Shown: positions 1-64,000 of the stretch, one piece after another
Numbering within the stretch: position 1 is the stretch's first letter
How the letters are laid out: each line of letters starts with the position of its first letter
Origin: Chara braunii
Taxonomy: Eukaryota > Plantae > Charophyceae
Length of the DNA stretch: 64,000 nt
Assembly: GCA_003427395.1 (NCBI GenBank)
Contig: BFEA01000011.1
Location: forward strand, 508,991-572,990
Direction: 5' to 3'
The notes under the pieces: generated by a model
What the model was told of the DNA's origin: nothing
The model's input: the letters and a program-made list of their open reading frames with translations, nothing else
Databases searched by the model: none
Position numbers and translations under genes: made by a program

Positions 1-312
1 TGGTGCTTGGGGCGGGTTGGTCAGTGGTCGGGGTGGGTCGGTGGTGCTGGGGGCCTGTTGGTGTTGCTTGGGGCGGGTCGGTGGTGCTGGGGGCCGGTCG
101 GTGGGTGCTTGGGGGCGGTCGACGGTGCTTGGGTCCGGTGGGTTGTGCTTGGGGCCGGTGGGTGGTACTTGGGGCCGGTAGGTGGTGCTTGGGGCCGGTA
201 GGTGGTGCTTGGGGCTTGTAAGTGGGTGCTTGCGGCTAGTCGGTGGTGCTTGGGGCCGGTCGGTGGGTGCTTGCGGGCGGTTGGTGGTGCTTGGTGCCGG
301 TGGGTTGTGCTT
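1..312. repeat. G-rich minisatellite, ~20-21-bp unit (ggtggtgcttggggccggt(c))
   Basis: Degenerate unit repeated about 15 times from the window start. The ORFs at 3-221 and 7-201 are repeat translations. Confidence 0.9.
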
Positions 313-619
313 CATTTGATCGATAAAATTGAGTTTCTCTAATGGCTTTCTCCGCGACTTTCCCGCAATGAAACGACTGCGATGTTGTTTGGTTTTTGTC
401 AGTTCGGATGCTGATCTTGATGATTTTAGAGAACGACGATCATGATCTGAAAACGTTAAAGACGGAAAAAAAAAAGAAAAAAAAAAAAACAGTGAAAGAA
501 AGGTAAGATAGCAACCAACAATGTCAAACATCACGGTCAGAGACAAAAAGAAGGACGTGAGATTCTTTATTGGGGTTGCTTCCTGACGGCGTTCGCGGGC
601 GCAAGCTGCGCTGGATGCA

Positions 620-1640
620 CCTGCTTGTCTACTATATAGGTTTCTAGTTCAGATGTGCATGAATCCTGCTCTTGCGAAATTTGCTTTTGTTCATCCACTA
701 GATTCTACATTAACGTGATGTCTTGCTGATATCGTTGTGCGGCTAGATGTGTGGAGTATTCGTTCCATTTTTTTGGCATAAAAAACAGTCCAGTGTTTAA
801 CCAAGTGATTTGAGAGTCTTTCCAGAAGTCCCACACCTGCTGCAGGTATTTATGAAAAGCTCCAGACTGTCAAACACATCCTGTGGTTCACTCCTGGGTA
901 CGGGTTGGTCGGTAATATAGTTGCCACAATAAGCCCTCCTCCCAAATCCTCCGGTGCGAAGATTAAGTCGATCTGGGATTTAGACAGCCTGACGGAGTCA
1001 TTGTTATGGAAACAGGTAAAGGTTTTTTCAGCCGGGGAGTTGCACCTGAAAGTGTCGAATAGCGAGAGACAAGAACACAAATCCGTTAGCATTTGTTCAT
1101 TCTCCTCTGCGTTGTGGGCGATATTGGGGTGATAATTTTTAGTTATGTTGCTTTATTATCAGGGACTTTCCATCGGGCTAACCATCTATTCGGAGCGGCG
1201 TTGAAATCCCCTGCTAGGATTGTCGGGACTCCAGGGGTGGAGACCGTTTCAATTTTTTCGTTGAAGGTCCTTTTCTCACGGGATGTGTTAGGGGCATATA
1301 AGGATAAGATGCACACTGCTTCTAGTTCCATCATGCCCAACACCTTGACCCACCGATCACCCTCCTTATCATGTTTCCAGCTGAGTACTTCTAAATGTGA
1401 TTCGGGTAGGATCCATATAGCCAACCTGACACTTCCCGGGCTGGGGGCGAAAGCTTGGTAGCCTTGAAAGGGCCACCCGTGCTTGTGAACCCTATGGTCC
1501 TCTGGTGTGTCCATTAGGTGGGTTTCCTGAACACAAACTACGGCCGACCAAGTTCTTCCTCCGACCCCCCGCATTGTTTTTCTCCGGGTTGCGCGATGCT
1601 AAACCATTTACATTGATCGATCTAATGCCCAGGTCCGCCT
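620..1640 (-). pseudogene. LINE (Tx1/L1-like) ORF2 5' part: APE endonuclease, frameshifted and 3'-truncated (LINE A)
   Basis: APE motifs spread over frames: IRSINVNGL (1492-1683), VCVQETH, ILSLYAPN, ILAGDFNA (1143-1574), SQIDLIF...NHRMC (850-1092). Confidence 0.85.
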
Positions 1641-1699
1641 GCTGGAGAGCGTGTTTCCATTTTTGGTTTTTACTATACACCACTTCTACCCAATCTATC

Positions 1700-2723
1700 G
1701 TAGTTTATCGTAGGCCGGGTGTTCCTTTGCCTTTTCCATTATCTGTTTTGTAGCGGTGACCATTCTTGTGTCTCGCAATTGATCCCCTTATTAAGGATAT
1801 TTTTCTTAGTATTGTGCAAATGCATGTGAGTAGGTCATCTGTCGACCAGATGTTAGTGGGTTTTATTTTGAGTTGTTGGATGTTTAGAAGCGAATTATGT
1901 GAGAGTCATTGTAGCCTTGCTCCCTTATTGTCTTCAAATCTCACGTATAGGTCCTTGTAGGCCATTTTCAGGTTTTTCTAATGGCACACTGATGGTGGCC
2001 ATTGCCTCCGGTTCATAGTCGTTTGTGAGAAAATCCGTAACCTCGTGGACCCGTAATGCCCTTTCCCTTTGCATGTGCCAACCGTGCGATGTCATTCCCC
2101 CATAGGAAGGAGCATACGAGTCTTCTAAGTCTGCAGGTGCCTGTTCTTTTTTTGATCGGGAGAACCAGCACTTTGTCCCCCTCCGACATACTTTTGTGGT
2201 ACGGCACCTTCTCGATGAGGTGACGTATTTTTGACCGCTTTGAAAGTTGGTTGTCACTCGCCTGACTTCTTTGGAAATCGAATTCAGGTCGTGGGTGTAC
2301 CAACTATGCTAGGACACTTGTTAAGAAACTGTGCTTGCATGTGGATATTCTCCTACTTTTTGGTTTGCGCCTACAACAGTACGAGTCCTTCTCAGGGTTT
2401 CGCGGGGTTCTGCAGGTGTTGCTTTCACTTTGGGGAAAAGAGTCGCCTTCTCGAGTTGTACTTCACACCTATCAACCACTGCCCTGCGCCGCCTACAACC
2501 AATATCCATACGTCAGCAGCACGCCTCACAGGACTTCAGGAGCATGCCTTACAAAGCCAGGGGTTCTATGGCCGTTCATTTTCTGCCCTTGTCATTTGCT
2601 AACTACAAGTTGTAAGTTGTTAGTTGTCAATCGTCGGTAGTCAGCAACAAGTTGTCTGACATCGTTCCCGCAAAGATAGGGAACAACTTTGACAGGGTAG
2701 TTTACAAACACATTGCAGTGTCT
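1700..2723 (-). mobile_element. Probable degenerate 5'/ORF1 region of LINE A, interrupted by the Harbinger element; probably continues right of 19651
   Basis: Lies directly upstream of the APE domain on the same strand. Removing 2724-19651 joins ORF 19637-19918 (..TVEPQR) in frame to HCNVFVNYPVKV.. of ORF 2592-2855. Confidence 0.4.
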
Positions 2724-3042
2724 GGGGCTCGTTAGACACACCTCGGGCGAGTAATCCCCCAAGGAAAATTTCGTTCCACCTATTGTTGGGAATGAAAACG
2801 AAAAAAAAAAGTGAAAACATTTCCTTGGGGCGGGAAGTGCTCGGGCTACAACCATTTGGTGGCATTCCCCAAGGTCAACGTCTAGGGCTTGTTAGACACA
2901 CCTCGGGTGCGTAGTTCCCTGAGGAAAATTTCGTTCCACCTATCCTTGGGTATAGAAACGAAAAAAAAAGTGAAAATATTTCCTTGGGGAATCGTTGGGG
3001 CGCCCTCGGGCTACAACCTTTTGGTGGCATTCCCCAAGGTCC
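2721..3042 (+). repeat. Tandem 160-bp duplication of the Harbinger left terminus, including TSD and TIR
   Basis: tct-ggggctcgttagacacacctcggg...ccccaaggtc at 2721 recurs as tct-agggcttgttagacacacctcggg...ccccaaggtc at 2881. Confidence 0.85.
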
Positions 3043-3605
3043 CTTGGAGGTCAAGCATCCGCGACAATCGGAGCGGCGACGACACACATCGTCGGCAACA
3101 TAATTTTCGTCGGCTGGTCCAGTGGAGAGTGTACCGGCCACCACACAGACATCTTGGGTCGTCGACGTCCGTGTTCAAGGAACCTTGCACCAACGGTAAT
3201 CGTTGGTGGTCTACTGGCCTCCATGAAAATCTCCAACCGGTGTTCAACCTGGCCGTGCATGCCCGAAGGTGGAAAGGGGTCCAGCGGTCGACAAATTTGA
3301 ATACTTAGTTGAGGCCCCTTGCTTCGATTGCCCACTGTATTTCGCGACGGATAACGTTACAACGCGTTTGTCCCATGCTGTGGTATGTCGTTTGCAACCC
3401 TCTTCATTGCCGTTTGCTGGAGGTGTACCGTCGTCGTCCAGCTATTGCCTTTTCCCGTGTGCCTTTCATGACCGTCTTTTGAAGGCTGCCGCTGTTGATC
3501 CTGGTCATCCTTTTGCTTATCTTTGTCATCTTCTTCCCCGTCTGCATCCTCGACAGGGTGCCTGGACTTACACGCAAGAGGCGGTCTGCGAAGAAGGACG
3601 TCCGC

Positions 3606-5306
3606 ATGGACGGGCGGTAGGTGAAGAGCAAGTCTTCAGTGAACTACTCTAGAAGTCACCGTGCAGGCCACGGACCGACCCACAGTGCAAGGGTGTACGA
3701 TCACCCTGCATACCCGCACCTGCCACCGCACGAGCAACCTCTGCCCGATATGACAGATGAGGAGGAGGAAACACGGCCACGGACCGTGGCGATGGGGAAT
3801 GCGTCCACCCATGTGTGGGCGGGGAGCCGATTGTATGGGAGCCACGAGAGCACGTATCGACAATCGTACACCGAATTAGTGTAGAAGGCAGCGCGTGAAA
3901 ACAATGTCGATGACATCATGATTCTGTTTTACGGGTTTTCTAGTGGGAGCTCGTTCGCCGCCACACGGACTGTCCTCAACAACCCGCAACCCGACGATGA
4001 TGCTGGGCTAGTGACGGTGGTCGACCAATCTCCAAAGGATTAATTTGGAGGATGGAAGACATCGGATAATAGAAGGGATCCTTCGAGACTGCAGTCGTTG
4101 TCGGCGTCAGCAGCATGCGTTGCCTGCGGTCGCCCACAGTGGATGCAGTCTCCGTCTCTGATGGCGGGAGGTTCTAGCACGGGCCGGCGTGCACCTGAAT
4201 CCGGGGTGACGAACGCTGACTTTACGGGCGTGGGCGACGTTGGGATGGGAGGCAGGTGTGGGCGGAACAACGATGCGAGCTGCGTGGACAGCGAGAGGAG
4301 TCGATAACGCGGGGGGTGCAACGATTGCTCATGGGGGAGCAAGGCGCGAAGAAGGAGCCACCAGTGTTGGACGTGGACGATTATGAGGATGCCTACAACA
4401 ATGACGAACGAGAGGATGACGATGCCTGCTACGTTTCACCATTCAGGAATAAATCCAAGACATTTGCATTCATCAAGGGCCGTCGGGGGGAAAAAGTGGC
4501 GCCGGCGGGAAGCGAGGTTGAAGGCAACACAGAGGCGGGGGAGAGTGGACAAAACTTCTAGTCAGTCGAACAGATGGTCGCCCTCATCAGGATGAAGTGG
4601 GACCAGGATGCGCATGCAAGGGATGGGCTACGGGTACTCTGGCATGAAGACAAGGAAATGGAAGTGAGATGTTCACCAGAGTTTGACGAAGGTGGACATT
4701 GACAGATCAACAGACAAGTGCGGGAAGAAGTGGGACAACTTGATGTAGTAGTTCAAGAAGGTGCACCTGTTCCAGAGCGGGTCAGGGAAATGTGATTTCT
4801 TTCAATTGAGGGGGAAGGAGCATGGGTTTAATTTTGCCATGGATCGGGCTGTGTATGAGGAGATCAAGGGTCGACTGCGAAGGGTCACACCATACACCGG
4901 AAGAATGTCACCGACACAGGCAGTGTGGGTGGTGTGCAGCTGCCATTCGGGTCTTCTGGCGGTCTTAAATTTGTGGCTGATGGAGATGCAGGTGGCAACT
5001 GCAATGAGAAGACGATAGCTCCTCGAAAGGTTCTTCATCAACAATGGGTAGCCCTGGCGGATTCGGTAAGAGGAAGAGCATGAGGTAGTAGACTTTCTTG
5101 ATACAGTGCACGAAGAAGCACGAACGTTAATGGTGACGACGATGGAGAGCGCAAGTAAGAGACAATGCTCCATCCAAATGTGGCAGTGTGAAGCATTGGA
5201 AGGAGAGGTTGAGGTGCAGAAAAAGCAGTACGGGTCGTCAGACGAAGTGAGCAAGCTGATGAGTCATGCAATGTTGGAGATAGCGAAGGTTATTCGAGAG
5301 CGGTAG
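3606..5306 (+). pseudogene. Harbinger Myb/SANT-like (trihelix GT-type) DNA-binding protein, disrupted
   Basis: Across frames at ~4550-4870: F*SVEQMVALIRMKWDQD...MKTRKWK*DVHQSLTKVDIDRSTDKCGKKWDNLM**FKKVHLFQSGSGKCDFFQL...FNFAMDRAVYEEI. This follows the trihelix W..E/Q...LI...W..V...RS...C.KKW.NL pattern. C-terminal coiled-coil-like segment at 5106-5306. Start is approximate. Confidence 0.85.
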
Positions 5307-6399
5307 ACGAGGGGCTCTTGATCGGGCGGATAAAGATTTGGGACTGGCTGCTTGGCCTTCCCCGAGCGCTTCACGTTTGTCCACGTGGATGTCATGTTAT
5401 TGCTCGTCTTGCTGTCCACGAGCAAGAGAGTGCCCCTTCATGAGCGTGTCCATGATGTCATGATGGCTGCCTGTCTACCTTTACTGGGGTGGTGTCGCGC
5501 AACGTTGTTCGTGTGTTTCTCGCTTTTGTTCAATTGTTTTTTTTGTATTTTGTATTTGTAATTTGTAATGCAGATGACCATTAGTATGTATTTCGAATTG
5601 CGGCATACGATTGCAACACCCCCACCAATGTTAGTGGTGCTGATAAGAGCAGACACCACTAGCACCTGGGGAGAGGCTCCATCTATTGCTGGGGAGCATC
5701 ACCTGTTGTCGAGCGGGTCCAACGTCCCTTATACAGACTGAATTTGGGATACATAAAAAAAAATTGTGGAGTGTTCCTGCCAACATTGATTACCTTGGGA
5801 TCCAAGGGATTGACTGAGTAGAATATTGGAGGGAAGGGGAACCTCGTCACCCTGAGTTCGGCGCCAGATTCGCAGCTACACGCTAGTTCCTCCCTCCCCC
5901 TGAGCCATACTGAAATCATACTATCATCGCCTTTTTTTCAATTACAGACTGACTATTGAAGTAGAACAGAAAGGAGCACACTTGTGGTATGTCAGTATCA
6001 TTCTACACCAGACAGCCTGATCACTCGTAATTCCTTAGCGGCTACGTCCTGTTCCTTTGGATACCATTCTTCTAGGTACCCGTCCTCTCCATATGCTGAG
6101 TATCGCCCGTTCAGTCTGCTCCATACCATTGCATCATATCCACCATCGCCGGCTGCGAGCGTGGGAAGGAGTCGGGAAATTATGTGGCGGGTCGCATTGG
6201 GATCTCCTGGCCCACAGTAGTCAAGTCTCTGAAACAGATACGGTAGTCTCTTCTGAATTCCTATTGGTTGCCTTCTTGGGTGGGCTTGCCCTCCCATCTA
6301 ACAGATGCGATTCAACCCCCATTCTCAGTGTCCAACCAGTCTCCAGAAAATTGGTGAATTGCTTGTGTTACATCCTTTGTTGAATGATATAAGTCGAGT

Positions 6400-7782
6400 T
6401 GGATTTTATTTTTTTGCCAGTGAACTATGAGTTCTTGTTGAATGTGTTGCCTTATCATGTCTATTGCCTTTTCCCCCACTTATGCGGACCCCCTCCATAG
6501 CATGTATACAATGTTTCCTCTAGAGGGTCCACATGACCGCTCTGCTTCCTAACTTGAACATGTTGTTTTCAAAGGTATGTCAGTGGGGGAGGACCATGCC
6601 TCGCATAATATGGCCCTTCAATCCCATGGCCAGTGAGATTCAGTGCCCAGCTGGGTCCAGATCCTATCCTACCATCGCCATGTAAGAGCTGCCCATGACA
6701 TTGCATGAATATGTGCTCTATGGTTTCAAGGATTCTGGGGGGGGGAAAGGCAGTGTAGCATGACTTGCACCATAGTAATGCCCGCCCCTTCGACTTCAGG
6801 TATGTGCGATTTATCAACCAAAGGGCAGACAACGGTGTTCTATCTGCCATTGAAGAGAGGCCATCTTTGCAACCCTAGACCTTGTGGACGTGATCCATCG
6901 GATCGGGCGGATTGCCTCAGTCCCTACATTCAAGTGTGACCTCCATCGGCCCTTCACTATATCTTTTATATTCACCTTTGGTCGAAGCAGGCGATATATG
7001 GTCTTCACTAATAGAGTGTGTAGTTTTAGATCCGTCCCTGACCTGGGTTTTCGCATGGGGACCCATCGCCATTCGTCAGGGTCAAAAGGTAGCTTCATCA
7101 CGGGGGTGCTTGACTAATATGCGATTCAAACATCTTTATATGCAGCACACGTACCCTCTGAAGGTCTGCTGTTCTGCACCATCTGATCACATCTGGGCGG
7201 TACCGGGTGAGTTTATTTTACTTGTCTAAGTGGAAGAGGTTTACCAACGTTTCGCTTGTTCTGACCTCCACTACATTGCCTACACTTTCTGGATCCCCCG
7301 GGGCAGCTACCCAGTCCCTTTCTATTAGCCGTGGCCCTCTGCGCAGGATGCGCACCCAGTCAAGGGGGACTGCAGAGGTCAACAAATCAACGTTCTCCTC
7401 AATCTTGTGACGGTGCTTTAGTATGGTTCTCAGTTGTGGCCCCGTTTTCCAGTCACCCACTTCTATGTCGCATATGTCATTTATTGGGATTATGTCTTTT
7501 TTTACCCAACTGTTCCACAGAGTGTTCCAGTTGCGATACACCCTGTTGTACCGGTTTGTTATCCCCCTGTTCCCAAAAAGAGGCTAACGCATCACCTCCT
7601 CCCACCTGGTTGGTGGGGGTTGAACAGGTAGCGGGAGTTGGTGCCAGACCCTGATGACTCGGGTCCAGAAGTCGTCTTTGACCAGGTCCGAACGGGTTGT
7701 GTCTCGAGGTGAGTCTCGCTCTATACGGGGGCACTGTGGCACAGTCCAAAAGCGGTCTTTCAGCCAGGTTAGTGGGCTAACT
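6400..7782 (-). pseudogene. LINE B ORF2 C-terminal region with CCHC (zf-RVT-like) zinc finger
   Basis: WCKSC...ETIEHIFMQCH in ORF 6569-6850, followed by a VMWTL*RKH segment typical of L1/Tx1 C-termini. Confidence 0.8.
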
Positions 7783-9182
7783 CTGTATATCTTTTTAACG
7801 GAGAACGGGGGAATTAAACTCCCGTTGAATCCCGTTAAATTCAAAAAAATCCCGTTGAATTCGTGTTAAACTCGAAAATGGGCCGCTTCCGCTGTTTTCG
7901 GAAAAACGGAATTGATGCGTGGAGTCTGGAACACGTGGCCCTACGCAAAATATATATATATATATATATATTCATATATATATATATTATATTTTTTTAA
8001 ATAAATAAAAAATTAAAAATTCAACCCCTAAAGCATCTCCCATGCGCCCCCACATCCACCAACCCCCAACGCCCCAGTTATGTGTGTGTAGGTGTGCTGT
8101 GTGTGCGTGTATATGTGTATGTGTGTGCCTGCGCGTGAGAGTGTGTATGTGCATGAAGATAAATGTATGCGCACGTATTTGTGTATGTGTGTGTTTGTAA
8201 GTTTGTGTGTGTGTTGTGTGTGTGTGTGTGTGTGTGTGTGTTCGTGTGTGTGTGCATGATTGTTGGTGTGAGCGCCAGCAAGCTACTGCGCAACTCGGCT
8301 ATGGTTGCCTGCTCCTTCCTACTCGCCCGTGAGGCGTGTGAGTGCCAGCGAGCTATAGCGCGGCAACGCTTACGCATCATGCAGCCAGCACCCGAATGCC
8401 CAATGTGGAGGCAGGCCCTTTCCTATATCGAAGTGGCCTGCTTGTGTTCAGTCCCAGGAAGCTTCCAGTAGGGTCCGATAGCCTAAGGCCCAACACGAAC
8501 GAGACCAGGCCTTGGGCCTGAGCTGGTTGCATGCCCCCAACTGCCTTTGGCCTGTGTTTGGCCCAATACCCGTATCCAGCCCAGGACCTGCTTTCCATAC
8601 ATTCACACAGGCGGCCCAGGGCGTGGGTTTCCTCAACCAACTGAAGCCAGACTCACGTAACCTGCTACAGACCCAATTTTGTGTGTGTGTGTGTGTCTTT
8701 TTTTCCTGTTTTTAATTTGCTTTTTATGGTTTTGATTTTTTTAAAAATAGACGAAGTTCCAAAAAAATAAAATAAAAAGTGAATTGTTGTACATCTTTGA
8801 AAGATCTACAACCCTATATTTTTTATTTTTTTTTTTTTGGTTTTTGTTTTAGCCCTTAAAAAATCTGTGTGAAACCCAAAACAAAAACACTCGTTTCATT
8901 TTAGTTTTTGTTTTTTCATTGTGTGTTTATGTTTTTGATTTTTTTAAAATATATTTAAGAATAAAAAAATAAAAATAAAAATACAGGGTTGTAGTCCTAA
9001 AAAAAACCTACAACCCCATGTTTTTATTTTTATTTTTGGATAATTTTTAGCCCAGGAAAAAAATCATTCCAGACCCCGTTAATGCGCGTCCAACTCGCGT
9101 TTGAACGGGAGTTTAACGGGAATTCAACGCGCGTTAAATTTTCAACGCGGAACCCGCGTTGAATTCAAAATCGGACACACAA
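7783..9182. mobile_element. Non-autonomous DNA transposon, 8-bp TSD (hAT-like), inserted in LINE B ORF2
   Basis: TSD ggctaact at 7775-7782 and 9183-9190. Excision restores the LINE frame (KQIARLTPQAPQE|VSPLTWLKDRFW). Subterminal cccgttgaa/ttcaacgcg motif clusters, internal hairpins and a (TG)n tract. TIRs are degenerate (ctgtat.../...cacaa). Confidence 0.85.
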
Positions 9183-9189
9183 GGCTAAC

Positions 9190-10960
9190 TTCTTGCGGTG
9201 CCTGTGGGGTAAGTCTGGCTATCTGTTTAAGCGTCAGGGCTTGCCATGGGAGGTGCTCGGTAAAAGGCAATCTCCTAACCCATTGGATAGTTAATGCTAT
9301 GATGGGTATCTGGGTACAGGATCCCCAGGCCCCTTTTGTCCTTGGGTTGGATCATCGATGACCAGGTTACCCTGCTAATAACATTCGAGAGCTCACCATT
9401 ACCTCTCCAAAGTAGGACCACTAATTGCCTTTTTAGCGATCGGACGACCTCCTTGCTGAGGGTCCAAATTGCAGATTTATACCACAAGGTCGTTAGTACT
9501 ACACTATTGTCCGTGAGCGCTCTGCCAATAAGGGAGGTGTGTCGGTCTTTCCTGTTGGTTACAATTTTCTAGAACAGGCTTAAGGATTCACTCATCATTT
9601 GATGCGGGTTTACACAATGCCGTCAACCTAATTCCCAACACTCTAAGCGGGGTCGTATCCGGGAGCCATTTGACCCGTGGCAGCTTCGACAGGCGCACCC
9701 CTTGATGGTGGATCCACCACCCCAAGGTCTTGTTTCCCCAGTTGACAGTTATGTCTGAGACTGCTGTAAATCGGTCAAATAATCTCCTAATCTCTTTCAT
9801 GTTTGTTGTCGTGGCATCTATCATAAGAGTCAAGTCGTCCGCAAACATCGAGCAAACAGGGACCATGTCTTCCGGGATAGCAGAGATCTGCAGTCTCCTC
9901 AAGTCTTTATTGGCGCGGAGGTTCGCTGCCAGCGCTTCCATCACTATGATGAAGAGGAAGGGTGCCAAAGGATCCCCTTGGCGAACCGATCGTTGCAGCG
10001 GAAAAGACGGCGATATCCTGTCATTGACTCGGACACACGTGGTGGCACTATGATGTAGTACTTCGGTTCAACATCGGAAAACTGGTCCAATGTTCTTTTT
10101 TTTCATACATTTGTCTAATAAAAGTCAGTCCACGCGGTCATATGTTTTTTCAAAGTCAATGAAGACTACAACCGCATTCTTCTTATGTTGCCTTGTTAAT
10201 TTGAGAAACTAATTAATTAGGAGAATATTATTTTGAATCCTGCGTCCTTTGACGAAACCGGTCTGCGTTGGGTGAATAATATCGTTCAGGACCGGGATTG
10301 GTCGGTTTGCCAGGGCTAATGCAAATATTTTATAGACAACTGTGAGGAACGTTATCGGCCGGTAGTTCTTGATATTATGCAACAGGGTGAGCATCCCTTG
10401 CCCCACCAACTCCCCCATCCACCCTGTGTCCCACACATGGAATCCATGAGGTCCTGGGCCATTTGGGTCAAGAAGGTCTCCCAGAATTCCTTGGGAAATC
10501 CATCGACGCCCGGGGTCTTCTCTTCATCCATCTGCATCATCGCCGTCCAGATTTCCTCTTTGGACGGAGGATGATCCAGATCTGTTTGTTGCTGGCCCGT
10601 CAGGGTTTTTTCCAGTGGTTTCAATAAATCTTCTATTTCCTTCTCCCTGCCGTTCCTCTCCCGTTGGGCAGATCTTGAAGTGAACAGATCCTTGAAGAAT
10701 AGTAATCCATGAGGTACGGGGCCAATTGAGTCCAAAACGTCTCCCAGAATTCCTTGAAAAATCCATCAGTGCCCGGGGTCTTCTCTTTATCCATCTGTAT
10801 CATCGCCGTCCAGATTTCCTCCTTGAACAGGGGACGATCCGGATCCTGTTTGTTGCTGGCTCATCAGGGTCTTTTCCAATGGTTTCAAGAAATCTTCTAT
10901 TTCCTTCTCCCTCACGTTCCTCTCCCGCTGGGCACATGTTGAAGTGAACAGATCATTGAA
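9190..10960 (-). pseudogene. LINE B ORF2 reverse transcriptase domain (frameshifted)
   Basis: KTPGVDGFPKEFW, NYRPITFLTVVYKIFA, QTGFVKGRRIQNNIL, VFIDFEK, RQGDPLAPFLFIIVME, SMFADDLTL, LRVLGI, PKDKRGLGI. Confidence 0.92.
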
Positions 10961-10962
10961 AG
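10441..10962. repeat. Diverged ~265-bp tandem duplication inside LINE B ORF2
   Basis: 10441-10698 recurs at ~10706-10962. Both copies encode DLFTS..AQRERN.REKEIED.LKPLEKTL. Confidence 0.85.
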
Positions 10963-11439
10963 ACCTGGCTATCTGCAAGCAGTGGGGGGAGGAGGTGACA
11001 ATGTCTTGGTGTCCGGTTTGTGGATCGTATAGCGCTTCTATGGTTGTTCAGTGCGCACGTGCTCGAGCCATACTAAAAAAAATTTTGTCCATTGTTCCTT
11101 CCGTTAGTAACTTTGTCAGTCTACCTCTTATTCGTGTTCCCTCACAACGTTGTGTGACAAAGGTGTGAAATCGTTGTTGTAGCCTTCGAACCTCTGAACA
11201 ATCTTTTGGCTGTGTGTGCGGTATCTGTTGGACATTATGCGAGTTGTTTGGTTGATCTTGGTGCTCCAATTGCTGCAGTTGTTGGTGAACTTCCGTCTTC
11301 TGTTGATGTTTTCTAATAGCTAAGAGTTTGGAATATTCTTGACATTTTTTACCCAGATAGAACAGTCCGTTGTTAAATCAGTCTACATCTGCTGAATTTG
11401 TTGTTGTTGTGTGTGCCAGAATGCCCAACAGTCCTTAAT

Positions 11440-12290
11440 TTAATTATGGAAGGTATTCTCTTTTAAGATAGAGGTATTGAGTTTGTAAAAGTCAAGTCCA
11501 CGGTCAGGTTTATGTCGGAACGACAAAATGACCATACACATTTTATGATAAAGGCCCGGGTAAGGACTGACAGGTAAGATTGCTGCTAGGAGCAGCGATC
11601 CTGCCATATCTTCTGATATCAGAGTCAAGTCTATCCGAAATCTCGACTAACCCTCAGTACCAGTCTTCCGTAGGCACGAATAGAACCTGGTATTCGGGTT
11701 TAGCCGTCGGAAGGACTCAAGAACTTTTAGAGACAGATATAACTCGTGGATTGTCCGCTCATCCTCTTCCACATACATCGGGGCAGGGGACGGTGTTCAC
11801 CATCTGTTCATCCATCAATCTGGGGCTGTGTTGCAGTCCCCTGCTATGATGACCAGAACCCCATCCAGGATTTGCGTCTTTATGTTCTAAAAAAAGGTTC
11901 TCCTCTCGACTACAGTGTTGGGGGCGTAGACACACAATGTGCATAAAATTTCAATTTCCAGCGTGACCAGGATGGACACCCATCGTCCCCCCTCCTGATC
12001 CACCATCCAATGCACTGGGTCCGCCCGGGACTCGGGGGGAATCCAGATGGCTACCCCTGCACTACCCGGTTCTTGGGGCATGGGCTTTGAAGGCCTTGTA
12101 TGTCCATATCATTTTGTGGATACGATTATGTTCCGGAGTGTCCATCAGGTGTGTTTACTGAACAGACACTATATCTGGCCAGTTCCTACCTCCCACCCCA
12201 CTCATTGAGTCCCAGATTGCATTTTGTTTTTCAGGTTTGCATGAGGCCAAGCCATTCACATTTAGGGACCTCATGTCCACATCTGTTGCT
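11440..12290 (-). pseudogene. LINE B ORF2 APE endonuclease domain (frameshifted)
   Basis: MRSLNVNGLASCKPEK, DIVSVQ, GSAGVAIWI, LCVYAPN, YHKMCMV...GLDFYKLNTSILK. Clearly homologous to the LINE A APE. Confidence 0.85.
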
Positions 12291-12536
12291 CGCCTGCGTT
12301 GGTTCCGGATACGGTCCTTCCCATACACCGCTTTAACCGGGTCAATCTTGCCCGAATTGTTCATATGTTCTTTGTATTACATAGCATGTTGTTGCCTCTT
12401 AACAACCCACTGCAGCAGATCTCATTCCCTGTCTGCCGTTCCCACCAAGGGGCCCAACCTGAGGAGGGCTCATAGACATTTTCTAACGTCCTGTTCAGTC
12501 CAGGTGTCACTGTGCCCGATTTTGGTTGTCCGTAGC

Positions 12537-12862
12537 TTCAGTAGCTGGGCATGAGTATCTCACTGTGCTACTTTGTTGGGGCTTGTTGTGATCGAGGTTA
12601 TTGCCTGTGCCCCTATTGATAAACTTTCTGTAATATGGCCTTCTAAATGCATTTGCAGAGTGTCGGTCGCTGCCTCAGATGTGTTATTATGTGGCTCCGC
12701 TTCAGTAGTTGGGCATGAGTGTTCGATGTGCTATTTTGTTGAGGCTTGTTGTGATCGATGTTATTGCCTGTGCCCTTGGTGATGAACTTTTTGTAACGTG
12801 GCCATCTAAATGCATATGCAGAATGCCGACCGGTACCTCAGATGTGTTGTTTTGTGGCGCTG
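12537..12862. repeat. Diverged ~164-bp tandem duplication in the LINE B ORF1 region
   Basis: ttcagtag(c/t)tgggcatgagt...cctcagatgtgtt occurs at 12537 and 12701. Confidence 0.8.
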
Positions 12863-14411
12863 CCCAGAATGATGACCAGCCATGTAGCGTGACCCTCCCC
12901 TGCCTGCCATTCTCTACTGGAGACAGTCCCACCTCCCATTTTTCGTATTTCTTTCGAACAGGGATGAGCATAACTATCCGCAGATTGATTTTTTTGATTT
13001 CATTGTGTTTTATTTTACTAGTCTCGGTCCGTCCGCTGTCTGCCTCTCTCTTTGGCTCTCTCGCTGACTCTCTCTCAAACTCTCTCCCTCCCTCTCTCTC
13101 TCTCTTTCTCTCTCTCATATCCCGTATGGCGTCCCATGAGGACATCGTGTTTCGGTGTGTGTGTGTGAGAATAAATGATATGAACGACAAGTGGCGGAAG
13201 TCTGTTTTTGGCGTAGTCTCATGTGATTACACCGTGTATTTCACCTTCACCACAAAATGGTTGCGGTGTCCGAAGCTTGGATGACCACGTCCTGTGTAAT
13301 GACATACCAAGCCGTCGGAAAATGGTTGTCTCTGCGTAAAGGTGTCATCTTTAATGTTGTACTCCTTTGGAATATGAATATCCGAGAATTTTGCAAATTA
13401 CTAACTTGGGAATTCATGCGCACCTTCAGACCACAAAACTTTTGGTTTCGTTTAATCATCTATAATGTCTTCTAAAATTACACATTTGTTGGAAATAGAT
13501 GCCTTAGGTAATTACACATCTGTTAGAATTCCACAAACGCAGGCCACAACGAATGTGCATGAGTGTGTTTTTCGTCGTGTTGGGTGATGTGGCGAGCCGG
13601 TCGGAATCGAGGGTGGGTGGTGGTGTTCGGGGTTCGATTTGTGGATGGTGTGTGTGGGTGCATGCCTTGTTTAGGTCACGTTGGGGGGGGGGAGAGGGGG
13701 GGAGTTGAAGGTCTGTTGCCTATTTCCGTGGGGGTGTTAGGGGCAGTAATGGGGGCCCCGACAGGGAGGGGGTTGGGTGCCATTTGCGGATGCTGCCCTC
13801 CGAGGACCGTTAGCCTTAGAGAATGACGAACACCTTGGAAGGTTGACGACGGTGGACCAGGCGTCCTTTCCAACCTTTCGTAGGGCGTGGAGTGGACGAC
13901 GATGGAGCCAGTAAAAAGCACGGGCAGCAGACGTGTCACTGTCAGTTGTCCTTGTCGCTCGATTGAAACGCACGGGCGGAGTGTTGGGAGGTCCTCCTCG
14001 CCCATCGCCCTTGCTCACGCATATGCACTACATTTTCTCAAGATTATCCGCATCAGCAGCCGTGACCTCCTTCCTACCTTCATTGACGCCTCTCGACTGT
14101 CTCGCCTCGCCTCCTTTTTCGTCGCCGCCTCCATATTGCCGTGTATCCACATTAAGGCATAGTGCGTGCAATCGTCTACCGGCTACGAGGACAGTGCCGC
14201 GGGCCTAGCCTGTCGTGCCCACGATCGCGTCGCCTTTCCATCCCACAACTTCCACACAGACTACTCCAGGTGTAGCCTTCTGCCAGGACTTTCAGTCGAC
14301 CGCCGTCAACCTTTTTGTCCCGCCGCGCCGCGCCGCACAAATGTCGAAAATGATCACCTTCCTCCTTCCTCCTCTCGCGTCTCATGATTGTTGTTTTCCA
14401 CTCCACTTTCA

Positions 14412-14563
14412 TCGTCGATTGATCATTGTCTACCAACCGCGATACTCACGTTCTGCATGCTATTCTTCGGCTCCAGTTTGGAGTGCTCGTCGATTGATCA
14501 TCGTCTACCAACCGCGATACTCACGTTCTGCATGCTATTCTCCGGCGCCAGTTTGGAGTGCTC
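14412..14563. repeat. ~75-bp direct tandem duplication upstream of the Harbinger middle ORF
   Basis: tcgtcgattgatcat(t/c)gtctaccaaccgcgatactcacgttctgcatgctattct..ggc.ccagtttggagtgctc occurs twice. Confidence 0.85.
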
Positions 14564-14788
14564 CACGAAGGTGAATTTCGCTAGGGGCAGTCGTCGACGT
14601 CCACGTCGCCAACCCAACAGCCGCATTTTACGCAGATTGCCACATCAGCGGCCGCGTGGAAGATGAGCCCGGTTGATAAGTGATTGCAGGCTCATTGCCA
14701 ACGTGTTCACCGCCCTTTTGTGGAAGGTGCCCACTCGCGGAGACGTCACCAACACGATACTGCTCTTGTCGCTGTAGTCATCTTCAGC

Positions 14789-16493
14789 ATGTCATCTCGC
14801 AGCGGTGGTCATGGCAAGAAGAGGGACAGTTGCGTAGGTGATGTGCTGGCGCTGGAGAAGAGTGGAGGGCATGCCGCGAAGAAGAGGAAGGCTGTTGTGG
14901 GGGGCCCTTCCATCAGAGGAGGCTTGAGGGAAGACGTGTGGGTTAGGGATCCAACAACTTTCGATGACGATGATGAATTCAAGGAGAAGGCGACGGTGGG
15001 AGCTGCGAGAAAATTGTCGAAGCGCGCAGAAGGCGGGGTCCGAATAAATGACGGGGGGCGTCAAGGTATTCAACAACCCCGCGGTGGGGGGTTCCGTGGT
15101 GGGAATGATGGAGTCATCGACGTGGACGTCGTTGCTGTGCCGGCGGAGGTCGTAGTGAAGGCAGGGGCTTAGACGGGCCTTGCGGGGGAAATGCCACAAC
15201 AACACGTGTCACTAGGCCACTAGAGGGGCAGCAGTTTGGATGGGGTCCTTCTAGCCCCACCACACCACGGGGACATACACTTTCGGAGGTGGGGGGGTGT
15301 GAATGGAGCGTTGCAAGGGAGCGGCCAAGGAGCGTAGCGCACGCCCCTGGCGAATGCACAAAGGGGTGTCGTGGCTTGGTCTTCGAGAGGGGGGGTGGCT
15401 GCAATGCTCCGGGAAAGTCGTGGGTATGGCGATGACGACGAGCCTGTGGTGAACAGGCAGCGGCGAGGGCATGTAAGAGAGGGGATCGACGCACGAACCA
15501 AACTTTGGGTAGATGATTTGTGCTTATGGAACGAGACAGAGGGTAATGGCCTGTTTAAGTTGATCCAGGAGGCGCGACTGCATTTGGTGGCCATCGCCAA
15601 TGGAGTTGCGCCTCCCGACATCTGTCGGAATATAGTAATCCTGCACAACAGCATCTCCCAACACAAAATCGACGACGAGTCGGAGCTGAAGGCGGCGAAG
15701 GACAGGGGGTAGAAAGTGTCGAGCATCGCCTTGTGCGTCATTCATGGGTGGATCTTCAAGCCCACACGTCGGTCGCGGGGCTGCCGCGCGACTTATGGAT
15801 ACGTGCTCAACCACGTGGCGACGGTGACCACCTGTGCCATGTGGTTTGGAGAGGACTGATGCAAGTGGTGGCAATGCCATGGTTTTCCACGGAAAGCTGA
15901 AGATGGATATGAGACTCCCTATTTGGCTCATCGACACGCACATCTAGGACAGACACGAGGACGACGAGTTGTCGTCGTATCAAGAGGTGAGCCTGCAGCG
16001 GCTTGTGGGGGCTTTCATGAGCGCCGTCACTCTGGCGGAGGGGATAGATGGTGGCTGCGTCTCGTACGAGAGGTTGAAAAACATGGTAGAGACTATGAGG
16101 CTTCTACTTGCAGCGACGATGTGACTCATGCGGATGAGCGGGGATACTTTGCGTTCGTATTTCGACGCGTCGTTCTTTTTTCAACTCACAGCAGAACCCA
16201 CACTGGTGGCCTCCATGCATCACTCCTTCAACGCTCGTGGGCATATTGTTTAAGCAGCCACATTCGTCACGGAGAGAATCAGCAAGGTTGCCATGACGTT
16301 CGCGGACCCTCCTGTCCACATCCCGGATCGGGCATCTTGCGGCATCACTTTTGAATATGAAGCCACTTGGATGTCGCCCATGCATGTGAAAAAGTTGGAT
16401 GGATTGGGAACAGGCCCCCCAGAGGAAGAAGAAGATGAACCGGCGGTGCAGACAAAGCTGGAGGGGGGTAGTCATTTGAAGGTGGCGTGGTGA
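14789..16493 (+). pseudogene. Harbinger-internal third ORF, unknown protein (~550 codons, disrupted)
   Basis: Protein-like segments join across stops and frameshifts: MSSRSGGHGKKR..KKRK (NLS-like), RTKLWVDDLCLWNETEGNGLFKLIQEARLHLVAIA, IALCVIHGWIFK, KMDMRLPIWLID, YQEVSLQRLVGAF, YERLKNMVETMRLLLAATM*LMRMSGD, DPPVHIPDRASCG. Lies inside the TIRs. Confidence 0.7.
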
Positions 16494-17699
16494 GACGACG
16501 GCGGCGGATGGTTTGTGAGAGTGGGCTGGGGCGTACGTGGAGGTTGTCGTCTTGCAAAGGAGGGAAGATGGCTGGCGGTCGGTTCATCAAGCTGTAGGTG
16601 TATGGGTGGTGCTTGCACGTTTTCTCTTTCGGCTTTTGTTAGCAGGGTGGAGGAACGCGCCGATGTGCATTCGTCCTATTTTCATATCGCCTTTTGTGTA
16701 GGATGCGGTTTAACGGGGTTGGCTGCCATCTGTGATGGGGAAAATGTAATGATCAGTTTGTTTTAGTGCATGGTGCAAGGATGGAAAGGGGGGTTTTGTT
16801 GCACCATGTCTTATTTCAGAACTATGCATGTGCTGTTCGGTGCCGCCACAACGAACTTTGATTTTTGTTACCGTACACTTGTCATCCAAATGCGAGTGTG
16901 ATGGTTGCTCTTTGTGAATTGGTGGCTGCCCTCCCACCGTTTTGCTTTGTTATGGAAATATTTGAAGACACCCTTTGTAATGCATGCCTTCCTTCAGTGT
17001 TGATTGCGCATCCGTGTCTTTTGCTTAATTATTTGAAACGCCTCCCGCAAGAACACAACAGATACAACTTCACGAAAGGAAACAAACAAAATATACAAAA
17101 GAAAAAGAACGGAAAAATAATTATTAAGAAATAATGAGAAACTTGGAACAATACATTCACTGCATGTAACCCATCAGAAGAGCACGAACGACGAGCGCAC
17201 CATTCTCACACGAGAGCGGCCAACACACAGCACGCCACGTTATCACAGAGGTTGACACACGACCGTAAGCAAAAGGTCACACATTTCGTTGCGAAAAAAC
17301 AGACAATCTCTAATAAACGAGGCCCGTAGATAAGACTTCATAGAAATACAAAAATGACATCGACAACGACACGAGCCAACGACTACGATGTCAGAATAGC
17401 ACTCCACGAACGACGGTAGCTCATCCTAATGATGATAAAACAAAAAATTACAAAAAAGACAATATATCAGATGCACACGTCAATCTTCTTCCGACAACAA
17501 CCCAGTCCCGAAAGGAAGAACAACAAACGCTTTGATAAATTGACATGGTGAAAGACCTTCGCCCACCGTATGCCGCCACATGGACGCAGGGGTGACGACC
17601 ATTGCTGGCCACGTCGGAGCACCATTGGGGACGCATGCAGTGACGACGACTGGGGTGGTGTTGTGTATATCCGTTCGCCCACGCCAGAGATCTGATGCC

Positions 17700-19170
17700 G
17701 CCGTCACAACCAACCTACGACAGATGGTCGTCACTGCCCACTCATCCGCTCCGCCAATGCGTCCCTCAGAATGAGCGCATCTCCCTTCGCCATTTCCATG
17801 CACACTGGCTTGAGGGGGCGTTGGGATCCAGTGAACGACGCACCTCGTTTGCGTCCACCTCCCACAGCAGACTGTCGTCGAAAGGGATGCCAATGTCGAT
17901 GAGTATGTTGTGTAGAATGCAGATGGTGACAAACTGCAGCGACAACCTCTCGATGTTCGTCTTGTGTGACTGCAAGAATAGCCTCCACATCCCTTTCAGC
18001 CTGTTGAAAACCCTTCAACTGCCCCCCTCACGGTCTTTTGCTTGTTGTCGAAGCAAAACTCCGACGGGTGTTCACTACTGCAGCCATACGAAACCGCTAT
18101 CCATTCCGAGAGGGGTTAACCATTGTCGCCCAACAGATAATCGTTGGTCTGCATTTCAAAGGGGAGCATCACAGGTGGTCCCGTAAAAAGCTCACGCGGC
18201 TCGGCACGTGCCCATAGACTGAATCCTCACGTCCTGTCAGCTTCTTGTATAGCCGATGAAGACGTCCATTACACGCGAGTTCAGATTGACGACCACCTGC
18301 GCGACTACTAAGAAACGTCGTTTCCTATCGTAGTAGTCCTCGCAGGGGGTATTCGCCGGTTTATCAATGTAGATACGAGTGCAGTCGATACACCCATGGC
18401 AGTTCGGGAAGCCTTTGTCAGTGAAAGCGCTTAGGACGACTGACTTCTGCACCCTCGTCGGTCATGAAATCTTATTCTGGTACACTATCAGCAACGCCCC
18501 AGTTACGTCCCGCACCGCCACCAATCCTGAAGATTCGCCGATGCCGAAGTTGCACATGCCACTCTCGTACGTGAAAGTGTAGGACGACCGACTTCTGCAC
18601 CCCCGTCGGCCATGAAATCTTCTCCCGGTACATTGTCAGGAACCCCGCAGTTACGTCTCCCCCGGGGCCCACCTGTACAATGCATAAGCGATGATATGAT
18701 CAGGTTGTATGGGTTCCTTTTAGAACTTCACACGCTGCTGCTGGAAGGGCGACAAAGCTTCCGCAATCTCCCGAAAGACGCGTGGCGACATGCGTAGCTT
18801 GTCCCGAAAGTAATCTTTCGTGGCGTCGTCGCATTGCCGCAGATCCTCCCATGTCCCCGAGTCCTTTTCATCCACCACCTGGGCGTCGCTCAGGGTAAAA
18901 CTCCGCAACTCATGGTGCAGCACACCTGAACGACGACGTCGCAGATGGGTGGTGGTGTCCAAGCGTTCCACCGCCATAGACTGCATCGTCTTTTCCCTCT
19001 GTGCACAGATCTGCGCTTTCATTGTCCCCTCAATCCTCTCCAGCTGACAATGGAGAAGCACGACGTTAACGATTGTTGCCACTGTCGTTCTCTTCGCCGT
19101 GCTCAATTTTGAACGCTCCTCACATTGTTGGCGACATCCATCGCCACAAAGGGTGCGGAAATGACCATCG
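17700..19170 (-). pseudogene. Harbinger DDE transposase (HARBI1/DDE_Tnp_4-like), disrupted
   Basis: YFRDKLRMSPRVFREIAEAL, GFPNCHGCIDCTRIYI, DYYDRKRRFLVVAQVVVNLNSRVMDVFIG, VTICILHNILID. Includes an ~80-bp internal duplication (18432-18512 / 18580-18660). Confidence 0.9.
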
Positions 19171-20899
19171 CCAACGCCCACAAACTCCACCGACTCTCCA
19201 CTGGATGACGAAAACGCACCGCTTGACAAGAGGGACCGGCGTTGTGTTGCAAGTCTACACGACGCTTTCCGCCACTCTCCGTGCAGATGGGCACTAAGGA
19301 CAACCGCGATGGCACATGCCGATCTGCATTCACCCCAACAACGTCATTCGAAATTTGAATTTCGAACCTGGACTTTCGGGCATTTTATTTTTTCATTTTT
19401 GGACGGCTGCCGCCGCCATTCGAATTTTCCCTAGACCACGCCGTCCACACTGACAAAAGCCCATGGACCACTTCCAGCCCCCCTCCCGCCTCTCCCTCCT
19501 CCCCCCCCCGTGGCCAGCGAGCCCGTGGCAGCCACTCCTCGGGCGACCTTTCCAAGGACGAGTGGAATGACGCCCGAAAATATCTTGGGTCACTCAAAGG
19601 AAAACCTCTTGGGCCCAAGGTCGACCCGAGGATTGTCTAACGAGCCCCTCTTTGTGGCTCAACAGTTCTAGCTGTGTCAGATGGCATAGCTTCTCCTAAA
19701 GGCACTTCATTTCGTAATGGCCGAGTCGGCGTTTCATGAAGAAGTCGGACGGGCAATCTTCTGCCTGACTCACAGGCTTGACATTCCAAAGTTGTGGCAG
19801 CGGCTTGCAACCATGGGGAAAAAAATGTCATTATAAGGTTGTCAAACCTTGGGCAGCCTCCATCGGACATTAAGGAAATTTGTGGCACTGGCCTTATGCT
19901 GGTCAGAGGATGGTGCAACGTGAAAGGAGAGGGGAAGGGCTCAAAGGAGCACCAAGCTCAAATTTGCTCCAGGCCTCGCTCCACTACTCTCCACATGCAC
20001 AAAAAGACAAAAAATATGCAATGTATCTTTCCATGTAAAAGGGGAGGAGTCCATCTCATTTTGCACATTTGGAGAGTAGTGGAGTGAGACCTTATAGAAA
20101 ATGCTCCAATGCAAAGGCACAGATGTTGAACAGGGCACGCTTAGGCTAGGACTTTGTGAACTGAATATCTTCTGAGCAAGCTGCCAGAATGGAACGTCCT
20201 AGTGCGTGAAGAAGTCCTTTGGAATTTCTCCTGGCCAGCTATTTGTGCATTTTTAAGATCTCACGTGTGGAAATAGGAGTTGGGTCCTTCGGTACATCCA
20301 TTAGAAATTGGACGAATGATATGAAAGATTAGCAATCCCCTCCCCCCCCCAAAAAAAAAAAAATTAAAAAAAAAATGATTGGCTCATATGTACAGTCTGA
20401 AAGAGGACTATTGTCTAATGGAATACTAAGACTAGGACTGACTTAGTGAATATTGGTGAAATCGCGTCAGATTCAACATTATGCTGAGCCGCAGTGACAT
20501 TGTAGCCAAATTTGCAAGGGTTCCTGTTGGACTACTAAGTTCGATCTTTGGAGTCATCGCTATTCTGAGTGGGGCCAAAGTTTGTCGAAATTGCTATTAT
20601 CTTTCCATGATCATAAAGTGTGGTCGCTATTTTCTATGTGGGTCCCCGAGAGTAGCCTCTAATCCATCTACGAAGAATCACGCATGCTTTGGGTGAGCCT
20701 CCGATCCTTGGGAGGCCGAAACGAAACGATGTCCGCCGATGAGAGTTATCAACGGCGGCCGTCGGCGGGCCCAACCCTCGATGTCTTAGGAACATATATA
20801 TTGAATTATTTTCCCATTTTTCCAATAGTGGGAAAGGTAGTGGTGGTTTAATACTGAAGTTTGCTTTATGTAAAAAAAAAATCAAAGAGGCTAGGATTC

Positions 20900-22037
20900 C
20901 CTCCACATCTCAACCCGGAGTGCTGAGGCCTTTACCCAGATTCGGCTCAGGGCTGGAAATCGGGACCAGCATACCGACAGCTAGACAAAGGAGATCAGAA
21001 ATCAATGGTTTCTTTGCACCTTCTTTTCCAGACTACCCGGAGTGTCAGGCGGCGGAGCCGTCTATGAAACTTCAGTGTCCATTTCTCGATTCCACTTGGT
21101 TGCGCGAAGCACATGAGCAACGCCAATGCATTGTCTGTGAGGTTCTTGCCAGTGACCCTATTCGAGAGTTATGTGCCATAATGCCAGAGTTGCTGAACCT
21201 TCAGGCATTCCAGAAGGCGGTGGGCGAAGTCTTCTGCCACACCCCTCTTGCAAAAATTGTACAGAACCCATCAAACACACCCCTGTTGGCCTGCGTCCTT
21301 CGCTTGCTCGGCCACAAATTGACTGGCAATGCTTGGTACGTGATAAGGCATTGCATACTTCAGACCTGGTATTGCGGGTTTGCAGTACCACATTCAATGA
21401 AATCTTAGTCAGATGTCCTAGGCCTGCGGGCAGATTCCTTGCCCACCGTTGGGATGAGGCTGATTGGGTGCTCGCCGACCTTCGTTTTAGTGTGTATCCA
21501 AGCCTGGTGAAGTATCTAAGGATATTGATTTGGCGTCCTGCTCTGCCTGTCGCCGAAGAGATCTTCCATGCCCATTCTGCCGGGTCGAATTCCAATCGGC
21601 GTGCTCTGCTCAAGGATTTTGTGGTCCTCGTCTTCTTACTCTCACTTTTCTCAGATGGCAGAATTTGACAACCACCTGAGCACGACAGGTTCTGTTGACC
21701 CGACTGACCGTCTGACCCATCTGCAGTATGTCAACGACCAAGGCTTTTGTGCCCCACCGAGGATCCACTAGTTGCAAAAGAGGGGTTGCCTGAGCACTTC
21801 GCCCCTTGTCAACAGCCGCTAAACCTTTGCAGGGAAGATCTCCCTCCAAATACAAAATAAGTATGTCTGGCAAGCGTTGTTACTAGCCTGTTAGCCCTCC
21901 GCCTCTGCTCGTAGTGGTGCACATCTCCCATGTCGGCCTCCCTTCTCCCTGCCCAGAACTTTGACATAATCCAGAAAATGGAAGACCGTACCTCTCACTT
22001 TTTGACGTTCAGTCTTTGGTCCACAACAGGAGACCAG
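20900..22037 (-). pseudogene. LINE ORF2 3' fragment with zinc finger (LINE C)
   Basis: LEFDPAEWAW (cf. LPFDPDEWRW in LINE B), FCTIF...EDFAHRLLECLKVQQLWH, EVLRQPLFCN. Cut by the Gypsy LTR at 22038. Confidence 0.65.
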
Positions 22038-23760
22038 TGTCACGACCTTTGGATCCCGAATAACGTTCCGGCACTTGAGAACCGGTACATAGCCAAGTTG
22101 TGCACGACAGAGAAATCCGGAGAAAGGAGACAAGAGAGATAGAAAATACAAAGGACTAGGATGAGGCGGACGATGTCAAAGAGCCGGAAGGAAGGCCAAG
22201 GCCGAGGGAGTCTTGAGACCCAAAATACGGACCCGGAGAAAAGAGACAAGAGAGATAGAAAATACAAAGGACTAGGATGAGGCGGACGAAGTCAAAGAGC
22301 CGGAAGGAAGGCCAAGGCCGAGGGAGTCTTGAGACCCAAAATACGGACCCGGAGAAAAGAGACAAGAGAGATAGAAAATACAAAGGACTAGGATGAGGCG
22401 GACGACGTCAAAGAGCCGGAAGGAAGGCCGAGGCCGAGGGAGTCTTGAGACCCAAAATACGGACCGGAAGGTCACGACTATGAAATACACCGCGGAAAAT
22501 TAGTAAAAATCGTCCCTTTTTGAAAAAAGGAGGTCATCAGAAAAACAAAAAATAACTAAGCACGGAGTGCCACAGAAATGAGAAGGATCATGACGCCAAG
22601 GGAAATAGCACCCTGGTGACCGCCGCGCGTGAACCTATCACAAAGCCCGGGAGAACCGTCCCAATTGTGGCATAGGGAAGGCCTAAACAACCATAGACCA
22701 AGCAAGCAGGATGTGAAAGATTAGTAGAGACCGTCCGAGAAGATTGCCCAAAGTTTGGGCAATCTAGAACAAAATAATAAAACGGTTTTGAAAACCAAGT
22801 GGAAAAAGGCCGCCAAAGAACCGAGAGGAGACAGACCACAACGGGGCGTCAAGGCCACACGAGAAGGGGACCTTGACGACCAGAGGGCATTAAGAGAAAG
22901 AAGGCACAAAGTGTCGAGGACCACCGGCGAGACGAAGTGTAGGGGATCACTGGCGGGACAAGTGCCGGGGACCACCAGCGGGACAAGAGTTGGCGGGACC
23001 ACCGACGGGACCAACAGCGCGACAAGTACCGGCGAGACCACTAGGCGGGACAAGTGCCGAGGACTAATGCGGGACAAGAGGTGGGGACATGAAAAGGTCT
23101 CAAGAAGGATTGTGGAGCGATATGAGGGAAAAATATAATTAAACCAAGGTGTACCGTCAAAATCAAGATCTTGACGGCCAAGAATATTAGCACCACTAGT
23201 GCAAGTGGGAGCAAAATGAAAGACGAAAGGGAAAATAAAAAGTAAAGAAACGAGAAGGGGGAGGCACGGGAGCAATCCGAAAAATCTCGGATTAACCTCC
23301 CTCAAGAAAATGGAGTCGAAAGAGGCTCCATGTGGAAAATAGGCTCCTCGGAGAAAATCGGAGTATGAGGGGCCACTGTGTGAGAGAAATAGAGGTAAAA
23401 GGAGGCTCCCATGGGCATAAGGGATCCACAGTTGCAGTCCGAGATATAACGGACTGCACCATGGGCATAGGGAGAACCAAAACTAAGAGGAAGGGCCTAG
23501 AAAAGACCTTAACGACTCCGTGACACTTAACATGCTAGAAAACGAAAGAAAAAAGAAAAANNNNNNNNNNNNNNNNNNNNNNNNNNNNNNNNNNNNNNNN
23601 NNNNNNNNNNNNNNNNNNNNNNNNNNNNNNNNNNNNNNNNNNNNNNNNNNNNNNNNNNNNNNNNNNNNNNNNNNNNNNNNNNNNNNNNNNNNNNNNNNNN
23701 NNNNNNNNNNNNNNNNNNNNNNNNNNNNNNNNNNNNNNNNNNNNNNNNNNNNNNNNNNNN

Positions 23761-23845
<85 letters not shown>

Positions 23846-24210
23846 AACAACAACGGTAAAAAACGACCACTTAGGGAGATACATTCGTGTCGGTTACAAA
23901 GTGTCTTGATTTTCTCTTGATTTGACTGAGAACGTCAAGAAAAATCAAGCCCTCATGCAACCGAGATACAACATATTGCATGAGGAAGGGAAAACACATG
24001 TTTTAGGTGCATCCGAAGCCAATATTGAGCCCGGATGCACTTGAAAGTTGATCGTTTCTTTTTCCTTTAGTTTTGGGCTAGTTGTGGGGCAATAAGACTA
24101 GGAAATTGACCCCTACTGCAGTCCGAGTTACAACGGACTGCATGGGGAGGGGAAAACACATCTTTTAGTTGCATCCGGAACTAATATTGAGCCCGGATGC
24201 ACTTGAAAAT
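22038..24210 (+). repeat. 5' LTR, 3'-truncated
   Basis: Aligns with 38234-~40125. Similarity stops after gagcccggatgcactt(g/a)aaaatt. Contains an N gap and a poly-A run. Confidence 0.85.
22117..22466 (+). repeat. 116-bp tandem repeat x3 in the 5' LTR
   Basis: Near-identical units (see ORFs 22040, 22156 and 22272, offset by 116). Only one copy is present in the 3' LTR. Confidence 0.9.
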
Positions 24211-24441
24211 TAAGCACTCCCTCCCGGGCGTACTGATGGTGCTATGAAAGGATGATATTTAGGAATGGGGAGGTAAAATAGGGAGACCTTGGTGAGGGGT
24301 CTGAAATAATGCTCATCCAGGGTATAATTTGACCTGACCGAGAGGGCCGTGCGGTGCTCTCTTATGAAAACAAGAATCGGGTGTTGGAAAAACACGATGG
24401 TGCGGTGACTGTCGTCTCGAATCTATTCCAGCGGCGCGAAA

Positions 24442-26290
24442 ATGCCGGTAGATGTGAAGGATGGTGCGGTGACTGTCGTCTCCAATCTATTCCAGCGGCC
24501 CGGAAATGTCGGTAGATGTAAAGGACGGGTATCGGTCATCCTCCCGGAAGAGGGAAAGTGGACAAACGTAGAGTCAGCCTATCAAACTGTAATGCTGGAC
24601 GAGGAGTTTCCTCTGGATAAAGACGATATGGACTAAGGTCAGTTTAACGAGATTGTCACTAAGCTTGACGGATTTGGAATTTCGCGGGACGGTGGAAGCC
24701 TGAGGGTGGGTCTACTTGTCCTAGGATGGGAAAAATGCTATGGTTGTGGACTTGGTGCTGGGAACCGCTCCGGACAAACTGTTTAGGCAGGTGAAAAGGG
24801 AAGTTGTGTGGGAAGCATGTCAGCGGGCGGAGATGAAAATGGATAGGGTAGATGTGCGAGTGGAACTCGGGGATAGTGGGAACGTGAGACGACCCTTCAG
24901 AACGATGAGATGTGTGTTATCTCCCTTTTTGGTGGATGCGGTCTTCGAGACCCGGAGTAGGTTGATACAGATATGCCAGTCCATGACAAACCTTAGGTTA
25001 TACCAGTGCGCCAGGCATGACTTCTTCCGGCTGTCGGTAGAAATTGGGCCCTTTGAAGGAAATTGGGCGAGGGAACTGGCTGAGATGTTGAATTGTCTTA
25101 GCATAGACAATGTCTATGTCCCTAGCCCGGTACATTGGGGGATAGTTTACAGAAATGTGGCAGTAGGGAAAACCTTTCTGGAAGGAGTGAGGGAATTGTT
25201 CTACGACGAAGAGGATGACGTCAGTGGCGACGATGAGGGGGATGAGATAGAGGACTAAGATTTGGGGGGAAATGAGTAGTCGGCGTTGTGCAGGAAAAAA
25301 TAATGGTTAGGGAGCAACTGCTGATGGACTGCACTTTCAAAGGATGAAAGCCAAGGCGACTCAGGGGGGGGGTAAAAATGCCTATACCAGCGGAAAACGA
25401 ATGAAGAGGAACCACGTGTGATTGGGTTGGATTTGAAGTTGCCCTGGAACTATCGTACCTCTGGATAGAACGGATCTGGAACCCAATAAGGGAAGAGGAA
25501 GGAAAGGACGAGATAGCGGAAGGAAAGGTGGAATCAATCGGAACGATCGTTCTTTCCAAGATGGGGTGACACTTATTTTGCATTGCGCTAGCGACAAGAC
25601 ATGATCCGATGTGGCTTCGGGGAAATGCAGAGGCAAGGACCTGAAAGGAAGGCGATAGGTTTGCTAACAAAGGGTGGGATGAGGTGGGAAGTATCGCTTC
25701 CAGCAAGCTTCGAAGTCCGAGGAATCGACGTAGAATGGCAGACCATGACTTTGGGGAGGGACAACGCCTTCGTAATGGTGAAATGTTTGTGGACCGGGAT
25801 GCGGTTTAACCGGGGACCTGGGGATGACCTATACTCCAATTTGGAAATAATCGGGACTTTGTACCTAGCCGAAGTTGGATGGCACTCGCTGAGGATCGGA
25901 ATAGCGCAGGGTCACGAGCTAGCCTCAATCTTTCGGAGGGTCGTCCGGGTATTGACACGGATAGGCTAAGCAATCCGGGCAGGAGGAACGTTGGCTTACG
26001 GACCAGGATGGAATTGGGGAGTTGGTGAGGGTTTAGTGCACCAGCAACCCCGCTAAGATGTCAGGTCCCCCAATTTATGATAGACCTCATCTTTGGGAGC
26101 CTTTCATGGGCACAAGATCTGGCGGACTCAGTAACAGTATGGGTAGACCACTTCCCACCTCAAGCCATCGGGATGTTTGACGACATCTCCGTGGAGTACG
26201 GACCGTTTTGGGAGAACCAAGCCTAGGAACTGCTTGAGGTCATCAATATCCTGATATTCGGGACGTCATGGTTAGCCTATGCGGAATATG
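24442..26290 (+). pseudogene. Accessory ORFs upstream of gag, unknown function
   Basis: Sense-strand protein-like ORFs at 24442-24636, 24740-25258 (acidic tail) and 25601-25969, plus disrupted continuations. Confidence 0.45.
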
Positions 26291-27719
26291 AGCACATAAT
26301 CCGGAGAGAGATTGAGATAAGGGAAAACTATTTAGCAGGAGTGGCTCAACTGTTCGACGAGCCTGCGGAGCCGGAAGGACCGAGGGGCGGCGAGGGGACG
26401 AGAGCGAGACTAGCATTAGGTGACCAAACCAGCACAGCAAAGTTGGTAATACTTGGTATAATACTACTACATAAGGGGCCTTGTTAAGATAAAAAGGGGA
26501 GCGTCAGATTAAGACGACCAAATATGCCGCTGCAAGGCAAAAAAAAGATGGTAAGAACGCGTAGTCTGAAAAGTGGGGAGGGGCGCCTCGCAGGTACATT
26601 TGTAGTAGGAACCTCCACAGCAGTGTCCCAACGGGTTTCGAACGACCAGAAGGGGTACGTAAATTTTAGGGTTCGAGGCGTGATGGAGAACCCCTATGCG
26701 GCTGAAAGGAGGTGCCAATCGGCAGGCATCCGGAGCAGGACTAAAAATGGATGTCTGGAATGAGGAAATAAACGGTTCCTCTTGTCCTTCCCGCATATGG
26801 CAGGGGTAGGTGAGACTATTGAAGCTGCCAAACGAACGAAAGATGAGAATGGGTACCAGGTAGGGAGGGCATTGGAATGTGTAAGGCGCTATAATCACGA
26901 GAGGGGGCATGCTCGGCTAGGGCAGATCCTTCGTGATGGATGCGAACCTTACTTATCTACCCACAGGGAAGATTGAACATTCCTAAATATCAAACAAAGA
27001 CGCGGTCTCGAAAAAAAAAACTGCTACCAATAGACCTTCGTTCGCCGGGAGGTAGTATTAGCGGAACCTGCATTTCGTGGAAATTAATGCGGGGATAAGA
27101 CCACGATAACCATCATGCCCGAGAAGTTGAAACCCTCCTTAAAAACGAGAGGAAAATGCACACTGAAGAAGGAGCAGGAACCTTCTTCGACAAGGCGTAC
27201 GGTCGAAAACTTTGCGTGCCCTTTAAGGCATACTAGAACACTCTAGAGAGTTTGTCAAACTAGGGAATTGAGTACTATTCCATAAACCGACGGGGGAGCA
27301 GACCAATTACGGTTTTTTCCTAGAAGGTGGTCGAACGACTGGATTGGGAAAGCTACTTTAAATAAGGTGATCCGAAAAATGTAGGGCCCATAAAACCTAA
27401 AATCCTAAGCAACATGTGGCCGAAAATTTTTTCCTCTGCTTTATGCATATCCAGGCAAAATGACAACAGGGGACGAGACAGACAACCGCAAGAGCGAGGG
27501 AGGACAAGACGTAGGAGCTAGCGTTGTACAAAGCGAGGGGGGTCAGAGGGACAGGGAATTAACAAACCCGGACATGACTTAGGTAAATAGGAAGGAACTC
27601 TCGTCGGGAGAAAGCTCGGGAAAAGTCGAGGGAAGCAAACGAGGGACCCAGGAAACCAGGGATGGTAGAGGTAAAAAAGGATCGGGGCCGCAAAATTCGG
27701 ATGGGCTGTATCAAAGAAA

Positions 27720-29738
27720 GTGAGAGTCACGAACTCGCGACACAAGCTAGCGGAGATAGAGAAGAGGATCGCGAAATATGAGGCAAGGTTGATTGAGGAG
27801 ATGATGACCGGAAGCGAGGAGGACCTTCCGAGGGAAGGACTGCGTGATGAACGGAAGACCAGCCAAGGCGGAATTAGGCAGGGGGGTAAGGATAGTGATC
27901 ACGAAAGGACGCCCAACAAGAGAGGGAAAGAGAGGGGCGACTCTCCTGGAGTAGAAGCGGAAAAAACTACAAACCCGCCAACCATAGACAGCAGGGTTAT
28001 TCGTCTACCGACTGCACCAATAGTTATGTGGGGGTGCGAAGGACTCGGGAGTCTTAGGGAAAGGGTATTGGGATGGTTCGACCCGGAGGGGACCGCAAAA
28101 GTCGGAGAGAGACAAAGGGCAAGCAAGGAGGGACAGGGTAGTGTGGCCGGTGGGACCAGCAGATTCGAAGGTGGCCTAAAGAAGATGGTGTCATCTCTCA
28201 CGCGAGCACTAAATAAGAGTGAAGGATACCTTGCAGACGCTAATAAAAAGTTGACTTTTGACGGAGCAAATATCACGGATTTCATAATAGATTACGAGAA
28301 CCTGGCAGCATTACTAAAATGGAGTGAAGAAGAGAAGATGGATCACCGAGGGCAGCATGTGTCGCTTAGCGTGGGGCGAGACATAATAGCGATCGTCGCC
28401 CCCAACAGGTCTTGGAAGAAAACCCGGGATGTGATTATGAGGAAATACCTGGCGGTATAAAAAATGGCAACGGAAACCGAATTAGCGGCAGTACAAAGGA
28501 AGAACTTCGCCACGTACAATGACTTCCTAAGAGAATTTACCCTGGTGGCGTTAAGAATCCCGGGGATAACGTACCGAATAATGAGCAAGTATTTCCTCAG
28601 GCAGTTTTTCGAGTTCGACAAGGACAAAATTTTGTCATCATACCAGCTGACGAGCAAATCCGTGAACACGAGGGATGTTGATTTCAGTACGGTAACAGAC
28701 CTTGCCGAGAAAATGGTAGTGACCGAGTCGTTGACCTTGCTTAAGGATGGAGAAGTCATAGATCTAAACGGCAAGACAGGAAATAAGGTGAAAAGGGGGA
28801 TAGAAAGCCTACATGAACATGTGCATGGGGTCGACAATAAGATAGAAATGGTGGAGAATGCACTAATGGTAATGCAGACGTAAGTATCCCAACCCTCCCT
28901 CACTCTTTAAGAAACCATGGTCCCAGCGGGAGTGCCCAACCGAGGATTCAATAGGAGAGACCCTGCCAATGAGCACTGCAGATACTGCACAGCGATCGGA
29001 CACTTTGTGCGAGCTTGCCTGAAACTCAACCACAATATCATGACGAAAAGGTACACCAGGTCACTAAAAGAGAAAATTTTTGGACCTCGGGGAGAACGAG
29101 TAACCTGGAACTCGCCTGGAGGGATGGGGCGTGCTATTATTGTCCTCAACGATTTGGAAATAGCAGCAATAGAGGCCGAACCAGTAGTCGAAATCATCTG
29201 GGACCAACCCCGAGGGCCCGGGACGCAAGTTAACGTTATCGTAGAAAGTGACGGACACGGTAGGGCGAACTCGACTACTCGAAAGGGAATGGCGGGGAGA
29301 AGGGTTATATGTGATACAGTGATGGAGGAAGTTGCTAGAGGCACCACGATCCAAGCAGAGCCCGAGACCGGGGAGCCAGAGAAAGTTTACGGAAGACCTA
29401 CGGAAGAACTGCCTACGGACAAAGCCACGACAACAAAGAAGAAATTCAGGTATCAGATTTCAATCCTAACCATACCAGAGATCGACGACACTCTTAGCAA
29501 GTTGTTGGGAACCATGGTATCGGTGTCTTTTCAGACCATGTTACAAGCAAGTCCTAGAATGCTCAAAGAGCTTAGGCAACTATTGACTCGTCAACGACTG
29601 GAGATAGACGAAACTCCGAAATCACAGGAAGAGGAAAAGGAGGAGGAAACTTCGCAAGAAGTCGCAAAAGATTTCTGGAGATTTAGAGGATTTAGAAAAG
29701 GCCTTCACAGACATCCGCCTCAGCTTACCAGATCGTGA
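27720..29738 (+). pseudogene. Gypsy gag, disrupted
   Basis: FDGANITDFIIDYENLA (capsid-like). Zinc knuckle CRYCTAIGHFVRAC. Stops and frameshifts at 28460 and ~28883. Confidence 0.85.
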
Positions 29739-29751
29739 AGGCGGGGAAGTC

Positions 29752-32700
29752 ATGAGAGCGCCGCCCAGAACAAAGCTTAATTTTCATGTGTTGCCCGTAG
29801 GAAAGCTAAAGGTACAAATCGAGACTCATCACACAGACGCTCTAGTAGATGGAGGTGCGAAAATCACACTTATAAGGGGAAATTTCGCAATGATTACCAG
29901 CTGTGTAGTTAATAGGGAGGTAATGAGGAGCATTCGGGGAGCCGGTGGCGACATCCCGTTCTCAGGAAATGTCACCAAATGCGCAGTCAAGGCAGGCGTC
30001 CGAGAGTCAATCTGGTCGTTTCAGCGCATGACTGTGCTGGACGAAATGGATCACGACATAATCCTCGGAAGACCCTGGTGTGCCAATGTAGAAATGATAG
30101 GGATGCATCTGCATGATGGATCATCATTACATTCAATTTTTGCAGATCTTGAATTCAACTTAGTGTCTTGTTGGGTTTTCGAACAACGAACCACCTGTTC
30201 GCATAAGGAGACACAGTAGGCTCTGCGACGAAGGAGCTCATTTTTGCTCTGAGTAATTTCGTTACTTCCCCAGCTATCCCGAACTCGTAGGTTGACCCTT
30301 TGTCTTTTTAACACTCATGCTCTACCGTGTGGATCCTAACTGGAGAGATTAGCTTTGCATCTAACCGCCCTTTTCTATCATCGTTAAAGGCGAAGGCCAG
30401 ATGAAACTCCTGGTACGTCTTTTTGATTAAAAGGATTTTTTCCTTCGTTAAGAACCCGTTTATTCCTATTTTCATGGTGTCGGCCACCTCATTCGATATC
30501 CGATGCCCTTCCGTCGCTCGTCTTTCTCGGATTACACGTAGAACATCTTCTTCCGTTTCCATAACCTCATCCTTGGATGTTTCTAGTAGGATTGAGACCG
30601 ACTTAGTTGAGGATTTCAAGTACGACTTCTGGTACCTCCTTCCGCACTTCTCTTAGCTTGGGCAAACTGACCCCAAGTTCAACCTCCGTTTCCTTTTCCG
30701 CCACCATGACGCCTAAGGCCTCGTCTTCCGGCCTCCTTTTCTTCTGAGGCAAACCCATCTTAATCCATTCTTTCTTACTGAATGTCTCCTCAATTATGAT
30801 TTTCATCCTTTCTTTCATTCTCTCCATTCGAGCGAAAACCCCCTTTTGAGCGCTATCTTCGAATGACGATGACTATGTTGCCAGTTTTCCTTTAGGAGGG
30901 TCTCCTCCGGTCCCAATGAGTCGGAGGAGTTCTCCATGGCCAGTTACCGGGTCCTCTAAGTCTACCATGTACTACCTCAGGCCGACTTGTTGGCAGAATC
31001 GGAGCATTTACTCCTTGGCAGACTTCTATTCAGGATACGATTAGCTCCCATTGGACGCTCAGGACAGACTGTACACCACAATGCATACTCTCGTTGACAG
31101 TTGTAGATGCAGGTAACTCCTATGGGCTTTACGAACGTCGTGGCCGAGACACAACGAAGGATGCTTGTCGTAGTCGGGGACATGTTCCCAGAGAAATGTG
31201 AATCCTACATCGATGACAACCCGATCAAAGACGCTCAAAAGAAGGACGAAACGGAAGTCTGGCCAGGAATTCGAAAATCCGTGTGGGACCATCTACAGGA
31301 CATCAAAAACTTACTCCACCGATACCTAGTATACAATATCACTGTTAGCGGACCAAAGAGTATTCTGGCAGTTCCAGAGGTCACTATATTGGGATTTCGC
31401 TGTGGGGTCTTTGGGAGGAAGCCGGACCCGACAAAACCCGATAAGATATCCCTATGGCCAACGCCCTTGCGCACGACAACAGAGGTAAGAGTTTTCTTAG
31501 GGGTAGTCGACTTTTAGAGAATATTTATTAAAAATTTTGCCAAGATTGTCGAGCCTATCCGCACCATGATTAGAGAAGAATGAACCATGTATTGGACTGA
31601 GGAACGAGAGGCCGCCACCCAAACACTCAAAGATATACTGACGTCGGAACAAGTCACCTTGACAGCACCTTGTTTTAACGACGAAGTTGGACGGTCGTTT
31701 ATCCTCGAAACTGACAGAGGACCCCAAAGGCGAGGAGGGAAAAGAACGACCAATTAGGTTCGAAAGTAGGACCCTCAACTCGGGGGAACGACGATACTCC
31801 CCGTTTAAAAAGGAGGTCCTGGTCGTTCAACATTGCCTCAAGACCTTCCAAGCCTAACTATTTGGGAGACGCTTTATTCTAAGGATCGATCCGATCAATG
31901 TCGCAAGGGCTTTAAAAAAATATAATCCTATAGATCCGACTGTTGGAAGATGGGTAGGCTTCATATATGGCAGTTCAATTACAAAATCGAACGAATTGTT
32001 GGGCTTAGGAACAAGGTCGATGAGCTAAGTCGGGTTTGCATCATACCCGAAGGGGTGGAGGATGCGGAACCCATCGACACTTTCCTGAAATACAAAGGAG
32101 GAACCGTCGTACTGGATAACGAAATGATGAGCAAAGTGTGCGCGTCAGGGGAATTGTTGATTCAGACATTGGAAAAAGGAGCACCCGCTGTAGTTGCGGC
32201 ACTCAGGGAAGGACCAACCACTATACAAGGGTGCAAAGAAGAGAAGTATTCGTGAGGAGCAACAGTGGTTCTGAGGGAGGAATTGATAGCGATGGCCGTT
32301 GAAGGAGGCCGAAAAACCGTAATGAGTTTAGTAGAGTCTTGGGAAAGGGAGGAGCTGCAGCAGTTGGTGAACCAAACACAAGAGGGACATGGTGAGGATC
32401 AAGAAGGAAAGAAGTTTTTCTACGTTCAGATGTATGAGGAGATCTTTCGAGAGATCGAATTGTTGCCGGTAGGGAACAAGCAACCCATGGAGTCAGCTTT
32501 AAAGCAAGAGAGGAGGCCGAAAGACATGTCCTAAGGAATGACCATCCGTTCAAAAGGGAGGATGGTGTGTTGCCTAGGAGAGTCTTGTGCGGGAGGTCTA
32601 GGCAGCTGAACGTAATCCAGGTGATGCATGACGAACTAGCTGGGGGACATCGATTGTCCAAAGGGACCCTTGCAAAAATAGTGTCCCTTTACTTTTGGCC

Positions 32701-33732
32701 AGGCATGGCGAGTATGGTGGTCATCTACTGTTAGACATGTCTAATCTGTCGGGAAAGCAGTTTGGTCCGCGTTTTCGAGCCACTTAGACCAACAAGGGTG
32801 CTAGGGCTAGGGCATCTGGTCCATCTCTACCTTGCGGTCATGCCTGTATCAACAGATGGATACAGGTATATTCTGGATGCGAGGGACAACTTGAGTGGGT
32901 TTGTGGAGGCAGTTGCCCTAAAAAAAAGACGACAGAAATGGTAGCGGACTGGATAGAGGATTTCTACTTGAGGCATCCCTTCATCAGGAGGTTCATAGCA
33001 GATAATGAAACTGAATTTATAAACCAGGAAGTGTTAGGTATGCTTAAGAGGATCTGCGTACCTATCAAGCTCATCGAGCCGTATCACCCCGAGGCTAATG
33101 CACCTGTGGAAAGGGGACACCGGACCTTGAAGAATACAATCGCGAAGTTGGCGGCAGATGACCTTGGGAGTTGGTCTAGGTACCTTAAGCAGGCAGTCTT
33201 CTCAGAGAACAATACCCCAAAGAGGACGATGGGGTGTATTTGAGCGGGACCATGGTATGGGAGAGAGATCGACTTCCCTGTGGAAGCCTTGATACCCACC
33301 TGGAACAAGTTAGATGACGATCCGCACATGACCACGAAAGAGCTAATTGAAGCAGGGTGTCAATAGTTCCTTCGAAACGAGGAGGTCATGGAGGATACTG
33401 TCAACCGGGTACTGCATAGTAGGATGAGGGACAAAGCAAGGTAGGACCCGGTCAAGAATATCTGGAAATAGCCTCTCTAGGTGGGGGAAATGGTATTGGT
33501 TAGAAACTTGACACTGGAAAGCACGTGGTCTGGACAGTTGGGGAGGAGGTTCAAAGGCCCCTACCGGATTGCTAAGCGTGTCGGATTGAACACCGAATTC
33601 GAAGATTTGGATGAAACTGGATTGAAAGGACCCTTCCCAGGGCAACGACTGGTCAGGTTTTTAAGTCGAGATCCAGTGGAACAATGGTTGCAGGAGGCCC
33701 AGAATAAGGAAACTAAGGGGCCGACAAACTGA
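29752..33732 (+). pseudogene. Gypsy pol (protease, RT, RNase H, integrase), disrupted and partly inverted
   Basis: ALVDGGAKITLI/DIILGRPW (protease). PMGFTN, YIDDNPIK, VTILGF (RT). FILETD, RFESRTL (RNase H). MHDELAGGH...C..C, FIADNETEF, YHPEANAPVERGH, FKGPYRI (integrase). Confidence 0.92.
30123..30972 (-). other. Inverted pol segment (protease-RT linker and RT N-terminus)
   Basis: The minus strand reads YMVDLEDPVTG...FHLAFAFNDDRKGRL...SPYANRWFVVRKPNKTL..IQDLQKLN. This continues LHDGS at 30122 and leads into LPQADLLAES at 30973. Confidence 0.88.
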
Positions 33733-33927
33733 GAATTGACGACCGTCTTATATGTACTATGTTTTGTCCTTTGTTTTGACTACGGCTGTGGGGTTTTCTT
33801 TTTTTTTGGGGGGGGGTAACTGTTGGCGCTGATTGACAAATGGGTGAGGGATGTCTTGAAACCATGTACCATAAGTTTTGTGGGTGTAACAAGATGATCA
33901 CAACTGCGGCATCTAAGTGGAGGGACA

Positions 33928-34725
33928 ATGTATCACATAGGGTTGTGTGAGGAGTACGGGGAGCAATCTTGGGAGGCATCATCGAGCAAACTGGGGGAGT
34001 GTATGAATGAGGGGCTTGGTGAGTGTTGCTTTGTTATGTATATCAGGATAAGGGAAGAAACCTCAGAAGCAAAAATGAAGTTCGGCAACGAAAATGATAG
34101 CAATAGGATCAACAGACCCAGGGAGAGAGAAGGAACGAGACCAAGTGGGGAACAAAAAAACAAAAAGAGGAAATTGTATGTAGGGTATCTGTCCAGACAA
34201 GTACTGGGAAGAAGACCCTCGCCTATTAAAAAAGAGGAAAGGATATATATCTCATCAGGGAGTGAGAGCGAGGAAGAGAGAACGAGCTTAGGAGAAAGGG
34301 ATGAATGGAGAAGAGAAAGGGGTCAGAGCCTCGACAGGGAGGAGGCCGAAGACGGTAAGCAGTATGAGCAACGGTACGAGGAGGACGGCGAGAGACCGTA
34401 CCATCGAGTGTCAAAGACTTATGAGAAAAGAGATAGCCCCATTCAGAAAAGCAATGAAGAAGGGGACAAGGACGAGTCTCGTGAGGTCATTAATGTTAAC
34501 AGTGGGGATAAGAGGGAGGAAGTAACAAAGTCGATGAAGGAAGAACGACCGATGGTCAAAGATCCGAAGGTTAAAACCTTCAAATGGATAACAGAGTTTG
34601 GGCTAACATGCAGTCACTGGTTCAATGAATGGTCCAATATAATGAAGCATGAATGGATGGTGGAGGCTCAAAAGAAATGGAAGCTAGGGGAGCGGGTTAG
34701 GCCCAGAACATTCTTCACCGAATAA
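33928..34725 (+). pseudogene. Accessory ORF downstream of pol (charged low-complexity region and Trp-rich C-terminus)
   Basis: 265-aa open frame. The frame continues past its stop (ALAEMQRKKREIE). Confidence 0.45.
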
Positions 34726-35550
34726 GCTCTGGCGGAAATGCAAAGGAAAAAAAGAGAGATCGAGGCCTATGGTGTAAGATGAGATGCATAATCATTTCAG
34801 GCTCATCAGGAGGAAATTGAGAAACGAGGGGCCAGTGGAAGCAAGAGGCGATAGTAACAGAGTTGGAAATAAATCAGACTAGAAGCATTGTTACTATGTG
34901 ACAACCAGACTGTGCCTTTTGGGGAGAAATTGACTAGGGAATAGGTAGCTAGTTGCTACTTCGCAAATAATATTTGTTTTGACAGTCTGGTAATGAGCAC
35001 TACGGGGCCGTGAGCCTGAGTTGAGAACCGTGATTGGACGATCTTTTTTGTGGAAAACAGGAGAAAAAAAAAGTTGGAAATTATTGCAAACGTTTTCTTT
35101 TGTACAGAAAAACATGTTGGCCTCGGTTAGTTGAAGTCGTGGCATGAAATCCCAAGAGAGGTTAGGGGACCTATGGGTAACGAGGCGTAAGAATTCCTCT
35201 TCCCTAGGAGCCTAATCCAACTAAGTCATGAATGAGTCTGAAAATAGCAAGAAGCCTGAGAGGTCGGAAAGACTGAAAACAGAGAGTGTGCCTATATCCT
35301 GACGCTATGGTTGAACGGTCGGGTGGACTAGTGCTCCTTGAGGTTGCAAGCCTCAACCCGAGTGCTGGACGCTAAGTCGGGTGTATATAAGATACTAGGA
35401 CTACGACATGCATTGTCAGTTTATGGAAAAGGAAAGGTACCGCAAAAACGCACGCAAGATGACCGTTTTCTAACCCCTAAGACAAAGATGGGATCCGTGT
35501 CCTCGAGGCCCACCCCCTCGGGGGCTAACATTGAAATGGAAAAGAGTCAT

Positions 35551-35750
35551 CCTAACAAGGTCGTTCGATTGAAATGGATAAGGGCGACTGTAACAATGTC
35601 GTCCGATTGAAATGGATAAAAACGACCCTGATAAGTCCGTTCGATTGAAATGAATAAGGACGACCCTAACAAGGTTGTTCGGTGATATGGAAAAGAATGA
35701 CCCTGATAAGGTTGTTCGACCGGATATGACAAAATGACCCCTGACAAGGG
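35551..35750. repeat. ~38-bp tandem repeat, about 5-6 degenerate copies
   Basis: cct(a/g)a(c/t)aaggt(c/t)gttcgattgaaatgga.aa..acgac recurs. Confidence 0.75.
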
Positions 35751-36849
35751 TCATTTGGAAATAGTTACTAGGGTCCCCTTGCATGATTGTTTGAGAAAGG
35801 TTGAGTTTGAAGGATCTGGAGTTTGCATTGAGGAGTTGCGTGAGAATTGGAAACTGCATTGCATATCAGTGGGCCCTAGGCGGATTGGAAAAGACATGGA
35901 AAAAATAGACTTTCTTTTTTTTCTAGTCTCAGGCCTCAGCAAGAGGGGGATATCGGTGCTTGCACCGCGATCCCAGGACCTCTGTCTTTTTTGAGGGAAC
36001 GTCTCAGCGCGACCTGTTCCTCATAGAGAAAGATAAGGGCTGAAGGACGAAGACATCTTTCTCTTTGATTGATGTTCGTCGTTCGGAACTAACTTCGACA
36101 ACGAGCGCTAGTCGGGGAGTTCAAACTGTGTCTCATGTTGGGAAACTAAACGTCAAAAGATGTGGAACCAAACGGCTGAAGAAACATTCTTTGGTAGTCT
36201 CATTTGCTCTCCCCAACCACACGTCATACCGTAGAGAGGCGGCGTAACCGCTTGGGATGGACCAAGGCTGCTCGCATTAAGTTCAGCAGCACTGTCCAAA
36301 GGGAGGGGCCAGTTGATGTACCGAGTAGAGTCCACACCCACCACATAGCATTGACACCGCCCTACCGGATCATTACAACCGTTTCGGGACTAACCACGAG
36401 GTCTTCGTAACTACACTCGCAGACTAATAGAGAGCCCCAACTCTCGAGAAGGAAAGAGGTCGGATCCAAGAAAATACCACTCGGGAGGAACGATTCGTGT
36501 GGAATGCCTTTACGGCAAGACGGAGTCCTGGGAGGCTTGGATTGGACCTACCTGCCATATGTGAGACGGTTCCTCAGCAATAACATCCGTCTCGTAATAG
36601 CAAAAGGTCAGACTAGGTGTTGCCTGCCGAGGAAGGACCGATCACCCTTTCTTCTATGAGCAGGTGGGCCGACGTTCTTGAGTCAGTTGGTGGGTTGAGG
36701 TTTCATACCTCCGAGTGAGAACTGGTCGTGCGATGGGGATATCGCATTTTGAGTGGGGGAAAGGCGTGTCATCTACCGATGAAAGAGCGTGCAAAGAACA
36801 ACAGTGAAATAGATAAGGTCGCTATGGGCTCGAGAAAATTTGCACAGAT

Positions 36850-37460
36850 AATTGATTGAGTTTGGGCTTGATAAAGGTCTAGCAAGATATCCAGAAAAAG
36901 ATACATGTGAAAATTGATTGAGCTTGGGCTTGAGAAAGGTCTGGCAAGATGTCCAGAAAAAGATGCATGTGAAAATTGATTAAGCTTGGGCTTGAGAANN
37001 NNNNNNNNNNNNNNNNNNNNNNNNNNNNNNNNNNNNNNATGCATGTGAAAATTGATTAAGCTTGGGCTTGAGAAAGATCTAGCAAGATGTCCACAAAAAG
37101 ATGCATGTGAAAATTGATTGAGCTTGGGCTTGAAAAAAGTCTGGCAAGATGTCCAAAAAAAAATGCATGTGAAAATTGATTGAGTTTGGGTTTGAGAAAG
37201 ACATGGCAAGATGTCGAGAAAAAGATGCATGTGAAAACTGATTGAGCTTGGGCTTAAGAAAGGTCTGACAAGATGTCCAAAAAAAAAATGCATGTGAAAT
37301 TCGTTAAGCTTGGGCTTGAGAAAGGTCTGATAAGAATGCATGTTAAATTGATTGAGCTTGGATGCGTGTAAACTTGGTTGAGCAAGGGATTGAGAAAAGA
37401 CTAACAAAGAATCCAGAAAAGATGCATGAAAAGTGGAATGAGTTTGGGGCTTGAGGAAAG
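36850..37460. repeat. ~62-bp tandem array in the Gypsy 3' internal region
   Basis: gatgcatgtgaaaattgattgagcttgggcttgagaaaggtctggcaagatgtccagaaaaa repeated about 10 times, with a small N gap. Confidence 0.9.
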
Positions 37461-38216
37461 CCTTACAAAATCGCTTTAAAAAATCGCTTCAGAGGTGACC
37501 GAATGAGTCGTACAATGAATTGTCTAAAAAGGAGTTGACAAAGCTAGCAGAACAGATCGAGGGATTGCAAGAAATCGAGAATGACTCGAAAGGCCTAACA
37601 AAATGACCATGAAAGACGCGGGAAAAAAATGCTTAAGAATTAGCACAAGGAGTCCGGTAAGAAGCTGAGGGCATTGAGTGAAACGAACCAGATTTGAAAA
37701 ACGACTAACCCCAAACAGACACAAGGCCAGAAAAGAGGGGGACATTTTGTTTGGATAGAGGGGGAAAAGGTTGGCATAAAAAAACCGATTAAAAGAGGCA
37801 TTGAGGGGGTAGATTTCGGGAAGGAAACGTGGTCTGTAGGAGACGAAAGGCAAATCATTTGAATGGCAAGGCTTGGGGGAGAAGCATGGGCTGCAGGAGG
37901 ACAAGAAGGCTTGATGTTCTAAGGGTGATGAATGAGACGAAAGAAGTCAAAAGAAGGCTCTAAGGGTGATGAATGAGACAAAAAAAAACAAAGGAAGGTT
38001 TGATGTTCTAAGGGTGATGAATGAGACAAAAGAGGCATGAAGGAGCTCCTAAAAGAAAACATGACCCCCCGCGCACCCCTCTCCGCCCCGAGGAGCCGGA
38101 GACTAAAATAGACCTTGAGAAAGGAGCAGGAAAAAATAAAAAGGCCCCTGGCAAACTAACTACCTATCACATCCCACCCCCTCTCTCCCGGTTATCCCTC
38201 CGAAGAAGACATCACG

Positions 38217-38231
38217 AATAAGTGGGGGGAA
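38217..38231 (+). other. Polypurine tract
   Basis: aataagtggggggaa immediately precedes the 3' LTR. Confidence 0.75.
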
Positions 38232-41200
38232 TGTGTTGGGACCTTTGGATCCCGGATAACGTACCGACACTTGAGAGCCGGTATATAGGCAAATTGTGTG
38301 CGACAGAGAAATCCGAAGAAATGAGACTTGATTGAGGGAAAAAACAAATGACTAGGATGAGGCGGACGACGTCAAAGAGCCGGAAGGAAGACCGAGGTCG
38401 AGGGAGCCTTGAGACCCAAGAGACGGACCGGAAGGTCGCGGCTAGCACGAGCATCGCGAAAAATTAGTATAAAAAAAAGGAGGGCGTTAGAAAAGCAAAA
38501 ATAGCTAAGCATGGAGTGCCACAGAAATGAGGAGGATCACTGCGCCAAGGGAAATAACACCTTGGTGACCGTCGCGCGAGGACCTAGCACAAAGCCCGGG
38601 AGGGCCGTCCTAATTGTGGCATAGATAACGTCTGAACAACCATAATCCAAGCAAAAAGGATGTGAAAAATTAGTAGAGACCTTCCGAGAAGATTGCCTAA
38701 AGTTTGGGCAATCTAGAAAAAAGTAATAAAACGGCTTTGGAAACCAAACGGAAAAAGGTCACCAAAGAACCGAGAGGAGACGGGCCACAACGGGGCATGA
38801 GGCCACACGAGAAGGGGACCTTAACGACCAGAGGGCACTAAGAGAACAACGGCAGAAAGTGTCGAGGACCAGCGACGAAACGAAGTGTCGTGGACCACAG
38901 GTGGGACAAGTATCGGGGACCACCGACGGGACAAATGTCGGGGACCACCGGCGGAACAAGTGCCGGCGGAACCACCGGTGGGGCCAATAGCGGGACAAGT
39001 ACCGGCGGGACCTCCAACCAGGGCAAACGTCGAGGACTAGTGCGAGACAAGAGGCGGGGACATGAGAAGGTCTCAAGAAGGATTGTGGAGCGACACGAGG
39101 AAAAAATAATTAAAGCAAGTTGTATCGTTAAGATCAAGATTTTGACGACCAAGAATATTAGCACCACTAGTGCAAGTGCAAACACTAGTGAGAGCAAACC
39201 GAAAGACGAAAAGGAAAAGAAAAAGTAAAGAAACAAGAAAGGGGAGGCATGGGAGCAATCCAAAAAATATCGGATTAACCTCCCTCAAGAAAATGGAGTC
39301 GAAAGAGGCTCCGTGTGGAAAATATGAGAAAATCGGGGTATGAGGGTTTCTATGTGCGAGAAGTAGAGGTAAAAGGAAGCTCCCATGGGCATGAGGGAGC
39401 CACAGTTGCAGTCCGAGAAATAACGGACTGCACCATGGGCATAGGGAGGGTTGAAACTAAGAGAAAAAGCTTAGAAAAGACCTTAACGACTACATGATAC
39501 TTGACATGCTAAAAAAAGAAAGAAAAAGAAAGGAAAAATGTGGAAGAATAAACCAAAAAGAGTGAGAGGGAGTGAGTGAGTTGACCGTTTATACGGACTG
39601 CCACAAGTAGGGACTGGCAGGTCCCGACTATTCAAAAAGGGAGGGAAAAGAAAAGAAAAGAGAAGAGAAAAGAAAAAAAAAAGAGAAAAGAAAAAAAAAG
39701 AGAAAAGAAGAAGAGAAAAGGCAAGAGAAGATAAAAAAACCTTAACGGTAAAAAACAGTCACTTAGGGAGATACATCTGTGATCAGATACATTCTGGCAT
39801 ATATCGGTTACAAAGTATCTTGATTTTCTTTTGATTTTACGTAGAAAATCAAGAAAAATCAAGACCTCATGCAACCGAGATACAACAGACTGCATGAGGA
39901 AGGGAAAACACATGTTTTAGATGCATCCGGAACCAATATTGAGCCCGGACGCACTTGAAAGTTGGTCGTTTCTTTTTCCTTTAGTTTTGGGTAAGTTGTG
40001 GGGCAATGGGACTAGAAAATTGACCCCTACTGTAGTCCGACTTACAACGAATTGCATGGGGAGGGCAAAACACATGTTTTGGATGCATTCGGCGTCCATA
40101 TTGAGCCCGGATGCACTTAAAAATTGAGCGTTTCATTTTCTTTCAGTTTGAGGCAAGTTGTAGGGTTGTAGGACTAGGGAAAGGACCATAGTTGCAGTCC
40201 GAGAGATAACGGACTGCATAAGGTTAACTAGGCCAAAAGAAAATGAGCCAAGGCAAACCCAAAAGAAAAAAAAAAAAAGTTACTTCGGCATGAAGCAAAT
40301 AGAGACGGTAAACAGCAACCGTGAGATAAGGATCTCACAACCCAGAATAATCGGCGCATATGAGGCAATTGAGGAGGGGATATTGGAACTGACAGGGACA
40401 AGGAAGTCCCAAAATAAAAATAGGACGTCGTCCGGGACGATGCCGGGGACTAAATGAGCTCAAATAAAAATAGTTGAAAAATGAGACATGCGGCGGCGGG
40501 ACTACCGGCGGGACAAGAAAATGAAACTATGACGGGGAAAGTGGCGGGGACTTGGGATGTCCCAGAAGAACCATGAGCCAACATGAGGAATGGTCATGCA
40601 AAGCACGCGACACCGTCGAGATCAAGATCTAGACGGTGGAAAATATTAGCACCGCTAGTGCAAGCACGAGTGAGATCAAGTGGGAGAGCCGTGAGAGAAA
40701 AAAAAGGAAAATAATGGTGATGAAGGGGTTGCCCAGCAGTCCGAGATATATTGGGCTAGCTAGGCATGAGAAAATAGAGCCCCAAATGACTCAACACATA
40801 AATAAAGGCTGTCAAAAAAAAATCGGAGCACTAGGGGTTTAAAATTGAAACTAACAGGACCAAAATGAAACCCCCTTGAGTGTGGGGGCTTCATTATTGT
40901 AATCCGAGATATAACGGTCAACTAATGAGTCTGAATCTGACCATAGATGAAGATCCATAGTCTAAAAAAAAGACTCAACATCCACTTGACACTTGTTACA
41001 TCAGAAATAAAAGAAAAGAAAAGAAAAATGAGAGAAAATTGAGGGAGAATGAGACAAAAGGGGAGAAAAGGGTGGAGGAGAATGTGTCAATCAGTTGGGA
41101 CTGGCACAGTAGGGATTGGAAGATCCCTACTGTGACCTCATCCCTCAAAGAATGGTGGAGGACAATCCGGATTGCAGAGATATGACCCTTGGAACATTAT

Positions 41201-42338
41201 CTCTCCAATATCTGAATTGAAAAGACAAAATTGAAAAAAAAGGCAACAGAAAAATTGTCGGTTCTCTTTTCGACCATAAATCTGAGATTCAGATCTATGG
41301 AGGAGGGAATATTGCCGTTTTTTATGAGGTTTAACTCAAACGGCTAACTCCGGAATGAGTTGGCAGCCCAAAATGGAAAGAAACAAAATAAAGAAAAAAA
41401 CTAAACTCTACATTTGGCCCAAACAGAGAGTCAGATGCACCAAAAACTGAAAAAGTGAGCTTAGGGGCTCAAATTTGAAGCAAGGACTACTTGGGGGTGG
41501 CGTGAAATATTGCTGGCCTTGGATCTCATCCAGATCCAAAATGGAAAAAGCACTGAGACATGGGAAAATACCTCGGCCTAACAAAAATGAGGTAGAAACT
41601 AAAAAATTCGAAAAAAAGTTCCACTAGGCCTTTTTTACCCAAGTGAGGTTGCCCTTAGGCATTTGGACTCAAGGGGGCAACATTTCAGGAAGGAAAGGAC
41701 GCTTGAAGAGACCCAAGGGGCAGTCCGAGTTGATACCAACCACTCAGACTGCATGTACCTCACCGAAAGGAGACCCGTGTGCCCCTTGAGAAACCTAGTC
41801 ATGAAAATTGGTCTTGGGGGTACTTCGGTTCACCATGGGGCACATGGGGAGGCCCATGGGCTGGCTGAAACACTGTGCCCAGCCAAGTTAAGATGGGAGA
41901 GTGGTTCGCCACATTTACGTTTGCTTGAGGCAAACACATGTTGCTGGCATGAGCCCAAGAGAGCACCACTCTCACTTGGAGTGAGAAGAGGGGAACCCCT
42001 ACCAGTTTGGGAGCTCAGAGGAAACTTTGGGCTAGTGTGAGGAGCTAGCTATAGAGGCTGGTGGTCGTGAGGCTGGCCTAGGAAGGTGATCCGCCATAGC
42101 CCTCTGGCTGTGAGGAAGAAGGAAAGGTTAGAGGAAGTCTCATTACCTCTCCTAGAGGAGAGGAATCCATAGTCATAGTGATAGGAGTTTGTCACCATCA
42201 GAAAGAGACTGAGGAGGAGGGATAAGAAGGGTTTGAGGAAGAAGGGAGTCATAGCCAAGTGAAGGAGAAGCATAATCAAGATTGGTACTTAAACTCCAAG
42301 ATACTAGAGGAGGTGAGTGGAAAGGAGAAAAATCATTT

Positions 42339-42510
42339 TCTTCTTCTTCTTCTTCTTCTTCTTCTTCTTCTTCTTCTTCTTCTTCTTCTTTCTTTTCTTC
42401 TTCTTCTTCTTCTTTCTCTTATTTTTCTTTGTTTTCTTTTTCTTCTTCGTCTTCTTCTTCTTCTTCTTCTTCTTCTTTTTCTTTTTCTTCTTCTTCTTCT
42501 TCCTCTTCCT
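42339..42510. repeat. (CTT)n microsatellite
   Basis: Direct inspection. Confidence 0.95.
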
Positions 42511-42675
42511 CTCCTCTTTCTTCGTTTCCTTATTTGTCTCCCACTCCTCCATGTTCGCTCATCTACACTCCCTTTTGTTCTTCTTCCCCATCTTCTGTCT
42601 CCCCATAGGTACTTTCCAAAGCTTAGAGTAGGGTAGTATGAGGTTTTTTCACTAGTAATCGTCTTCCCATGGGAT

Positions 42676-44440
42676 CATCCTTCACTCCAAAGTAAATGGT
42701 CACTTCTCGTTCTGTGTTTTCATGCATGGGAATGAGTTTAGCTCACTCTCCCTTCACTTTCTCTCCATTTCTTCCCTTGGTAGTAAATCGCAACTTTTGT
42801 TTGTGCTCATTCTAGTGTTTTGCATGGTCTATCTCTCTTGTTTTTTCCATTCCTTCACTCCAAAGCTAATCGTCACTTTTCACTTTGTGTTTTCATGCAT
42901 GGAAGTGAGTTTCACTCACTTTCCCTCCACTTTCTCTCTATTTCTTCACTTGGTAGTAAATCTCAACTTTGGTGTGTGCTCATTCTAGTGTTTTGCATGG
43001 TCTTTCGCTCTTGTTTTGTCCATTCTTTCACTCCAAAGTAAATGGTCACTTCTCGTTCTGTGTTTTCATGCATGGGAGTGTGTTTCACTCACTCTCCCTT
43101 CACTTTCTCTCAATTTCTTCACTTGTGAATCGTAACTTTGGTTTGAATGGTTTGTACTTATTCTAGTGTTTTGCATTATCTATCTCTCTTGTTTTGTTCA
43201 TTCCTTCACTTCAAAGTAAATCGTCACTTCTCATTTTGTGTTTTCATGCATAGGAGTACGTTTCACTCACTCTTATTTTGTGCTCATTTTAGTGTTTTGC
43301 ATGATCTATCGCTTTTGTTTTGTCTATTCCTTCACTCCAAAGTAAATCGTTATTTCTCATTTTGTGTTTTCATGCATAGTAAATGGCAACTTTGGTTTGT
43401 GCTCATTCTAGTGTTTTGCATGATCTATCTCTCTTGTTTTATCCATTCCTTCACTCCAAAGTAACTCGTCACTTCTCATTTTGTGTTTTCATTCTTGGGA
43501 GTGAGTTTACTCACTCTCCCTTCACTTTATCTACATTTCTTCACTTGGGAGTAAATCGCAACTTTGGTTTGTGCTCATTTTAGTGTTTTGCATGAATTAT
43601 CTTTCTTGTTTTGTCCATTCCTTTACTCCAAAGTAAATCGACACTTTTCACTTTGTGTTTTCATGCATGAGAGTGAGTGATACCTTCACTTTCTCTTTGT
43701 TTCTTCACATGGTACTAAATCACTACTTGATGCTTATTCTAGTATTTTTCATGATTTATCTCTCTTGTTTTGTCCATTCCTTCACCCCAAAACAAATCGT
43801 CAATTTCTATTTTGTGTTTCCATGCGTGGGAGTGAGTTTCACTCACCCTCTCTTCACTTTCTCTCCATTTCTTTACTTGGTAGTAACTCGCAACTATGGT
43901 TTATGTTCATTTTATTATTTTGCATTATCTACCTCTCTTGTTTTGGCCATTCCTTCACCCCAAAGTAAATCGTCACTTTCCATTTCGTGTTTTCATGCAT
44001 GGGAGTGAATTTCACTCACCCTCCCTTACCTTTCTCTCCAGTTCTTCACTTGGTAGCGAACCGCAACTTTGGTTTTCACTTATTGTAGTGCCTTGTATGA
44101 TCCATCTCTCACGTTTGGACTATCGCAACTTTGGTTTATGGTCATTCTAGTGTTTTGCATGATCTACCTCTCTTGTTTTGTCCATTCCTTTACCAGAAAG
44201 TAAATCACCACTTTCCATTTTGTGTTTTCATGCATGGAAGTGAATTTCATTCACCCTCCGTTCACTTTCTCTCCAGTCCTTACTTGGTAGTAAATCGCAA
44301 CTTTGATTTTCACTTATTCTAGTGTCTTGTATGATCTATCCACCAATGCAAAATCGCCACTTTCTATCTTATATGTGTATGCTCGGGAGTGAGTTGCACT
44401 CACTCTTCCCTCATATTTTCGTTCGGATCCTCACTTGGGG
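42676..44440. repeat. ~173-bp degenerate tandem array (about 10 copies) at the 3' end of the LTR
   Basis: ccttcactccaaag(t)aaat.gtcactt recurs at 42679, 42852, 43025, 43203 and onward. Confidence 0.9.
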
Positions 44441-44658
44441 GTAGGCCGTGACTTGTATTAATGATCACGTCTAGTGACATAAGTGTTGTAGATGTTCCCC
44501 TGCCCATGTATCTGTTTGAAGTTCAGTCTCATTATCCCCGCTACATTGCATAACGGACAAGTAGAGAGAGCGTTGGGTGCAATATCTAGGACTGGAGTGA
44601 GGGTGAGGTTCACTACAGGACCAGAAATGAGCAAAAATTTAGAGGAAAATAAAGGACG

Positions 44659-44690
<32 letters not shown>

Positions 44691-45180
44691 GCAAAAAAAT
44701 CCGAAAAACAAATATGTGATGCATCAGTACAAAACAAGCAACATTTGGTTGAGCATCATCTTCAGATTTTTATTAGAATTTGGAAAAAAAAATATCAACA
44801 ACACCAGATAAAAAAAAAAAAAAAAAAACTCGTACAGGGCCCCTAGCGTACGAGTACAAGAGTACGAATCCGTACTCGTACGAGGGTGCGTACAAGTGGC
44901 GACGCATCCGTACTCGTACGAGGGTCCCCCATGCTCTATTTTGAATCCCGCCTGTCCCCCCCCCTGCTCTAATCGAACGTGGTGAATAAGAGGTAGGATG
45001 CAGATATGCAGATCTGCAAAGACTGCGTTTTCTGAAATCTGTGTTTTCTACAAGTCTGTGTTTTTTGCATATATGTTGTAAGAGTAGTGCTGCAAGTCTC
45101 AACTTTTTACAGTCTGGAACTAGAGAAAACTTAGAGAGATGAAGCTGGATGCTTAGAGTAGGACGAAGTATCGAACTCTT

Positions 45181-47345
45181 CACACCATCTTCCTCCTCCA
45201 TCTTCTTCACCTATGCACCATAGCCGACCACCTCACACCATCTTCCTCCTATCTTCTTCACCCATCCACCTTAGCCAACCACTTCACACCGTCTTCCTCC
45301 TCCATTTCCTTCACCCATCCGCCAAAGTCAACCACCTCACACCGTCTTCCTCCTCCACCTTCTTCACCCATCCGCATAGCCAACCACCTCACACCATCTT
45401 CCTCCTCCATCTTCTTCACCCATCCACCATAGCAGACCACCTCATACCATCTTCCTCCTCCATCTTCTCCACCCATCCACGATAGTCAACTACCTCACAG
45501 CATCTTCCTCCTCCATCTTCTCCACCCATCCAACATAGTCAACCACATCACACCATCTTCCTCCTCCATCTTCTTCACCCATCCGCCATAACCAGCTACC
45601 TCACACCACCTTCCTCCTCCATCTTCTTCACCCATCCTCCATAGCCAGCCACCTCACACCATCTTCCTCCTCCATCTCCTTCACCCATCCGCCATAGCCG
45701 ACCACCTCACACCATCCTCCTCCTCCATCTTCTTCACCCATCTGCCATAGCCAACCACCTCACACCATCTCCCTCCTCCATCTCCTTCACCTATCCACCA
45801 TAGCCGACCACCTCACACTATCTTCCTTCTTCATCCTCTCCACCCATCCACCATAGCCGACCACCTCACACCGTCTTCCTCCTCCATCTTCTTCACCCAT
45901 CCACCATAGCCAACCACTTCACACCATCTTCCTCCTCCATCTTCTTCACCCATCCACCATAGCCAACGACTTCACACCATCTTCCTCCTCCATCTTCTTC
46001 ACCCATCCACCATAGCCAACCACTTCACACCATCTTCATCCCCCATCTCCTTCACCCATCCGCCATAGCCGACCACCTCACACCATCTCCATCCTCCATC
46101 TTCTTAACCCATCCACCTTAGCCGACCACCTCACACCGTCTTCCTCCTCCATTTCCTTCACCCATCCACCTTAACCGACCGCCTCACACCGTCTTCCTCA
46201 TCCATTTTCTTCGCCCATCCGCCATAGCCAACCACCTCACACCATCTTCCTCCTCCATCTTCTTCACCCATCCACCATAATCGACCACCTCACACCATCT
46301 TCCTCCTCCATCTTCTTCATTCATCCACCATAGCCAACCACCTCACAGCATCTTCCTCCTCCATCTTCTCCATCCATCCACCATAGCCAACCACCTCACA
46401 CCATCTTCCTCGTCCATCTTCTTCACCCATCTGCCATAGCCAGCCACCTCACACCATCTTCCTCCTCCATCTTCTTCACCCATCCGCCATAGCCAACCAC
46501 CTCACACCATCATCCTCCTCCATCTGCTTCACCCATCCACCATAGCCGACCACCTCACACTATCTTCCTCCTCCATCTTCGTCACCCATCCGCCATAGCC
46601 GACCACCTCACACTATCTTCCTCCTCCATCTCCTTCACCCATCCACCATAGCCGACCACCTCACACCATCTTCCTCCTCCATCTTCTCCACCCATCCACC
46701 ATAGCCAACTACCTCACAACATCTTCCTCCTCCATCTTCTTCACCCATCCACCATAGCCAACCACTTCACACCATCTTCATCCTCCATCTCCTTCACCCA
46801 TCCGCCATAGCCAACCACCTCACACCATCTTCCTCCTCCATCTTCTTCACCCATCTGCCATAGCCAACCACCTCACACCATCTTCCTCCTCCATCTCCTT
46901 CACCCATCCACCATAGTCGACCACCTCACACCATCTTCCTACTCCCATCTTCTTCACCCATCCATACCATCTTCCTCCTCCATCTCCTACACCCATCCAC
47001 CATAGCCGGCCACCTCACACCATCTTCCTCCTACATCTTTTTCATCCACCGACCATGGCCAACCACCTCACACCATCTCCCTTCTCCATCTTTTTCACCT
47101 ATCCTCCATAGCCAACCCCCTCACACTAACCCCCTCACACTATCTTCCTCCTCTTTTTCTTCACCCATCCACTATAGCTAACCACCTCACGCCATCTTCC
47201 TCCTCCATCTTCTCCAACCATCCACCATAGCCCACCACCTCACACGATCTTCCTCCCCCATCTTCTTCACCCGTCCTTCATAGCCAACCACCTCACACCC
47301 TCTTCCTCCTCCATCTTCTTCAACCATTCTCCATATCCAACCGCC
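45181..47345. repeat. 53-bp satellite, about 40 copies
   Basis: Unit cacaccatcttcctcctccatcttcttcacccatccaccatagccgaccacct. Strongly C-rich and G-poor strand. Confidence 0.95.
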
Positions 47346-47480
47346 CCACGCCCTCCTTCCCCCTCCATCCCATTCACCAACCAAAGACCATGACCAAAGG
47401 GGCACAAGGAAGCAAGGTGTAGAAAGGGAACCTTAGGTAGGAAGATGGGACAAGTAGGGGATAAGTTGATTAATAGTAGG

Positions 47481-47483
<3 letters not shown>

Positions 47484-47544
<61 letters not shown>

Positions 47545-47584
47545 NNNNNNNNNNNNNNNNNNNNNNNNNNNNNNNNNNNNNNNN

Positions 47585-47672
<88 letters not shown>
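47484..47672. repeat. (CT)n microsatellite with N gap
   Basis: Direct inspection. Confidence 0.95.
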
Positions 47673-47675
<3 letters not shown>

Positions 47676-49234
47676 TCTCCCCTACCCTCCTTTGTCTCCT
47701 CTCTCTTGCCTCTTGTTCTTCTTCCTTCACCGCCGCCTCCCTCTCCCCGACGTCATCCTTCTCCCAAACTCTAAAGCCTTGACCTTACCTCCCCCCCCCT
47801 CCCCTCTTCTCATATAACTAACTCTTCCCCACTCACTAGTTACATTGTCAGGGAACGAACGATGAAAGGAATTTGTCGTCACTTGAAGGAGAAAGTGGGC
47901 AAGGGAGGGGCTGCCGGTCCCTTGTGCCTCCAAGAAGGAAAGGAAAAGGGGCATTTGAGAAATTGGAAGGAGGCAAGTCCGAAAATGGACTAGAGAAAGT
48001 TGGTACTGAAAGCAAGGTCAGTTTACTCAACCATTACCCCGACTGCATTACTAAGGAAAGAGATTGGCCTCAAGTAAGGAAGAAAAAGGAAAACACATAG
48101 AGCTCAGGAAAATTGAACTTAGGCTTGCGGGAGGGATTATGTGTTGATCATATGTGGGGGGATGCCTTGCATAAATTGTGTTTAATGTGCAGGTGAGTAG
48201 CCTAAAAAGTCATTGAGTGGGATTGGGTCCCAGGTATGTCGGGTGGCAAAGAGAAAGTGGGACTGAGGTCAAACGGGTTGTGGACTTACTTGCCCGTGAA
48301 TAAGTTCGAAAACATGTTTGTGCAAAGCAAAATCGGCCGTAGCAAACTGCAAAGACATAAGGCCGCCGAGAAGGCCGCCTAGATTAAAACGAAACATTTG
48401 GGCGTGTTTGCGGTATGGAGCCCCGAAAAGACTTAGGGGTGTATAGGACAAATGCAAAGGCTGGACAAAGGATAGACATGCATGATGTATGCGACAACGA
48501 AAGTTACGCGTAGGCTGGCCAAAGAAGGAAGCCGGCAAAGCCCTAGGGAGGCGTAGGGGGACTGCAAGACATGGTCCGTGGGCCCGAACCGAAAGGCGGT
48601 TGCCGCTTTGACAAGGCTTTAGGGACTCTCCGCTTAGTGAATGGATGCGTGGCCTAAGGATGACGCTTGGCCTATGCATAGAAGAAGAGAAGTTCTCAAT
48701 AAACTCCCCGGACTGCTTGAGTATTGGAAGGAGCTATTGCATGATAACACCTCAAATTATCAAGGAAATCGCGTGTGATAAAAAGATTGGCGAAACTACC
48801 ATCTGGCGAGAGGGCGGAGCTACATCCCCAATGTCAAAGCTCTCTTGCAAAATGACCCACCCCCATCCATCTCAAAGCACTAGGTGGGGGTGTCTCTGTG
48901 ACGAACGCTCCGCGCCCTGAGCATGAGTGTGGGAGGAGCAGAGCCAACTGGTACCCGCAGTAGGGTCGACACATGCTCAAAAGTCTAACAGGGTCAGGCC
49001 CTACACAGGACGAAGGAATGCAAGGATGGACCACTGATAGGGAATCTATATATGGTGGTGATGAAGGTTGATTATGATGACAATGTATAACGGTGGGAAA
49101 CAGTTGTAGTGCGACAGCAGCTGGGCGGTGGTTGCTACTTCCTGGACATTGGTAGGTTGTCGGCATGATGTAGGACAATAATGGGTATGTGCACAAGTTT
49201 TTCGTAGTCACAGAGAACACTTGTTGATTTAGGA

Positions 49235-49269
<35 letters not shown>

Positions 49270-49819
49270 GTCAAGGCCTCGAGAGAGATCATCATTGAAT
49301 CCGAACTGCCCAGGTAATCCTAAATTATGTTATCTTGGGCATCTGATTGTATCTGGATTCGAACGTGAGTCTATAATTCAACAGTTTGTGGGTTTACCAA
49401 CTGAGCTAGGCCCATTGGTGTGTTTAGAAAATTTTGCATGCAGGTTTACCTGGGAAATGCACAGTCTGGTGACAGTGACATCTGTAGGCATGGGGGTATG
49501 AGTCTGCACTTTCAGCATGGCAGCCCCAACAGTGTTCATTGCCACTAGTATATGCACTTGCCACTGTGGGGGTTTATAGGTAGGAACCTCTGTAATGCGA
49601 TGCCGAGACCAACTATCTATGGGTAAATCGCAAAATTTGAGTGATCCACTGGTCTGTAGAGAAGAGTTTTCATCAGCCAAGTGCCGTGCACTCTAGTTAT
49701 ACCCATACATGAAAACCCATGGCCCGTGAAGGAATAGCAAACTGCATTGTGGGACCAGAACATGTGTCACCATCTCTGTCAAGTGGAGTCCTCCCCACCT
49801 ACATGAAAGCGAGGAAATG

Positions 49820-50660
49820 ACCCATCAGTTCTCTTCTCCAAATGACCCCACACCCATCAAACCTAAACAGCAGTGCACGACTCAACCGACATCCTATGTG
49901 ACTGAGTGTTACTCGATCTGTAGCCGAATAAAACAGGATTGCGACTTGAATGAGTAGCCGATTCAACGGGGGTGTTGGAATTAAATTCCCGTTGAAACTT
50001 GTTGAAACTCATGAATTCCTGTTGAATCCAAAAAGGGAGTTGGAATGCCGGTCCATGGGAGCCCGAGTGCGTGGCCCTGCACCCCTGCGCGATTAAACTG
50101 AAAAAAAAAAAAAAACACCCCAGTTCCCTTCTCCAAGTAACCCCACACTCATCCAACCTAAACAACAGTGCACAACTCAACCGACACCCTATGTCACTTA
50201 GTGCCACTCAATCTGCAGCCGAACAAAACAGGATTGCGACTTGGCTAAGTAACCGATTCAACTGGGGTGTTGGAATTAAATTCTCGTTGAAACTTGTTGA
50301 AACCCATGAATTCCTGTTGAATCCAAAAAGGGAGTTGGAATAAAGGTCCATGGGAGCCCGAGTGCATAGCCCAGCGCCCCTGCGCGATTAAACTTAAAAA
50401 AAAAAACACATCAGTTCTCTTCTCGAAGTAACCCCACACCCATCAAACCTAAACAGCAGTGCACAACTCAACCGACACCCTATGTGACTGAGTGCCACTC
50501 AATCTGCAGCCGAACAAAACAGGATTGCAACTTGGCTGAGTAACCGATTCAATGGGGGTGTTGAAATTAAATTCCCGTTGAAACCCATTGAATTCCCATT
50601 GAATCCAAAAAGGGAGTTGGAATGAAGGTCCACGGGAGCCCGGGTGTGTGGCCTAGAGCC
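49820..50660. repeat. ~293-bp tandem repeat x3
   Basis: cagttc.cttctc.aa..acccccacac.catc.aacctaaaca.cagtgcac at ~49825, ~50120 and ~50412. Each unit carries ttaaattc(c/t)cgttgaa motifs like the subterminal motifs of 7783-9182. Confidence 0.88.
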
Positions 50661-50951
50661 CCTTCACAATTAAATTGAAAAAAAAAAAAAACACCCCCCA
50701 CACCCAAAACATCCCCCCCAACCCCCACCGCCCCCGGTTGTCTGTGCTATGTAACCGTTTAAACGTGTTTGACGCGCATTCACGTTCAAACGCGCGCGTT
50801 CAAACGAGTTCAATAGCACCACGTGGCAAACGGTGGGAGAAAACTGAACGCGCACCCCCCACCGGGTTGCGTGTGTCAGAAGCCACCTGGGAACACGCAC
50901 TTTTGGGGAGAAAAAAAACAAAGAAAAACGTACGTGTGTGTGTGTGTGTGT

Positions 50952-50952
50952 G

Positions 50953-51012
<60 letters not shown>

Positions 51013-51072
51013 AATTGATTGATTGATTGAATATTGATTGATTGATTATTGATTGATTGATTGATTGATTGA
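50952..51072. repeat. (GATT)n microsatellite
   Basis: Direct inspection. Confidence 0.95.
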
Positions 51073-51677
51073 CAGATCGATTTATTGAATTGGCTGGATG
51101 GAAGGGGGGGGGAATAAAAAAAAAGAAAAAAAGAACACTTGCAGCGGCGGAGCAGCATAGGCCACAGCATGGGGGCAATGGCGGCGGTTTTGGGGGCAGC
51201 GGCGGNNNNNNNNNNNNNNNNNNNNNNNNNNNNNNNNNNNNNNNNNNNNNNNNNNNNNNNNNNNNNNNNNNNNNNNNNNNNNNNNNNNNNNNNNNNNNNN
51301 NNNNNNNNNNNNNNNNNNNNNNNNNNNNNNNNNNNNNNNNNNNNNNNNNNNNNNNNNNNNNNNNNNNNNNNNNNNNNNNNNNNNNNNNNNNNNNNNNNNN
51401 NNNNNNNNNNNNNNNNNNNNNNNNNNNNNNNNNNNNNNNNNNNNNNNNNNNNNNNNNNNNNNNNNNNNNNNNNNNNNNNNNNNNNNNNNNNNNNNNNNNN
51501 NNNNNNNNNNNNNNNNNNNNNNNNNNNNNNNNNNNNNNNNNNNNNNNNNNNNNNNNNNNNNNNNNNNNNNNNNNNNNNNNNNNNNNNNNNNNNNNNNNNN
51601 NNNNNNNNNNNNNNNNNNNNNNNNNNNNNNNNNNNNNNNNNNNNNNNNNNNNNNNNNNNNNNNNNNNNNNNNNNNNN

Positions 51678-51747
<70 letters not shown>

Positions 51748-64000: not shown

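Follow-up and report, generated by a model that had tools for sequence, protein, structure and literature searches.

Organization of the element in the window

The sequence analysed here (the window) is a stretch of 64,000 nucleotides from Chara braunii. It contains a unit of 16.9 kb (2724-19648), bounded by terminal inverted repeats (TIRs) and a target-site duplication (TSD) of TCT, which encloses the remnants of a Myb/SANT gene, a PIF/Harbinger transposase gene and, between these two, a gene that we will refer to as the third gene. The features of this unit are as follows.

2721..2723, no strand: left TSD, TCT, by direct reading; equal to 19649-19651
2724..2747, + strand: left TIR, perfect over 15 bp (2724-2738); the inverted match between the two ends covers 22 of 24 bases once extended further
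2884..3045, + strand: inner tandem copy of the left terminus (about 160 bp), 83% identical to 2720-2876, with the degenerate TIR AGGGCTTGTTAGACA
2934-2949, + strand: subterminal motif TTCCACCTATCCTTGG, inside the inner copy of the left terminus
3606..5303, + strand: Myb/SANT gene remnant of trihelix type (Pfam Myb_DNA-bind_4 family); pseudogene with at least 8 stops
6000..12500, - strand: LINE-like retroelement remnant (minimal coding limits), separating the Myb gene from the third gene
14412..14563, + strand: two tandem repeats of 75-77 bp, 96% identical, directly upstream of the third ORF
14789..16493, + strand: remnant of the third gene (about 568 codons); pseudogene interrupted by 8 in-frame stops and by a single frameshift near 15876
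17743..19106, - strand: PIF/Harbinger DDE transposase remnant; pseudogene that has at least 6 stops as well as frameshifts, and is tandemly duplicated internally (18421-18509 and 18571-18657)
19552..19567, - strand: subterminal motif TTCCACTCGTCCTTGG, mirror of 2934-2949; candidate binding site
19625..19648, - strand: right TIR, homologous to the right ends of the related copies L003 and L004
19649..19651, no strand: right TSD, TCT, by direct reading

The perfect TIR, GGGGCTCGTTAGACA, lies at 2724-2738 (+) and 19634-19648 (-), and about 0.09 matches to it with two or fewer mismatches are expected by chance. The 15-bp perfect TIRs and the TCT duplication reported by the first-pass annotation were thus both recovered, as were its three ORF remnants (Myb/trihelix, third ORF and transposase), all of which are broken. 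The left TIR of the window is homologous to the left ends of the related copies L005 and L007 and, for L003, to sequence just inside its TIR; the inward homology to L003 and L005 starts from the inner tandem copy of the left terminus. The subterminal motif, which is statistically weak on the window alone, is also present at both ends of L007.

The Myb remnant is colinear with Chara proteins of the Myb_DNA-bind_4 family (PF13837), and trihelix motifs are recognisable within it at about 4562-4900. It was matched in tblastn searches by the Myb part of the Chara protein P0058 (E about 1e-63) and also by the Myb protein of L007 (E=1.5e-39), itself identified by PF13837 with E=1.6e-10; the window Myb fragments by themselves were too broken to give a Pfam match. 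The third ORF is colinear over its whole length with a 548-aa protein, P0007 (14789-16415 against residues 1-530, summed E about 1e-107). The transposase remnant is 48% identical to the intact transposase of L007, and its first catalytic motif, GCIDCT, matches the family consensus. A piece of it (18240-18461, - strand) was recognized by DDE_Tnp_4 (PF13359) with E=6.7e-6 and 26.3 bits, as against a Pfam cut-off of 24.8. For the 30 stop-free pieces of the window that were searched, Pfam matches were weak or absent because this copy is broken. All three of its genes are dead.

The retroelement was identified by two RVT_1 matches on the minus strand (9591-10067, E=1.2e-8; 10212-10523, E=2.9e-4). 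Its endonuclease pieces gave no Pfam match, and hence the label LINE is based upon the reverse transcriptase together with motifs recognised by eye only, viz. a Cys/His motif at the C-terminal end (near 6700) and a start resembling that of an endonuclease (near 12300). The exact ends of the retroelement were looked for and not found. The first-pass annotation had put the unit at about 9 kb once this insertion is removed; this size is plausible but approximate, the uninterrupted related copies measuring 8.9-9.4 kb.

Related elements in the Chara braunii genome

Eleven related Chara braunii loci (L001-L011) were fetched. In six of these (L001, L002, L003, L004, L007, and L010) the genes follow the order Myb (+), third gene (+), transposase (-), and the proteins of these diverged copies are only 30-70% identical. 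All three genes are surrounded by near-identical homologous TIRs and by 3-bp TSDs in L002 (ends GGGTCTTGTTAGAAA, TSD TAT), L003 (ends GGGGCTCGTTCGACA, TSD TTT), and L007 (ends GGGCCTCGTTAGACA, TSD TTA), the last of these being 8.9 kb long with perfect 22-bp TIRs. The middle ORF in these three copies has the same order and orientation as in the window, and around that of L007 no TIR or TSD of its own was found. L007 is the best copy, with single ORFs for the Myb protein (507 aa), the third protein (669 aa), and the transposase (406 aa); the Myb protein contains PF13837 and the transposase both PF13359 (DDE_Tnp_4, E=4.6e-18) and PF04827 (E=1e-7). Its third gene has an atypical N-terminus and a premature stop 45 codons ahead of the usual family end, and a fully intact gene triple was not seen at any of these loci, L007 included.

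The full gene set was not seen at the other five loci (L005, L006, L008, L009, and L011), and assembly gaps are present in or beside the element at the first four of them. The remaining locus, L011, is the only copy that has these ends and no third gene. It has also lost the DNA-binding half of the Myb protein, and it is an internal-deletion derivative (2.6 kb) of an L007-like element. The same ends and TSDs are found on this derivative and on a 456-bp MITE at L010. A close relative of the window copy (>80% identical, from its own subfamily) was not recovered.

These relatives bear upon the possibility that the unit is a chance pairing of the ends of two elements, one carrying the Myb and third genes and the other the transposase. 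The length of the unit, its heavy rearrangement and the tandem duplication of its left end could all be accommodated by such a pairing, as could the small elements with the same ends that are common nearby in the Chara genome. However, the TCT duplication matches at both ends, the content and order of the unit are those of the compact 8.9-9.4-kb relatives, which have a single TIR pair, and each of its termini is homologous to its counterpart in these relatives. We therefore consider a chance pairing to be extremely improbable.

The third gene and its protein

The family to which the third gene belongs has more than 75 annotated proteins, and full-length relatives range from 450 to 1200 aa. An exhaustive phmmer search with a 124-aa piece of the window (15338-15709) matched 55 representative proteins (best E=5.5e-41), and a search with the family profile gave 75 matches, all from Chara braunii. 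Of 20 further representatives that were checked, 19 were from this species; the remaining one, P0021/P0108, the sole non-Chara match, is a translated 62-residue tandem repeat (satellite) from an ENA contig, which had no BLASTP match to P0007 and was rejected as spurious. In the annotation, at least 13 genes of this family have a transposase gene at the adjoining locus tag, and in one model both are fused.

In 25 of the 75 annotated models (e.g., P0056, P0058, and P0014) the third protein is joined to a Myb_DNA-bind_4 part, and the Myb and third ORFs share a strand at a distance of 1.3-3.9 kb from each other. It could be argued from these observations that the two are a single gene, the helical domain being a spliced C-terminal part of a large ORF1 in an ordinary two-gene Harbinger. 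However, the Myb ORF has a stop of its own in the best copies (8686-8688 in L007 and 8129-8131 in L005), and the third ORF starts with a Met followed by the motif MSSRG-GRGK, a start that is conserved in diverged lineages and in the window. Many annotated models also keep the two genes separate, and the fusions look like joins made by the gene finder, as there are also models in which a reverse transcriptase, a tRNA methyltransferase or the transposase is attached to the third protein. A single-gene arrangement is thus improbable.

The pairwise dN/dS values for the third gene were in the range of 0.17-0.53, with no bootstrap upper limit above 0.69, and those for the transposase were 0.11-0.26 in most pairs. 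These values were obtained by the simple NG86 method from the open parts of copies that are partly decayed, dS being saturated between distant pairs, and the rows for L005, which derived from a wrong-frame ORF, were left out. Based upon these ratios, the third gene is under purifying selection at the family level. The middle ORF could also be viewed as a passenger, i.e., an independent nested element or a host gene fragment captured once and serving no role: the third protein resembles nothing known, DNA transposons do capture host fragments, and the window copy is full of other insertions and duplications. However, this ORF occupies the same position and orientation in all six diverged copies, it lacks a surrounding TIR or TSD in L007, the selection upon it resembles in kind that seen for the transposase, and no homologue that could represent a donor gene was found outside Chara. 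The passenger reading is largely refuted by these results, and we regard it as very improbable.

The third protein has a basic start (KKGRH...KKRK), an acidic stretch, an all-helical core of about 300 residues and an acidic tail. The longer N-terminal motif, MSSRG-GRGK...KKGRH...KKRK, is conserved between lineages and is present in the window copy, whose remnant is colinear with the family through this basic motif, the helical core and the acidic tail. The predicted structure of the core alone, based upon 64 sequences, was usable (mean pLDDT 74), and that of full-length P0007 was poor (pLDDT 51). Pfam searches of 30 members of the family revealed nothing but the fused domains. Foldseek searches with the third-protein models gave generic helical bundles only (best E=0.34), and the best VIA scores for these models (Z 8.2-8.6) were within the stated noise for helical proteins. 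In the Atlas comparison TM did not exceed 0.40, and an ESM Atlas look-up of P0046 returned nothing usable. Two candidates were set aside: SNF5, the best match to a PDB sequence profile (E=0.11), was aligned over the low-complexity N-terminal part and was rejected, and cytomegalovirus IE1, which recurred at Z 7.3-8.6 over about 105 residues, was discounted as lying within the same helical-protein noise. Profile comparison indicated no relation between the third protein and the transposase (probability 0.1%); the comparison with the Myb protein was confounded by fused Myb-third models in the alignment used (A3) and provided no evidence of paralogy. A complex prediction for the transposase with the third-protein core, made without alignments in use and with the fold of the third protein uncertain, scored 0.01, a value that says nothing either way about binding.

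As none of the Pfam, PDB and fold searches gave a match above noise, the function of this protein can only be inferred, and we suggest that it may be an accessory factor acting in the nucleus, which the element encodes to promote its own propagation. That it aids the transposase/Myb machinery in assembly, import or reinsertion has somewhat less than an even chance of being correct; it is rather less likely that it counters host silencing or engages chromatin, and what is left of the probability falls to some other role.

Relationship to known transposons and significance

Canonical PIF/Harbinger elements encode two proteins (PMC2836001, PMC13668399). The Chara elements resemble maize PIF, rice Ping/Pong and zebrafish Harbinger3_DR in having a transposase of the DDE_Tnp_4 (PF13359)/Plant_tran (PF04827) type, as seen in the window piece and in L007, a separate Myb/SANT-trihelix protein (window 3606-5303 and the L007 ORF), short TIRs and a 3-bp TSD. 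Their TIRs of 15-22 bp, of the form GGG[GC]CTCGTT[AC]GACA, are shared with non-autonomous (Tourist-like) derivatives, and internal-deletion and MITE derivatives with common ends are likewise a feature of canonical members. The TSDs of seven elements are all 3 bp long (TCT in the window, TTA, TGT, TTT, TAT, AAG, and AGA). The classic PIF/Harbinger duplication is TWA, which fits only some of the copies (L002 with TAT, L007 and perhaps L010 with TTA), and in this the Chara elements differ from canonical ones. They also differ in that an additional conserved gene, about 550 codons long, separates the other two, both in the window copy and at six related loci, and at about 9 kb they are larger than typical two-gene Harbingers. 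Because the superfamily is defined by the transposase, the third gene leaves these elements within PIF/Harbinger.

In all likelihood, the unit is an old, dead PIF/Harbinger copy from a three-gene Chara braunii lineage in which the third gene is integral and selected at the family level. Full-length elements of this lineage are about 9 kb long, with the Myb/trihelix and third genes on one strand and the DDE transposase converging from the opposite end. In the window copy a retroelement has landed between the Myb and third genes, and each of the three genes is now a pseudogene. At the family level the third gene is a part of the element that selection has kept, rather than a nested insertion or a fragment captured only once. 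The first-pass annotation had proposed a large Harbinger lineage with an extra dedicated gene, and the gene order at six loci, the shared ends and TSDs, and the signs of purifying selection all argue for this proposal. With respect to the three genes that it emphasized, the third gene is indeed extra, but the trihelix-like Myb protein is the ordinary second Harbinger protein.

Additional genes are known from DNA transposons of the Mutator superfamily. In maize MuDR, the mudrA transposase is accompanied by a helper, mudrB, an orphan gene whose role in reinsertion has experimental support. MuDR resembles the Chara element in having a lineage-restricted, domain-less orphan gene beside the transposase that is thought to aid its cycle, although no relation to the Chara protein in sequence or fold is known. 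VANDAL21/Hiun of Arabidopsis is likewise a three-gene DNA transposon (VANA, VANB, and VANC), in which the extra, fast-evolving and family-specific protein works for the element: VANC is an anti-silencing factor that strips silencing marks from the element's own copies. As far as we are aware it has no detectable similarity to the Chara element, for whose third protein anti-silencing is one of the suggested options. In the domesticated Harbinger pairs ALP1/ALP2, HDP1/HDP2, and HARBI1/NAIF1, the transposase-Myb pair works with chromatin complexes (PMC4671723, PMC5339849), and hence a chromatin-directed third partner is conceivable. In contrast to these immobile host genes, which lack TIRs, the Chara genes reside in multicopy mobile elements with TIRs and TSDs.

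No published description of a three-gene Harbinger family from Chara was found. The chances appear evenly balanced that the third gene encodes a new type of accessory protein needed by this Harbinger lineage, one that is nuclear and all-helical, that either makes the transposase-Myb machinery complete or protects the element against silencing, and that was born in stoneworts, which would make it the first such addition known for PIF/Harbinger. As the window copy is dead, the case for a lineage with an extra dedicated gene rests on the family rather than on this element, which by itself adds nothing functional and is one more dead family member. Transposase genes of this kind number in the hundreds in the Chara genome (323 relatives with E no higher than 1e-10, the best 120 matches listed being all from Chara), and thus the family has been sizeable in the history of that genome. 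PIF/Harbinger elements are textbook two-protein DNA transposons and a source of domesticated chromatin regulators in both plants and animals, and Chara is placed close to the origin of land plants. A third protein without a recognizable fold, selected over deep divergence, points to a requirement beyond the two-protein model, which could lie in transposition chemistry, nuclear delivery or the evasion of silencing.

Ends and gene remnants of the window element

The 15-mer GGGGCTCGTTAGACA is present without mismatch at 2724-2738 (forward strand) and 19634-19648 (reverse strand) of the window, in which only about 0.09 matches to it at two or fewer mismatches are expected by chance. When the two termini are aligned, 22 of 24 positions are identical, and TCT immediately flanks the element at either end, bearing out the perfect 15-bp terminal inverted repeats (TIRs) and the TCT target-site duplication (TSD) claimed in the first-pass annotation. 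The left terminus of about 160 bp has been tandemly duplicated (2720-2876 versus 2880-3041, 83% identical), and the homology of related elements to the window element runs inward from the inner copy. The duplication (2720-3045) takes in TCT and the G that precedes it. The perfect TIR is that of the outer copy; the inner copy has a TIR with two mismatches but a better subterminal motif. Aberrant gap repair and the insertion of a solo terminus at the end of the element are candidate origins of this arrangement.

No long open reading frame (ORF) is left inside the element in an ORF scan. Three-frame translations reveal remnants of three genes, as many as had been claimed from the sequence, including a third gene that lies between the other two.

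Gene remnants in the window element
19106-17743, reverse strand: PIF/Harbinger transposase remnant, with the motifs GFPNCHGCIDCTRIYI, YLLGDNG and RVFNRLKGMWR
3606-5303, forward strand: Myb/trihelix-type gene remnant, colinear with Chara Myb_DNA-bind_4 (Pfam) proteins
14789-16493, forward strand: third ORF remnant, about 568 codons long and interrupted by eight in-frame stops and, near 15876, a single frameshift

Stops, frameshifts and a short internal tandem duplication disrupt the transposase remnant, whose piece at 18240-18461 matches DDE_Tnp_4 with E=6.7e-6, above the Pfam threshold. In many PIF/Harbinger transposases the first catalytic motif is GAIDGTH, and the consensus of 35 aligned Chara transposases reads GCIDCTH. 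The window sequence is GCIDCTR (18380-18400), with its Asp retained; as the Asp is also kept in the family consensus, the window motif is near the family norm and the catalytic residue has not been lost. The translated Myb/trihelix remnant includes SVEQMVALIRMKWDQD and also DRSTDKCGKKWDNLM, followed after two stops by FKKVHLFQSGSGKCDFFQL.

Between the Myb/trihelix and third-gene remnants lies a retroelement on the reverse strand, with a reverse transcriptase confirmed at E=1.2e-8; within it an endonuclease was not confirmed and its ends were not mappable. Its coding region contains a 257-bp tandem duplication (10441-10960, 88%), 160-bp tandem repeats are found near its presumed 5' end (12535-12858), and it is broken up by a microsatellite or low-complexity block (7900-9100). 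The window element is a dead copy of a three-gene Harbinger lineage, with this retroelement nested in it. Elsewhere in the window, the reverse-transcriptase part of a fused Chara gene model (P0011) matches 58572-59015 and 59913-60092 with 46-49% identity, and these stretches, about 900 bp apart, suggest that an insertion has divided a second retroelement.

Three-gene organization in related Chara loci

The PIF/Harbinger transposons have been described as two-protein elements (PMC2836001, PMC13668399). In contrast to this canonical composition, the Chara lineage is a three-gene Harbinger. Eleven loci from the Chara assembly were compared, of which eight were seeded by proteins of the third family and three by transposases. 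The gene order Myb (+), third (+) and transposase (-), matching that in the window, was observed in six of the eleven (L001, L002, L003, L004, L007, and L010). Assembly gaps lie within or beside the element in L005, L006, L008, and L009, and in L006 the transposase gene is annotated at the next locus tag. In L007, L003, and L002 all three genes are enclosed by ends homologous to those of the window element, so that the middle ORF is present in other copies with these TIRs. The shared order in six loci and the window-like ends in three support the earlier proposal of a Harbinger lineage with an extra gene. If the middle ORF were an independent nested element, it should have termini of its own; however, no inverted repeat or duplication bracketing the third gene was found in L007, the best copy.

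Ends of the three elements that enclose all three genes, and ORFs of L007
L007 ends: GGGCCTCGTTAGACA, perfect over 22 bp; TSD TTA; 8.9 kb
L003 ends: GGGGCTCGTTCGACA; TSD TTT
L002 ends: GGGTCTTGTTAGAAA; TSD TAT
L007 Myb ORF: 507 aa; PF13837, E=1.6e-10
L007 third ORF: 669 aa
L007 transposase: 406 aa; PF13359, E=4.6e-18

Each of the three genes of L007 is a single ORF. Its third ORF has a premature stop 45 codons short of the usual end of the family and an atypical start, which is overlapped by tandem repeats of 161-177 bp (L007:9800-10146). These repeats probably account for the longer, atypical N-terminus of its 669-aa product (P0046), which is without the MSSRG...KKRK start. Immediately outside the TIRs of the L002 element there is a 96-bp inverted repeat (L002:8558-8653 and 18138-18230, 90%), and this Harbinger may have inserted within another inverted-repeat element.

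A 5.9-kb element in L011 (L011:9408-15347) has the same ends, with TSD TGT, and is without the third gene. Its identity to L007 is 88-94%, and the L007 segment 7882-12871 is missing from it; since this segment also holds the Myb DNA-binding half, the L011 element is an ordinary internal-deletion derivative of an L007-like element. In it a transposase of 427 aa remains intact, neither the third gene nor the DNA-binding half of the Myb protein is retained, and a foreign insert of about 2 kb is present in the 5' part of its Myb gene. Two small elements of the same TIR family, a 456-bp MITE (L010:7105-7560, TSD AAG) and a 2.6-kb non-autonomous element (L011:3804-6451, TSD AGA), are located a few kb away from full-length copies.

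The third-protein family and its conservation

A Pfam search with the third-ORF pieces from the window gave no match. With a 124-aa piece, an exhaustive HMMER search detected 55 cluster representatives (best E=5.5e-41), and a profile built from 30 representatives recovered 75 proteins among 5.8 billion, all of them named Chara braunii. When 20 further representatives were looked up, 19 were from Chara braunii and the remaining one was a translated satellite repeat. This non-Chara match (P0021/P0108, from a 170-kb ENA contig) is spurious: it consists of 11-20 tandem units of 62 residues, a translated 186-bp satellite, and its E=5.5e-20 against the query arises only through the summing of many weak repeats, a caution on HMMER hits made up of multiple stretches. 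The window ORF aligns to residues 1-530 of a full-length member of the family (P0007, 548 aa). A Myb domain is fused to the third protein in 25 of the 75 annotated models, and a transposase gene occupies the adjacent locus tag for at least 13 third-family genes (e.g., CBR_g19573/19572, g31592/31591, g8234/8235); in one annotated model the third protein and transposase are fused.

The start of the third protein is kept across the lineages and in the window, and consists of MSSRG-GRGK, KKGRH and KKRK, with the acidic stretch DEEWV after them; its basic part resembles a bipartite nuclear localisation signal and is a putative one. It is followed by a variable linker, a conserved ~300-residue core and an acidic tail at the end. 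In an AlphaFold model (mean pLDDT 74) the core is all-helical, with a four-helix bundle last. The third protein has no match above noise among Pfam families, PDB sequences or folds, and a profile comparison with the transposase revealed no similarity. Cores of cytomegalovirus IE1, a nuclear protein that antagonises intrinsic silencing, matched the C-terminal helical bundle of the model (m73d9316b29a7, residues ~177-295) recurrently, with Z 7.3-8.6 over about 105 residues and rmsd of ~3-3.5. Scores of this size fall inside the noise range of helical proteins, and the matches do not count as evidence.

The open core segments of the third gene at five loci were aligned by codon, and the simple NG86 method gave dN/dS values from 0.17 to 0.53, none with a bootstrap 95% upper limit above 0.69; for the transposase, values of 0.11-0.26 were obtained in most pairs from five loci. 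Some of these copies show partial decay, and for the distant pairs dS is saturated, but the direction is clear: the third gene has been constrained in its evolution while carried by the element.

Possible role of the third protein

No published account of Chara Harbingers, or of Harbingers with three or extra ORFs, was found in a literature coverage that excludes most subscription journals and Repbase, and the three-gene Chara lineage may possibly have been described elsewhere. Selection on the third gene in a transposon is expected only if the copies losing this gene propagate less well. The third protein would act in the nucleus on behalf of the element. The mudrB gene of MuDR and VANC of VANDAL21 provide analogies. 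It is quite possible, as a tentative reading, that the third protein works alongside the transposase and the Myb protein of these elements. Some other role altogether is the least likely, and a function in anti-silencing or chromatin engagement, modelled on VANC and on the chromatin proteins with which domesticated Harbinger pairs work, lies between the two in probability.
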